NCBI GenBank assembly: GCA_020184695.1
Contig: JAANOX010000225.1
Span: 1-64,000, forward strand
DNA from: Histomonas meleagridis 2922-C6/04-290x
Taxonomy: Eukaryota > Protista > Parabasalia
Direction: 5' to 3'
Length of the DNA: 64,000 nt
Below are positions 1 through 64,000 of this stretch, piece after piece. Each line of letters begins with the position of its first letter. Position 1 is the stretch's first letter. The notes beneath the pieces are model-generated. The model saw only the letters and a list, made by a program, of their open reading frames with translations. It was not told the origin of the DNA and did no database searches. The position numbers and the translations under genes are program-made.

Positions 1-1038
1 ATCCAACAGCGGAAATATTATCAGATAAAAGAAAAGCATATATATGTTTTTTGTAAAAAAGCACTTGCAGAAACATATAATAACATAATTTCACATAATA
101 GTCATGCACATAATATTTCAAGAATAAAAAATATTAAGATCACTATACATCAAGTATAATATGTAAAAAATTTCGTAAGTACACATTATCGGAATGTTAG
201 ACTTGTAATATCTACTTGAAATTTCTTGTATGATTTCGTCATCAGTAATAATTTTATTCGAAATCAAAAATTGATCTAATATTTGATACAAATTAATATT
301 GGCCGGCACAAACGGAGATTCCAAAATTATGCTTTTGTATAAATATATTACATCATATGCTTCAGAAGCCTTTTGACAATTCTTATATGTAGATGTTTTT
401 TGCCACGCTTCCATAAATGAGAATACCATAATTTGTTCTGAACAAGATTAGAATATTGCTTTTTATACAATTCGTTTAATAGAATTGCTTTCTCGAATCA
501 TTTAATTTGAGCTAATATTCGCTGATAAAGTGAGAAAACAACACGCACCATGCAAATAAACCAAACACTTTTGTTAAATTTGGTTTGAGGTAATGTATTT
601 TAAATGTTATTTGATGATCCAGAGGCTCCTAGAAGTGATACAGCTGATCTCACAGAAAAAAAACAACTCTGAGATCGAAAGAGAAACAGGTAATTGCAGA
701 AAATTTGTTCGAATGATTTGCATAATTTATTGAATAATTCTGTTTTCCATAAAAATTCTCATATTGAAAAACTTTCCATCATTAATTTGTAATAACGGAT
801 AAGGTCAACAATATGACGACAAATAACATGAGAATGGGAGCCCGCACGATAGCTGATCTGCTATCAGAAGAAAATTAAATTAGTCATGGGACATTGTACA
901 TAGTAGGACAGCGATTGGGTTTAATTACTTGCCGCCAAAGAAAATTGATACTAATGACCTTAAATTCATTCTGGTCAGTTCAAATGATCATAATAAGTAA
1001 AAATCTCAAATAAGTGTCAAAAAAAAAAGTACCACTTC

Positions 1039-1047
1039 GTATTCAAT
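1039..1047. repeat. Left target-site duplication (GTATTCAAT) of the Mutator-like element
   Basis: An identical 9-mer lies at 5688-5696, and each copy directly abuts a TIR end. A 9-bp TSD is typical of the Mutator superfamily. Confidence 0.95.
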
Positions 1048-1734
1048 GAGAGTCTGGGTAGCATACCCAAAACATACCCACTTTTGGACGGTTATTCCCA
1101 CAATTTTCGACTTTTTGAATTCGATGTAAAATAACCGTCTCATTTTTCCAAAATTTTGGATATTTCGAAAAATAAAGCTTAACAAAATAGAATAATTTTC
1201 AACAATAGTAAGAACTATATCAATATGATTATTCATGAATAGTATAGAATTAAATAATAATGAGTATTCGTGGAAAAAAACGATTTTGAAAATAATCATA
1301 AAATATTATAAAATAAATAGTATAATCGAATTCTCCATATGTTAAAACATATTACTGTATTCTTTTTTTGCCAAAATACAAAATGTATATTGTGTTATTA
1401 GCAAATGTTTTTGATGTCCATTATGCATTATTGAATTCATGTTCAAAAAAAGTGGGAATTGTGAAGAAATAATTTCATTCAATTTTAATTTCAATACAAA
1501 ATAATTTAAATGAATAATCAATAAATAAGAATAATTATATATATTAAGCATTGACAAACAATGAGCTACAAAATATATTTTTTAATAAGCATTAAATTAC
1601 AATAATTTATGAATAACATTATTTACAATCATTGATAAATAATGAATTATAATGATTATCATTAATTAAACATTAATATACAATGATTTATAATTATTTA
1701 TTTTACTAAACATTAATATACAATGATTTATAAT
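1048..1734 (+). repeat. Left terminal inverted repeat, including a private insert of about 180 bp (~1305-1483)
   Basis: Near-identical to the reverse complement of 5119-5687 apart from two private blocks. Confidence 0.9.
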
Positions 1735-2057
1735 TATTTATTTCATTAAATATTAATATACAATGATTTATAATTATTTATTTCATTAAATATTAATATA
1801 CAATGATTTATAATTATTTATTTCATTAGACATTCATATACAATGATTTATAATGATTATCATTAATTAAACATTCATATACAATGATTTATAATCATTT
1901 ATTTCATTAAACATTCATATACGATGATTTATAACGATTATCATTAATTAAACATTAATATACAATGATTTATAATGATTATCATTAATTAAACATTAAC
2001 ATACAATGATTTATAATCATTTCTTTCATTAAATATTAATATACAATGATTTATAAT
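1651..2057 (+). repeat. Subterminal tandem array of about 10 copies of a 40/41-bp unit (CATTAATATACAATGATTTATAAT...)
   Basis: Units start at 1671, 1711, 1751, 1791, 1831, 1872, 1912, 1953, 1994 and 2034. There are two tail variants. Confidence 0.9.
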
Positions 2058-2873
2058 TTCAATTAGGCAATGAAAGTTTTCAGATAAAATGTTAAGCAAT
2101 AAGCACATATTTATTGTCATAAAAATCAAAAACAAGCATTTAAAAAACAATCAATTAATATATCAATTTTTATTAAATATATAAATGAAATAATCAGACA
2201 ATTTTGTTAAAGCAATATGCTTAACATTCGAAATGCAATAAATTATGATGAAATTAATAAAATATTATCTATAATATGATAAACTTTTAATTATTTTATC
2301 AATAATCGATTCTTATATAAGAATCTTTTATGTGAATCAATAGACAACAACTTGTTGTAAACGAAAAAATATTGATCATCTAAAAAGCTATGAATCATTT
2401 TTTAATCTTACTATACTTCATAAAACAATAATTTATTATTTGATGAACATTTATAAGCAAATGAATATGATAACAATATTTGCTTTTCTACATAAAAGTT
2501 AATATTAAGGTGCAAGTTAAATATATAAAAGCCAATAATAGATAATGAGAACAAATAATAAATATTATAAATGCATTAAAATTATTCGTAAAACATCAAT
2601 AATCAATGAATTACATTATATGAATGAATAAAAGCAATAGTTTTTTGAGTATGTGCAAAATATTATAAGCACTTATATATCAAATAAATCATTGTTTAAT
2701 TTGAAAAAACAAATTAATTGAATAAATGTGCAACAATAAAGCAAATCATGAATTTGTGTTACGCATGATAATGCAATGAAATGAAAGTAAATTATAAATA
2801 TTCATTAATAATAATTGACTTTAATTTACCTTGCACTTCAATTAAATATATTATACTTTTTCTAATCTTTTAA

Positions 2874-4577
2874 TTAGTTGAATTTCATGTTCCATTTTTT
2901 TTCCAATTGCGACATATTTTCCCAACCACCTCTATCGAACAATTTCGTAATTATTTTATTTTTATCTTTTTTACTTGATTTCATATATTTTTTAACTATT
3001 GTCCATGGTATTCCATAATTTCTTTTCACTTTTCTGGCTCTAGTATTTATAGGTGTAAAACGACCCATTTTATTTTTAGAATAAAATGGTGGTGTTATTT
3101 TAATATTTCGAAATACTGACGAACTCAGCATTTCTTCAAAATTTGGGGTAACACCAAAATCATTTGTGTTTTCAAGTTCCATCGCTTTATTAAAATAAAA
3201 ATATTTGTTTCTCATATATTTAATTTGTTCAATAAACTCTAGACTTTCATTGTGAAATGGTTTTTCATAAAATTTTTTCGGAATAACTGAATTATCCCTA
3301 TCTCGATTAAGATATTTGTTTTTCTGCACATCCTCTAATGTTTGAATATGAACGAAAAATTCATGAAGAGAAGGTTTATATGTATTAATGTATCTATTCA
3401 TCGTCCTATTGAAGCTTTCGTTTCCATTATTGGTAGATCTTTCGAGCATTGGTTTCCCAGTCGTATTCCAAAGATCAATAGGATATATTGTTGAATATGT
3501 TTTCTGAAAATAGTCAATAAATTCATCAATTGACTTTTCCCCACATTTAAGTTTAGTCATAAAATCAATAAATTTTTTTGCTGAATTAATTTCAATATAT
3601 GGAAGGAGCTTGAGAATTTTCAACAGATCAATAAGAAATATATTTTGAGATCTCTTAAAATCGGATTTATGTTTTTTCAAAGTTTGAACATAATGAAAAT
3701 AGCATAGTTGCAAGCATGAATTATTGTGCGAAAATATTTTTTTGATCGAATTTATCATAGCTAATTCGAAGTCACAAACAAACTTAACATCTTGCTTGAT
3801 AGAATAACCACAGCTTTGCAAGTATGCATAATATAGACTAAATGCAAGATTATATGTTTCTTCCTTTTTGTTTGGTAGACATATATATAACAAAGGAATA
3901 TTCATAATCGGTGTTCTTCCAATAAAAGTAACTAATTGGTATGAATTTATTGGTGAAATTTTGAAAGTTCCATCAATACCGATCATTGAAGATTCTTGAA
4001 TTCTTTTTAACATGAAATCCGATGAAAACCCATAAATAACTTTATCAGCATTTATAGGTACTTCAAATAACAATAACCGATCTCCATTTAAAGTTTGTTT
4101 AAAATCAGTGTTCGATGTATATTGTCTGTTCAATTCTCCAACAAAGTTCTGTACTTTCCGCAGAGAAATGGAATTTTTGGTTTTGCCTATGAGCGTTTTC
4201 TTCTCGATCCAATTCAACAATTTATTGAAAATTAAAAATGGCATCCGATGATATTTGTTGTCATTGAACAATTCTATGATTTTTTTTTCGATGTCTTCTT
4301 TGCTCCAAAATGGTGAATCATTTTGTGTATTTTGATCGCAACTATGAATTCCATGAATAATATATGAATAAGACGATAAATCTGCAGAAAAATCACATGA
4401 AAGACGGCATTTGCAATAACCTGGCATGCTTCGATTGTTATGAATGCATCTATAAAAAGCTATTCGATGTTTTTTACTTCCGTTGCGCTCAAACTGATAT
4501 TTATAGTTGTTAATTTCGATCATATAGGGTATTCTACAATACATACCATCATAACGCCCAGGCCAACTCGCGATCAT
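2874..4577 (-). CDS. MULE (Mutator-family) DDE transposase, 567 aa
   Basis: IDGTFK (D1), VCDFE (D2), CYFH (CxxH) and TNNGNESFN (E) are all present, plus an N-terminal C..C..H.C WRKY/GCM/FLYWCH-like zinc finger. The ORF is uninterrupted. Confidence 0.93.
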   Translation of the reverse strand: MIASWPGRYDGMYCRIPYMIEINNYKYQFERNGSKKHRIAFYRCIHNNRSMPGYCKCRLSCDFSADLSSYSYIIHGIHSCDQNTQNDSPFWSKEDIEKKIIELFNDNKYHRMPFLIFNKLLNWIEKKTLIGKTKNSISLRKVQNFVGELNRQYTSNTDFKQTLNGDRLLLFEVPINADKVIYGFSSDFMLKRIQESSMIGIDGTFKISPINSYQLVTFIGRTPIMNIPLLYICLPNKKEETYNLAFSLYYAYLQSCGYSIKQDVKFVCDFELAMINSIKKIFSHNNSCLQLCYFHYVQTLKKHKSDFKRSQNIFLIDLLKILKLLPYIEINSAKKFIDFMTKLKCGEKSIDEFIDYFQKTYSTIYPIDLWNTTGKPMLERSTNNGNESFNRTMNRYINTYKPSLHEFFVHIQTLEDVQKNKYLNRDRDNSVIPKKFYEKPFHNESLEFIEQIKYMRNKYFYFNKAMELENTNDFGVTPNFEEMLSSSVFRNIKITPPFYSKNKMGRFTPINTRARKVKRNYGIPWTIVKKYMKSSKKDKNKIITKLFDRGGWENMSQLEKKWNMKFN

Positions 4578-5118
4578 TTTTTACAAATATGATGGCCAAA
4601 TATTTATTGAAAAAGTTGATTTCTTTTATTATTTCATCGACAATCATGTTTAACATGAAATCAACATATTTTGTAATTTGAATATCAAATTCATTGTTTA
4701 TCAAGGTCTACAGTTTGATATTATAGAAATTTATTGTATTTCACAATAAGAAAAATGTTTCATCATATTTTATTGTTTTTATAAGTTTAGCATATCATAA
4801 TATATAATATTATTGATGTTAAATAAAAATAATAATTCAATGTTGTTTAATAAGGAAATTTAACATATGGTTTATTGATATTCAATAAAAAATTTATAAT
4901 TTATGAATCACAAAATTATATGTGTTAGGTAATGTTTTAGAATTAAATTCAGGAAAAATTATTGTTACAAAAGATATAATTAACAAAATCATTGTAATTC
5001 AATGCTCGTTAATGTCATATAAAGATATTCATCAAAATTAATAAATGTTTGATAAATGAATATTTAAAGAACTAAATAATTAAAATTCATTGTTTGTTGA
5101 TATATAATGTAGAAAACC

Positions 5119-5687
5119 ATTATAAATCATTGTATATTAATGTTTAGTAAAATAAATAATTATAAATCATTGTATATTAATGTTTAATTAATGATAATCA
5201 TTATAATTCATTATTTATCAATGATTGTAAATAATGTTATTCATAAATTATTGTAATTTAATGCTTATTAAAAAATATATTTTGTAGCTCATTGTTTGTC
5301 AATGCTTAATATATATAATTATTCTTATTTATTGATTATTCATTTAAATTATTTTGTTTTACAATGTCATTTTTTATTTGTTCAGAATTTATTGCGGCAA
5401 AAATGTAAAGTATTGAAATTAAAATTTTATGATTATTTTCAAAATCGTTTTTTTCCACGAATACTCATTATTATTTAATTCTATACTATTCATGAATAAT
5501 CATATTGATATAGTTCTTACTATTGTTGAAATTATTCTATTTTGTTAAGCTTTATTTTTTCGAAATTTTTTTTATCCAAAATTTTGGAAAAATGAGACGG
5601 TTATTTTACATCGAATTCAAAAAGTCGAAAATTGTGGGAATAACCGTCCAAAAGTGGGTATGTTTTGGGTATGCTACCCAGACTCTC
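5119..5687 (-). repeat. Right terminal inverted repeat, including a private insert of about 54 bp (~5356-5409)
   Basis: Reverse complement of the left TIR. It carries only about 2 units of the 40-bp repeat. Confidence 0.9.
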
Positions 5688-5696
5688 GTATTCAAT
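5688..5696. repeat. Right target-site duplication (GTATTCAAT)
   Basis: Identical to 1039-1047. Confidence 0.95.
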
Positions 5697-6124
5697 ATTT
5701 GCCTGATTTGATATGGTGGGGGTATCGTTTTTGATTAAGCTTTATTAAAATTTGGAGAGTTTTTGCCCTATCATAAGATAAATCGTTTTTTTTTTTTTTT
5801 TTTCTTTTTTGATATATATTATTTCATATATTGATTCAAATTAATATATTATTAAATTATGTTTTTTGTAATTAATTCTAATTTCACCTAAATTATTTTG
5901 AATATCGGTAATATTAATTTAAATATCCAGGTCAAAACTACACGAAGGAGTATATCTATTGCCGAATGAATTTTAAGATGGCGCTGATAAATGGACAAGA
6001 CAAGGAATCATTAGACGTTGAATTGTGATCACATGTAAAGTTATGAAAATTTACATGACGATTCAACTTTTTTTTGATCTTAAGCGGTTTTTTGTATAAA
6101 CTTATCAAAAAATACAAAGAAGTG

Positions 6125-9100
6125 ATGGAAGAAGAAAATGATGCATTCATGAACCTTATAAAAGAAGGCCTCCAACCAGAAACTACCGACGAAAAGCTCA
6201 AATCAATTCTATATCAGTTTCAGCATGAAGTCAACATGAGTAAATTTTCAAAATATCCTCGGTATAAAATCATTGAATTCTTTAATATTATATGGAAATT
6301 ACTTCTTACTAGTTCCGCAAGCGAATCTTCTACCACAAGGCTTGCAGCATATCGGGCTACAGGTGCATTTCTTACACGAATTACACCATATTTTCCAGAA
6401 ATTGTTCACACTTCATTTTCAGATGTAACTCTTCAAGCCACAATTGATGTTAGTTCATCTGCAGTAATTGCTTCATCATTTGCATTTATTTCAACATATA
6501 TAGCTCCACCATTTTTACCTAAATTTTTAAGGCATTCTCCAGTTTTCCATCATTTCGCATCTGACAATCAAGCTTTTTCTGAGCATTTGGCGGTTATCAT
6601 CACACATTTGGGGCACCTCGGAATTGATTGGCTGAAAAATTTACTTCAATATTTCCTAGAAAAATTAGGAGAATCTTCTTCAAGATATTTAATTAAATCA
6701 ATAGCTGCAATAATTAGTCATGACCCACCATTGTTCATTAAAATTATTATGGACTATACAAAAAATAATATACCAACATTTATTAACTTGATTTCATTTA
6801 TTATATCAAACCAACAATGTGAGTTGGAAAACATCGATTTAAGCCAAACTGCTATTTCTGCACTTGATATAATTGATAATCCAAATTCATCACCTGCTGA
6901 TATTGATTCAGCTGTTCAAGTTTTAGCATTTAAGTCCTCGTCTTTTAATGTTAGTGTTGATTTAGTTTCGGATAATTGTCATATTACTGTATGGAATGAT
7001 ACAACCAAAAAAGAAAAAGATGTTAGCATCAAATTAATAGACACTAAGTCATCATTTTATTTGTTGCCTCTACCATTTGATTATCTAATCCCCAAAAAAG
7101 GAGAATCATTAATGATTCTTAGTTCTAAATTTAAATCACTTGCATCAAATCCTAATTTTGACACCGAATCTGTTCTTAATATCTTTGAGCCATATCTCTT
7201 AATGGAATATAACACTGTTGCTTCCTCTGCTCTTCAAGGTCTCACATATATAATAAACCGTTTATTAACCGATGTCAAAACAAACCGTTTGCACATGATC
7301 GTTCGAAAAGTGCTCTTTTCGAAACAAACTTCATGGTATCATTCATTTGATAAATTACGTATCATCAAGAACATAAACCCAGCGTTATTTAAGGAAAAAT
7401 TAGGAGAAAAGTTATATAATGAGTTATTAGATTTCATTGTAAATTTATGTTCATGTGAAAATGATTCATTATCAAATGAAGCAGTTAATACCATTTTAGA
7501 ATATTTAACACCGAATAATTTTGAGGTGATAATTCGATCACATTTACGTCAATTTGATATTTTCACAACGAATTTATTTTATCGCTCGATTTATTTCATG
7601 CGAAATATTATTGAGAAACATAACATTCATTTAATCGAAATCGATTTATATTGTTCCCAAATCCTTGAATCATTATTTTTATATTATGATAACTTAAATA
7701 TTTTATCTGAAATTCTTTTATTCTTTTCCATATATAAATATCCAAATCATAAATTAAATGATTTAATTGATATCTCGAATTGTATCTTTAAATCATCATA
7801 TGAAACAATTACTGGAAACACATTAAACATTGAAATCAATGCAAATAACATTGAAACATATAACGAATTAATAGTAAATGATATAAATAATAGAAACGTC
7901 GATATGATAACAGAATCGAATATAAATTATATGGAATTTATCGAGCCAATGCGTTCATCACTTTTGTTTATGTTTTCGTTACCTATAAATAATGAAATTA
8001 TTAACATCGCAAATCTTTCACATAATTTGTTTCCTTTGGAATGTTCCAATTACTTTTATAATAATTGGAAAAACATCGAAGAAGAAAATAAATTTGTTAC
8101 ATTGTCAACAATAAAACGATTTTTAAATTACGTCGGAAATATAAATGTACATAGTATTTGGTGTCGGATATCAATGAAAGAGAAAAACTTCTTAAACGAT
8201 TATCGATATAATGAATCAAAAGATTTCTTGAAAGTAATTTCACGATATTATATTAAAAACAATTCTTATTCCAAAAATATTAATGCAACAACTTCATTTG
8301 TTTATTATTTATATGTTGTTGATAATAAATTAATTGATATTAAAAAATTTATAAATGAAATCGAAGTAAACCATAGAATTGATTTCGTGAAAAATTATAA
8401 AAAATTATATAAATTAATTAAAGAAAAGTTTAATGATTTATTACCAAATGAAATAACTAATGAGAAAAATGAAATCAAAAATGAAATTATCGAAAAAGAT
8501 AATAAAATCGAAATGTTCCCAAACAATTTAAAAGTCGAAGAAATTCAAAATTATTTCGTTCATTATGTATATCATCAAGAAAATGTTTTACTTTCATTGT
8601 TACTTTCAAATGCGAAAAAACTTAAAGTTAAATTGGAAATTAAAAATATCGAATTTCCAAAAAATACTATTGATATAGTTGCAAAATATTTGGCTGAAAA
8701 CCAATTGGATATTATATCATTTGATGATGCTTTAGAATTGGCAATTACGAGTTGGAGGCCTTTAGTCGTTGAAGTCATCAAGAAAAATCAAATTGAATTA
8801 TTGAATGCATTGAATTCCAAAGAAAAAATTAAGAAGAAGACATTGATTTCCTTTGAATCTTTATTGGGTACAATTAAATTCGACGATAATTTGCTATTGA
8901 AATTAACTAAGAGAATTTTGAATCAGGCCGAAACTGAAAAACGCTTTCAAATCGTCATTTCCTTTGTGACAAAAGTGGTTTCGGTTGTAGAGAAAATTGA
9001 CAAGGAATTTGTGAGCGAAACAATCACAGTGTTCGACAAAAATTTCAATGTATTGAACGATCAAATTTCATACATTTTATTATTGTTTGCACAAAAGCTT

Positions 9101-10129
9101 CCATTAGAATATAGTACATTAGCATTTATAAACAAATGTTTTATATTCTGTGGGAAACGTTCACCATCATTTGGAAGACTTCATCAAATATTAATTGGTG
9201 TATCATCAAATGTTAAATATGTTGGAAGAAATTATTTCCTTGAACTTCCCGAAATCATTATACCATTTATCAAATCTAAAAAGCCATCTAAGTATTGCAC
9301 AGGCTTAAGATTAGTTGAACAATCAAATTTGTCGATACCACTTGAGAAGTCAATGGCATTTTTAAAGATAGCAATTGAACGTATCACAAGTAGTTATGAT
9401 GAATGTTCATATTCGCAGCCTATTTTAGAATATTCATATCGGATGATAATGTCATTATTCATAAAACCTAATTCATTACAATATCAATTATATATAATAA
9501 ATAACTACTACCCGAACAAACTAATCACTGATTCAACCAAAGCAAGTTATCAATACACAATATTAATATTACCAATTTCGATGAAAATTATAAATTTGAA
9601 CGATAACACCAAAAAAGTGACACTTCTTATCGAATCGTTATTTTCACAAGGTGTGTTCATACAATACGGTTTTAGAGCACTTTTACGATGGATTGAAAAA
9701 GTTAACTCGGTCGATGAAAAAGAAAACATATTAATGAATTGTTTATTGATATGGTTACGTAAAAATCATAACAATATTTCATATTGTACTATGAAAGAAA
9801 CTTATGAATGGGTTTGTTTTATGGGAAATATTTTAAAGCCTCAACGAGTTATCGAAATAATTTGTTTTCAGATGCTTCGACACTTACATTTTAATATTAT
9901 ATTTCCGAATCTGCTTAAGTTTTATGTTAAATATAAGAATGATGATAATGTAAATGAATTTAATGAGTTAATGGATACCGCAACAGAATTAGTGAATAAA
10001 AACTATTGTAAAGAGGCACTAAAATTAATGCAAACGACAAAGAACTATAAGGAATTGATTCGATTGGCGTTGTTTGATGACGATTGTAAGGAAACAAATG
10101 AAATAATTGAAAACCTTAAAAGTTGTTGA
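6125..10129 (+). CDS. Large hypothetical alpha-solenoid (HEAT/ARM-like) protein, about 1334 aa
   Basis: Long ORF with an amphipathic helical N-terminus (TRLAAYRATGAFLTRITPYFPE). First ATG is at 6125; the track start at 6074 is TTG. Confidence 0.75.
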   Translation: MEEENDAFMNLIKEGLQPETTDEKLKSILYQFQHEVNMSKFSKYPRYKIIEFFNIIWKLLLTSSASESSTTRLAAYRATGAFLTRITPYFPEIVHTSFSDVTLQATIDVSSSAVIASSFAFISTYIAPPFLPKFLRHSPVFHHFASDNQAFSEHLAVIITHLGHLGIDWLKNLLQYFLEKLGESSSRYLIKSIAAIISHDPPLFIKIIMDYTKNNIPTFINLISFIISNQQCELENIDLSQTAISALDIIDNPNSSPADIDSAVQVLAFKSSSFNVSVDLVSDNCHITVWNDTTKKEKDVSIKLIDTKSSFYLLPLPFDYLIPKKGESLMILSSKFKSLASNPNFDTESVLNIFEPYLLMEYNTVASSALQGLTYIINRLLTDVKTNRLHMIVRKVLFSKQTSWYHSFDKLRIIKNINPALFKEKLGEKLYNELLDFIVNLCSCENDSLSNEAVNTILEYLTPNNFEVIIRSHLRQFDIFTTNLFYRSIYFMRNIIEKHNIHLIEIDLYCSQILESLFLYYDNLNILSEILLFFSIYKYPNHKLNDLIDISNCIFKSSYETITGNTLNIEINANNIETYNELIVNDINNRNVDMITESNINYMEFIEPMRSSLLFMFSLPINNEIINIANLSHNLFPLECSNYFYNNWKNIEEENKFVTLSTIKRFLNYVGNINVHSIWCRISMKEKNFLNDYRYNESKDFLKVISRYYIKNNSYSKNINATTSFVYYLYVVDNKLIDIKKFINEIEVNHRIDFVKNYKKLYKLIKEKFNDLLPNEITNEKNEIKNEIIEKDNKIEMFPNNLKVEEIQNYFVHYVYHQENVLLSLLLSNAKKLKVKLEIKNIEFPKNTIDIVAKYLAENQLDIISFDDALELAITSWRPLVVEVIKKNQIELLNALNSKEKIKKKTLISFESLLGTIKFDDNLLLKLTKRILNQAETEKRFQIVISFVTKVVSVVEKIDKEFVSETITVFDKNFNVLNDQISYILLLFAQKLPLEYSTLAFINKCFIFCGKRSPSFGRLHQILIGVSSNVKYVGRNYFLELPEIIIPFIKSKKPSKYCTGLRLVEQSNLSIPLEKSMAFLKIAIERITSSYDECSYSQPILEYSYRMIMSLFIKPNSLQYQLYIINNYYPNKLITDSTKASYQYTILILPISMKIINLNDNTKKVTLLIESLFSQGVFIQYGFRALLRWIEKVNSVDEKENILMNCLLIWLRKNHNNISYCTMKETYEWVCFMGNILKPQRVIEIICFQMLRHLHFNIIFPNLLKFYVKYKNDDNVNEFNELMDTATELVNKNYCKEALKLMQTTKNYKELIRLALFDDDCKETNEIIENLKSC

Positions 10130-10476
10130 ATAAAATATATTTGAAATTTTTATGACTTTTTTGGATAAAAACATTAAAAGAGAAAGCAAACCAAAAAGTT
10201 CTGTGTCGCATTCTTAAGATTTAAATTTACATATTTATCAATTTATTATATTTCATTTAAAACAATATCCACTTAATAGTATGCCCATTATTTGATTTAA
10301 TTACCGATTCAAACACAAGTATTTTTAAATATTATTGGTAATTTTAGCTAGATTAATTCCAAAGGAAATGGGGTACCCCTAACGCACAGAAAAAGTTTGA
10401 TCCTTTTTGCAACAAACGGTTATAATAAAATTGATAGAGAAATAATCGTCTTGTTTAATCTGACCAACTATACTTG

Positions 10477-10482
10477 TCACTT
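10477..10482 (+). promoter_or_regulatory. Trichomonad initiator (Inr)-like TCACTT
   Basis: Matches the TCA(C/T)T(A/T) Inr consensus and ends about 10 nt upstream of the proteasome ATG. Confidence 0.6.
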
Positions 10483-10491
10483 TTTAATTCA

Positions 10492-11169
10492 ATGATGGAA
10501 GCACCAATCGAACACAAACAAAAACAATGGAATCCTTATAATAATAATGGCGGTACAGCAGTTGGAATTACTGGTACTGATTTCGTTATGGTTGGAACTG
10601 ATACCCGCCTTTCAGCAAACTATAATATTGATTGCCGTCATAAAAGTCGTGTTTTCCCAATGACAAAAAAGGCTATGATTGTTGCCACTGGATTTGATGC
10701 AGATATTGATGCTTTTGTTACTCGAATGAAGAACATTTTAGTTAACTATCAGCAAGAGCATTTTAAGGAATTATCCACTGAATCTCTTGCGCATTCAGTT
10801 TCTAATGTTTTATACTCTAAGCGCTTCTTCCCTTATGAAGTAAATATCTTGGTTGCAGGAATTGGTCAAAATGGCCAAGGCCTCCTCTATGGATATGATC
10901 CTATTGGATGTATCGAAAGCCTCCACTATGATACAAATGGTACAGGATCACCAATGGCCATTCCAATTCTTGATGCTGCATTTGGAACAATCCATCATAA
11001 CACACAGCCATTTAACCACCCAAGTCTTGACACTGCAAGAGACCTCATCAGAGATGTCATGGCTTCCGTTGCTGAAAGAGATATATATACAGGCGATTTC
11101 CTTCAAATTGCAATAATGAAAAAGGATGATGGATTTATACTTGAAGAATACCCTCTACCAGCACATTAA
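10492..11169 (+). CDS. PSMB1: 20S proteasome subunit beta type-1 (beta6/Pre7)
   Basis: QWNPYNNNGGTAVGITGTDFVMVGTDTRL, LYSKRFFPY, YGYDPIG and ERDIYTGD match beta6. Confidence 0.95.
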   Translation: MMEAPIEHKQKQWNPYNNNGGTAVGITGTDFVMVGTDTRLSANYNIDCRHKSRVFPMTKKAMIVATGFDADIDAFVTRMKNILVNYQQEHFKELSTESLAHSVSNVLYSKRFFPYEVNILVAGIGQNGQGLLYGYDPIGCIESLHYDTNGTGSPMAIPILDAAFGTIHHNTQPFNHPSLDTARDLIRDVMASVAERDIYTGDFLQIAIMKKDDGFILEEYPLPAH

Positions 11170-11189
11170 ATGAGATTGATTGAATTAAT

Positions 11190-11596
11190 TTGTTTTTTAT
11201 TTTGAGATTAATTAACAATTTAAATTCTCATGATTTGAAATATTTTTTGAATATAACTCAGTTGAGTCGTAAAAAATTTCTTCATAACAATAGACATTTC
11301 ATATTCCATTATTTTAAAAAAAATAATCATTCTTTTAAAAGAATTCCAAGAATCTTTTATATAGAAAAACTCAGAGCTGTTAGAAGGAATGAATGTATAA
11401 CATCTGAAACTAATCGTGATAAAAGTGTTGCTTTAAATATTAAAAATAATGAAAAAGAACAATTGAAATTTAAATAATACCAATATCATATGAGAAAAGT
11501 GGATTGGGAATAATGCCAATCATTGGAATTTCCATTGCTGTAGCTGTTGCTATAGTTATTATTGGAACAACTTGGCGATTTCTAAAGAATAAATAA
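11190..11596 (+). pseudogene. Decayed surface-protein remnant ending in a single TM helix and a short basic tail
   Basis: 11474-11596 reads ...KSGLGIMPIIGISIAVAVAIVIIGTTWRFLKNK*. Upstream frames are broken. Confidence 0.35.
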
Positions 11597-12084
11597 TATA
11601 AGTAAAAAATATTTGTGAATGTGTTGAGCAAAAAACATTTTGTAGTTACATTTGGATAAGTTTTCTAAAAAAAATATAAAACATATTGCATTATCCCAAA
11701 TCATCACAATTGTATTTTTAAATTAGAAGAAATATTAACAGCAGGAAATTAATATTTTTTTTATGTAAATTCAATCAAAATTCTTTGTTACATATTGTTA
11801 AATTATCTATTAAGTAACAACAACTTTTAAAAGAAGAAAGACTTTCAATGAAGAAAGCATTTATTGTAAATTTTGATAGATAGAAATATAAAATATTGAA
11901 TTTAATTGTTATTGCATCAGCATTAGAAGCATATGTTGATCATTTCAATTTCATTACCATAAAAAGTTTTTCAATTAGTTCTTACAGCAATCTATTTTTA
12001 AACATGAAAATAATAAAAATGGTATTTTTGTCATTATATTGGTATTTTTATTAAACATATAATTCATTTTATATAATAAGCTTC

Positions 12085-14812
12085 TCAGTAAATGCTGCAT
12101 ATATCTTTTTTAACCCCATTTTGTTTAAGAAGTAATTTAACTATTTCTGTATGACCATTTCTAGATGCTTTTATAAGTGCTGTATGAAATAATTTAAATA
12201 ATTTCCAAATATTATTTTGAAATATAAAATTATTAAAATAGTTTTTAAAATAAACAAATAAACATCTCTAGCATTAATATCAATTCCTTTTTGTTCAAGA
12301 AGTAATTTAACTATTTCTATATCGTTATATTTAACTGCTAAATGAAGACATGTCCCAAATTATTATAAGAAATTTCAAGTAATAATAAGTAATTTCAAAT
12401 TATTTATTGAAACTTTAAACATATAAAAAAAATTTCAAATCATATAAATAAATATAAAATTAACAAAATATATACCATATTAGTAAAATGAATACCAAAT
12501 AAGCAAAATAAATACGAAATTTTATTATTGTACTCCAAATTATTAAAACAAATCATAAATTATTGAATGAAATTATAACTTATTAAAATGATCTAAAAAC
12601 AACAAAATTGAAGATATTTTGCATTAACATTAATTCCTTCATGTTGTAAAAGTACTTTTATTAAATCCATATTATTGATTTTTACGATATTTTGAATTCT
12701 TCCTTGATCATAATATATTGTTTCCATGTTGTTTTTTCGGATTAATGAATGAAGTATTGTTTCAAACACTTAAAATAAACTATAAATCATTAAAAAAGAT
12801 AATAAATTTTTAAAACAAATATAAAATTTTATAAATATATTGTAAAAATTTAGAAAAAATTCTAAACTATTACAACAAACATAAAATTAGTGAATAAAAT
12901 TCCTAATTATAGATACAAATATAAAAACATTAAAAAAGATTTCATATTATTATAAGAAATTTCAAGTTTTTATAGTAAATGCCAAATTATAAAAAGAAAC
13001 ATGTGTTGCATTTATATCAATTCCTTTGTGTTTTAAAAGTAACTGAAATATTTCAATGTTTTTTTCCAGTGCCATATGAAGTAGTGTTTCATTAAATGAT
13101 TTAATTAAACCATAGAAAAATAAAATAAACGCCAAATTGTCACAATAAATATAAAACAATATAATTCAATAGCAAAAAAATAAAATAAATTTCATAATAA
13201 ATAAATAAATAAATATAAGGTAATCAAAATGAATTTTTTTTATATTAACATCAATATCTTCACGTTGTAAGAGCAATTTTACTATTTCTATGTTATTGTT
13301 TTGAACTGCTAAATAAAGTGGTTTATGAAATTATTAAAATAAATATAAAATCATGAAAATGAACACCTGCATTAATATTAATTCCTTCTTGTTTTAAAAG
13401 TAATTTTACTATTTCTACATTATTGTTTTGAACTGCAAAAATAAGTGGTGATTTAAATTATCAAAACAAATTTTAAATTATGAAAGTATACTCGAATTTA
13501 TTAAAATATATATAAAATTATTATAATAAATACCAAATTATGAAAATATATAAGAATTTATTAGAACAAATATCAAAATTTTAAATAAAATACTTACAGC
13601 ATTAATATCTATTTCTTTTAGTTTTAAAGTATATTTGACGAGTTCGACATTTTCTGATATAGAAGAATATAATAATAATTTTTTAGGAATATAATTATTT
13701 TGTACAAAGTACATAACATGATATAAGTTACCCATTTTTGCTGACTCTTTAACAATATTATCATGAATCATCATTCCTTCTTTTTCTAGAAATCTAAAAA
13801 TTTCAAAATTCTGAGACAAAACACATATTCTACCTAAGTATTCATTATTATTAAAATCTTCAATTTTATTTTCATAAATATATTTAAAGATATCATTTTG
13901 ATGGAATTCAATTGCTGTTATATATGCATCTTCAAATGTTGAATGATTTTGTTCGCATAAATGAATAATTTCTTCATTTCCACCTGCAACTGCATATTTA
14001 CCTGTGTTTATTACATTTGCATTATTCATGAGTAAATATTTAAAACATTTAACTGATCCAAAAAATGCTGCATAATCAATTAATGAAACATTTTTTTTGT
14101 TAATAAATGAACATTTTTCATATAGTGATTTTTCAATTATTTGATCAAAATCAAAATCATTTTGTGATGATATTTCTTGAAGTTTTTCGAGATCATCATC
14201 TCGAATTATTTTTGTTATTTCATTTGGATTATGGCCTTCTTTAATTAACTTCTTATGAAGTTCCCAATCATTCTTTGATAATTCTTTATAATTCGCAATA
14301 AATGTTCTACTAAATGGATCTTTATGATAGGATGTGAACGTATTTTCTTCTTCTGTTTTATATTGTGCAAAATATTTTGATTGGATATTTTTAGTTACAC
14401 TTGAATCAATTAAATTTCGTTCAATCATTTTCTCGATTATATAAAGTTTTTCTTGTGATTTTGTTTTAAGTATATTCTTAACAAAAATATTAATGATTTT
14501 TAAAATGTTTTCATTAATTTCATTTTCTTTTTCTTGAATTGACTCTAAGTAATTTAAATATATATCAAAATCTTTTCGATGAGAACAAAATGCAGCATAA
14601 GTCAAATTACTTATAAGAAAATTAAATGATTCTGGAAAATAAAGATCGAATAATTTCATTGTTTGTTTAACAGAAATGTTAAAATTTGCTTCAATAATAT
14701 GAAAAATAATTTGATAAAGTTCCGAAAGTAATTCAATGTTGGTAGATTTATTTTTATCATGTTTGTGTTTTCTTTTTGAAGAACTTTCTGAGCTTTTGAT
14801 ATCTTCATTCAT
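12085..14812 (-). CDS. DUF3447 + ankyrin-repeat gene A, split by six 20-nt-module arrays (about 631 aa if the arrays are skipped)
   Basis: Coding blocks are 14812-13586, 13457-13359 (33 aa), 13330-13229 (34), 13096-12995 (34), 12766-12608 (53), 12359-12258 (34) and 12189-12085 (34 + stop). Each is stop-free and a multiple of 3. The DUF3447 core is LIDYAAFFGSVKCFKYL...AVAGGNEEIIHLCEQ. Confidence 0.8.
12190..12257 (-). repeat. Array A6: 68 nt = 8+3x20
   Basis: Lies between ...ARDVY and FHTAL. The 12-nt blocks read FKNY, FYIS, FGNY. Confidence 0.85.
12360..12607 (-). repeat. Array A5: 248 nt = 8+12x20
   Basis: ATTT-like starts recur every 20 nt from 12600 to 12360. It lies between ...AKYLQ and FGTCL. 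Confidence 0.9.
12767..12994 (-). repeat. Array A4: 228 nt = 8+11x20
   Basis: 20-nt phase holds from 12987 to 12767. It lies between ...ATHVS and FETIL. Confidence 0.9.
13097..13228 (-). repeat. Array A3: 132 nt = 8+6x20+4 (irregular)
   Basis: One spacer is extended by an extra 4-nt microsatellite copy, and the last block contains TAA. Confidence 0.7.
13331..13358 (-). repeat. Array A2: 28 nt = 8+1x20
   Basis: TTTCATGA-[TTT TAT ATT TAT]-TTTAATAA lies between ...AGVH and FHKPL. Confidence 0.85.
13458..13585 (-). repeat. Array A1: 128 nt = 8+6x20
   Basis: Blocks read FDIC, ILIY, FGIY, FYIY, IRVY, FKIC, with an internal 60-nt periodic similarity. Confidence 0.85.
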
Positions 14813-15528
14813 TAACTTAGGGAAATATTCTAAATGTAAAATATTGAAAACAGGACATACTGATAGGATTTTAAACGGTCAAACATCTGTACGTTAAGGG
14901 AATGATTTTTCGCTTTCAGCGCAATCCTTGATAAATAAAAACTTATCCTATTCAGCAAAGCTCCTATTTCCTCTAGTTAATCTTTCTATATCATTTGTAT
15001 TTTATAATTATGCTTTGTTAACAATTTTGATTTTTTTTTTAAATTCCTCCAAAACTCATTCATAATAAAATTTTTGCTTTGTGAATGATATACTTTATAC
15101 TCTTCAAATAATAATTTATTTCGATAACTATCAGAGAATATTCAAGAAATTTTAATTTTGGTTACAAAACATTATTATTTCGAAAAATAAGACCTAAAAT
15201 AAAAATCTGTCTGATAAATTTCTAGATATTCAAATAAATTTTATTATTAATAAATAAGTAATAAAAAGTTATCACATCTTAACGATTTTGGAATTGTATT
15301 ATTTATTAATGATGAGCATAACTGAAATACAACCCCCAATTGCTGTTACATTTTCTCATGAGAACTATCGCTAATTTAGAACATTAGAAAAATGCATTAT
15401 TTTCAATCGTTTTAACTTAATCACCTATTTACATGAATTAAAAGCATTTTATGTTATTTCCTCAACACAGCCCTCAATAATATGATGTTAGGATTTTTTT
15501 TTTTAAATCCTTTCATTAGGTTCAACAC

Positions 15529-17160
15529 ATGAACATCAAAAACGATCGAATTCGATTAAATCGGCTTCAAAAAGTTATCTTAAATTCTGAGGGGCGCCCC
15601 ATAAATCGGATGAAGTTCCGATCTTTTTTTCTTATGCCTTCTGTTTCAGGAAGAGCACAAAAGATTCGGGACAAACTTGCAAAGATCGATCAGAACATGA
15701 CTGAGGACGAAAAGGAAACTCCCAATTCACTGATCATTGGCACTACACATGATGATGTCATTTATTGTCAGAGCAAAAACTTCTTTTTTCTCTCTGAGAC
15801 AGTTATCAAAGAATTATCTGTTTCAAACCTTAAAAAGTTCCCAATAGATCAGGAAAAAAGGCAATTGGTATCAACATGTTTATCAAATCATACCATTGTT
15901 TTGGCACTTGAAAAGAAAATTTTTGACAAAACTTTCAACCAACTTATTTTGCTAGGCGCGACGATTTCGTCTGATATATCTTCGTCAGTTTCATTATTAA
16001 TTACTGACAATCCTTCCAAAACTAAAGCACTGGAAGCTCTTAAATTCGGAATTCCAATTGTTACTACGCGTTGGGTTAATTATATCTATGAAGAACAAAA
16101 ACTACTTCCATATTCCCCATTTCTTCTTCCTCCATTTACTTCCTGCAACGTTACGTCAACAGATCTTCCGTCTAAAGTGCGTAATGAGCTAAAGAAATTA
16201 GTCGAAGATAATGGCGGTGATTGGAGTATTGGTTTAACTGACGGTAGCACAACATATCTCATTTCTTCATCACTTGCATCCACTAGTAAAATTGCTATTG
16301 CACTTCGATCCAATATTCCTATTGTTCGTCCAGAATGGATTTATCAAATTGCCGCACATAAATCAGGACCAATCGAACCATACTTGATTAACTGGTGGGC
16401 TATGGGCAAAAACAAGTCGAACCTTTTTTCTGATTTAGTTTTTAGCATCCAATTTTCTGTTACTGATGATATAGCATTATTTGAAGAACTCATTGAAATT
16501 CACTCTGGAAAAATAGGTCAAAATCCCACGCACAAAATAGTTCCATTTTTCTTCCGGCCTGTTGAATCTGATTCCATCTATGTAACTCCAAGTTGGTTAT
16601 ATGCATGTGTTGAAAGCAAGAAACTTATTGACCCTGAATCATATCCTCTTTATCAACCAATGAAAAAACCAGTGTTTGAAGGTTTTACATTAAGTCTTTA
16701 TCAACTTGATGATCAAACGAGAGCAAAATCAGCAGATTTAATACGCGCTCTTGGAGGCACAGTGCTGTACAAAGTTTGCAAAAATGCAAATTTTGTTGTC
16801 ACATCAAAGATAACATCAAAGTTGGAGAAAAGTGTCAAGACGATACCAATTGTAAATCCGAACTTTTTGGTACAAGCAGCAAAAACAGGAGAAATCCCAG
16901 AGCCAAAGAAGTTTTCGGCATTAAATGTAAGTAAGCTATGTCAAATAATACAAAATTTCGACTCATCAAACTTAGTGGATATTGATAACAAATACTTAAG
17001 TATCGAAGACTTAGAAACTTCATCGCAGATACCAATTATTGTAAGCGGAAATGAAATGAGATCTGATGTATCTTATGATACAAACCAAAGCGTTTTATTA
17101 CTGTCACAAAATCTGACAAGTGATCCATTGTTGGATTGCATACAATCATCAGCTGAATAA
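15529..17160 (+). CDS. Four-BRCT protein, TopBP1/Cut5/Dpb11-like
   Basis: Four BRCT-like blocks (GIPIVTTRWV; NGG...TTYLIS...IPIVRPEWI; VTPSWLYACV...YPLYQP; LGGTV...IPIVNPNFL). The true start may be the downstream ATG at 15634. Confidence 0.8.
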   Translation: MNIKNDRIRLNRLQKVILNSEGRPINRMKFRSFFLMPSVSGRAQKIRDKLAKIDQNMTEDEKETPNSLIIGTTHDDVIYCQSKNFFFLSETVIKELSVSNLKKFPIDQEKRQLVSTCLSNHTIVLALEKKIFDKTFNQLILLGATISSDISSSVSLLITDNPSKTKALEALKFGIPIVTTRWVNYIYEEQKLLPYSPFLLPPFTSCNVTSTDLPSKVRNELKKLVEDNGGDWSIGLTDGSTTYLISSSLASTSKIAIALRSNIPIVRPEWIYQIAAHKSGPIEPYLINWWAMGKNKSNLFSDLVFSIQFSVTDDIALFEELIEIHSGKIGQNPTHKIVPFFFRPVESDSIYVTPSWLYACVESKKLIDPESYPLYQPMKKPVFEGFTLSLYQLDDQTRAKSADLIRALGGTVLYKVCKNANFVVTSKITSKLEKSVKTIPIVNPNFLVQAAKTGEIPEPKKFSALNVSKLCQIIQNFDSSNLVDIDNKYLSIEDLETSSQIPIIVSGNEMRSDVSYDTNQSVLLLSQNLTSDPLLDCIQSSAE

Positions 17161-17722
17161 TTGTTTTGTAATTAAAATATATTTCCTGAATGAAAAACGG
17201 AGCACGTTTTTGTGTATATAAAATCTGTTATAAATTTCATATTTTGCTTTTTAATTATTAACATTAATGATTCACTTATATTTTATAGACTGCAGTGAAA
17301 AACAAGACACCTTAATATAACTTACGCCTACACTGTAGCATTATTAACAGAGAACATATATAGGAATATATATTGATAAATTTTTTTTCGATTTAATTTT
17401 GTAATTTTCGCAATATTCCGATTTTTCACTCACTTCACTAAGGAGAACGTTAACACGAAAAAATCTTTTTTCTCGATTTTCATTACATATTTTAATTAAT
17501 TTATATTTTTGGGACTGAATGTATGTTGCTAACAAACTATATAAAAATTTATGATTTATCTAAAATTTTGTTGTCGGTCTACAGGTTTTTCACCCATCTA
17601 CATGTTTTCCACGGCAGCCTAATGTTGTTGTCAACAAAATAGTTTATAAATTTGTTCATTTTATTTAATACAATTTTTAAATCTTAGTAATTTTTTTTGG
17701 ACAGTTTGCATCTAATAATTTT

Positions 17723-18145
17723 TTAAATACGTGCATTGTTTTCTAAATAGTCAATCAATTCAGAACTATATCGATTTCCGAGATTGGTTGATGAAATAAG
17801 ATACTTTGAATTTTCATCAGTAACTCCATATATATACCCTGCCCTTGTTGAAACTAACCCATTAAAATGAATTGATTGAGAAATATTTGGAATCTTACAA
17901 AGTTCGAAATTTTTCATAAATCTCCAATATGTTAAAACTAACATATTTGCATGTTGGTCTTCTGTGTTGGCAGTTGCCCATTTATTCATAGAGGGATCTG
18001 GGAAGCAAAAATAATATTCAATCACGCCGTTGACATAGCGGTGATTGATTATCTTTCCTGTTTCAGGAACTGGTGAGTTTAGGTATTGATCAAAATTTTC
18101 ATATGGTTTATTTTTTTTTTCTTCTTCTCCATTAAGCACCTCCAT
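17723..18145 (-). CDS. Small HP1-like protein (chromo-like + chromo-shadow-like)
   Basis: KIINHRYVNGVIEYY..F resembles a chromodomain. The C-terminal ISSTNLGNRYSSELIDYLENN resembles the end of a chromo-shadow domain. Confidence 0.5.
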   Translation of the reverse strand: MEVLNGEEEKKNKPYENFDQYLNSPVPETGKIINHRYVNGVIEYYFCFPDPSMNKWATANTEDQHANMLVLTYWRFMKNFELCKIPNISQSIHFNGLVSTRAGYIYGVTDENSKYLISSTNLGNRYSSELIDYLENNARI

Positions 18146-18256
18146 TTAATGGGTTGAGGATGAGAAGCCGTTTATTGTTTTAAAAAGTGAATTTTGTAAA
18201 TCGAAAAGCTGGAAAGATGTAAAAAACAAAGTTTTTTTTGAAATGATCTTAACACC

Positions 18257-21200
18257 ATGGATTTTAATACTAACTTTGAAAGTTTTACTTTTGTTCTTTG
18301 GGGTTTATTGGAAATGAATGATATTTTTAGCTATATTAATAATCTCTTTTCCTTTTCAATTATTCCTGCTAATTTCATTTGCAAGAATGTAAAGATTAAG
18401 TTTTCATCTCCTTTGTTTACTACTAAGATTTTAGAACCACTAAAAAATCCTTATATATCCAAATGCATTTTAATGAATATTATTCAAATCTTTACTACAG
18501 ATTCATTATCAAGATTGACTCCACATTTACAGAAAGAGTATAAAAACATAAAAAATGAATTACAAACAAAGTATAGCTTATCAAATATCATTTTTTATCT
18601 ACAAAATATGAAAAAATTTATTGAATACATTAATTCTATTGTCACATGGTTTGTTGAAATTGTTCTTGATTATATTAAAAATCCATTTCAAAAGGAATTC
18701 TTCATTACTTCTATAAAAAAATTTAATTCTTGTTTTAATTATTTAAAATTTTTAGATCAAGGAATCATTGTTGAACTTAAATTTGTTCCGAAAGAATTTA
18801 ACATTGAATTAATACAAGAATTCGTTAATGAACTAATGCTACAAGTAAAATGTTGTGTTGAAGTTACTGAAAAAATATTGGAACAACCTAAAAATATTGA
18901 GCTACAAAAATTATTAACAAATGAACTTCAAAAGCTCTTAATGAGTCCCAAAGATTTTTCATTAATTTATACAAGATTAATGCAGAACATAAATTTAACA
19001 AACACATCAACTAATTCTCCACAAATTTTCTTCAAAAATTTCACAACTGTATCTTCAGATATATGTCTTTTAGCAATTATTTTAGCTATTTCTATACCAG
19101 AACAACTAGAAGATACAACAAATATTTTATCAAAGTTTTCATTGCATTGTTTTGAAACTTTTGCATTCCTTTCTTCTGCTCTAAATTATAAAGGAACATT
19201 TGAAGTATTAATAAATCACTCTCTTCAATCAAATAAAAAAATGAATTCAATGATTTATTCATTATTACAAAAGTTATCTGAAATTTTACCTTCTGTAGAA
19301 GGACCATTTGGAGATTATTTAAGAAAACAATTATATGAAAATTTTGAAACAATATTACAACTTCAACAACAATTTTATCAAAATCTAAATAAAACAATTG
19401 AAGATATTAAATCATGTAATGAATTTTATAAATATAATATTAATTCTATATCAATGCATGCTCGAACATTAATAAACTCTATATCGAAAACAATAGAAAA
19501 TATTCAACCAGTAAAAATATTAGAAAAAAATTATTTGCAATTTTGTGAGTATTTAAAAATTTATTCGCTCAAACAAATTGATATGAAGAAACGTGTGTTT
19601 ATTGTTGAAAAAGAAATTTTATTAAATAACAAAATGAAAACATTTTTTTCGGTACAATCCGAAACATTTAAAGAACAAATAATAATATATAAAATGAAAA
19701 TATTTGGAATTGATATTATGAATTCATTGACTTTAGTGGAAACATATGAATACGGATTTAAAGACTTATTAAATATTAAAAGAAAACTTTCAAAATTAAT
19801 TGTTCGTTTTTATCCAGACAATTTTCAAGATTTAATACAAGAAATTAAAGTAAACGAATTAAACGCAGTTATTAATATGTTATATGAATCATATGAAATT
19901 TTTTGCATTAATAACAATGATAAAGATCCAAAAGAAGTATTAATTTGTTTAAAAGAATGTATCAAATTAAATATAATAATTGAAGGAATTTCAATATTTT
20001 TAAACCAAAAAAGCGAAATGTTGAAACAATTTGTATTAATTATTAAAAAAATTACATACAATTTTAAAATATTTTTACAAAACATTCTCTATTGTATACT
20101 AAATTTATTCATTAACATGTTAGATGATTACGAAAAAGACTTCAAAAAAATTCAATTACTAAAAGAAAAATTTACTGATAATTTACCATATTATTCGCGT
20201 GAGTTTACGAATGATTTAATTAAATCATCACGTGAAATCATCGAATCATATGAAATTTTTTTCGAGTATAATAAACTGTTGTTAAAATGTATTAATATTT
20301 ATAAAGAATTACAATGTTTTACTGAAGTTTTACAAGAAACAAATTTTTTTCATTTCAATTTAATAGGATATATTATAAAGGATTATGTATGTAAGATTAA
20401 TGACTTCATTAATAACAATGAAATTTCATATTTCGAAAGATCACAAAGTATTTTTTTATATATAATAGAACTTAGTGATTATATTGATTATGTAAATGAA
20501 CTTAAATTTCATAAACAACTCCTTTTAAATGCTATGCGAAACATTATTTTATATGAAGCAGAACATTCTTTTTATCAAGAAAACATACAATTTAGAGAAA
20601 ATATCAATAAAGAAATACTGAGTATAAAAGCATTACTTCCTCACGTTGTTGTAATAGGAGATAAATATATAAAAAATATTAAAATAATTTCCGATAAGAA
20701 AACAAATATTCCAGATTTTAAATTCAAAGAATATATTAGAAAAGATGAAAATTATAAAATTTATATATTAAAAGAAGAAATTAATAAAATTTTTAATGAA
20801 GAAAATCATCAAAATTCTTCCAAATTGATAATTACAAAAACGATTCAAATCTTGAAAATTATATTCGTTTTATTATCTAAGCAACAAAATATTTTTATAT
20901 TTATGAATAATATTTTATCTGAAACAAGTCTTATTCTTTCTGATCTTATCCTTTATACAAAGGTTAATACAAATGTTAAACAAAATTTTTGGACAATAAT
21001 CATTTCAAAAATTGATAATATTGTTAAATTAATCGAAGAAATAACTGATCTTCAAACAGAAGAATTTTTAAATTTTTTAAATATATCATCTGAAGTTACT
21101 TTATTTGTTTTAAGCTTATTTTCATCTTTTGATAATTCAAATGGTATTACATGTAATGATTTGAAATCATTAAAAAAAATTTCAAAAATAATAATTTTGT

Positions 21201-22219
21201 TTATTGAAGGAAGTGAAGAAGAATTAAAATGTACAACAATTATCAATCACTTAAAGAAGATCACTCAAAATTTCATTCCAAATCTTCAAAATATTAAAAT
21301 TTGTATTGATTCTATATATGAAATATTATCATTATTTGATTCATATTTATATCCAATAGTATATTTAGAACGCCAAACAAATGTTTTAATAATACCAATA
21401 TCATTTGATATAAATTTAAATGAAAATTCATTTGATAATATCAAACTATTTTTAGAATCATTACTTCGTGATACACAAGAAGTGTTTAAAATGTTCAAAA
21501 ATAAAATCAACAACAAACAAACAAATTCCAAAATTATTATTAAACTTTTGAATAATTTTCATGCAAAAATAAGCTTAATTTCAAGTGTTCTAAATTTTTT
21601 GATGCAATTATCAACAAATAATAAAAAAGAAACAAAAATTAAATGTTTCAATAATTCACTTCAATATATTGGGAATTTGATGATTCAAGTCGTACAAGAA
21701 AGAAAAACAGGAAGAATAACATGGAGATATTCATTAGTTTGTTTTATATGTTCATTTAAAGTATTTTTACATCAAATAAAAGAGATAATTCCCTTTGCTT
21801 TAGAAGTAAATATTACAGATTTATATTTAAAACAATTATATTTAATAATTTTTCGTTTAAAAAAATGTAAATTTAATGATTACTTAATGATAAAACTTCA
21901 TAAAAAATTAAAAGTTTTGTTTAAATCCATTTTACAAACTTTTGCTGATATTTCTGAAAGTAAAAAAGAGAAAATAATAAAAACACTTGAAACAATTGTT
22001 AAATGTTTAGAATTAGAACAATCAAATTCATTTCAGAATATGGTCCAATTTGTTATATATGTCACGCAAATAAGAAAAGATTTTGATGAGTTTGAGACAA
22101 TTTATAATTCATCTGATAAATTTATAAAAACATTTCAAATATTTCAATCACTCAAAGACAGTTTTGAAGAAGATATTATCACAAAACTAAATTCACTTTT
22201 GGTTCCTTTATCAAATTAA
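18257..22219 (+). CDS. Hypothetical all-helical protein, 1320 aa
   Basis: A 3.9-kb uninterrupted ORF in extremely AT-rich DNA, with no recognisable motif. Confidence 0.65.
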   Translation: MDFNTNFESFTFVLWGLLEMNDIFSYINNLFSFSIIPANFICKNVKIKFSSPLFTTKILEPLKNPYISKCILMNIIQIFTTDSLSRLTPHLQKEYKNIKNELQTKYSLSNIIFYLQNMKKFIEYINSIVTWFVEIVLDYIKNPFQKEFFITSIKKFNSCFNYLKFLDQGIIVELKFVPKEFNIELIQEFVNELMLQVKCCVEVTEKILEQPKNIELQKLLTNELQKLLMSPKDFSLIYTRLMQNINLTNTSTNSPQIFFKNFTTVSSDICLLAIILAISIPEQLEDTTNILSKFSLHCFETFAFLSSALNYKGTFEVLINHSLQSNKKMNSMIYSLLQKLSEILPSVEGPFGDYLRKQLYENFETILQLQQQFYQNLNKTIEDIKSCNEFYKYNINSISMHARTLINSISKTIENIQPVKILEKNYLQFCEYLKIYSLKQIDMKKRVFIVEKEILLNNKMKTFFSVQSETFKEQIIIYKMKIFGIDIMNSLTLVETYEYGFKDLLNIKRKLSKLIVRFYPDNFQDLIQEIKVNELNAVINMLYESYEIFCINNNDKDPKEVLICLKECIKLNIIIEGISIFLNQKSEMLKQFVLIIKKITYNFKIFLQNILYCILNLFINMLDDYEKDFKKIQLLKEKFTDNLPYYSREFTNDLIKSSREIIESYEIFFEYNKLLLKCINIYKELQCFTEVLQETNFFHFNLIGYIIKDYVCKINDFINNNEISYFERSQSIFLYIIELSDYIDYVNELKFHKQLLLNAMRNIILYEAEHSFYQENIQFRENINKEILSIKALLPHVVVIGDKYIKNIKIISDKKTNIPDFKFKEYIRKDENYKIYILKEEINKIFNEENHQNSSKLIITKTIQILKIIFVLLSKQQNIFIFMNNILSETSLILSDLILYTKVNTNVKQNFWTIIISKIDNIVKLIEEITDLQTEEFLNFLNISSEVTLFVLSLFSSFDNSNGITCNDLKSLKKISKIIILFIEGSEEELKCTTIINHLKKITQNFIPNLQNIKICIDSIYEILSLFDSYLYPIVYLERQTNVLIIPISFDINLNENSFDNIKLFLESLLRDTQEVFKMFKNKINNKQTNSKIIIKLLNNFHAKISLISSVLNFLMQLSTNNKKETKIKCFNNSLQYIGNLMIQVVQERKTGRITWRYSLVCFICSFKVFLHQIKEIIPFALEVNITDLYLKQLYLIIFRLKKCKFNDYLMIKLHKKLKVLFKSILQTFADISESKKEKIIKTLETIVKCLELEQSNSFQNMVQFVIYVTQIRKDFDEFETIYNSSDKFIKTFQIFQSLKDSFEEDIITKLNSLLVPLSN

Positions 22220-22746
22220 TTTTGACTTCAAGAGACAAAAAAACTATAGAATAAAAAAAATATGTAAAAAAAAAACTTTTTTTATAATAAAATAGAAAGT
22301 GAGTTTGATGAAAAAAGAATCAATAAGATATATATATACATATTCATTAAACACATATGAATTTATAATTGTAATGTGAATTGCTTCAAATTTCAACTTA
22401 AGGCAACTGTTTTTACTGACGCAAACGCAATTGATCGATCAATTTGACAAATTGAATTTTTGGTTTAAAAAGTTCGACAACTCAACTTTTGATATAAAAT
22501 TGTTTTATTGGCTTCTCAAAAAGTAAAACAAAAATCCGAACAATTTTTTCTCAATTACAATATAACTATAATAATAATACACGAATATTCCAATTTTCAT
22601 TTTTGAGTTAATTTTTATATTAAACATAAACATAAAAATAATAATCATCTCCTTCAAAATTTAAGTTTTGATTTAAGCGACCGAACAACAATGAAAAAAT
22701 TTGAATGATTTATTGGAGGTTAATTCTATTTACTTCACATTGTTTC

Positions 22747-23499
22747 ATGAAGAAATTCCTGAACAAGACCAAGAAGTCAATCACAGTCGGAATTGGAAAA
22801 ATAGATGAAAAAGTAGGCAGCGACAAGAAACGTGAGGAATCACCTGAGTTTACTCAAGCAATTGCAAACCTTAACGAATTTGAAGAAGCAATTAAAGGAT
22901 TCAAAAAGTCCATTAATTCCCTTCGTGATGCTGCTCTTGCTTTCGGTGAAGTAATCATCAATGCTGGTAATTCCTTTAACAATGCTCTCAAGGATGGAGA
23001 CGAAGGTAAACAAGTTGCCCAAAATGCTAAAAACCTTAGTGAGCAACTCAAAGTTTATTACAACAACGCTCATAATTACTTCATTCCAACCTTTGTTACA
23101 TCTAAACTCAATGATATCAACAATCAAATCAAGCAAATCAAGCTTCTTATTGATAAGAGAAAGAAGAACCAGATCCTCTTGAAGCAAGAAGAATCCAACC
23201 TTAAATCTGCTCGTGAAAAGAACCAAAATGTTGAAAAGCATGAAGAATCAACAAAGGCTCGTAAGAAGAAGTTTAAGAAGTACAACAAGCTTGTCCTCGA
23301 AGAAGTTGAAAAGGTTTACTCTTCAAGGTTTAGCACATATCAAGAATTGTATTCATCAATCATTTTCTACCAATCAGAATTGATGAACCTCACATTACAA
23401 GGAATCAACTCAAATGTACCACAACTTTCATTTGAATCCAATAGGGATAAGTATCAATCTGTCACATCTGCAGTACCAGAAACCTCAGAAACAAAGTAA
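22747..23499 (+). CDS. BAR-domain-like coiled-coil protein
   Basis: An amphipathic N-terminus MKKFLNKTKKSI is followed by three long helices. It has an upstream TCACAT Inr-like motif and biased, highly-expressed-type codon usage. Confidence 0.6.
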   Translation: MKKFLNKTKKSITVGIGKIDEKVGSDKKREESPEFTQAIANLNEFEEAIKGFKKSINSLRDAALAFGEVIINAGNSFNNALKDGDEGKQVAQNAKNLSEQLKVYYNNAHNYFIPTFVTSKLNDINNQIKQIKLLIDKRKKNQILLKQEESNLKSAREKNQNVEKHEESTKARKKKFKKYNKLVLEEVEKVYSSRFSTYQELYSSIIFYQSELMNLTLQGINSNVPQLSFESNRDKYQSVTSAVPETSETK

Positions 23500-23540
23500 A
23501 AGTCACCATTTTTTATTCTTCTTTTTTGTAGTTAACAAAC

Positions 23541-23708
23541 AAATTACTTCTTGAACAAGAAGGAATTGATATTAATGCTAAAGATATTTATTTGGTTAAT
23601 TTAATATTTATTTTATTAATTTGAATTTTCAAAATAATATAAATTATTTGATACAACAAGAAGGGAATAAGGCGTTTTGAAACCCCACTCATCGATGAAG
23701 AGCTTTAA
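23541..23708 (+). pseudogene. Orphan ankyrin fragment carrying a 20-nt-module array
   Basis: KLLLEQEGIDINAKDIY | spacer | FNIY | spacer | FEFS | AAATAATA | damaged FGNY block ... FETPLI. Confidence 0.7.
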
Positions 23709-24083
23709 TGCATGTTGATTATTAACCCATTTTCATCATATTGTTTTCTGAAATATTTAAGAATTTTTGAAAATATTGTAAAACAATTAATTCTATCATT
23801 GAATAAGAAAATTCATTAATAAATTATATTTGTTATCAAAAATCATCACTAACAAAAGAATCTTGATACTATTTTTTGATTATTTGATATTTTTCGCTTT
23901 AAAACAAGTTTGAATTCAAACATAAGTAAGGAAAAAAAAAGTTAAATAACATAAATTTTGTAAATTTTTACTTCTTATTGTTCAAAATGAGATGGAAAAT
24001 TAATCTATTGTGATATGTGCTTGAAGCAATTTCCAATAACTATTGTTATCATGGATAATAATCCATCATCCATAAAATAATGA

Positions 24084-24713
24084 CTATAATGTAAATTGTG
24101 ATTCGAGCATTGCCATGAATTTAAATCCTTTAAAACAAATCATTGATAAAATAATTTTATTGGTAACATTAGAGTAATGACCAATACGATAAATAACAAC
24201 GTATAATGTATAAATTGATTTTAACATAGCATATTCATTCCACAGATCACAACAAAGAATGCGGTTCTTCGATCTGACTCGAAGTATTTTCACAGTATCA
24301 GCAATATATATCTTCCAATCAGATCCAAATCTATGATAATGTGCAAAATATCATGGGTGACACTTGGATATAATTGAAGAATCAACTAAATTTCGTTCAG
24401 ACAGTTTCCAAATTAGATAATGTGATTCTTCATAATTAGTTTTAAGCATGATATTAACAAAAACATCAATGACATTGGGAATACTTTTGTCCATCTCAGT
24501 TTCCTTTGCTTGAATTGTTTCCAAATATTTTAGATAAAGATCGCCAGCGATCGAATTTGAGAGATATGCATCATAAGTTAAATGACAAATCACTGAAATA
24601 AATGTGCTCGGAAAGATTGGGTCAAATAATTCTAATGTTTCTTGAATTGATGAAACAAGGTTATCTTCATTCATGTTTAAAATGATTGTTTCGAGTGATT
24701 TAAGTAATTCCAT
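24084..24713 (-). pseudogene. Truncated paralog of the DUF3447-ankyrin genes (N-terminal domain)
   Basis: The N-terminus aligns with genes A and B. An in-frame TGA at 24351-24353 is followed by YFAHY, which matches YFAQY/YFAHY of A and B, then decays. Confidence 0.7.
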
Positions 24714-25132
24714 TGGATCACGTGTATTTGAGCCATTGCTTCATCAAATTTTGCAAAGTTCTAAATTTGCCAAAATATTTAAAAAGTTCATTGAATACAA
24801 AAGCCTTTAACGGCTTAAACTTTTTGATATATTCTGTCAAAATATACAAAGAAAATCAATAACTGTTAAAATTTAACAGACATGTGAATTTGAATGGCCA
24901 TGGATAAATTAGTGAAATTAATTTTAAGGCTTATTAAAATGTGACATTAAACTATTTTAATCTGTTTTTATATTTTTACTTTTTATAGGAATAATATTTT
25001 ATAAGGCATTAATACTCAAACATCAAGATACCGAAAGTTTTATCATTAACATCAATAATTTTCAGTGTTTTTTTTTTCTTTTTCGTTACGAAGTATCATA
25101 AAAAAATCTTATAAAAAACATATAAACAATAT

Positions 25133-26500
25133 TTACACATGTACAAAAAGCGGCACTTGGCGTATCTTTGATTTATTTGTCAAACAGTACATCCAATGCC
25201 TTATTATTGGTTCATCCTCATTCGAAAATCCAATAGTTTGAAGTGAGTTTAACATTCTTTCTCTTGTTTGCAGTGTTCTCGTAGTCAATTCTGCTATTTT
25301 TATTTTAAATTTCCCGAATATATGTTTAATATCATTAAAAGAGTTTAAAATTAAAATATTTTCCGATATATTATTTAAATTACAATTATGTGAAATATGT
25401 CTAATTATCGAATTCTCAGAACATTTTGTTCCATGGAAGGAACAGCTTTGCAACTCAAAAACATTTACCATTTCATTTGGTTTCATACGTTTTGCAATGA
25501 TTATATTATAAGGGATACATTCGATAGTTTTAGGTGAATTTCCCCGCGAAATGTGATATGAAAAAGATTCTTTAAACGGTGAAAAAATTGACAGTTTTTT
25601 TGCGAGAGTTTCGCCAACGGTTAAATTATCTGTGATGAGCGCAAGCGTCTTGCCACTAAAAATTGTGAAAAGACAATCGAAAATAGTTTTGTTTTGAAAC
25701 ATTGTTGTGATTGATATTGATTCAGAATCATTTTGTTGAAGAAGAGTTTGAATAATTTGTGATGGATTATTTCCAATTGCAATATCAAAACCATCTAACT
25801 TTGTTAAGGAACTCATGCTAAATGTGGTTGATGGAAGAGTTTTGATAAAATTGAGAATTTTGGGTATTTGGGATTTCAAATCAATTAGACCAGAAATGTC
25901 TCTAAGGTTGTTATTAATATAAGTAAAATCTTCTACAGTTTTTGTGCAATTTTCTATTGGTTGAATTTCCTGGATATCATAATATTGAAGAATTGATTTT
26001 AATTCATCAATTTTTGATTGAAGACCATGATTCTCAGAACCAAACTTGGAAACTGCAAATTGAAGTTCAGCAGCATATTTCTGAATTTCAATTGGAAATA
26101 CATCATTGGAATATTTTTGGAATTCTTTTGTGAGCTTCAGAAGAGATTCGCGATAAAGACATAGTGTTTCATCAATAAGTGTTGAACTTTGATTTGCTAA
26201 AACAAAAACAATTGGACGTGAAAATCCTCGAGCTTCAGTGTCGAGTATTTGAATATGAATTGATATATAATGAAGAGAACAAAAAAACGACCTTATAATT
26301 GTTGGTTCGGGGTTTATTGAAGGTTCTAAATTTGTTGGAGTATTTACGACTAATAAGCGAAAACCATCAGAATCAGGAATAAGTGTTGAATCATTTTCCC
26401 ACTCTGTTCTAGGGTAAGAACCTTGAGCGAATTCAAATATTGCACAATAATATTTTGTTGAAGAAACCGGATTTAATAAGGAATTATTGTTATTTAACAT
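25133..26500 (-). CDS. Folliculin/SMCR8-like uDENN (longin) protein
   Basis: ILDTEARGFSRPIVFVL matches the FLCN/SMCR8 D.EARGF.R motif. The N-terminal AIFEF...G.P is longin-like. Confidence 0.65.
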   Translation of the reverse strand: MLNNNNSLLNPVSSTKYYCAIFEFAQGSYPRTEWENDSTLIPDSDGFRLLVVNTPTNLEPSINPEPTIIRSFFCSLHYISIHIQILDTEARGFSRPIVFVLANQSSTLIDETLCLYRESLLKLTKEFQKYSNDVFPIEIQKYAAELQFAVSKFGSENHGLQSKIDELKSILQYYDIQEIQPIENCTKTVEDFTYINNNLRDISGLIDLKSQIPKILNFIKTLPSTTFSMSSLTKLDGFDIAIGNNPSQIIQTLLQQNDSESISITTMFQNKTIFDCLFTIFSGKTLALITDNLTVGETLAKKLSIFSPFKESFSYHISRGNSPKTIECIPYNIIIAKRMKPNEMVNVFELQSCSFHGTKCSENSIIRHISHNCNLNNISENILILNSFNDIKHIFGKFKIKIAELTTRTLQTRERMLNSLQTIGFSNEDEPIIRHWMYCLTNKSKIRQVPLFVHV

Positions 26501-26890
26501 GTTGACACTTTTCGGATAATATTAAAACTTAAAAATAGAAATTTAAAACAGAACTTCTGCACCAAATTCCAAAAATATGTAAAGCCTACTTTCTATGAAT
26601 TTTTATTTAAAGATGAGAAATTTTACAATAAACTTTATTAATTATACATTTACTAAAAATTCAATTATATAAATTTTACCATAATTTAATTTTTCATTAA
26701 ATTTTACTCATATTTTCAATCTTTCTTATTTTATTAATAATTAGGTCAGTGATACGATTAAAACACATGTCTCTGGGTGTTTTTATATTTATAATGAAAT
26801 ATAATATCTTCGAGGAAAATATATTATATATGAAATATTTCTATACCAATTCTTAAAAAAAAACTTTTATTGATGAACATATTATTTAAT

Positions 26891-27937
26891 CTAAAGCTCT
26901 ATCCATGAATTTGGTTCAACTTCAACATCAATATCATATTCAGGATTTGGTTGTATTGGATCATATTCATCCGTTTCTTCGACGTACTGAAGGCATTTAA
27001 TGCACTTCGACGAGAATTTATTTAAAGTTTTATTTATATGAGATCGAAATTCGAAAATGGAAAAGTTCGTTTCCGAAAAACAACTTTCTCTAATGTCTAA
27101 GCTAGACCAATATGAGTAAAACGAGCTGCCATTAACACCAGAAGTGTTATTTATGAAGCATGAATGTCGAATTTCTGATTCGAAATCTGGAGATATATCT
27201 CGAACGTATATTGCTCCACCATGCGTTTTGGCTCTATTTCTAATGAACTTAGATCCAATAATGCTTAGAGTGGCTTTGGAAGCATAAATAGCTCCACCAC
27301 GATTTCCGAAATTATTTGTGAATACGCAATTCTTGAAAATGGCATCGCAATCAGAGAAAAATGAGGACTCTGAATTCTCAAAAGAAGTATCAGAAACATC
27401 TATGATAGCTTCAGTTATTGCTTTAATTGGTCGATGTAAATTATTACGAAATATACAATTGTCAATTTGGAAAGTTCCTCCTTTAACATCGAAAATATCG
27501 CCTTTATTGTTTTCAAAAACGCAATCTTTGAATATGATAAGAGGCCATGGAGTTTCTGATATGATACGAATTAAAATAGGTTTAGCAAAATTGGTGAATG
27601 TAAAGCCGACTATCTTTGCCCAACAGAACCTTGATGCAGAATGAATATTGAAGAGAGACTCCCCTGCAATAAAACTCCCATCAATAATTGTTTTATCTGT
27701 TGTAATAAAAGTTACATTCATAAACATAGAAATATGAAGAAGATCCGAAAGAGGCGAGGGGTAACTTGTAATAGATATTTTTGAATCATGAAAAAGTAGA
27801 GTATCACCATTTCTTATAATGCGTGAAGCAACATCAAAGCTACATGAAGAAGTAAAACAATCACCATCACTACGATCAGATACATGTAATGTTCTTAAGT
27901 CTCGTGAATAAGCAAATAAAAAAAGAAGAGAGAACAT
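26891..27937 (-). CDS. Secreted Pmp-like / right-handed beta-helix protein
   Basis: Signal peptide, FxxN and GGAIY repeats (FTNNFGNRGGAIY, FIRNRAKTHGGAIY). Confidence 0.75.
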   Translation of the reverse strand: MFSLLFLFAYSRDLRTLHVSDRSDGDCFTSSCSFDVASRIIRNGDTLLFHDSKISITSYPSPLSDLLHISMFMNVTFITTDKTIIDGSFIAGESLFNIHSASRFCWAKIVGFTFTNFAKPILIRIISETPWPLIIFKDCVFENNKGDIFDVKGGTFQIDNCIFRNNLHRPIKAITEAIIDVSDTSFENSESSFFSDCDAIFKNCVFTNNFGNRGGAIYASKATLSIIGSKFIRNRAKTHGGAIYVRDISPDFESEIRHSCFINNTSGVNGSSFYSYWSSLDIRESCFSETNFSIFEFRSHINKTLNKFSSKCIKCLQYVEETDEYDPIQPNPEYDIDVEVEPNSWIEL

Positions 27938-28389
27938 TTTATCTGGGGAGTACCATTATAAAATTTCTTGTTTAACGTCTTCTTTTCTTTTTTCATAAAC
28001 TGTATAAAATTATGATTTTTTTGCTTAACAATACAAAGCATAACAACTACGCCCAACAAGCTTAAATGGATATAGAAATATTTCATCAAAAAAAATGAAA
28101 TTATTATTTTGCAGATGCATTAACACATCTTTTAGTCAGATAAAAAATAGTTTTTCTATGCTTCGCACATATTTATATGGTTGTTTTTTAGTTGTTGCGC
28201 TCATTTTCGTTTTGCAAAACATTTATTCTCAATAATGAACGATTATTTTACACACAAAAAATTGGTAGATCCCTACTTTTTATGAGGACTTCGTTAAAAC
28301 TTTTTCAATATATATCGAACGTTTATATACCTTTATCTGACCGGCCAAATATAATTGACAGATACAGTTAAAAAATTCATTCAAGAAAA

Positions 28390-29070
28390 ATGGAAAACCT
28401 CGCAAACATCCCAATATTTACAAAAATATATGGCATCGTCGTTCTATCATTCGGACTCCTCGTCTCACTGAAAGTTGTCAATCCGCTTTATTTAATTTTT
28501 CTACCGCAAGCAATATTTCAAGGACAAATATGGAGAATTTTCACAGCACCATTTTTCCTTGGAAAACTCGATATGAACCTTATAATGCGTATTTTGTCCT
28601 CATTTATGATGGTCAAAAAACTTGAAGAACAACATTTTTCACATAGATTATCAAATCTCATTTTTATTTTTATTTTACTTTGTATCCTTACAATGTCATT
28701 ATCAGCTATCTTTGGTTCTTTCTTTGTTGGTTCTTCCGTCCTTTCAGGTCTTATCTATATATACTCAAAATTGTATTCAAATACAATGGTTAATCTTATG
28801 ATGGTCATACCAATAAATGTCCAATGGCTTCCATTCACTTCTCTCCTTATTGATTTACTTAATAATATGTCAATGCTTCCAGATCTTATTGGTCTTGCAT
28901 CAGGTCATATCATATTTTATTTACTTTTTGTTCTCCCTGTTTTGATAAAGCGCCCATTACTCAAAACTCCCACGTTTTTATCACGACTTTTGGATGATAC
29001 AAACTTTATTCCAGAAGGAGAGCAACGTAATAATGCATTTGGAGGACGTGCTCACAGAGTTAATGAGTGA
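28390..29070 (+). CDS. DER1: Derlin (Der1-like ERAD protein)
   Basis: GQIWRIFTAPFF and DLIGLASGHIIFYL; multi-TM. Confidence 0.9.
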   Translation: MENLANIPIFTKIYGIVVLSFGLLVSLKVVNPLYLIFLPQAIFQGQIWRIFTAPFFLGKLDMNLIMRILSSFMMVKKLEEQHFSHRLSNLIFIFILLCILTMSLSAIFGSFFVGSSVLSGLIYIYSKLYSNTMVNLMMVIPINVQWLPFTSLLIDLLNNMSMLPDLIGLASGHIIFYLLFVLPVLIKRPLLKTPTFLSRLLDDTNFIPEGEQRNNAFGGRAHRVNE

Positions 29071-30012
29071 TAAACTCAAAATATCCTTTGTGTGGAAATA
29101 AACATTATTTGAATTTTTTACTTTTTAGGAAAAATAAATTCAATACTTTAAGTATCGTTTTTATCTGAAAAAATGGTATCGTTCTATTGAAAATCGCATC
29201 ATTTATTTCTGGTGCAAAGTTTGAATTTAGCCACTTGTGGCAGCAATTGTTTTGATGTATTGCGGAACTTTAACAGAACGTAGCACTTTAAATCAAATAG
29301 GCGAAGATAACAATTCATCAACTTATCAAAAAATTTATCTGATCGAACTTAAAGTTGGTATAACACCAATTTCTTGGAAGCACTTGGAAAATAGCAGTGA
29401 AGACACTGAATGCATATTATATACGTAATAGATGTATTTTTTTTCGCTAATTTAATTCATTACGACTGATTTAAAACCTGTTCAATTTTTGAGTAAACTA
29501 TTTAAAAAACCGAAAACCTGTAACAGAAAATTAAATGATCATTCAATATATTGAAGGTTATTTTTACGACATTAAAAATATAACCGTAATTATCTGCTGG
29601 AAAAGTTGTTGAAAGTGATATGATTCATAATGAAGTGTTTTAGAGTCCAATTATCATTTTCAGCTTCAAAAGGCTGAGGTAAATTCACCCTTTCAAAATG
29701 TAAAATCTAATGTTATGATATCACAAAGATCATACATGAAATTGCCAACAAATTTACTGGAAAATGTGATGAAAATCGATCTAATAATCAAATGCTGAGT
29801 ACAATAGCAACTACAGAACAAAATTGCAAATAAAAATAAGTATGAGCTAATAAACTATTAGTTATCTTCGTTAAATGACAATACGCTTAAAACGTTACGA
29901 ACTGTTCAAAAAGTTGAAATGACTTCACTTATCCGATATAGTAAAATTTTATTTGAGATCATTACGATCGTTTTATATTGAAATTAAATGTATAAATGAC
30001 ACTTTTCATATA

Positions 30013-33000
30013 ATGGCAGAAGGATTTGATTATCACCTAAGTCCAAAAGAACAAGAAAAAGTTGAAAGAATCGTACCAGTCAATCAATCAAAGATATTTT
30101 TAGCATTTCATGCAGATATTATATTAAATGAAAAAAAATTCAAAGAGGGTACATGTGTTCTTACAACACATCTAATTATTTTATGCAAGCGTACCTTTAT
30201 TGGGAATGGCCTCTCTGAAATTAAGACATTTCATATTTTAAGACTAGAGAAATTTGCTATGATTAAAGAAAACATATGCAAATTTATTATTAATAATGCT
30301 AAAGTGACCATAATTTCACAGGCGGCTTTACGTTTTGCTAGAGTTTTAAACAGGAATTACTATGTAATAACAACACTTTTTCCTCCAAATAAAAAGGTAA
30401 AATTCAAAACAAAGAACAAATCAGATTTTCCTCCATTTGACCCGCACATGTCACCATCACAAAAGTTACAGTTTTGCTATAATGCTTATTGTTCATTTTA
30501 CAAATGTTTATATATTCATGATATTCCACGTTTTTTCCATTCTTTAATTTTCAGCGGCAATGGAATAGCAAACTTAGACCAGCTTCCTACCTATCTTATT
30601 GATCTTAAATTCAGTTCAAATCTTGATCTAAGACCAGTTTTTAATTCATTAATTTTTTATCCATTGATTTATGGCATTTGCTGTTATGACGTAGATAGGT
30701 ACGACATCGTGAAGTCAATGTCTCCATTGATTACATATACCAAATATCTTCAACTTATTGATATTCATAATTGCCAAGTTGAAGTTGGAATAAACGAACT
30801 AGCAGAAGCTCTGACCAAAAACCCTGAAAACAAAATTGTTTATTGGGATCTAAGTAACAATCCATTCAAAAACATCACTCCATTTTGCAAAGCATTATCT
30901 TTAGCAACAGCACCAATTTTTTACCTAAACTTGTCAACAACACAGCTCACAACAGAGTCAACCATTGAGTTATTTAACTCGATTTTGAATAATAAGAATT
31001 TATGGGGAATCAAATATCTATTTATTGATGGTGCTATCTTTTCAGAAGAAAGCTTACTAGCGTTATCAAAACTAATAAGCACATTCGCTCAAGAAAAAAT
31101 TCGTTCATTACACACTTTGAGCATTGCAAATATCAAAGGTCAAATCGAAACGGTTATAAACGTATTTAACCGTTGGCCTCAGCCGATTTCATCGTTCAAT
31201 GTATCCAACAACGAACTTAACCAAAAGGCAATTTCAGAGCTTAATAAGTTCGTGAAAGGATCTGAATCATTAAAGGATCTGGATATAAGTTCTACAAATC
31301 TTAGCTCAGATGATATTACTGATATAATCAATGGAATTTCAGAAAATCAAAAAATAACTGAAATGAAATTGAATTTAGCAAAACTTGAATTAACTGGGAA
31401 GAAAATAAGAGATGTTATGAATGCATTTGAAAATTCAACATTAACAAAATGGACAGGAATTTCAATTGAATCTAATGATGTACAAATGGAAGAGCTTGGA
31501 AAGTTCATTAGTGTTGCAAGGAGAATGACAAACTTGAGAAGTCTCTCACTTGGTGATAATTTCACATATAAAACCAAAGGAATTGAAGAAGCTCTTTTAC
31601 AAATCCTTTCACTTAATTCGCTTAGGTTATTAAGCATTAGGGGAACAGAAAAAAGATTTCTTGGAGATAAATTATACAGGTTTTTGAAAGCAATGAAAAT
31701 AAATACAACACTTCTAAAGCTCGATATTTCAGGGAACAAGATCAAAGACACAGGCATGGATCTAGTTTGCGATGTTTTACGTTCGAACAAAATGCTTACA
31801 GAGCTTAATATTGATGGATCATGTCCAAAGAATCAAAAAACCCTTCTTAAATTCTTTGAAACTCTTTCCTCAAATACATACATTGTTGAGTGTGCATTTC
31901 CATATGAAGATTTTTCGACACTTCTTAGTTCAATTTCGTCAAATTCCCAAATGCAGTCTTTCTTTGACCAATTTTCTAAAATCCAAAAGTCATCCCAAGA
32001 AGCCATTCAAAAGAATCAAATGGAAGTTGGCGCACATTCATATCTCTCCGAGAAGAAGCTCCCAGAGTTGGACGAACTGATTGACAACATCACGATAAAC
32101 GTTCACCAAAAACTTGAGAACACAAAATTCAATCAACACGCGGCTATTTCATCGGTTTTTGGGCTGCCCCTACCGCATTTAGATCCCTCTGATGACCAGA
32201 CCAAAGGTGCCATAATTGACCTGAAGCAACCACAATCTATTGATGAATATGAATTGAAGAACACAAACGTTATGGTAGTTGAGGATATTAGTATGTTAGA
32301 AACGCCATTAGGATTAAAGACACTTCAATATAACTCATTATGTATTCGAAGGTCAATTCATGTCGAGCCAAAGATTGACGTGAACAAACTCGACCCAACA
32401 GAAGAAGAAATTTATCGAAACGCGCGAAAACTTGGAATACCACCAATTTTATTACAAGGAAATATGAATATGTCTTCGTTAGGAATACAGTCATTGGCGA
32501 AGAGCAACGACGTTGAAAAGAACCCAAAAAGAAAGAAAAGAATTACAAAGAAAGTTGTATCGAAAAAGAAGAAAGTTGTTACAAGGAAGAAAATAAGAAG
32601 GAAAAACAATGAAACAAATAACGTAGAACAATGCGAAGACAGCTTGGCTATGAGCGAATCAGATGAAGAAGAAAGTGAGGAAGAGAGCGAAGAAGAAACA
32701 AGCCAAAATGAAAGCAATAGCTTAAAGGTGGAGGAAACAAGCGAAAAAGAAAAGAGCAATAGCTTAGAGGTAGAAGAAACGAGCAAAGAAGAAAAGAGCA
32801 ATAGCTTAGAGGTAGAAGAAAGGAGCAATAGCTTAGAGGTTGAAGAGACGAGCGAAGAAGAAAGGAGCAATAGCTTAGAGGTTGAAGAGACGAGTAAAGA
32901 AGAAAGGAGCAATAGCTTAGAGGTGGAGGAAACAAGTGAAACAACAAAGGAGTCGAGGAAAAGTGACAGCGAAACGAACACAACAAAAAGTGACGACAAA

Positions 33001-33312
33001 ACAGATAAAAGTGACGCTCAGAGTTCAACCAGGAAAAGTGACAGTGGAACGGATAAAAGTGACAATGAAAGCAAAACGTACAAAAGTGACACACAAAGCT
33101 CAACTGAAGATAGTGAAAATGAAAGCAGTTCCACAAAAAGTGATAGCGAAAGCAAAACAGAAAGAACCGAAAGTTATTCAAGAAGTGATACATCAAGCAA
33201 AAGCGAAGATGAGACAAGTGATAATAGTGCAAGTGATAGCGAACAATCGAATGAAGAAGAAACCAGCAGCAGTCGAAGTCGTGAATATTACACAAATAGC
33301 GACAGCACATAG
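30013..33312 (+). CDS. CARMIL-like PH + RNI-type LRR protein with a long acidic low-complexity tail
   Basis: PH-like N-terminus and LRRs (YWDLSNN, LKDLDISST, LLKLDISGN, LTELNIDG), then a basic stretch and an S/E/D/K-rich tail. First ATG is at 30013. Confidence 0.75.
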   Translation: MAEGFDYHLSPKEQEKVERIVPVNQSKIFLAFHADIILNEKKFKEGTCVLTTHLIILCKRTFIGNGLSEIKTFHILRLEKFAMIKENICKFIINNAKVTIISQAALRFARVLNRNYYVITTLFPPNKKVKFKTKNKSDFPPFDPHMSPSQKLQFCYNAYCSFYKCLYIHDIPRFFHSLIFSGNGIANLDQLPTYLIDLKFSSNLDLRPVFNSLIFYPLIYGICCYDVDRYDIVKSMSPLITYTKYLQLIDIHNCQVEVGINELAEALTKNPENKIVYWDLSNNPFKNITPFCKALSLATAPIFYLNLSTTQLTTESTIELFNSILNNKNLWGIKYLFIDGAIFSEESLLALSKLISTFAQEKIRSLHTLSIANIKGQIETVINVFNRWPQPISSFNVSNNELNQKAISELNKFVKGSESLKDLDISSTNLSSDDITDIINGISENQKITEMKLNLAKLELTGKKIRDVMNAFENSTLTKWTGISIESNDVQMEELGKFISVARRMTNLRSLSLGDNFTYKTKGIEEALLQILSLNSLRLLSIRGTEKRFLGDKLYRFLKAMKINTTLLKLDISGNKIKDTGMDLVCDVLRSNKMLTELNIDGSCPKNQKTLLKFFETLSSNTYIVECAFPYEDFSTLLSSISSNSQMQSFFDQFSKIQKSSQEAIQKNQMEVGAHSYLSEKKLPELDELIDNITINVHQKLENTKFNQHAAISSVFGLPLPHLDPSDDQTKGAIIDLKQPQSIDEYELKNTNVMVVEDISMLETPLGLKTLQYNSLCIRRSIHVEPKIDVNKLDPTEEEIYRNARKLGIPPILLQGNMNMSSLGIQSLAKSNDVEKNPKRKKRITKKVVSKKKKVVTRKKIRRKNNETNNVEQCEDSLAMSESDEEESEEESEEETSQNESNSLKVEETSEKEKSNSLEVEETSKEEKSNSLEVEERSNSLEVEETSEEERSNSLEVEETSKEERSNSLEVEETSETTKESRKSDSETNTTKSDDKTDKSDAQSSTRKSDSGTDKSDNESKTYKSDTQSSTEDSENESSSTKSDSESKTERTESYSRSDTSSKSEDETSDNSASDSEQSNEEETSSSRSREYYTNSDST
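32713..32940 (+). repeat. Coding tandem repeat: six copies of SNSL(E/K)VEE(TSxEEx), 42-nt unit with one 27-nt copy
   Basis: AGCAATAGCTTA starts at 32713, 32755, 32797, 32824, 32866 and 32908. Confidence 0.9.
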
Positions 33313-33843
33313 AGATATCGATTTTCTTTTGTGTTTTTGTCCATCTCCAACTCTAATAAACTACAGATTGTTACTGATTCTTTATGCTGTCTTCCAATTG
33401 ATTGCAATCATTTGAAGAATGTGACGAATTGGAATGAAAAATGTTATCGAGAAATTATTTAAGGAAAACTTCCATTTAAATGACACATGTGTCATGTTAC
33501 TTCTAATTTTAGGAGCAAAAACAAAAGTGTTTAGAAATTTGATATAGTGATATTCAATGTATCAAGTATATCAGTATAAAATATTGGAAAGTTTAAACAT
33601 AATTCGAGCCAAATAATATTAAATTCTTTCATTGACTTAAATAACTCTTATGACCATCTTTTGATTTTCATTTCTGTACTTACACTCTTTTCAAAACCAC
33701 GTTATTCCTGGGTTCGAAAGTGCCTAAACTTATGTGTTGATCATGTACATTGCAATTGGAGTTCAGCTAACAGTATTGTTAAACTTTGCAAAAATATGTG
33801 TAAACTTCATAATTTGATATTTGTGTTGGGGTGCCCTAAATTT

Positions 33844-34995
33844 ATGCTTTTGTTCGTTTCTTTGGTGTTTTCGGGGACAATTCCAATAGGGGCCACTCCA
33901 GAAACATGGCCAAAATATAAAAGACTAATTAACAAAGAAAAAAATACATTTCAATGTTTTGATCATTCAAAAATCATAAATTTAAGTCAAATAAACGATG
34001 GTATAGTTGATTGTCCAGATGGCTCAGACGAACCAGGAACTAATGCATATTCAATTGGTGAATTTTATTGCAAAAATGATGGATCAATACCAATGAAAAT
34101 TCCAAAGTCTTTATTAGGTAACGGATTTTGTGATTGTTGTGATGGATCAGATGAATTTTATAATCCGAAGTCAAATTGTTCAAATATTTGTGAATCAATT
34201 GAAAAGGAAAGAAAGGAATTATTATCAAATATATCATCCATTTATTCACAAGGAATTTCAATCCACAACGAGTTTATTGAAAAAGGAAAACTAATGGTCG
34301 AACAGAATGCAATTAAACAAAAAACAATTATTGATGAAATGGATAATTTATTAGAAGAAAAGAACAAGATCAAACCATTAAACCCAGCTGGTGAAGAAGA
34401 TGATATTTCGCTTTATAAGCGTATTTTTATATGGATATGGAAAATGACATTTCATGTACCAATAAATATTGATGATGAATTTTCATACAAAAGATACATT
34501 TATCCATTATATGATGAAAAGTCACTCCAAAAGGTTGATTCTATTAATGAAAAAATTGTTAAATTAGACAAAAAACTCCAGAAATACAAAGAAACACTCC
34601 AAGTCAAAGAAAAGGTCAAACCAGAGTTCCTAAAATTATACGGAAAATCTTATCAAACAGCTCATTACCAATTAGAATTCATGATCGAAATGATGTACAA
34701 TTGGGTAACGATAGGAACTTTCAAAGAAATTAGAAATAATTCAATGGTTTACGAAAACGGTTATTCATGCAACGACACACACTTAACAAACGCAGTGTTA
34801 GACATAAAATGTTGGAATGAATCAAGACTTTTGGATGTAGAGAAAATTACAGAATGTGAATTTAGGGGAACTTTCGTATCACCAATAGTTTGTGATAATA
34901 ATTCAATAAAATCATTGGAAAATTTATCACTCGAAGAATTGAAGGCTTTAGTCCCGCCTCCCGAAATCCCCATTTATCATTATTATGAGTATTAA
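33844..34995 (+). CDS. PRKCSH: Glucosidase II beta subunit-like (PRKCSH family)
   Basis: Signal peptide, INDGIVDCPDGSDEPGT and GNGFCDCCDGSDE, and a C-terminal MRH-type cysteine pattern. Confidence 0.85.
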   Translation: MLLFVSLVFSGTIPIGATPETWPKYKRLINKEKNTFQCFDHSKIINLSQINDGIVDCPDGSDEPGTNAYSIGEFYCKNDGSIPMKIPKSLLGNGFCDCCDGSDEFYNPKSNCSNICESIEKERKELLSNISSIYSQGISIHNEFIEKGKLMVEQNAIKQKTIIDEMDNLLEEKNKIKPLNPAGEEDDISLYKRIFIWIWKMTFHVPINIDDEFSYKRYIYPLYDEKSLQKVDSINEKIVKLDKKLQKYKETLQVKEKVKPEFLKLYGKSYQTAHYQLEFMIEMMYNWVTIGTFKEIRNNSMVYENGYSCNDTHLTNAVLDIKCWNESRLLDVEKITECEFRGTFVSPIVCDNNSIKSLENLSLEELKALVPPPEIPIYHYYEY

Positions 34996-35220
34996 ATTTT
35001 ATAATATTAAAATAAATATTGTATGCATATTAATTTTTTTTATGTTTAAATTGATTTTTGTTTCAATTGGATAAGAGAAAATTTAATATATCAAACTTGG
35101 GTTAAAAATTTTAATTAGTTATGAACTATTTTATTTCCTTGTAATTCTTCAATGAGAATTTGAATATTTTACATACTTTGCAATATCGAATAATCTAAAA
35201 AATCATCGCAAATTTTCGTG

Positions 35221-37067
35221 ATGAAACAAAACGAAAGAATAATGGGAGATTACAGTCAAAATGAATTAGAAACACTGTTGTTAATTGAGCAAATGTTTTC
35301 TGACTTGTGTAAAGAAAATATTAAGCAAAAAGCAAAATCAGTTATGGATAAGCTTGATAGTGATTATCCATTATCTTCTATCATGAATATTGTACAAATA
35401 GTTTATACTTTATTTGTTATTAGACAACTTGACTTTTCTGAATTTATCAATTTTCTTAAAGAAATTGAAATAATAGAAGAAAATAACAAATTCAATATTA
35501 ATAATATATTTAATATATTCTCACATTTTATTATCAAAGAATATACCCAAGAATCATATTATCTTATTGAAAATATGATTGAAGAAAAACTCCTTGAATC
35601 AAAACTTATTAAAAATATACAAAATTCATATTTTGCACATTATATGACTGAAAAACAAATTAAAGAAAAGCATTTTTTGAGATTTATGAAGAAAATCATT
35701 GAAAATTATGAAGAATTATCAAAGAATGATTGGGAACTTCATAAGAAGTTAATTAAAGAAGGAGTTAATCCGAATGAACTTGCGATAATAATTCGAAATG
35801 ATGATATAGAAAAACTTCAAGAAATATCATCACAAACAAAATTTGATTATAATCAAACAATTGAACCATCACTTTATGAAAGATGTGACTTTATTAATAA
35901 AGATAATGTTACATTAATTGATTATGCAGCATTTTTTGGGTCAATAAAATGTTTTAAATATTTACTTATGAATGAAGCAAATATCGAAGAAACAGGTAAA
36001 TATGCAGTTGCAGGTGGAAATGAAGAAATTATTCATTTATGTGAACAAAATCATTCAACATTTGAAGATGCATATGAAACAGCAATAGATTTTCATCGAA
36101 ATGATATCTTTAAATATCTTTATGAAAATAAAATTGTTGAAAACTATAATTTAGAAGAACTTGGAAAAAAATGTGTTTCACATTATAATTACAAAATTTT
36201 ATCTTTTTTAATTAAAGAAGGAATGAAAATTAATGTGAATATTATTGATGAATCGGCAAGAATTGGAAATATTTTCCTTATCAAATATTTTCATAAAGAC
36301 AATCAACTCCCATTAGATATTTTAATTTCTTCTTCAATATCAGGAAATATTGAACTTGTAAAATATATTCTTGATCAAAAAGATATTAACATAAATGCTA
36401 ATGATATTAATTTGTTTTATTTTATGTTTGTGCCAATAATTTAATGTTTTAAGATAATATTTGGAAATTATTCAAAAGATTTTGGACGGCACTTATGTAT
36501 GCTTCAAAATATGGATATAATGAAATAGCTAAATTACTTATTCAGCAAGAAGGAATTGATATTAATGCTCAAAATATTTATTTTTGTTAGTTATTGTTGA
36601 TTAAAATAATTTAATGTTTCAGAATAATTTTTGGAAATTATTTAAAAGATTTAGAAATTCACTTATGTTTGCATCTCAAAACGGCCATACAGAGATTACA
36701 AAGTTGCTTCTTGAACAAAATATAAATTATATCAATGTTAAAGATATTTTTTTATTTTGTTTTGTATTTGTTTTGATGATTTTATCCTGTTTCAAAGAAT
36801 TTTTTGGAATTTATTAAAAATATTTAATACAGCACTCATTTATGCAGCTGAAAATGGAAATACTGATATAGTTCGAATTATACTTTTGCAAAAAGGAATT
36901 GATATCAATATTAAAAACATTTATTTGTAAAAAATCGAGTTTATTTCATTATTTTTTGGTTTCAAAATTATTTTTGGAAATTATTAAAATTATTTTTTAC
37001 AGCACTTTATTATGCAACTAAAAATGACCACAATGAAATCGTGAATTTACTTCTTGGACAAAAATGA
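35221..37067 (+). CDS. DUF3447 + ankyrin-repeat gene B, split by four 68/71-nt module arrays (about 523 aa if the arrays are skipped)
   Basis: Coding blocks are 35221-36411, 36480-36581, 36650-36751, 36823-36924 (each of the last three 102 nt = one 34-aa ankyrin repeat) and 36993-37067. Its core is highly similar to gene A. Confidence 0.82.
36412..36479 (+). repeat. Array B1: 68 nt
   Basis: ATTT at 36419, 36439, 36459 and 36479. Blocks read FYVC, FNVL, FGNY. Confidence 0.85.
36582..36649 (+). repeat. Array B2: 68 nt
   Basis: Blocks read VIVD, FNVS, FGNY. A hairpin AATAATTT-TTGG-AAATTATT lies at 36623-36642. Confidence 0.85.
36752..36822 (+). repeat. Array B3: 71 nt (68 + one codon)
   Basis: Blocks read FCIC, FYPVS (15 nt), FGIY. 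Confidence 0.85.
36925..36992 (+). repeat. Array B4: 68 nt
   Basis: Blocks read NRVY, FLVS, FGNY. Confidence 0.85.
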
Positions 37068-37405
37068 ATTATTTGTTTTGTTTATTTTACAATCAATAAA
37101 GGTAAATTAACTTGTTAAAGAAAGAAAAACAACAACATGAAAAGGTTTAATAATTTTTCTTCTGTTTGATTTTAATTCGTTTTTGCATGAAATAATTGCT
37201 TAATACAAAATTGAATTTTTATATTTTTACATATTTAACCTTAGCAATTATTTTCAAAAAAATATAAATGATATTATTTATAAAAAATTGACTAAAATAT
37301 GTAAGATATGGCTGAATAATGTACAAAAATATTTGAATACCATATTTGGGGCACCCTGCAACGATTGCAATTGACAAACTTTGTTTGGTCCAACCTTACA
37401 CTCCG

Positions 37406-37750
37406 ATGTCTCACAGAACAGAGATTGACGGATTCTCTGGACACCAATTTCATCCAGGCCATGGTATTATCTATATCCGTGAAGATAAGCATATGATGGC
37501 ATTCGAATCTCGTAAAACATTCCGCATGTGGCAACGCAAGAGGAACCCAAGAAAGATCAGCTGGACTGAGCACTACCGCTTTGATCACAAGAAATCCAAC
37601 ACTGACCAAGTTGTAAAGAAGGGACGCGCTCAAAGATCAAAGAAGGTTACACGTGGATATGCTGGTGTTTCCGTTGACGCAAATGCCAAAGTTGCTACAA
37701 CAGCTGTTAAGAGGCGTGTTCAACAAGTCAAGAAAGGAGGAAAGAAGTAA
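37406..37750 (+). CDS. RPL24: 60S ribosomal protein eL24
   Basis: FSGHQFHPGHGIIYIRED...KRNPRKISWTEHYRFDHKK. Confidence 0.92.
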   Translation: MSHRTEIDGFSGHQFHPGHGIIYIREDKHMMAFESRKTFRMWQRKRNPRKISWTEHYRFDHKKSNTDQVVKKGRAQRSKKVTRGYAGVSVDANAKVATTAVKRRVQQVKKGGKK

Positions 37751-37906
37751 GTCAATAAAACTTACATTTTTAATACATTAATAATCATTAATTTTTCTTT
37801 TTTTATTTTGAAAGCCAGCAATTACGCATTTATTGGATTATCCTTTTTTTAACTAAAATTCAATAAAACATAACAGATGATTATAAACATTTATTAACAA
37901 ATTGTT

Positions 37907-39073
37907 TTAATTGAACGCAATTGGATAGAAAAAGAAGTAAATAACCAATATAAATGTAAAAATCAAAAACAATTTGGACCAAAATTTACACTTTGTCTCT
38001 AAAAAGAGAATTCCAGCAGAAATTATCATCACAAGTTTTGACAGAGAAACTTTTACCAACAAATCATTAACCAAACAAGAAAGTGGAAGAAAAAGTATTA
38101 AAATTGATATAATAAAATAAGGTACACATGATATATTTGATCTATCACAAATCAACAGGACAATCGAGAAAATTAGTAACAAATATAATGCAAAATTATG
38201 TGGATGTATTATTAATTCTGCGATAATGAGCTTTGGATCAGGTTTTACATATTCCCATTTTGGCATACCAAAAACAAAAAACACTGAGAAAAGAAGTGCT
38301 CCACAAAAAATTGTTAATATAAAAAGAACAAAAATTATTCCGAAAAATCGAAGGAATTTAATAAATGGATGAAGATTGGAATCTTTTGATAAAGCTTTTT
38401 CTAATTGGAGAAGTATTATAAGAAGTATTGGTAATGATTCAATTCGAAGAGAAAATGAAAATACTGCAAATGTCCAACTAATAAATGTATTAAATATCCA
38501 AAATGGTCGAAACAATGAAAGTTTGGAATTCTTTTCAATAAAAATGATTGATAAAACTATAAATATCATTTGAAGAGCAGATGAAGGAGTCTTAGATATG
38601 AGAGCTATGGTTGGTTCATCAAAAAGAAGTAGTGTTGAGAATAAAAATGCTGTTTTAGATTTTCCATTTTTGGATAAAAAAATGTATATAAGTGTTGATA
38701 ATATAGATAAGTGGAATACATGTATTAAGTTTAATTCTTTTAATGCTTTACAAATATAAATTTTTGGAAATTTAAAACAAATTGAATTAAAGATTGATGA
38801 AATTGGTTGTTCATACGTATAAGGAATAAAAACATAATTTGCTTGATAGAGGGATGTACCTTTAAAAATAAATAAAACAGTTTGAATTAATGAATAGCAT
38901 AAAAAGCTTCCAATTATATCCAGAAATGAAATTTGTTTTATCTGAATCACCTTTGACTTCTCTTTTTTGCATGGACTTTTTTCAGAAAGCGGTGTCACTT
39001 CCCTTGAACTATGAGAGGAAGATGTGTAGCCAGGTGTTGGGGATCTCATTGTAAACGTGCATACCTGATTCAA
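37907..39073 (-). CDS. Hypothetical multi-pass membrane protein
   Basis: A Ser/Pro-rich N-terminus followed by about 9 hydrophobic segments. Confidence 0.7.
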   Translation of the reverse strand: MNQVCTFTMRSPTPGYTSSSHSSREVTPLSEKSPCKKEKSKVIQIKQISFLDIIGSFLCYSLIQTVLFIFKGTSLYQANYVFIPYTYEQPISSIFNSICFKFPKIYICKALKELNLIHVFHLSILSTLIYIFLSKNGKSKTAFLFSTLLLFDEPTIALISKTPSSALQMIFIVLSIIFIEKNSKLSLFRPFWIFNTFISWTFAVFSFSLRIESLPILLIILLQLEKALSKDSNLHPFIKFLRFFGIIFVLFILTIFCGALLFSVFFVFGMPKWEYVKPDPKLIIAELIIHPHNFALYLLLIFSIVLLICDRSNISCVPYFIISILILFLPLSCLVNDLLVKVSLSKLVMIISAGILFLETKCKFWSKLFLIFTFILVIYFFFYPIAFN

Positions 39074-39521
39074 CCGTTAAATTTGGCGGCAAAATGAATC
39101 TTTTTTCTAATCGAATTTCATGAATTTTCAAAAAAAATCATCTTCACGTCTGGTTTTAGCTTTGCTTGCATTTAACAAATTTTGGCGAGAATATAAATTG
39201 AATTGAATTTTTTCAAATGAGATTCAAATTATCAAAATTTATGTGTTTATGGTAATTAGAAAACATTCAAGCAAATTATAACATTGTGAAGAATTGTCTT
39301 TAAGAATTTTAATTAAGATTTATGTGATTAATTTCAAGTTTTCATGGTCTTTCTTCAAACACCGGCAATTTTTATATCTATAAATATCTTACTTTGTTTT
39401 CATTAATTTTATATTTTTACAGTAAAACTTTTTTTAACATTATTTGTTATATTTTATATCCGAAATGAAAATTAAAATACTGAGTGTATTCTTGGGTGAA
39501 ACGATTTTTATTTTTGTTTGG

Positions 39522-41117
39522 ATGGAACCGAACACTTCAACCAAAATTGAAATGTTGATTTCTCCACTCAAAGAATCTGTTGGAGAGAAAGACCTGAAGG
39601 ATGCAATTGAAAATATCGTAAATTCACCTTTTCCAAATTTTAATTATTTCTGTCATATATATGAGTCGATTCCTTTCATGCAAAAACCAATTTTTGGACT
39701 TTCTCCTCCACACATTAATTATAATTTTCGCATTCCTGGGCGGATCAATTTTAATCGAAAAAAATCGGAAATTATCGAAGATCCTTATGTCAATACGATC
39801 AAGAATTTTATTGAAACTCCTGGAGTTCCTATTACTTATAAAGATATTTTGCAATTAAACAGAAAAGAATGTATTTTTACTGATGAGCAAAAGCAAATCA
39901 TTACTAATTTAAACGATTTCTCCTTAAACATAGAGCCACATAAATTATTTGCTGAAATTCATAATGAATTTACACAGGGCGTCATTAGCGAAGATGAACG
40001 TGATGGTTCTTACGTTAAAACAATATTTTCACCAGGATTTCCAATTTTCAGTGGCGCAACGCCACTTGAAATCCAAGTCACCAATAGAGAATGGGTTTGC
40101 TTTAACATCAACAATTGTGCAAGTGAGCCACGTAATTTTCCAGACTTTAATCACCTTTTAGATATCGAAGATGTAATTCATAAAACAGACGTTGAAATTG
40201 CAAGAAACAAAAATATATATCGTATGCTTTTATTTCATGGTCCAGATGTTCTGAACTCTACCTCTATGTTACTCGAAGAACTTGAGGCAATATATCCTAA
40301 AAAGAGCCACTTTATTCTCACTTTAATGAAGAAATTCCCACACGTCATCATTCCAAAAGTTCTCGATCGTCTTCGACAACGATACATGTCACTTTTTACA
40401 CAAAAAGTGTTCGATTTAAAGAAAGACTTTTTAAAAATTAATTCTTTAACTCCTTTAACTCGTACTGACCCAAAAGCAAATGTGCCAACATTTCAAAACG
40501 CGGTAGTTGATAATTTTAGCAACATTAAATATTCCAAAAATTTTTTACATTTGATTCCAATGTTTGTTGATACTGCAACATCAAAAATATCTCCTCTTTT
40601 TGAAATGGATGAACAACATGCCAAAGTCATGCAAAATATAATGAAAGATTTACGCTCTAAATATCCTATACAGAAGTCGATAAGTTTTGATTATGCAGTT
40701 GCACTTATATCAGCGATACAATTTGTTCATCATATTAAATTATTAAAATTAGTTAATCCACAGAACTCAAAAAGTATTATGATTACTAAAGAAATAGGAT
40801 TAACAAATCAAAAGACAAATGGAATGGAAAATATTGCAAATCTATTGGCTCAAATGGCCGGTAAAAAGACGAAAAGAAAAACAGTGATGACAATTGCAGG
40901 ATTTAGTTTTGATCTTGATTACAAAAGATCTTCGAAAGTGTTTGATTATGGTTTTGCGTTTTTGAGGGCTTTAGATAATTGTGTAATCGATGAGGAAGAA
41001 GAAGATGAAACAGCGCCATTTTTTGATTGTTCGATCGAACAAGGAAAAATTTCGATTTCCATGAAATCAGATCAAAGTTGCGATTTTGTTGTAGATTTTT
41101 CGAGTTATGGTAAATGA
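39522..41117 (+). CDS. Sin3-like corepressor (HDAC-interaction domain)
   Basis: GSY...FSGATPLEIQVTNREWVC...IEDVIHKTDVEIARN and KKFPHVIIPKVLDRLRQR follow the Sin3 HID pattern. Confidence 0.65.
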   Translation: MEPNTSTKIEMLISPLKESVGEKDLKDAIENIVNSPFPNFNYFCHIYESIPFMQKPIFGLSPPHINYNFRIPGRINFNRKKSEIIEDPYVNTIKNFIETPGVPITYKDILQLNRKECIFTDEQKQIITNLNDFSLNIEPHKLFAEIHNEFTQGVISEDERDGSYVKTIFSPGFPIFSGATPLEIQVTNREWVCFNINNCASEPRNFPDFNHLLDIEDVIHKTDVEIARNKNIYRMLLFHGPDVLNSTSMLLEELEAIYPKKSHFILTLMKKFPHVIIPKVLDRLRQRYMSLFTQKVFDLKKDFLKINSLTPLTRTDPKANVPTFQNAVVDNFSNIKYSKNFLHLIPMFVDTATSKISPLFEMDEQHAKVMQNIMKDLRSKYPIQKSISFDYAVALISAIQFVHHIKLLKLVNPQNSKSIMITKEIGLTNQKTNGMENIANLLAQMAGKKTKRKTVMTIAGFSFDLDYKRSSKVFDYGFAFLRALDNCVIDEEEEDETAPFFDCSIEQGKISISMKSDQSCDFVVDFSSYGK

Positions 41118-41159
41118 ATAAATGTTTGTTAGGAAAAAATTAGTGCAAAATTGTTTTGT

Positions 41160-41780
41160 TTAGTTATTCTTTTTTATGTACATTCTTTCGTATGCAATAA
41201 ATATGTTAAGAACGATTAGGATGCAAAAGAAGGTTCCAATGAGGGCTCTGTAAGACAATGGCTTCATGGATTTGACAATTTTGCCTCTTACGATTGAATA
41301 CTTATCCGAAAATTCAATGGCTTGCATCAAAACATCTGACTTAATTTCTTGATACTTCTTCATTGCTTTAATCTCTTCAAGAGTTTTGATGTTGTTTTCT
41401 TGAATCAATTGGTCTAATTCATCAATGAGATTATAAGCTACTTCTTCATCACTATCTGGAGCAATGCAGACACCCTTGAATTCCTTTGCACTGTCAATAC
41501 ATTGTTTCTTACCTTTACTACATATTGCATTGACTGGGCATTTAACGCAATCCGGATCAAAAACATCAGTATCGCAATAATAAACTGGATAAAGATATCC
41601 TAAAGCAACAATGAATGTGAATAATAAGACAATGATTTGTGTGAATAGTGAAAATACAATTTTCTTTAAGATAAATGTTTGTTTTGGTTTTGCCTTTTGT
41701 TCTTTTTTGGATGACATTGAAGGTGTTGGCTCTCTGGAAGTACTTGCTGATGAAGTTGAGCTAAAAATCGAGGAACTCAT
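41160..41780 (-). CDS. Two-TM protein with a Cys-rich lumenal domain, Man1/Src1 C-terminal (MSC)-like
   Basis: TM - DCVKCPVNAIC...C...GVCIAPDSDEE - TM. The likely start is MSSSIF at 41780. Confidence 0.5.
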   Translation of the reverse strand: MSSSIFSSTSSASTSREPTPSMSSKKEQKAKPKQTFILKKIVFSLFTQIIVLLFTFIVALGYLYPVYYCDTDVFDPDCVKCPVNAICSKGKKQCIDSAKEFKGVCIAPDSDEEVAYNLIDELDQLIQENNIKTLEEIKAMKKYQEIKSDVLMQAIEFSDKYSIVRGKIVKSMKPLSYRALIGTFFCILIVLNIFIAYERMYIKKNN

Positions 41781-42361
41781 CAAGCTTATTGATTGATTGA
41801 AATTTAACGTCTCCTTAGATAATTGGCGCGCTTTTTTATTTGAATTTAAACAATGTAAACTATAGAAAATACAAGGCTTCAAAAAAAGAAGGTGATCACT
41901 CAAAAGAATCCTTAGATTAACAAAAAACAAAAGGTTTTTAGGAAAGCAATAAGCCATTTGAAGCTTACAGATACAATAAACAAAAAATTTGATTATTTTA
42001 TGTTAATTAATAATTAATAATTAATATATTTGTCAAATATTAATTACTATTAACTTAACTTTCTCACCTTGGTTATAGCATGTAAGATATTCTAAGTTTG
42101 AAGAACCACAAATTTTTTTTCAAGATTACAAATTATTTGTGTTTAAATTGAATAAAAAGAATGTTGATCCCTCGCATATGAGTAAGCAAGCCTACTCAGA
42201 CAACGAAAGAGCCTTTATCCCTGAATTGTAACATCCGGCCAAACGAAAGGACGACATGACTCATTCAGGATATTGGCCATGCATTTGGGGCACCCCGAAT
42301 TATTTTTAAACAAGAAAAAAAGAAACATACTTTTGTTTTTACAAAGCATATAAATCTTTCA

Positions 42362-44809
42362 CTAACACCCAATTTCTAAGTCAATTAAAAACTTTGAGTA
42401 TTGTGACATTGGAAAATCACGAGTTATTCTCATTGCATAAAGCATTATTTCACTATCATTTGACAATAACTGTGTCACTTTATCTTCATCCTTTATTGCC
42501 AAGAAGCAAGCAAGTGCCCATTGTTTGATTCCTACAATCAAAAACGATCTTCCCAAAAGTGACATCGTATTAACTTTTTCAATATTCCAAACGACCATTT
42601 CGGATTCAATCATTTCCAAGCAAACCGAAATACCACTTTTTGAGAGGAACTGAAATGATGTTTGCAACGCGTCGCACAAGTTAAAATCAGCGAACTTACA
42701 AAACAGATAAGCTCTAATAATTTTATATGATTCAATACACTTCGTACAAATGAATTTCTTGAATCTTTCTTCTTTAGCCTTGAGATAACTTTTGAATTTT
42801 TCGATCAACTCCAAAAAGTTTGATGCTTCGACATTTAATAAAATTCTCGATTGAACACTTGGCTTAATCTTATCGAAAAATGGAACGAAGTCGAAATTCG
42901 AAAGGTTTACTATTTGTTCCTCATTTAACAGGTTAATAAAATCGGGAATTATACTTTGATCGATTTGTTGTAATGCGAAAATGAAATTTTGGAATTTGTT
43001 TTCGTTTTTAATTTTCAACATAAAATCGGAAAACAAATCGACGAAATTTTGGTCATTATGAATATTTTCCAAATAATTAACATATGACTCTTCCGCCTCA
43101 TTAATTTCTAATGGTTTTATCTCAACTTTACCAATGTTAAAAACGTTTGGATTTAAATGATTTGGAATCCGAATTAAATATGTTTCATATGACCATAACG
43201 AATAACATTTTCCGACATTTATAACTTCGTTTTGATCTAATGAATATGATTCGATAGAACAATCTTTATTATAACTTAATAATGATAAAGGCGAGTTATT
43301 CACCCAAAGTTTTTTACAGTTATTAAAAATAATTTTTGGATTTGTTTTATCATAAATTACCACATTTCGATTTGGTAAATATAAATAAATTACATCATTT
43401 GAAAGTATAAATGCTTTTAATATCGAATATTTTAATGCAATATTAGAGATCTCAACTTTAAAATCACCGATTTTTATAATATTTTTACTTTTATTTTTAT
43501 CGGTTATATCAAAATCAAAAATTTCGATTTTATTATTATTATTTAAAATTAATTTTGTCTCATTACAATGCATAAATATCGGGTTAATATCAAGTTTATA
43601 CTCGCCTAAACTTTCTAACTCATAAGAAAATAATCTCAAAACATTTTTCTCAGATATTATCGCTATGATGTCACTTATACATATAATAAAATCAACAGTA
43701 ATAAACTCATTATAAAAAAGTGATTGTTTTGTAACAATTGAAATTCCTTTTTTCCCAACAATACAAATTTCATCATGTGAACCAACTAAAATGTTTTTAA
43801 TTGGAAAGATTTCATCTGGAATTTGTTTAACTCCGAAATGATTTTCATATTGCGGAATTTCGCATATCATTTTTTGATTTATAATGTTATATACAAATGA
43901 TGAACTATATATAAATGGCGGAATAAGTTTAACAAAATTAATATATTTAACGGATTTGGAAGAATTAAGAAATATAAAACGTTTCGTTATTTCATTATAG
44001 ACAAATGAAATTATTTCTTTTGCAGTTTCATATTTAAAATCGTATTTTTGATGTAAAAAATATGAATAATAAAATATTTGTCCATCTTGATCAATGGAAA
44101 TGATGGAATTACCATACTCACCATATGAAATAGCAGTGGTGTTGGGTAAACTCATGATTTTTCTTAAATTTTTGGATTTTGGATTATATGTTATTATATC
44201 ACCATTGAATGTAGAAAGTAAAAAATGGTCTTCATACACATTGGTAAGTGCAACATTTTCAAGTTTAAGCGTTTCGTGCGTTTGTATTCGAGAATTTTTG
44301 ATTTCAATAATATGAGGAACACCATCTTGTAAAAATAGAATATGATTATTTTTATCTGCTACTGCATTTTTGGTAAATTGAGATTTGCAGTTTATTTGAG
44401 TAGAAGAAACTTGTTTGAATTCTGAATTAAAAAGTGTGATTTTTGGTCCAATTGAACAAATTGCTATAAATTCACCGAAAGAAAAAACATCTGTTATCAG
44501 TGTCTTAAGAGATGTAATTTTTGGTTCACCAATAAAAGAATTTAAAAATTGAATTCTAAAAACATTACCTGTAACTGTTCCAAAATATATATGATCTCCA
44601 TGCCAATGAATCCAATGATTTTGTCCATATGAATTTATGCTATCTTGATCTCTTTGGAATTTATCTAAAAAAGAAAATTGTGAATCAAATGCATTATAAA
44701 CAAAAACAGTATCTGTTGTAATACCTGCTAAATATTCTTGTGTTGGACTTAAAATGATTTTAAAAGGCTTATCTTCAATATATGAATCATGAACAAGAAA
44801 AGGAAACAT
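42362..44809 (-). CDS. Beta-propeller + helical protein, RIC1-like
   Basis: The N-terminal R...SINSYGQNHWIHW...FGTVTGNVF resembles RIC1. The middle is beta-rich and the C-terminus helical. Confidence 0.5.
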   Translation of the reverse strand: MFPFLVHDSYIEDKPFKIILSPTQEYLAGITTDTVFVYNAFDSQFSFLDKFQRDQDSINSYGQNHWIHWHGDHIYFGTVTGNVFRIQFLNSFIGEPKITSLKTLITDVFSFGEFIAICSIGPKITLFNSEFKQVSSTQINCKSQFTKNAVADKNNHILFLQDGVPHIIEIKNSRIQTHETLKLENVALTNVYEDHFLLSTFNGDIITYNPKSKNLRKIMSLPNTTAISYGEYGNSIISIDQDGQIFYYSYFLHQKYDFKYETAKEIISFVYNEITKRFIFLNSSKSVKYINFVKLIPPFIYSSSFVYNIINQKMICEIPQYENHFGVKQIPDEIFPIKNILVGSHDEICIVGKKGISIVTKQSLFYNEFITVDFIICISDIIAIISEKNVLRLFSYELESLGEYKLDINPIFMHCNETKLILNNNNKIEIFDFDITDKNKSKNIIKIGDFKVEISNIALKYSILKAFILSNDVIYLYLPNRNVVIYDKTNPKIIFNNCKKLWVNNSPLSLLSYNKDCSIESYSLDQNEVINVGKCYSLWSYETYLIRIPNHLNPNVFNIGKVEIKPLEINEAEESYVNYLENIHNDQNFVDLFSDFMLKIKNENKFQNFIFALQQIDQSIIPDFINLLNEEQIVNLSNFDFVPFFDKIKPSVQSRILLNVEASNFLELIEKFKSYLKAKEERFKKFICTKCIESYKIIRAYLFCKFADFNLCDALQTSFQFLSKSGISVCLEMIESEMVVWNIEKVNTMSLLGRSFLIVGIKQWALACFLAIKDEDKVTQLLSNDSEIMLYAMRITRDFPMSQYSKFLIDLEIGC

Positions 44810-44898
44810 GTTTCTTCTTCTCCAAAAATGACGTTTTAATCCATAAAAAATTGTATGGAATTGTCCAAAAATGAGACGTTAGAAACCTAACGTGTAAA

Positions 44899-46131
44899 AT
44901 GGAAACAACACAAAAACAAGAGGAAAATGGACTACCAAAATCATTTTCATCATATCCACCAATTGCAAATCCTTCAATTCCACGATTAATAGATTTGTCA
45001 CTCAAAACAATTATAGAAAATTTTGATAAATGTTCAGAACTCCATCTTATCCCAAAAAAATATCAAGCAAGAGTTCTCCGTGAAATAAGCACCAACCTTC
45101 CACTCAACACATCTGTCATGACAATACCAGATGGAATTTATTGGAAACGACTTACACAAGAAAAATTCCCACATATTCCAATTGATCCTGCTCGTAAAAA
45201 ATGGAAGCGTTTTTATTTAGAAAATTATGCCAAGCTTAAACTTGAAAGTGCAACTGATAAAAATATTGATTCAATTTTTAACGAACTTAAAGTAATTAGT
45301 CCATATATACGTTCACTTCGTCTTGAGCGTTCTCCGTGTAAAGTTAGTATTTTTAAACTTTTCAATGTTTTTCGAGGTCTTAAATCTCTTAAGCTTACAT
45401 ATGGTGAACCACGTCGAAACTTTGCTCAATATGAAGAATTTGATCAATTTGATGTGAAAGCAGAACATAGTACAACACTTCAAGATTGTCAAATCTTATG
45501 TACAGATTTCCAGTCACTTGGCGATATTTGCACGTTAGAACGACTTGACATGTCTGACAATTCATTAAATGATCAATCGATACTTCGTATCGCAAAAGGA
45601 CTTTATAATAATATCAATACTCTTACAACATTAATCTTCTCACATAATGAAATCGGTGATAAAGGAGCACATGCAATAGCATCTGTAATGTTAACATCGC
45701 CAATTTATAAATTTAATTTATCGGATAATTTAATAACTCCAAAAGGAATCGAAAAAATTTGTGATTGTGCAAAACGTTGTACCACGCTTCAGAAACTTAA
45801 CTTGAGTTCAAACCAAATCGGTGATATGGGCATTGGCTTTATATCCGATTTAATTGAGAATACTTCAAGTATCGCGAAAATTGATATTTCGGGAAATCGA
45901 ATTTCGAATTTTGAATCGTTTACAAACGCTTTGAATAAAAATAAATCATTGAAAGTTGTTATCATTGCTGCAAACCCAATAAATGATAATGACTATGATA
46001 AAATTAAAGAAATAGCCGAGCAAAGTCAAACATTAGAAAGATTGGATATGAGGAGATACGAATTACCGAAGGAAAGCTTCGAAATAAAAACTTCTGAAAC
46101 ATCAGAATCGCCATTGCTAAGGTTTAAGTAG
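44899..46131 (+). CDS. DRC5: Dynein regulatory complex subunit 5 (TCTE1)-like LRR protein
   Basis: IPRLIDLSLKTIIENF...LPL....IPDGIYWKR...WKRFYLE is followed by RNI-type LRRs. Confidence 0.78.
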   Translation: METTQKQEENGLPKSFSSYPPIANPSIPRLIDLSLKTIIENFDKCSELHLIPKKYQARVLREISTNLPLNTSVMTIPDGIYWKRLTQEKFPHIPIDPARKKWKRFYLENYAKLKLESATDKNIDSIFNELKVISPYIRSLRLERSPCKVSIFKLFNVFRGLKSLKLTYGEPRRNFAQYEEFDQFDVKAEHSTTLQDCQILCTDFQSLGDICTLERLDMSDNSLNDQSILRIAKGLYNNINTLTTLIFSHNEIGDKGAHAIASVMLTSPIYKFNLSDNLITPKGIEKICDCAKRCTTLQKLNLSSNQIGDMGIGFISDLIENTSSIAKIDISGNRISNFESFTNALNKNKSLKVVIIAANPINDNDYDKIKEIAEQSQTLERLDMRRYELPKESFEIKTSETSESPLLRFK

Positions 46132-46476
46132 TTCTGTTAGTATGTAAAAATATATGTTTTTAAGACACAAGTAAAAAAACATCGAAAAATATTATTTTAT
46201 TATTTTACTTTTTCTTTATATTTTAATTTAAAAAATTATAATATGCATAATCAGAAAACTTTTTAATATTGTTGAATTAAGAAATTTATTACTTCTTTTT
46301 AATACATAATTACGTTATTTTGGAAATGTATCACTAATTTTGATAAAATTTAAGTTTTCATTTTAATAATATTGAACTAAATTAAATATTAATGGAAAAT
46401 TCAAAAATCAAACATTAAATATCATTTAATTTTTTAGAAATAACAAAAACACATACATACAAATACTTTTACCATT

Positions 46477-48198
46477 TCATTGCGGAGCCTCAAAAGTTGG
46501 TTCCGGGCTATATGTAGGGAATTCTACGAAACAAGGCGAGAATGTACTTGTGCACACGATACCGAAACCATTTTCATTTTCACATTGTCTCATTGTAGTT
46601 ATCATGAAAGAGTCACTAATTTCGTCGGGGAATATTGGAATTGCGTTTGCGTCAGCGAATTCGTATAATTGTCTCACGACCATAGTGAGCAACAAATCGA
46701 TGTTTTGAAGTTGTGAGTTTTCATGGAACAACGATTTAATTTCTTGTTTATTTTTTAATCTTTTCACAACTTCGATGAGTTTCATGCCGAGTTCAGAAGT
46801 TTGTTCTTCATTTAATATTAAGTTTTCTTGGATAATGTTTATGTTTAATGGGTTATCATTAGTGTTTTCACATTCGTATGAAATCATTCGTGAAATTTCA
46901 CTAAGATATATTATGGAATAAATATGTTTTTCATCTACAACATATATACATTGTTGTGTTTCAACATTAATTAAATCCGAAAGAATTTTTAATGATTTTA
47001 TTATTTGATTTCTTTGTTCCTCTTCAAAATATAGAGATGCAAAATAATGGACAAATGAAAATGATATTAGTGATATTTCACGTGTATTAAAATTAATGTT
47101 TCGTGTGCCTGGAAGTTGATAATGAAATCCAATGTTCTCATGACGAATTAATCTTCGTAATGAAAATCGATATTCTGGATTAGTTGGTGATAATTTGGAC
47201 ATTTGATATGTTAAAATTTCAGAATATAACTTTTGCGTTTCTTCATATTTTTGTCCAAGACTTGAAATAAAAATGGGTATATAATCTGTCACTTTTGTAT
47301 CGATGCGAAAAGTGCCAATGAGAGAATTAAACGAAAGTTCATCATCAACTGGAATCTCACCAACAGCAAGCTTATGAATCATACGTCGAAGGCCATGCAT
47401 CTTGGTTTCAAGTATTTCTCTTGTTACAGCTTTGTAATTTGTAAATACGTTTGCATTAGACTCGCTTTGAAAAAATTGCTGATAAACAGAAGAGGTGTCA
47501 TCACTATGTATAAACTCAGGGCATAGGATAAGTTCATGTGGAAATCGAGAAGGATGTAAATCGCTGAAATTTTCTATTTCCCCAATTTGTTGAATAATTT
47601 CTGGTTTACAAAATGGAGCTAACCACTCTTTGGCAATGTCATATGTAATAAGTCCAGATGCAAGACATGTTAAACATTTTGAAACTGTTTTGGATATTTG
47701 CGATGAAGTTATTGAGCTTGTAATGTCAAGTATAATAGAAATAGCTTTGTCTTCATTCGGGTTAATTGGAGTTTCTTTCTTTTGAGAATAAAAAGAACTA
47801 CAATTTATTGATGATAAAAATGCTGGTAATAATTGAATTAAATCTGAACGTGTATCATTGTTTGTAAATTCTAAAATTAGCTTAATGAAATTTTCATTTG
47901 ATATTTTCTTGGTTATATAAAGTGAAAGATAACGCAAAAATAATACAAATTGATTAACACTTAAAATTGATTTTGCATGTTTAATATAATTGTTAAAGAT
48001 GAGCCTAAAATCTGGTTTTTCAAACATGTGTCGGGGATACATCTGTGTGAAATTAGAAGAAATAATTAAACATTCTTGAGTAGACATTACTGATGGTTCT
48101 CCATCAAGAACACAACATAAAAAACTTGATAAATCGAAATGATTTTTAACGTTGGATTTAATTTGGTTAACAGCATAAAAGTAGTTGTGGGATTTCAT
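46477..48198 (-). CDS. Hypothetical protein, 573 aa
   Basis: Long ORF with no recognised motif. Confidence 0.7.
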   Translation of the reverse strand: MKSHNYFYAVNQIKSNVKNHFDLSSFLCCVLDGEPSVMSTQECLIISSNFTQMYPRHMFEKPDFRLIFNNYIKHAKSILSVNQFVLFLRYLSLYITKKISNENFIKLILEFTNNDTRSDLIQLLPAFLSSINCSSFYSQKKETPINPNEDKAISIILDITSSITSSQISKTVSKCLTCLASGLITYDIAKEWLAPFCKPEIIQQIGEIENFSDLHPSRFPHELILCPEFIHSDDTSSVYQQFFQSESNANVFTNYKAVTREILETKMHGLRRMIHKLAVGEIPVDDELSFNSLIGTFRIDTKVTDYIPIFISSLGQKYEETQKLYSEILTYQMSKLSPTNPEYRFSLRRLIRHENIGFHYQLPGTRNINFNTREISLISFSFVHYFASLYFEEEQRNQIIKSLKILSDLINVETQQCIYVVDEKHIYSIIYLSEISRMISYECENTNDNPLNINIIQENLILNEEQTSELGMKLIEVVKRLKNKQEIKSLFHENSQLQNIDLLLTMVVRQLYEFADANAIPIFPDEISDSFMITTMRQCENENGFGIVCTSTFSPCFVEFPTYSPEPTFEAPQ

Positions 48199-48381
48199 GA
48201 TATAAAAAAGTGATCAGAGATGGAAATAAATTGGTGAACGTTTAGATTTTTTACAAGGTGCATGAAATCATTCAAATCTAATGAAAAAGCAATAGAGTAT
48301 AGAAATTTATGACCAACCATCAAACGTAAACGATTCAAAAAGTTTCTTGTTTTCATCAACCTGCAAACAAGTCATTATTAT

Positions 48382-48673
48382 CTACTTGTGACACTAGAAA
48401 AAATAGTATCAAATTTAAACCCAGAAAACATTAAATTTTCGGTTGAACAAACGATAAAAATGTTCAATGAAAATAATTAATATTTTTTCAATTCAACAAC
48501 ATTGTTTTTAAAATTTATTTTGAATATTTAATAAAATTTCATAATAACATTTGGAAATTATTCAAATTATTTCACACATCACTTACAATAGCAATTAAAT
48601 AAGAAATACAGAAATTGCTAAATTACTTATTCAAATTGATGAAACAAATGTTAATATAAAACTTTTTTATTAA
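48382..48673 (+). pseudogene. Deleted and decayed DUF3447-ankyrin paralog with a module array
   Basis: LLVTLEKIVSNLNPENIKFSVEQTIKMF matches the family N-terminus. It is followed by blocks FKIY, FNKIS (15 nt), FGNY, then FHTSLTIA and a frameshifted ankyrin tail. Confidence 0.7.
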
Positions 48674-49547
48674 ATGATCACATATCTATTTAAATAATTT
48701 ACAAGTATCCCCGAAGTGCAATAGTACTTGAATTAATCTTCAAATATTTCCAAAATGATCCAAAATAATAATATAATAATAAATAATTTTTAAATGAAAC
48801 ATATTTCAAGACTGTTTTTTGAAGATTATTTGCAAATCAAATTTATATTGATATTCAGACAATAAAAATGAACAATTTGCTAAAATACATTCAAAATACA
48901 TTAAAAACATTTAAAGTCAATGTATCGTTTGTCCCAAGATATTTCAAGAATATGTATATCATCAGAAACTATTCTATTGAATATAAATTATTAAACAGGT
49001 TAAATAAGTACATCATAAAGGCACAACAAAAACTATCACATTACCAATTTTTTCATTAAATTCATAAATTCAAAAAAATCGAGATTTCATATAATTGTTT
49101 GAAATAAATAACAAATCACGATTCTATGATAAAATTTCGATATTTTCATTTTTCAACAAACCATGAATCATTTAATTTGGCTTTGTACATATTACAACGA
49201 CAAAAAACAAATAAACAACGTATCTTTTTGAAAGAAGGGTAAAATTTTGATAATATTTACCATCATTCAAATTCGCTCCTATCGTCATTTTTCGTCGCTG
49301 CTATCGTTCGATATAAACCATTCAAAAATCGATTTTCGTCACTTTTTAAAATGAAAAAATAAATTTATTTCGTGCTAATCATAATATAATTCTTAGATTT
49401 ATATTGATCATAGATGCAACTATGTATGTATATTATATATTCATGATATCAAGATCGAAGAATGATCGCTATATACGAATTGAAGAAATCGAAAGTCAAT
49501 TTAATTTGAATACGTTTATTTTGTAAAATATGGAAAAACATTTTTGA

Positions 49548-50217
49548 ATGGAAGAAGGCAAACAGAACATTTCAATTGTTGGGAGTTTCTGTTCTGGGAA
49601 ATCAACCATTATTGTAAGATGTGCGTCATATTTTGGGGATACTCTTTCTGACCCTGATCAATCCATTGAGTATCACACTTCTACAATATATTATACTATA
49701 AATACAACTGTTAAAGGAAAGCCTTTCCAAGTAAATATGAATGAAGTTTCAGGGAACCTTGCATATGAGTATACTGGACTTCGTTCGTTCACATATCGAA
49801 ACTCATCAGTTTACATAATTTGTTTTTCTTTAATTTCACCAGCTTCATTTGAAAAAGCACACAAAAAATGGTTTAAGGATATTCAGGAACATGGCCCAAA
49901 ACACCCTATAATTTTAATTGGAACCCGAAAAGATATCCGCGGATGAACTTCTAAGATCACCAGAAAAAGTACAATCAGTAGTGGATAAAATTGAAGATTA
50001 TCCTATGTTTTATCCAGAAAAAAATCCAACACCAATTCTTCCATCACAAGGTGAAGAACTAAAACATGTAATTGGAGCGCGATATTATTTTGAGAGTTCC
50101 AAATTTGATCAGCCCTGTAAATTCAAGGAAATTTTTGATGCAATATATGAGTGTTTTGAGGGTAAACAGAAAATTCCAAAAAATTCATCAAACCCAAACA
50201 AATGCGAAATAATGTGA
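49548..50217 (+). pseudogene. Divergent Rho/Rac-family GTPase split by a +1 frameshift at 49941
   Basis: GSFCSGKS, RSFTYRNSSVYIICFSL and PIILIGTRKDIR are in frame 1. The rest, ending in the CaaX motif CEIM*, is in the +1 frame. Confidence 0.75.
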
Positions 50218-50668
50218 TCACTTTTGTTTTGAATTATTTAGTAAACAAAAAGAGAAAATATTAAATTTTTGCTAATGTTTAAGTTAAGTAATTTAACACA
50301 TATTTATTCATTTTATGTTTGAAACATTTTATAAATAAGTTATAAATAAATTTTAAAAACAATTGTCTCTATTTTTTGGAATTTGGATAATCAATTTGAA
50401 TTAAAAATAAAAAAAAAATGTTTTGATTTAGTAAAATTGTTGGAATCAAAATAATTATATCTGAATTTTCCAAGCAATTTTACAATTAGAGGGGTATTGT
50501 TTCAATAATTTTCTTTATTGAATATATATTCTTGAAGAGTATTATTTTAATCATTTGGAAAATTTCTTTGAAAAGATTTGATACATTGAATGTTACACTA
50601 AATTTATAATTATACCCGCAGATATCCGAAAAATATATGTTAACCCATTTTAAATAATATTTTTATTA

Positions 50669-51660
50669 TTAGTATATATCCTCATTTTCAGGATAAAAAT
50701 ATGAATAAAGGCCTTTAAGTACATTTAAAGTACCAAATGTTTCATTAATATACGAAGAATTTGTAAAGATTGTTGTGCCGATATCCAATAATGCATTTCT
50801 TCCAACCTTTGGTTCAATATTTCCAAAACAATAAATACACTTCAGTGAAGAACATTGATAAAAAGCATAATCATATATGAATAGATTTGATCTCCCAATG
50901 CAGAGTGTTTTTAAATTATTACACCCTTGAAAAGCATACATAGAGATTTTATTTACAGAATTTGGAATTAATATTTCTAACAAATTAATACACCTTTTAA
51001 AAGAATAATAATCTATAATAATTAGCTTTTGATTCATTTGAATATTTTTAATGAAGCAACAGTCAAGAAATGAACTTAAAAATGTAAGTTTAATGTTTTC
51101 CGGGAAAGTATAATTTTCTATTAATTTTCCTTCAGGAATACTAACAATTTTTGTAATTTTTTTATTATCAAGAATTCCATCATTTTCATAATTTGAAAAA
51201 AATTGATTAGACTTACTTACATTAATACAAATACTCCATCATCAATCAACGATACTGGATCACGTATGGTAAATACTTTCAAGTATGAACAGTTTTTAAA
51301 TGCACCCATAAAAATTTCTTTAATTGAACGAGGAATTTCGATTTTTGTTAGATGTGTACAATCTGCAAATATATTCGCTTGTATTTTATCCAGACCATCA
51401 CTTAGTGTAACTGATATTAAGAAGGAACATCCCATAAAAGATCCCATATTCAATATATTTATTGAATTTGGTCATGAAATTTTAGTAAGAGATATACAAG
51501 CTTGGAATGCAAAGTCACCAATTTTCTTTAGTCCTATATTTAATTTAATATTTGCTAATCTATAACAAGAACCAAATGCATGATCATCAATTACCTTTGT
51601 TGAATTAGAAAATGTAATATTTACCAATGAAACGCAAAGTTGAAAAGCCAAGCTGTACAA
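50669..51660 (-). pseudogene. BspA-like (TpLRR/LRR_5) surface-protein pseudogene
   Basis: Repeated AF..C..L..I.IP.S....I motifs, an in-frame TGA at 51472-51474 and further breaks. Confidence 0.8.
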
Positions 51661-51868
51661 AAAAGGAATGAAATTGTGAATTTTCTGAAAAGCTCTTTAT
51701 AATGAGAATGTAATCTAACCAAAATAAAATAAAAATAAATGTTTTATCATTGATGCGACGATTATTTTTGAAAATTATTATAAATTTAGATACTTTTTAT
51801 TATAAATTTATTCATTTGCCGATACATGTATCTGTTCAAATGTTAACAGTTTAAACCGATACAACTGG

Positions 51869-53320
51869 ATGGGGGATTATAAAAAAAATTCTCACCCAGA
51901 AAGGTGTAAAGAATATTTCAAACCATCTTTAAATCAAAACCCATCGAGCAAAAATTCTGAAAATTTTAATGCTCTTCATTTTACTGCTGAATTAAATTGT
52001 TTTAATGACACATTCTTATCAGGAAACATCCAATGGATCAGAAACGCAATCAAAACTCTTGTTAAATATTCACGCCAAGATGACATTCAAATTAAAATCG
52101 AAATATCTCAATCAAAAGCTTTTCAAACTCTTTCTCATTTACAGACAAACCAACTATCTCTTGGATATGTTAACATCCTTTTCAACATAACGCATAACTC
52201 ACCACATATTGTTTTTTTAATTTTTCAACAAAATTTTTTTGTACCATTTTATCAATCTCTTCTAATTGACGATGACCGAATATTTTCAATATCTCTCAAG
52301 GCGCTTAAAAACATTATCAAAACCTCTAATTTTTCTCGTATTGCACTTGTTGTTACTGGGTTATTTTCAATCATTAAAAAAATTCTTATGAAAAAGAATC
52401 GAAGCGTTCATAACATTCGTATGTTATCTCAAGTCACCGATCTTCTGATTAGTGGCATTATGAGCAACACATCTAATGCAACAGAATATGACGATGACAC
52501 TTCAATCATCAAAATGCTTAAGAACGATCAAATTGATCAGAAAACAGTATTTTCACTAGTTAACAAAAAGTGCACACTGAATGCCGATAGCGATTTATTT
52601 TATATTCTAATTTTTTATTCAAGTTACAATGATAGTGTTGTTAAAACCAATGGAATCAAATCATTGACAAGGTTATCAAATGATTTCCAAAACGCAGATC
52701 TTATATTCAATCGAACATTTTTATTTGAACAATGCAAAAACTTTTGCAGCAGAGGATCGCCCGAACTCCAATCAGCGACATTCCTTCTCCTTAGTAACAT
52801 TGTATTTATGCTTGGTAACATAGCGAATGTACGATTTGTTTCTTCAGGACTTTTGGAATTCATTGCCCCGTTTTGTCTAAGCGAAATTACATCTGTTTCA
52901 CTTGCAGCGATGAAATGTATCTCAAATTACATTCCTTTTAACATCGATAAAATATGGTACATATTCACTGATGAATTTGTTAAGTTGTTCTTCGTGAAAC
53001 TCGTGAATGGAACATACAGTGAACGAGAAGAGGCGTTGTGGATCATATTGAACATCTCCATCATTGAGCCTTCGTTTTTGTCCATCTTCGAAAATGAGAA
53101 CAATTTGGTGGCGATTTTGGACTTCTTGGAGATACAATCAGAGGAAACTGTGGTAATGACATTGGAGGCGCTGAGGAGAGCAGCGCTGAAGGAAACGAAA
53201 GTAAAAAATTTGCTGTTGCAGATCGGAGGAGAGAACATATTACATAACTTGGCGTTGAATCAAAGTAAAGGCGTGAGTGAAACTGCGCTCTTACTGTTAA
53301 ATGCGCTTTCTATTGAGTAA
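51869..53320 (+). CDS. ARM-repeat protein, importin-alpha-like
   Basis: ARM helices, and a C-terminal GTYSEREEALWIILN that resembles the importin-alpha KEA.WA..N repeat. Confidence 0.55.
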   Translation: MGDYKKNSHPERCKEYFKPSLNQNPSSKNSENFNALHFTAELNCFNDTFLSGNIQWIRNAIKTLVKYSRQDDIQIKIEISQSKAFQTLSHLQTNQLSLGYVNILFNITHNSPHIVFLIFQQNFFVPFYQSLLIDDDRIFSISLKALKNIIKTSNFSRIALVVTGLFSIIKKILMKKNRSVHNIRMLSQVTDLLISGIMSNTSNATEYDDDTSIIKMLKNDQIDQKTVFSLVNKKCTLNADSDLFYILIFYSSYNDSVVKTNGIKSLTRLSNDFQNADLIFNRTFLFEQCKNFCSRGSPELQSATFLLLSNIVFMLGNIANVRFVSSGLLEFIAPFCLSEITSVSLAAMKCISNYIPFNIDKIWYIFTDEFVKLFFVKLVNGTYSEREEALWIILNISIIEPSFLSIFENENNLVAILDFLEIQSEETVVMTLEALRRAALKETKVKNLLLQIGGENILHNLALNQSKGVSETALLLLNALSIE

Positions 53321-53501
53321 ATGTTTGTAATTTTTATGTGGAATTACTTCTTGAAGAATTAGTTGACAGCCGATAGAGAATTCAAAGCAGTAAACCGTAT
53401 AATTGTTCTGAAAATCAATTATCGTTAATAGAATTTTCTATCGTTTCATATATTTTAATATGGCAACAAACACATAAAAATAGTTATCAATAAAAGTTTG
53501 G

Positions 53502-54776
53502 TTATCCTACATCACTTGTTTCAGATGAAAATGAATCGCTTTCTGAGCTCAATTTATGAGAAATTAAATTGTTATTTCCATTTGCCATATCAAGTAAACT
53601 TTGTAACGTTTCTTGTAATTGGACGTCAGAACACGAATCAAATTCATCTGAATCAAACTCATCGCTCTTTGATGGCTCATTATCAAAGAGCGACAAGCAC
53701 GGCATAAAACTTAACTTCACTGTTGATTTTTTGCTTTTATCCACTACGACATCAACAATGCATTCATTATGAAGACATAATTTTGATTTTTGTTTCTTCT
53801 TATTTAAAAGTTCGGCCGCTTTAATGTTTTTATCCTTTTCTTCCTTAGGAATTTCGAATTCTTGTTTTTCTTTCGATATTTCTAATTTTGTTGGATTTGT
53901 TCCAACACTTACAGATGATAACTTTACTTGTTTGCTAGGAGGAATCCATCCGTTAGCGCGTGCTTTAGATTTCCAATCAAATTCATAATTTGGTGGCTTC
54001 CATCCTAACCTCATTGCGGTGTTTACCCATGTGTAATCACTTTTCTCTTTACTTGTTTTATTTCTTTGGATTTGCTTTGAATATTTTTGTTGCTTCACTA
54101 CTTTATCATTTGTTTCCTTAATAAAAGTAGGAAATTTATTACAATCAAATGTGTAATGGCTGGATGATGAGCTAAGTTGATAATTTGTAATTGGCGTATT
54201 AATGTTTTGCGTGGGAATTGAAGTTTTGTTATTTTGGAAAAGTTTTTCATGTATTGGAAACCCAAGTGCAATAGTTACAATTATGCTTCCTGATTTGGTG
54301 TTGCTTGAAAGATTAAGTAATGAGATGCTTGAATTCCGATATAAGAAGGAAAGTGTGCGGCCATTAACTTGAACAACTTCGCTGATAGATAGCGGCAAAA
54401 GTGCAACACAAATAATTTTGGAGGAACTGCCTTCACGTTGATGAAGCTCAATTACAGGTGTAAATGACGAAAGTGAAAATGGTGGAACTTTAGTGAAATT
54501 AATAGAATAGGAACAATTAAATGTGACATCTTTATCTTTACACCAAACTGATGATGTTTCGATGATCTGAATAGAAGGGTGAATCCGCATCTTTAAAAAT
54601 ATCATTCTGTTTTGACAATTATCTATATTATAGACATTGCCAATCGATATAAAAAAATGAGAAAATGGTTCAAACTCGTTTTCTTTAAGGGGCTTTATAT
54701 GAGCTAAATTTGCGCCATTTACTTTACTTTGATTAGTTCTTCTATTCCAACAAAAATCCAAATCATCAAAATCCAT
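53502..54776 (-). CDS. Hypothetical protein with an N-terminal C2-like domain
   Basis: Beta-strand pattern (FFISIGNV...IFLKMRI...VTFNCSYSI...PVIELHQR...ICVALLPL), then a low-complexity tail. Confidence 0.55.
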   Translation of the reverse strand: MDFDDLDFCWNRRTNQSKVNGANLAHIKPLKENEFEPFSHFFISIGNVYNIDNCQNRMIFLKMRIHPSIQIIETSSVWCKDKDVTFNCSYSINFTKVPPFSLSSFTPVIELHQREGSSSKIICVALLPLSISEVVQVNGRTLSFLYRNSSISLLNLSSNTKSGSIIVTIALGFPIHEKLFQNNKTSIPTQNINTPITNYQLSSSSSHYTFDCNKFPTFIKETNDKVVKQQKYSKQIQRNKTSKEKSDYTWVNTAMRLGWKPPNYEFDWKSKARANGWIPPSKQVKLSSVSVGTNPTKLEISKEKQEFEIPKEEKDKNIKAAELLNKKKQKSKLCLHNECIVDVVVDKSKKSTVKLSFMPCLSLFDNEPSKSDEFDSDEFDSCSDVQLQETLQSLLDMANGNNNLISHKLSSESDSFSSETSDVG

Positions 54777-54941
54777 AATAATAAACGTACGTTAAAATTT
54801 CCAATTTTTTTGTTCGAAAAGGAAAAATTTGTTTAGAATATCTTCGAACAAAATAATTTGTTTCACAAAAGAGATAACAATTATCGTTAAACAAAAATTC
54901 CTTGATATTTCTTTATAAAAAAAATTATGCGCAAATGTGAA

Positions 54942-56000
54942 TCAATGATGTCTATCGAACTCCCGAACATACTTGAAAAATGGATGTTTCAACGCTTCCT
55001 CTGCTGTAATTCTTTCTTTATGGTCTACTATCAACAACTTTTGAGCCAAATCGATTGCATCTGAATTTTTCAGATTTTTTCTTGAATTTGGAATTAATGT
55101 ATTCATATCAATTTTTGGTGTTACCTCGAAGAAAGATCTATCTCTTTCAGACAAAGTCACTCTATATTTATCTGCCCAATCGATTATATCTTTACCTCCG
55201 ACAACTTGTGCAATTGAATCGATTTGGTGATCATCGCCACCATCGAAAACATGGATTTTTTGGGTAATATATTCTAAGAGCATAACACCGACAGACCAAA
55301 TGTCGAGTGAATAATCATAATATTCATAATTAAGAAGGATTTCTGGTGACTTGTAATAACGTGTACAAACATGGACACTATATTTACGCATCGGATGATA
55401 ATATTCAGCAAGTCCCCAATCTGCTAATTTGACTTGTTTATACGGATCGGCGCAGAGGACGTTAAGTGGTTTTACATCGCGATGCATAATGCCCAAACTA
55501 TGGGTGTGGTGAAGAGCTTGAAGAATACGGTAAAAATAAAAGCGTGCTTGCCCTAGAGTCATGCCCATAAAGAGATCCTTCCAATCGGTGTTAGGACAAA
55601 ATTCTGTGACCATCGCAGGAATTCCTTCTCTACGATCTAGAACAATGTCATATAGTTCTAATATACTTGGACCTTGGGCACTACTAATAATTTTAAGTTC
55701 TCTACGTACACGATCTGGATTAACAGGTTTAAGGAGTTTGATCGCACATATATTTTTGTCATCTTGTAATGCAGTAAAAACTTCCGAATAACGGCCTTCA
55801 CCAATACATTCTACTAGTTTGTAACGATTGATATCTCCAAAATTGGGATTCCATGAACGAAATTTCCAATGATTTGGCCCAAGATCAAGATTGACATTAG
55901 TAAAAACTCTAGATATATTTGGATGTTCTGGGTTAAATCTCCCATCAATACAAGCATTTGATATATCAAACGGATCAGTTTGCTTTTCTGTTGGTTCCAT
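54942..56000 (-). CDS. CSNK2A1: Casein kinase II alpha-like kinase (CMGC/CK2)
   Basis: IGEGRYSEVF, IMHRDVKP, DWGLAEYYHP and YYKSPEILLNYEYYDYSLDIWSVG. Confidence 0.93.
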   Translation of the reverse strand: MEPTEKQTDPFDISNACIDGRFNPEHPNISRVFTNVNLDLGPNHWKFRSWNPNFGDINRYKLVECIGEGRYSEVFTALQDDKNICAIKLLKPVNPDRVRRELKIISSAQGPSILELYDIVLDRREGIPAMVTEFCPNTDWKDLFMGMTLGQARFYFYRILQALHHTHSLGIMHRDVKPLNVLCADPYKQVKLADWGLAEYYHPMRKYSVHVCTRYYKSPEILLNYEYYDYSLDIWSVGVMLLEYITQKIHVFDGGDDHQIDSIAQVVGGKDIIDWADKYRVTLSERDRSFFEVTPKIDMNTLIPNSRKNLKNSDAIDLAQKLLIVDHKERITAEEALKHPFFKYVREFDRHH

Positions 56001-56348
56001 TGTGTAACAGTTACTTATCGTTTTGCTGTAATCTTTTCAATTTTGAATAGTACAATTTAAAGCCGTTGAATAGTGTGTGAGATCAAAACCGTTTTTCCCA
56101 CCAAAAATAAAGTATTCAAAAAAATGGAAATTCAAAAATATAAAATGAGAATAATATATCTGATTTTTTGATTCTCAGTGGGAAATTCCCGGGGGATGTC
56201 AGTTGTGAATTTTTTTTTAGTATACGATTGAAGCAAAATAAATTTTTTATTCTATTAAACGGTCACTCAATAAGACACTTTTTTTCAGTAAAAACTTTTT
56301 TGAGGGAAATAAACGTTTTTTTATAACAACCTTCAGCAAAGCGGGAGA

Positions 56349-58226
56349 ATGATTTGGGCTTTTGAAGTCCTATTCTCTCTTTGGTTTGGCTTCGAAATAG
56401 TTGTGCTTTTGGTTAAGAAGAAGCTTGATGTTCTACATTGTTTTTTTGCGGGGATTCCACTTGGTTTTTACACATTTGCATGGCTTGTCTTCATATTGAC
56501 TGCAAAATTTCAACTTACCCCTAAAGTAGCCATCTTACCCATGTTGATTATATTTGTTGCAAGTTATTTCCTTCACAAGCATAACATTAACAATTACAAA
56601 ACAAAGTTCAAATTAAATACAACACAAATTGGAACATATATAATAGGTGGAGCAATCTTTGTTTACATAATTTATGTCTCGATGCTTTATAAAGGAAATG
56701 AAGTTCGTGGTGCAGCATATGGTGATTTACCATTTCATCTTAATATTATATCATCTTTTGCCGTCGGGTGTAACAACAAACGTAATGGCCTTTACAACAT
56801 CACCTCCAGTTTCTATGGACATGAAAGGCTTGTTTATCCAATGATCCCTAATTTTTTTACAGCGGTATTAATGTCCACTGGGAGTGGAAGCTTAAGGATT
56901 TCTCTCTTTCTTCCATCAGCTCTCATTATTTTATCTTTACTTTTTGGCATGTATTCACTTTCATTAAAATTTACGGGAAATCATTTTGCCAGTGCTCTTT
57001 CAATTGTTATTTTTGCTAACCTTGGAGGTCTTGGTTGGACAAGACTTTTTAATCCTGAACATGGTTATGGCGATTGGATACATAATTGGGGTCGTAATCG
57101 ATATGAATATTGGTTCCACCCAATCTTCCATATTCTTGTTCCTCAGCGTGCATCATTGTGGTCTATGCCGCTTTGTTATTGGGGAATTTTGTTTTTGATT
57201 CACTCGGTCGAACGGTTTGATTGGCGGTTTTTCCTACTTTCAGCACTTTACACCGGTTTTACTCCTCTTGTACAAGTTCATAGTTATGTTTCCCTGGCTC
57301 AGTATGCCATTTTCCTATGCATCCTAACATTTCCATGGACTCATAAATCCAAAATGCCAAAAGTTATTGCGCTATGGGCCTTATATGCAATTGTTGCAAA
57401 TGTTATGGCTTTCCCTCAATTAATTCCTTATGTAAAGCGTGCTTCTGGAGGAGAGTTTCTTAAGCTTGCTCCTTTATGGATTACACGAAGAGTTGGGGCA
57501 CTTCAAATGTGGTGGAATGGACTTGGAGTTTTCTTTGCAATAGCTGTTTTCTTTGGCTTTGCAGTCCTTGACAAGACCCAGATCATTCAATATCTTCCAT
57601 CTCTGATGATTTTCATCACCACTAATATCATTCAATATCAACCATGGGAACTTGATAACACTAAAGTTTTCTACGCCGGTTGGATTCCTATTGCACTTCC
57701 AGTTGTTTCCCTTTATTTGGCCACACTTCTCCGAATTCGAAAGACCAAAATAATTGGCGTAATTCTCTTGCTCAGCTCCATAGCATCAGCTGCGATACAT
57801 TCCTTTGATTGCCTTTCCTCAGATCCGCATATTTTTGAGTCTGCAGACATTAATTTGGGATTATGGATTGCCGAAAATACACCAGTGGATGCAATGTTTT
57901 ATACAACTAATTGGCACACTAACACCGTTGCAACAATTGGAGGCCGTCAATTGTTTCTTGGGTACTTAGGATGGGTTTCGTCGCATGGAATTAATTATTA
58001 TGAACGTGAACGCGTTTTTCATATGCTGAAAACGAATCCAAACGACGTAGACGCATTTAAAAAATATGACATATCATACGTCGTTTCGGAGAAAAATGAG
58101 TTCAGCGTGATCGAAAATAATTTCGACGGAAATCTGTGGTCGAAAGTTTATCAGGACCCGAAATATTTGGTGCTGAGGCTAAGAGAAACGCCGATCGAAT
58201 TAGAATTTGATGCGCCGAGTAGATGA
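56349..58226 (+). CDS. Polytopic membrane protein, GT-C-fold-like (bacterial DUF2298-type architecture)
   Basis: YGDLPFHL lies in the first lumenal loop, there are more than 12 TM segments, and the soluble C-terminus reads WIAENTPVDAMF...GGRQLFLGYLGWVSSHG. Confidence 0.55.
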   Translation: MIWAFEVLFSLWFGFEIVVLLVKKKLDVLHCFFAGIPLGFYTFAWLVFILTAKFQLTPKVAILPMLIIFVASYFLHKHNINNYKTKFKLNTTQIGTYIIGGAIFVYIIYVSMLYKGNEVRGAAYGDLPFHLNIISSFAVGCNNKRNGLYNITSSFYGHERLVYPMIPNFFTAVLMSTGSGSLRISLFLPSALIILSLLFGMYSLSLKFTGNHFASALSIVIFANLGGLGWTRLFNPEHGYGDWIHNWGRNRYEYWFHPIFHILVPQRASLWSMPLCYWGILFLIHSVERFDWRFFLLSALYTGFTPLVQVHSYVSLAQYAIFLCILTFPWTHKSKMPKVIALWALYAIVANVMAFPQLIPYVKRASGGEFLKLAPLWITRRVGALQMWWNGLGVFFAIAVFFGFAVLDKTQIIQYLPSLMIFITTNIIQYQPWELDNTKVFYAGWIPIALPVVSLYLATLLRIRKTKIIGVILLLSSIASAAIHSFDCLSSDPHIFESADINLGLWIAENTPVDAMFYTTNWHTNTVATIGGRQLFLGYLGWVSSHGINYYERERVFHMLKTNPNDVDAFKKYDISYVVSEKNEFSVIENNFDGNLWSKVYQDPKYLVLRLRETPIELEFDAPSR

Positions 58227-58937
58227 AAAGGAAAGAAATGTTTTGCTATGCTTTTATGTGATTCTTTTTATATGTGAATTGTTTAAATTAATAAAATGAA
58301 TTTCATGTTTACTTTTAATGGTATATTTTTTTCAATTTTCTGATTTACTTGATTATGCTTTAAGAGAAGGTTATATTTGGCCGAATGAAGAATCAAAATG
58401 TAATAAGGATTGCAATATGTTAGAAATGTATAATCAATAAACTCAAAATCAAAAGAAGGAAGTAAAAACGATCGGTTTCAAGTGAATTGTCTTACGAAAA
58501 GTTCTATCGTGCTTCTCATTTAAATTTGCTTTTTCTGGTGAGCTTTCTTGGTCATTTAATTGAAAATTTCACAAAAACCGCCTTTTTACACTTGAAATTA
58601 TTTCAATTTTTAAATGAAGATTTTGCTAACCGCCTTTCCGGACTATTTTTAAGAAATATGAACCGGTTCCATTGAAAATTATGTTGTTTTTTCAGCTTCA
58701 GATCATTTTTGAATGAATTGAGAAGTTTTTGATGTTGGTGTTTCCATTCAAAATAAATCAGTCTCAGACAAATTGAACTAATTTCATCGTTTTAACAAAT
58801 TGCAAACAGAAAAATACGAATTAAAAAACAATTTACTAGAAATATTACATTCGCAAACAACTTCAGCCAGACAGTATTACTCTTGGAGCTCTTGGTTTCA
58901 AGAAATTTGATGATGTTACCAATGTGAAAGATATAAC

Positions 58938-59405
58938 TCATTTTTCCCATATAATAGGTAGTGGATCTGATGATATTTCTTTCACAGAAGCCAAATCATT
59001 ATTTTCATATGCCGTGTATTGATAGGTATCTGAATCTGAATATGATGATTCAGAATCTGATTTTGATATATCGCTTACGATACCCTTTTTATCTGCTGCC
59101 ATATCTAGGATGCGCGCCATTTCTCTTGCGATCGAATGTCGACTTGATGAAAATTCTTCACCAAAAATATTATATTTTTGAACAATTTTACAATCAATTA
59201 TGTCATTATCTCTAATTCCTTGCATTACAAGGGTTTCATCATAGTTTAAAATTTCGCCATTATGAAATAAACATATCATTTCATCAGAGAAACAAGAGAA
59301 TTGCAGAAAGTCAGAAAGTTCTGAAACAGGTGAATATTGATTTACTCTTACAAGGAGTATCGCGCCCGGAAGCCATTGTATTTTGATTTTCAGCTCGTCG
59401 CTCAT
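58938..59405 (-). CDS. Ubiquitin-like domain protein
   Basis: N-terminal beta-grasp pattern ...LFHNGEILNYDETLVMQGIRDNDII. Confidence 0.65.
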   Translation of the reverse strand: MSDELKIKIQWLPGAILLVRVNQYSPVSELSDFLQFSCFSDEMICLFHNGEILNYDETLVMQGIRDNDIIDCKIVQKYNIFGEEFSSSRHSIAREMARILDMAADKKGIVSDISKSDSESSYSDSDTYQYTAYENNDLASVKEISSDPLPIIWEK

Positions 59406-59811
59406 TTGGGCTTCTTACCTTTGTTAATTAATATAAAAGGTTGCCTCTCAAAAGTGCTACAGGTTTACTTTTCAACCTTATCAACTCTCACAAATTTCAA
59501 CGAAATTTCTGCGCCGTTTTGAGTAAAGTTAATAAATTTGATAAGATTGACAAAAATCCCGATTTTATCTGACCATATATATTATGAATCGAAGTTTTTA
59601 AATCATACAATCGTTATTTCAATATTATCGTCAAACTAATTAAGTAGATTCTTTTTAAACGTTCGTTAATATTTCATTTTTTTTAAAAATCTAAAATTAT
59701 ATTGAACAATATGCACAAAAATTTGTAAGACATGTTTCATATGAAATAATTTTGAAAAATGTTTTAAATTATGCAGATATAAAAAGCAATTAAAAACTGA
59801 ATTTTAATGTT

Positions 59812-60540
59812 TCATAAAGTTTTTTCTGATTCCGTATCATCATCAAACCACACAATTAAATTCGTTCTCATTGCTTGTAGTATTTCTAATGATTCGTTAT
59901 GTGCATTTTGATCAAGTTGACCCATATCTATTTCAGCCTCTCTTCTTGCTTTCCGAAGCATTTCAGCTGCTTCTGCGGTATTTTTTAGATGTTCAAAAAT
60001 GAAAATTGCGTAGTTGAGTAATAGTCCTAATTTCATTGGTTCACTATGTAAAAGATATTGTGAAGATTCAACTGCTTCTAAATAAGCTTTGTGCGCTTCG
60101 GTGATTATGCTTTGCAGATCTTTTTGGCTTGCAAACTCTGCAAGATATCTGTAATAATCGCCACGCATTTTTTGACAAAATACTTTGTCCTTTGGCGTTG
60201 TTGCTTTTGGAAGAAGCTTCTCTGTGATCATGTTAATTATGAAATGACAATATTCTGTTAATTGACTATGAGTCTTTTCTTTGAAATGTTGTATCATTTC
60301 TGCGTTCAAAGCATGTACCATATCAACTTCATTTGCATAAGAATCCATTAATATGCGAAGTGAGTTACGTATTGGGTCTACTGTTGCCTTGCAAATTATG
60401 TTAATTGTTTCAAAATCTAAATCTGTTGTTGGTTTGTCTTCATCCAAATAAAGGCTTAAGTACTGTAATGCCTCTTTGTAGTGTGCAACTTTGCACAATG
60501 TTCCTGCATAAAACAAGTTGTCGTTAGCTGGCGAAATCAT
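59812..60540 (-). CDS. Divergent 14-3-3 protein
   Basis: KVFCQKMRGDYYRYLAEF, PMKLGLLLNYAIF and ILQAMRTNLIVW. Confidence 0.9.
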   Translation of the reverse strand: MISPANDNLFYAGTLCKVAHYKEALQYLSLYLDEDKPTTDLDFETINIICKATVDPIRNSLRILMDSYANEVDMVHALNAEMIQHFKEKTHSQLTEYCHFIINMITEKLLPKATTPKDKVFCQKMRGDYYRYLAEFASQKDLQSIITEAHKAYLEAVESSQYLLHSEPMKLGLLLNYAIFIFEHLKNTAEAAEMLRKARREAEIDMGQLDQNAHNESLEILQAMRTNLIVWFDDDTESEKTL

Positions 60541-60658
60541 GAAATTTACCCGAACAGAAATTTAACGTGCTTTGTTAAAAACTGCCAAAAATGTGAAGTG
60601 ATTTTTTATTGCAAATTTTCATATTTTAAAAAAGACAAAATTCTATCAAATATTTTAT

Positions 60659-63600
60659 TTATAACAATTTTTGTTTTCTTCCCATTATTGCATCATATTC
60701 CGTCGGACTTAAACTATTATATAAAACATTTTGATCAAAATCTTCTCCTAAAATTAATGATATTAAATTCTGATTTACATTTTGTAACTCATCGATTTGT
60801 ATTTGTAACTGATCAATTCTTTCGCTCATTGTCAATTGTATTTTTCCTGATTTTTCCTTATATTCATTTGATCTTTTCTTCATTTCATCATGATCATTCT
60901 TTAAGTCGGAAAGTATTTCAGTGAATTCCGAAAGTTTTTGATTCGAATTATTTAATGTTTCTTGAATGAATTGTAATGCTTCGTTAACATCAGACCCGTC
61001 ATATCCTATAAGCGATGCTTGTCGCATTATAAACTCAATCGATTTCCGATCTTTTCCGGCGTTAGTAATAATTTTCGTGATAGTAGCAATAATCCGATCA
61101 AGAAATGAATTGGAAAATGGTAAAATGACGTCGCGATCACGAATGCCCAAATGTAATGACGAAAGAACTTGTTTGAATTGTGTTTCGATGATTTTGTTGT
61201 TATTTTCGAATTTGGATATTTGTGATTGTAATTCTTTTTGTGTTGTTTCAAGTGTTTCGATTTGATGCTTTAAGTCTTTATTAAGTGTTTCGAGTTGTTT
61301 AACTTGTTGCGTAAGTTTTGCGTTGTTTGTTTCTAAATTTGTTATTTGTTGCTGTAACTTTTTGTTGTTTGTTTCTAAGTCTTTATTTTGATGCTTTAAT
61401 TCTTTGTTGTTGGATTCGAGTTTGGCAATGCGCTGTTTCATCTCGGATTTGGTATTTTTGAGATTTGATATTTGTTGTTGCAAATCTTTGTTGTCTGATT
61501 CAAGTGCACTGACTTTTTGCTCGAATTCTTTTTTATTGGTTTCAAGTGCATTGACTTTTTGTTTCATTTCGTTGTTAATTGATTCGAGATCTGAAATTTG
61601 TTTCTTCATTTCATCATTTTCTGATTTAAGTTCATTGACTTTTTGCTCTAATTCTTTGTTATTTGATTTGAGGTCTTTGATTTGATTCTTCATTTTATCT
61701 TTTTCTGTTTCAAGTTCATTGACTTTTTGTTCCAATTCTGTGTTATTAAATTCGAGTTCATTGATTTGATGTTTCTTTTCGTCATTATTTGCTTCAAGTT
61801 CTTTGATTTGTTTTGATAATTCTTTGTTATTCGACTTAAGATTTTCGATTTGTTTCTTCATTTCTTTGTTTTCTGTTTCAAGTTCGTCGATCTGCTTCTT
61901 CATTTCATTGTTGTTTGCTTCAAGTTCTTCTTTATTCGACGCAAGTTCATTCACTTTTTGTTCTAATTCTTTGTTCTTTGATTCAAGTTCATTGATTTGT
62001 TTTGCAAATTCTTTGTTATTCGTCTTAAGATCTTCGATTTGTTTCTTCATTTCTTTGTTTTCTGTTTCAAGTTCGTCGATCTGCTTCTTCATTTCATTGT
62101 TGTTTGCTTCAAGTTCTTCTTTATTCGACGCAAGTTCATTCACTTTTTGTTCTAATTCTTTGTTCTTTGATTCAAGTTCTTTGATTTGTTTCTTCATTTC
62201 GTTGTTGTTTGCTTTAAGTTCTTCATTTTGATTCTTCACTTCATTATTTACTGTTTCGAGTTTATTATTTCTTTGTTCTAAATCTTTAATATTTGCTTCG
62301 AATTCGTTGATTTGTTGTTTCATTTCGTTATTATTTGCATCGAGATTTTTGTTTTGCTGTTCCAATTCTTTGTTATTTGATTTAAGTTCTTTAATTTGTT
62401 TCTTCATTTCGTTGTTATCTGCTTCGAGATTTTCATTTTGTTGTTCTAACTCATTGATATTGGATTTAAGATCTTTAATCTGTTTCTTTAATTTGTTATT
62501 ATTTGTTTCGAGATTTTCGATTTCTTTCTTCATTTCATTATCATCTAATTCGAACTCTTGAATTTGTTCATTTAATTCATTATTTTCCATCTCGAGGTTT
62601 TTGATTTGTTTTTCTAATTCTTTGTTGTTTGCTTCAAGTTCTTTAACTTTTTGTTCTAATTCTTTATTAGTTAAATTAAGTTCTTCAATTTGTTTTTCCA
62701 AATTTTCTATATTTGCTTCGAGATTTTCAATTTGTTTTTTCATTACTTTATTATTTGTTTCAAGTTCATTAATATGTTTATCTTTTTCATCTTCATTTAA
62801 TTCGAGATCTTCTATTCGTTTTTTCATTTCATCATTTTTCCCTTCAAGTTCTTCAATTTGTTGTTTCAACTCTTTGTTATTTATTTCGAGATTTTCCTTT
62901 TCTTTTTCCAATTCTTTATTATTAGTTATAAGATTTTCATTTTGTTGTTTCAATTCGTCATTATTCGTTTCAAGTTTATTAATATGTTTATCTTTTTCAT
63001 CTTCATTTAATTCGAGATCTTCAATTCGCTTCTTCATTTCATCATTTTTCCCTTTAAGTTCTTCAATTTGTTGTTTCAGTTCTTTATTATTTAATTCGAG
63101 ATTTTCCTTTTCTTTTTCCAATTCTTTATTATTTGATTGAAGTTCATTGATTTGTTCCACTAATTCATTGTCATTTAATTCGAGATTTTTGTTTTGTTTT
63201 TCTAATTCGTTTTTCTTTGCTTCAAGTTCTTTTATTTGCTTTTTCATTTCATTATTACTTTGTTCAATTTCTTCGTTTTGTTTTTCCATTTCTTTGTTAT
63301 CTTCTACGAGTTCTTTAATGCGCTGTTTTAATTCTTCGTTATTTGCTTGAAGATTTTCATTTTGTTGTTCCAATTCATTGTTATTTGTTTCAAGTTTTGT
63401 AATTTGTTGCTTCATTTCGTTATTATTTGTTTCCAAATTTTCATTTTGTTTTTCCAATTCTTTGTTATTTTCTTCTAATTCTTTTATTTGTTGTTTCAAT
63501 TCGTTATTATTATTTAATATGTTTTCATTTTGTTTTTCTAATTCATTGTTATTGGCTTCAAGTTTCTTTAATTGCTGCTTTATTTCTTCGTTATTTGCTT

Positions 63601-64000
63601 GAAGATTTTCATTTTGTTGTTCTAAATTGTTATTATTTATTTGAAGTTTTGATATTTGTTGTTTTAATTCATTATTATTTGTTTCTAATTCTTCGTTATT
63701 TGATTGAAGATTTTCTTTTTGTTGGTCCAATGCTTTGTTCTTTTCTTTAAGTTCTCTTATTTGTTGCTTTAGTTCGTTATTATTTATTTCTAATTCTTCG
63801 TTACTAACTTCAAATTCGTCATCAAGTTTCTTTAATTCTTTATTAATTGATTCAAGGTTTTCAATTTGTTGTTTCATATTTTTATTATCTGCTTCTAATT
63901 CATTAATTTGTTGTTTCATTTCATTGTTATCTTTCTCGATATTTTCAATCTGTTGTTCGAGTTCTTTATTATTTGATTCGAGATTTTCTTTTTCTTTTTC
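60659..64000 (-). CDS. Long heptad coiled-coil ('viral A-type inclusion'-like) protein, 5' end beyond the window
   Basis: The frame stays open to base 64000, with E/N/K/Q-rich heptad repeats and near-exact internal duplications of 189 and 210 nt. Confidence 0.85.
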   Translation of the reverse strand, partial: EKEKENLESNNKELEQQIENIEKDNNEMKQQINELEADNKNMKQQIENLESINKELKKLDDEFEVSNEELEINNNELKQQIRELKEKNKALDQQKENLQSNNEELETNNNELKQQISKLQINNNNLEQQNENLQANNEEIKQQLKKLEANNNELEKQNENILNNNNELKQQIKELEENNKELEKQNENLETNNNEMKQQITKLETNNNELEQQNENLQANNEELKQRIKELVEDNKEMEKQNEEIEQSNNEMKKQIKELEAKKNELEKQNKNLELNDNELVEQINELQSNNKELEKEKENLELNNKELKQQIEELKGKNDEMKKRIEDLELNEDEKDKHINKLETNNDELKQQNENLITNNKELEKEKENLEINNKELKQQIEELEGKNDEMKKRIEDLELNEDEKDKHINELETNNKVMKKQIENLEANIENLEKQIEELNLTNKELEQKVKELEANNKELEKQIKNLEMENNELNEQIQEFELDDNEMKKEIENLETNNNKLKKQIKDLKSNINELEQQNENLEADNNEMKKQIKELKSNNKELEQQNKNLDANNNEMKQQINEFEANIKDLEQRNNKLETVNNEVKNQNEELKANNNEMKKQIKELESKNKELEQKVNELASNKEELEANNNEMKKQIDELETENKEMKKQIEDLKTNNKEFAKQINELESKNKELEQKVNELASNKEELEANNNEMKKQIDELETENKEMKKQIENLKSNNKELSKQIKELEANNDEKKHQINELEFNNTELEQKVNELETEKDKMKNQIKDLKSNNKELEQKVNELKSENDEMKKQISDLESINNEMKQKVNALETNKKEFEQKVSALESDNKDLQQQISNLKNTKSEMKQRIAKLESNNKELKHQNKDLETNNKKLQQQITNLETNNAKLTQQVKQLETLNKDLKHQIETLETTQKELQSQISKFENNNKIIETQFKQVLSSLHLGIRDRDVILPFSNSFLDRIIATITKIITNAGKDRKSIEFIMRQASLIGYDGSDVNEALQFIQETLNNSNQKLSEFTEILSDLKNDHDEMKKRSNEYKEKSGKIQLTMSERIDQLQIQIDELQNVNQNLISLILGEDFDQNVLYNSLSPTEYDAIMGRKQKLL

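Follow-up and report, generated by a model that had tools for sequence, protein, structure and literature searches.

Probable arrays of 17-nt introns separated by single codons at ankyrin-repeat junctions of Histomonas meleagridis

How can a gene encode a chain of ankyrin repeats when the junctions between these repeats carry frame-breaking inserts? The question is raised by a 64,000-nt stretch of DNA (hereafter the window) from Histomonas meleagridis 2922-C6/04-290x, a parabasalid parasite of poultry (GCA_020184695.1, contig JAANOX010000225.1, positions 1-64,000, forward strand). We propose that each inter-repeat insert is very probably a tandem array of 17-nt introns, with single codons kept between them.

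Two ankyrin genes and their interrupted junctions

The window contains two paralogous DUF3447/ankyrin-repeat genes. Gene A (12085..14812, minus strand; start ATG at 14812, stop TGA at 12087-12085) was delineated from open reading frames, Pfam matches and a Viterbi decode, and comprises seven exons and six arrays with about 44 units of 17 nt. Its paralog, gene B (about 35242..37067, plus strand), has four arrays with 16 units. Their N-terminal matches to PF11929 (DUF3447) score 31.7 and 37.0 bits, respectively, against a curated cut-off of 26.9 (Pfam), and among named relatives a Histomonas meleagridis protein comes closest. The blocks between the arrays are, as the original prediction had recognized, ankyrin repeats: 30-aa exons match PF00023 with E-values of 2.5e-10 and 3.5e-8 and cover positions 4-32 of the 33 in the profile, with exactly four profile positions absent. 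Across the window, chained matches to the unit profile occur only in these two genes and in two ankyrin relics on the plus strand, namely a relic at 23540..23625 followed by two 17+3 modules and a degenerate gene fragment at 48490..48640 that has both modules and in-frame stops.

The ten insert lengths on which the original prediction was built (128, 28, 132, 228, 248 and 68 nt in gene A; 68, 68, 71 and 68 nt in gene B) were reproduced exactly with its boundaries, under which eight of the ten follow the proposed 8+20n rule. However, the real quantum is 20n: the additional 8 arose because two codons had been kept on each side, assigning 12 nt per array to the flanks, and the meaningful boundaries lie 6 nt outside on each side. 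With these, the arrays measure 140, 40, 144, 240, 260 and 80 nt in gene A (A1 to A6) and 80, 80, 83 and 80 nt in gene B (B1 to B4), so that eight of the ten are multiples of 20, the exceptions being those of 144 and 83 nt. All ten parse as modules of 17+3 nt, the two off-length ones (A3 and B3) irregularly.

Read from its start on the minus strand, gene A opens with an uninterrupted N-terminal exon (13592..14812), which carries the above-mentioned PF11929 match and ends in DINAVS. In the decode it is followed by A1 (13452..13591; seven modules with the codons D L G Y R K K), exon 2, an ankyrin repeat (13365..13451), A2 (13325..13364; two modules, Y H) and exon 3, again an ankyrin repeat (13235..13324). 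The decode places the irregular A3 at 13091..13234. Six of its units are of 17 nt, and the remainder can be read in two ways, as a unit of 21 nt that carries an (ATTT)n slip or as 24 nt of read-through; TRF reports (AATA)5 at 13196-13215. Tilings into eight units of 17 nt, or with some micro-exons skipped, yielded several solutions that fit the count, none of them preferable. Beyond it lie the ankyrin repeat of exon 4 (13001..13090), A4 (12761..13000; 12 modules, G E E Y G Y R T Y I I E), the long ankyrin-like block of exon 5 (12614..12760), A5 (12354..12613; 13 modules, L I M G R G G Y E K E E G), exon 6 (12264..12353), whose ankyrin repeat gives the PF00023 E-value of 2.5e-10, A6 (12184..12263; four modules, K Y G H) and the last exon with the stop codon (12085..12183). 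Loops of 11-13 residues, as in A4 and A5, are unusual for ankyrin repeats. The arrays of gene B, all on the plus strand, have four units each: B1 (36406..36485; Y N G W), B2 (36576..36655; I N G R), B3 (36746..36828; C YP G N), in which one micro-exon is of 6 nt (TAT CCT), and B4 (36919..36998; R L G F).

The 17-nt unit and its codon

The 20-nt module consists of a T-rich 17-nt unit (consensus RTTTNTTTTAATAATTT; R-T-T-T-N-T-T-T-T/A-A/T-A-T-A/T-A-T-T-T, with A or G as the first base and TTT as the last three) and then one codon. Every unit is placed at a codon boundary (phase 0), and deletion of the 17-mers regains the ankyrin linker D-x-x-G-x-T-A-L. In four-unit arrays it is the kept codons that encode the x-x-G-x of the hairpin loop, flanked by ...IN-x-D and T-A-L, and the third of these codons is GGA in all five such arrays. 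The PF00023 consensus presumably has its Gly at profile position 2, which would correspond to this third single codon. A Viterbi decoder that permits only codons and 17-nt units begins in exon 1 of gene A and reaches the natural stop of the gene with 44 units; in gene B it reaches the stop with 16. When unit length was left free between 13 and 24 nt, 78 of 132 called units were of 17 nt and the next class held 11, in a decoder that over-calls units within normal coding sequence and was used for the length distribution only. Spacing between unit-profile matches over the 64-kb window was 20 nt 27 times and 40 nt nine times, any other value occurring at most six times. Independently, TRF also gives a period of 20 within the inserts.

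The sequence logo of 54 units shows a purine at position 1 in 53 (A in 37) and T at position 17 in 53. The 5' ends are GT in 16 and AT in 31. No unit ends in AG, the 53 that end in T doing so mostly as TTT, which bears out the claim that the inserts are devoid of the trichomonad GT...AG signals. Likewise, none of the 54 starts with ATATCC or ends in AC, as U12-type AT-AC introns would, and a loose search for canonical trichomonad introns gave chance-like matches only. While CTAA occurs in just four of the 54, positions 9-14 of most units read TAAT(A)A. The codon slots differ from the units in composition, with a G+C content of 31% versus about 10%. They contain no stop codon where about 5.8 would be expected from the slot base composition (p ~0.002), an observation of little weight when taken alone, several other phases also being stop-free.

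RNA contigs compared with DNA contigs

For gene A, the RNA evidence consists of contig arithmetic and the alignment ends of assembled contigs rather than raw reads, and the run type "RNA" is an automatic guess. On either side of the gaps, RNA contigs are identical to the gene A exons over 93-286 nt; what they lack amounts to 9x17, 12x17 and 1x17 nt, with as many codon letters kept as predicted, whereas DNA contigs retain the arrays. The match ends at 13592, 13328, 13093, 13000, 12763 and 12614 agree with the decode to the base. Contigs lacking units are present in three RNA runs, in which unspliced contigs, identical to the window, also occur. Thus, of the processes that the original prediction had put forward (non-canonical splicing, bypassing or DNA excision), removal at the RNA level is the one favored by these data. 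What is removed at a junction is not a single insert, as had been envisaged, but a series of 2-13 separate pieces of 17 nt, between which single codons stay in place.

At the end of exon 1 the RNA contigs (records 11, 18 and 26) agree with gene A up to 13592 and then diverge; therefore, the GTAAGT found there is coding (V-S) and no splice site. Across A1 and A2, the 489-nt contigs X6 record 18 and X7 record 26 span 13877..13236, i.e. 642 nt, a difference of 153 = 9x17, and the match of X5 record 10 begins at 13328, fitting a kept preceding codon ending in T (TAT). The matches of records 10, 18 and 26 end at 13236, by the edge of exon 3. A3 is bridged by one RNA contig only (X5 record 10), which retains 8 letters versus the 21 predicted and is out of frame, the amount removed being 136 = 8x17 where 123 nt were predicted. 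Exon 4 is matched exactly by an RNA piece at 13000-13093 and exon 5 by pieces at 12614-12763 in X5, X6 and X7; a protein search for RNA contigs with the unique 50-aa exon 5 gave no match. Between these two exons, at A4, X5 record 10 has 33 letters (11 codons) against 237 genomic nt, so that 204 = 12x17 are gone. At A5, X5 record 9 is without the first unit only (17 nt, 12597-12613), the rest being retained, while X6 record 16 has 66 unplaced letters, equal to 13 codons and 27 nt of exon 6. The A5 contigs end at 12327 whether spliced or not, i.e. at the GGG codon plus 27 nt; we take these 30 shared letters to be k-1 for a k of 31 in Logan. The contigs that largely retain A5 are about as deep as the spliced ones.

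For A6, joints between 12183 and 12264 that skip 80 nt occur in 13 RNA contigs and in none of the DNA-run contigs, in a count that covers part of the joints of the DNA run; the one example with printed letters has 12 between its two sides. At the level of the family, RNA loose ends after ...GAT at 12264 continue as AAT AAT GGA AAA ACA GCA CTT (D|NNGK|TAL), whereas the DNA-run loose ends, shown at the adjacent 12269 and not at 12264, continue into T-rich units; this letter-level evidence on the linker comes from paralogous transcripts and could in principle derive from uninterrupted paralogs. In the array region of gene B, DNA runs contain 0.95 of the sampled words and RNA runs 0.22-0.24, the exon-only expectation being about 0.31.

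Taken together, gene A is processed imperfectly: A1, A2 and A4 are processed fully, A5 is often retained past its first unit and A3, hit by a 4-nt slip, gives an out-of-frame message. The distal repeats of the gene may therefore be on their way to decay.

Explanations and likeness to known systems

In the reading that we favor, the 17-mers are cut from the transcript and the single codons stay. Most likely, at about even odds, this removal would be effected by a strongly derived spliceosomal reaction that recognizes the unit itself: RTTT would serve as the 5' site, the branch region would be TAAT(A)A, which ends about 4-8 nt short of the 3' end, TTT would replace AG, and the fixed unit length would reflect a minimal intron size. 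We know of no spliceosome that accepts TT at the 3' end or copes with exons of 3 nt flanked by introns of 17 nt, and the attribution is made by analogy. Duplication of a module would add one intron and one codon; with one codon per module, slippage could therefore lengthen or shorten the loop by whole residues while the frame stays intact, and replication slippage would in this way account for the gene A arrays with 7, 12 and 13 units.

A dedicated non-spliceosomal excision, by an endonuclease-ligase or a guide-RNA pathway measuring 17 nt, is a possible though less probable alternative. It would suit the strictness of the unit length, the want of GT-AG ends (with AG at none of the 54 3' ends) and the removal of a multiple of 17 even at the aberrant A3, and 3-nt exons presumably fit the spliceosome footprint poorly. 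However, folding of the arrays compared with shuffles gave no significant structure of the kind used in tRNA- or IRE1-type splicing (z of +0.39, +0.85, +1.02 and -0.89), a weak hairpin, AAUAAUUU-GGA-AAUUAUU, recurring about the Gly codon, and no candidate enzyme or guide was found. Moreover, the 5' RT, the T-tract and the 3'-near TAAT(A)A of the unit resemble the layout of the Trichomonas vaginalis type B introns (PMC12316389). More broadly, it is possible though less probable that the unit is the substrate of a new RNA excision system measuring 17 nt, which would either work apart from the spliceosome or be a spliceosome with no need for GT or AG. As each 20-nt module would then count for exactly one codon, the binding loops of ankyrin repeats could become longer or shorter and perhaps be varied through alternative single-codon exons.

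It is improbable that the arrays are minisatellite expansions in the dead tails of decaying ankyrin pseudogenes, with the "spliced" contigs stemming from uninterrupted paralogs or assembly artefacts. Such an origin draws on the TRF annotation of the arrays as period-20 repeats (12446-12521, 12537-12588, 12770-12835, 12939-12999 and 13475-13563, with 68-78% matches; periods of 40 and 60 are also given in A1), on the retention and out-of-frame product in gene A, on the relics with stops in the window and on the many paralogous contigs aligned at 90% likeness. Against it stand the RNA matches that flank, with zero mismatches to gene A exons, gaps of exact 17-nt multiples, the window-identical unspliced contigs in the same RNA runs, and a DNA run in which the arrays are seen and, among the joints counted, none skips 80 nt. 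A further argument comes from other loci, which conserve both the codon for Gly and the unit length of 17 nt. The homologue matches from ENA, which are genomic metagenome contigs and not cDNA, serve as such independent loci: one from a gut metagenome (L006) has six consecutive four-unit arrays with 24 units in frame, Gly being third in five of the six, and three more from gut metagenomes (L001, L002 and L004) have the same design. A scan of JGI metagenomes returned a single locus, which proved unrelated (38% G+C, no units) and adjoins what we take, by eye from its translation, to be a SecA-like ORF.

Still less credible is the removal or skipping of one whole 8+20n insert per junction, as originally predicted, leaving junctions such as D-V-Y-F-H-T-A-L. 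Its insert lengths and positions are reproducible, and the linker is as long as in the micro-exon model; accordingly, BLASTP of three gene B splice models against distant uninterrupted homologues did not separate these two. Yet 33 letters remain in RNA at A4 and 12 at 80-nt arrays, where this model predicts no extra letters, the joints at 12264/12183 lie off the boundaries in question, the RNA consensus after D is N-N-G-K and differs from the T-rich codons with which the array begins, and there would be no Gly at the conserved Pfam position. The junction peptide proposed on that basis, DINARDVYFHTALIK, is wrong, the decode of A6 giving DINARD-KYGH-TALIK, which includes the conserved ankyrin Gly; peptides of the type DINARDKYGHTALIK are predicted instead. 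Finally, bypassing of the arrays by ribosomes or their excision from the DNA of expressing cells, both raised in the original prediction and compatible with the existence of unspliced RNA contigs, can practically be set aside, as unit-lacking contigs are present in RNA runs and as 0.92-0.95 of the words are found in the DNA runs, which may derive from the very sample that was assembled and whose contigs are colinear with the window.

Among known systems, the type B introns of T. vaginalis are 23-25 nt long with GT/AG ends and a (T/A)CTAA branch motif, the motif (ACTAA/TCTAA in trichomonads) being fused to the 3' end, and only about 63 introns are confirmed in that organism in total (PMC12316389). 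The units share with them a parabasalid host, very short length, T-richness, a branch-like motif near the 3' end and removal from the mRNA, but differ in being of 17 nt with RT...TT ends, in having CTAA in only 4 of 54 and in occurring up to 13 in a row with 3-nt exons. Extreme shortness and a very narrow length distribution are also seen in the minimal introns of Stentor coeruleus and Bigelowiella natans, which, unlike the units, are canonical GT-AG introns scattered in normal exons, neither tandem nor tied to one protein motif. Those of B. natans are located in the nucleomorph and range from 18 to 21 nt. The minimal lengths in the two organisms are 15 and 18 nt, respectively (cited in PMC12316389). 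Exons down to a single codon recall the splicing of micro-exons into mRNAs of animals and plants, in which several do not follow in succession at 20-nt spacing as they do here. Those micro-exons, of 3-27 nt and often in surface loops, have long canonical introns on both sides and need enhancer proteins.

Short non-GT-AG pieces also leave RNA without spliceosomal signals in the unconventional splicing of tRNA-type bulge-helix-bulge introns and the IRE1-cut HAC1/XBP1 intron (PMC5435141), but these need defined stem-loops and act once per transcript, in contrast to arrays with no significant predicted structure. Short frame-breaking inserts in intact genes are likewise typical of bypass elements, which, unlike the units, are not absent from RNA. 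Examples of these are phage T4 gene 60 and the mitochondrial byps of Magnusiomyces, which remain in the mRNA. With coding minisatellites the arrays share period-20, head-to-tail repeats that change by whole units, although a period of 20 nt does not divide into whole codons and gives one codon per unit only if 17 nt are removed. We found no published description of 17-nt units alternating with single codons.

If confirmed, the units, at 17 nt, would rank with the shortest known introns. They would also be the first large parabasalid class that lacks GT-AG-type ends and the first case of tandem one-codon exons, and would challenge ideas on the minimal splicing substrate. The published annotation of H. 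meleagridis has scarce introns, with none of its genes having more than one (PMC8529796), and would then miss or truncate a part of the ankyrin gene family. Module duplication would likewise offer a simple route to changes of loop length in repeat proteins, and, were the less probable new excision system real, it would amount to built-in diversification of a large surface-binding protein family of a parasite. The locus itself holds natural experiments, with arrays of 7, 12 and 13 units, one array mis-processed after a 4-nt slip and another that is often retained.

Modular arrays at the ankyrin junctions

Gene A, which runs on the minus strand from its ATG at 14812 to its stop codon at 12087-12085, carries six inserts between its ankyrin-repeat blocks, A1-A6, and its paralogue gene B (~35242-37067, plus strand) carries four, B1-B4. 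The first 407 codons of gene A (14812-13592) are free of inserts, and this uninterrupted N-terminal part contains a DUF3447 domain scoring above the Pfam cut-off; the nearest named relative is a protein of Histomonas meleagridis. The G+C content of the window, 19-36%, agrees with the 28% of the H. meleagridis genome (PMC8529796).

The quantised inserts are real and far from chance. All ten lengths behind the original prediction of an 8+20n rule were obtained again with its own boundaries: period-20 arrays are called independently by Tandem Repeats Finder, and in a scan of the window with a unit profile, neighboring matches lie 20 nt apart 27 times, 40 nt apart 9 times and at any other spacing at most 6 times each. 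The lengths stand as stated, but the quantum is really 20(n+1), the earlier boundaries having been placed 6 nt inside the array ends: two pseudo-codons per side had been assigned to the blocks, so that each length was that of the true array minus 12 nt. The true lengths on the 20-nt rule are 140, 40, 240, 260 and 80 nt. Within the window, chains of units are confined to genes A and B and a pair of ankyrin relics (23540-23625 and 48490-48640, both plus strand). The relics still hold 2-4 modules, the second with in-frame stops; the modules accompany ankyrin repeats even in dead gene copies.

All arrays parse into modules in which a 17-nt unit precedes a single codon. The unit consensus is RTTTNTTTTAATAATTT (n=54), with a purine at position 1 and a T at position 17 in 53 of 54 units each; GT opens 16 of the 54 and AG closes none. 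The codon slots have 31% G+C versus roughly 10% within the units. A restricted decoder, whose alphabet comprises sense codons and 17-nt units and nothing else, starts in exon 1 of gene A and gets through to the natural stop using 44 units; gene B takes 16. When unit length was left free (13-24 nt), 17 nt accounted for 78 of 132 calls, which include false calls within ordinary coding sequence, and every other length for at most 11.

In the last gene A array the codons are AAA, TAT, GGA and CAT, and taking out the four 17-mers yields DINARD-KYGH-TALIK; gene B likewise yields ND-YNGW-TAL, QN-INGR-NSL, KD-C-YP-G-N-TAL and KN-RLGF-TAL. The third codon is GGA in all five four-unit arrays of the two genes. 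As the 30-aa exons cover only positions 4-32 of the 33 in the Pfam Ank profile, the four absent positions correspond to the four single codons, the third of which would be the Gly at position 2 of the PF00023 consensus. Two arrays are exceptional: B3 (83 nt) has one two-codon micro-exon, and A3 (144 nt) has 4 additional bases in an (ATTT)n stretch. Growth of the arrays probably proceeds by duplication of entire 20-nt modules, as suggested by their period-20, -40 and -60 repeats. In every four-unit array, unit 3 with its 3' end and unit 4 with its 5' end form an inverted repeat around the Gly codon, AATAATTT - GGA - AAATTATT (12203-12225, 36446-36472, 36616-36642, 36959-36985), which is small, conserved and thermodynamically weak.

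RNA and DNA contigs across the arrays

Transcripts were assessed in Logan contigs from three RNA runs (X5, X6 and X7) and one DNA run, the evidence for gene A consisting of contig-length arithmetic and the match ends of assembled contigs. Intergenic depth is about zero in the RNA runs, which fits genuine RNA libraries. DNA contigs contain the arrays, colinear with the window (e.g. gap-free over 12295-13397). The RNA contigs that follow are all mismatch-free in the gene A exons. X6 and X7 each have a 489-nt contig that spans 13877 to 13236, i.e. 642 genomic nt; the difference of 153 nt (9x17) is what loss of all seven A1 units and both A2 units, with all nine codons retained, would give. In one X5 contig (record 10), 33 letters connect exons 4 and 5 versus 237 genomic nt, with 11 codons retained and 204 nt (12x17) lost at A4, and another (record 9) has a lone 17-nt deletion, 12597-12613, that is exactly the first A5 unit. 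RNA match ends at 13592, 13328, 13093, 13000, 12763 and 12614 fit the decode to the base, with one-base extensions where a retained codon and a unit share a letter by chance. A spliced A5 contig of X6 and unspliced contigs share an end at 12327, comprising a GGG codon and 27 nt of exon 6; these 30 shared letters, taken as k-1 (Logan k = 31), place the last 3' boundary of A5 between 12357 and 12356. A protein search for RNA contigs carrying the gene A micro-exons gave no match.

At the family level, RNA loose ends continue past the D codon (12264) with AAT AAT GGA AAA ACA GCA CTT (N-N-G-K-T-A-L), and the same flanks enclose x-x-G-x codons in several RNA joints; in the DNA run, loose ends listed at the adjacent 12269 enter T-rich units, and none are listed at 12264. 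Among the joints counted, those skipping 80 nt (12183/12264) occur in 13 RNA contigs and 0 DNA contigs. For the gene B array region, 0.95 of the sampled words are present in DNA runs and 0.22-0.24 in RNA runs, against an exon-only expectation of ~0.31, which is weakly consistent with array removal.

Processing of the gene A arrays is not clean. Unspliced pieces of A3, A4 and A5 are present in all RNA runs, and one contig, with a depth of 361 compared with 529 for its spliced neighbor, keeps all of A5 (13 units) beyond the first unit. At A3 (13094-13236, minus strand), the sole gene A array off the 20-nt rule, the sole bridging RNA contig has 8 letters left, where 21 were predicted. The cut falls after 13236, one base ahead of the in-frame site, and removes 136 nt (8x17), again a multiple of 17; the resulting message meets a stop ~20 codons downstream. 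Given this out-of-frame product and the retained A5, gene A may be partly defective downstream of A3.

Homologous loci and the removal mechanism

Homologues from ENA gut metagenome assemblies, which are genomic contigs, display the same 17+3 design. One of these (L006) carries a row of six four-unit arrays whose 24 units stay in frame up to the contig end, and five of these arrays have Gly as third codon; another (L001) decodes as NAKNK-Y-G-K-TALMFA, and L002 and L004 resemble it. Across loci the 17-nt length and the Gly codon stay conserved against drifting unit sequences and drifting codons elsewhere in the arrays, as would be expected of single codons that are translated. Two further contigs with a paralogous ankyrin gene end in a gene for a DDE_Tnp_IS1595-type transposase (L007, 4622-4723; L008, 4380-4481).

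The interpretation in the original prediction, that each insert is removed or skipped whole, is partly supported: removal at the RNA level by a non-canonical route stands, but it takes out 17-nt units and leaves single codons rather than removing one insert per junction. The units open with a purine and a T, contain a T-tract and, 4-8 bases from the end, TAAT(A)A, and have a fixed minimal length. This layout is reminiscent of Trichomonas vaginalis type B introns, in which a CTAA branch motif is fused to the 3' end; those, however, are 23-25 nt long with GT/AG ends (PMC12316389), whereas the Histomonas units have 17 nt and AG-less ends. This likeness favors a strongly derived spliceosomal reaction as the most likely mechanism, to which we would give about an even chance. 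The main alternative is a dedicated non-spliceosomal system that removes the units. Cutting guided by RNA structure, as in tRNA or IRE1 splicing, is without support, the arrays folding no better than shuffled sequence (z-scores +0.39 to -0.89). Ribosomal bypassing and DNA excision, both entertained earlier, are contradicted by the RNA contigs without units and the DNA contigs with arrays, respectively.

The H. meleagridis genome paper describes introns as scarce, with a maximum of one per gene, and makes no mention of ankyrin genes (PMC8529796); the introns described from trichomonads are all of the GT-AG type and at least 23 nt long (PMC12316389). No description of the layout was found in literature searches on Histomonas introns or ankyrins and on ultrashort or non-canonical parabasalid introns, and the 17+3 arrays appear to be unpublished. 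The locus contributes its expanded arrays, along with two cases of natural failure.

Other elements in the window

A Mutator-like (MULE) DNA transposon occupies 1200-5528, with a 567-aa ORF matching PF10551 (2874-4577, minus strand) and long terminal inverted repeats at 1200-1308/5420-5528 (99%) and 1488-1800/5053-5365 (94%), which hold 40/81-nt tandem repeats unrelated to the 17+3 modules. A long 42-nt (14-codon) tandem array with higher-order periods of 84-189 nt, at 61300-63700, looks like a coding repeat of the coiled-coil type on the minus strand. The G+C maximum of the window coincides with a purine-rich coding tandem repeat at 32550-33100, with periods of 27, 42, 69 and 111 nt.
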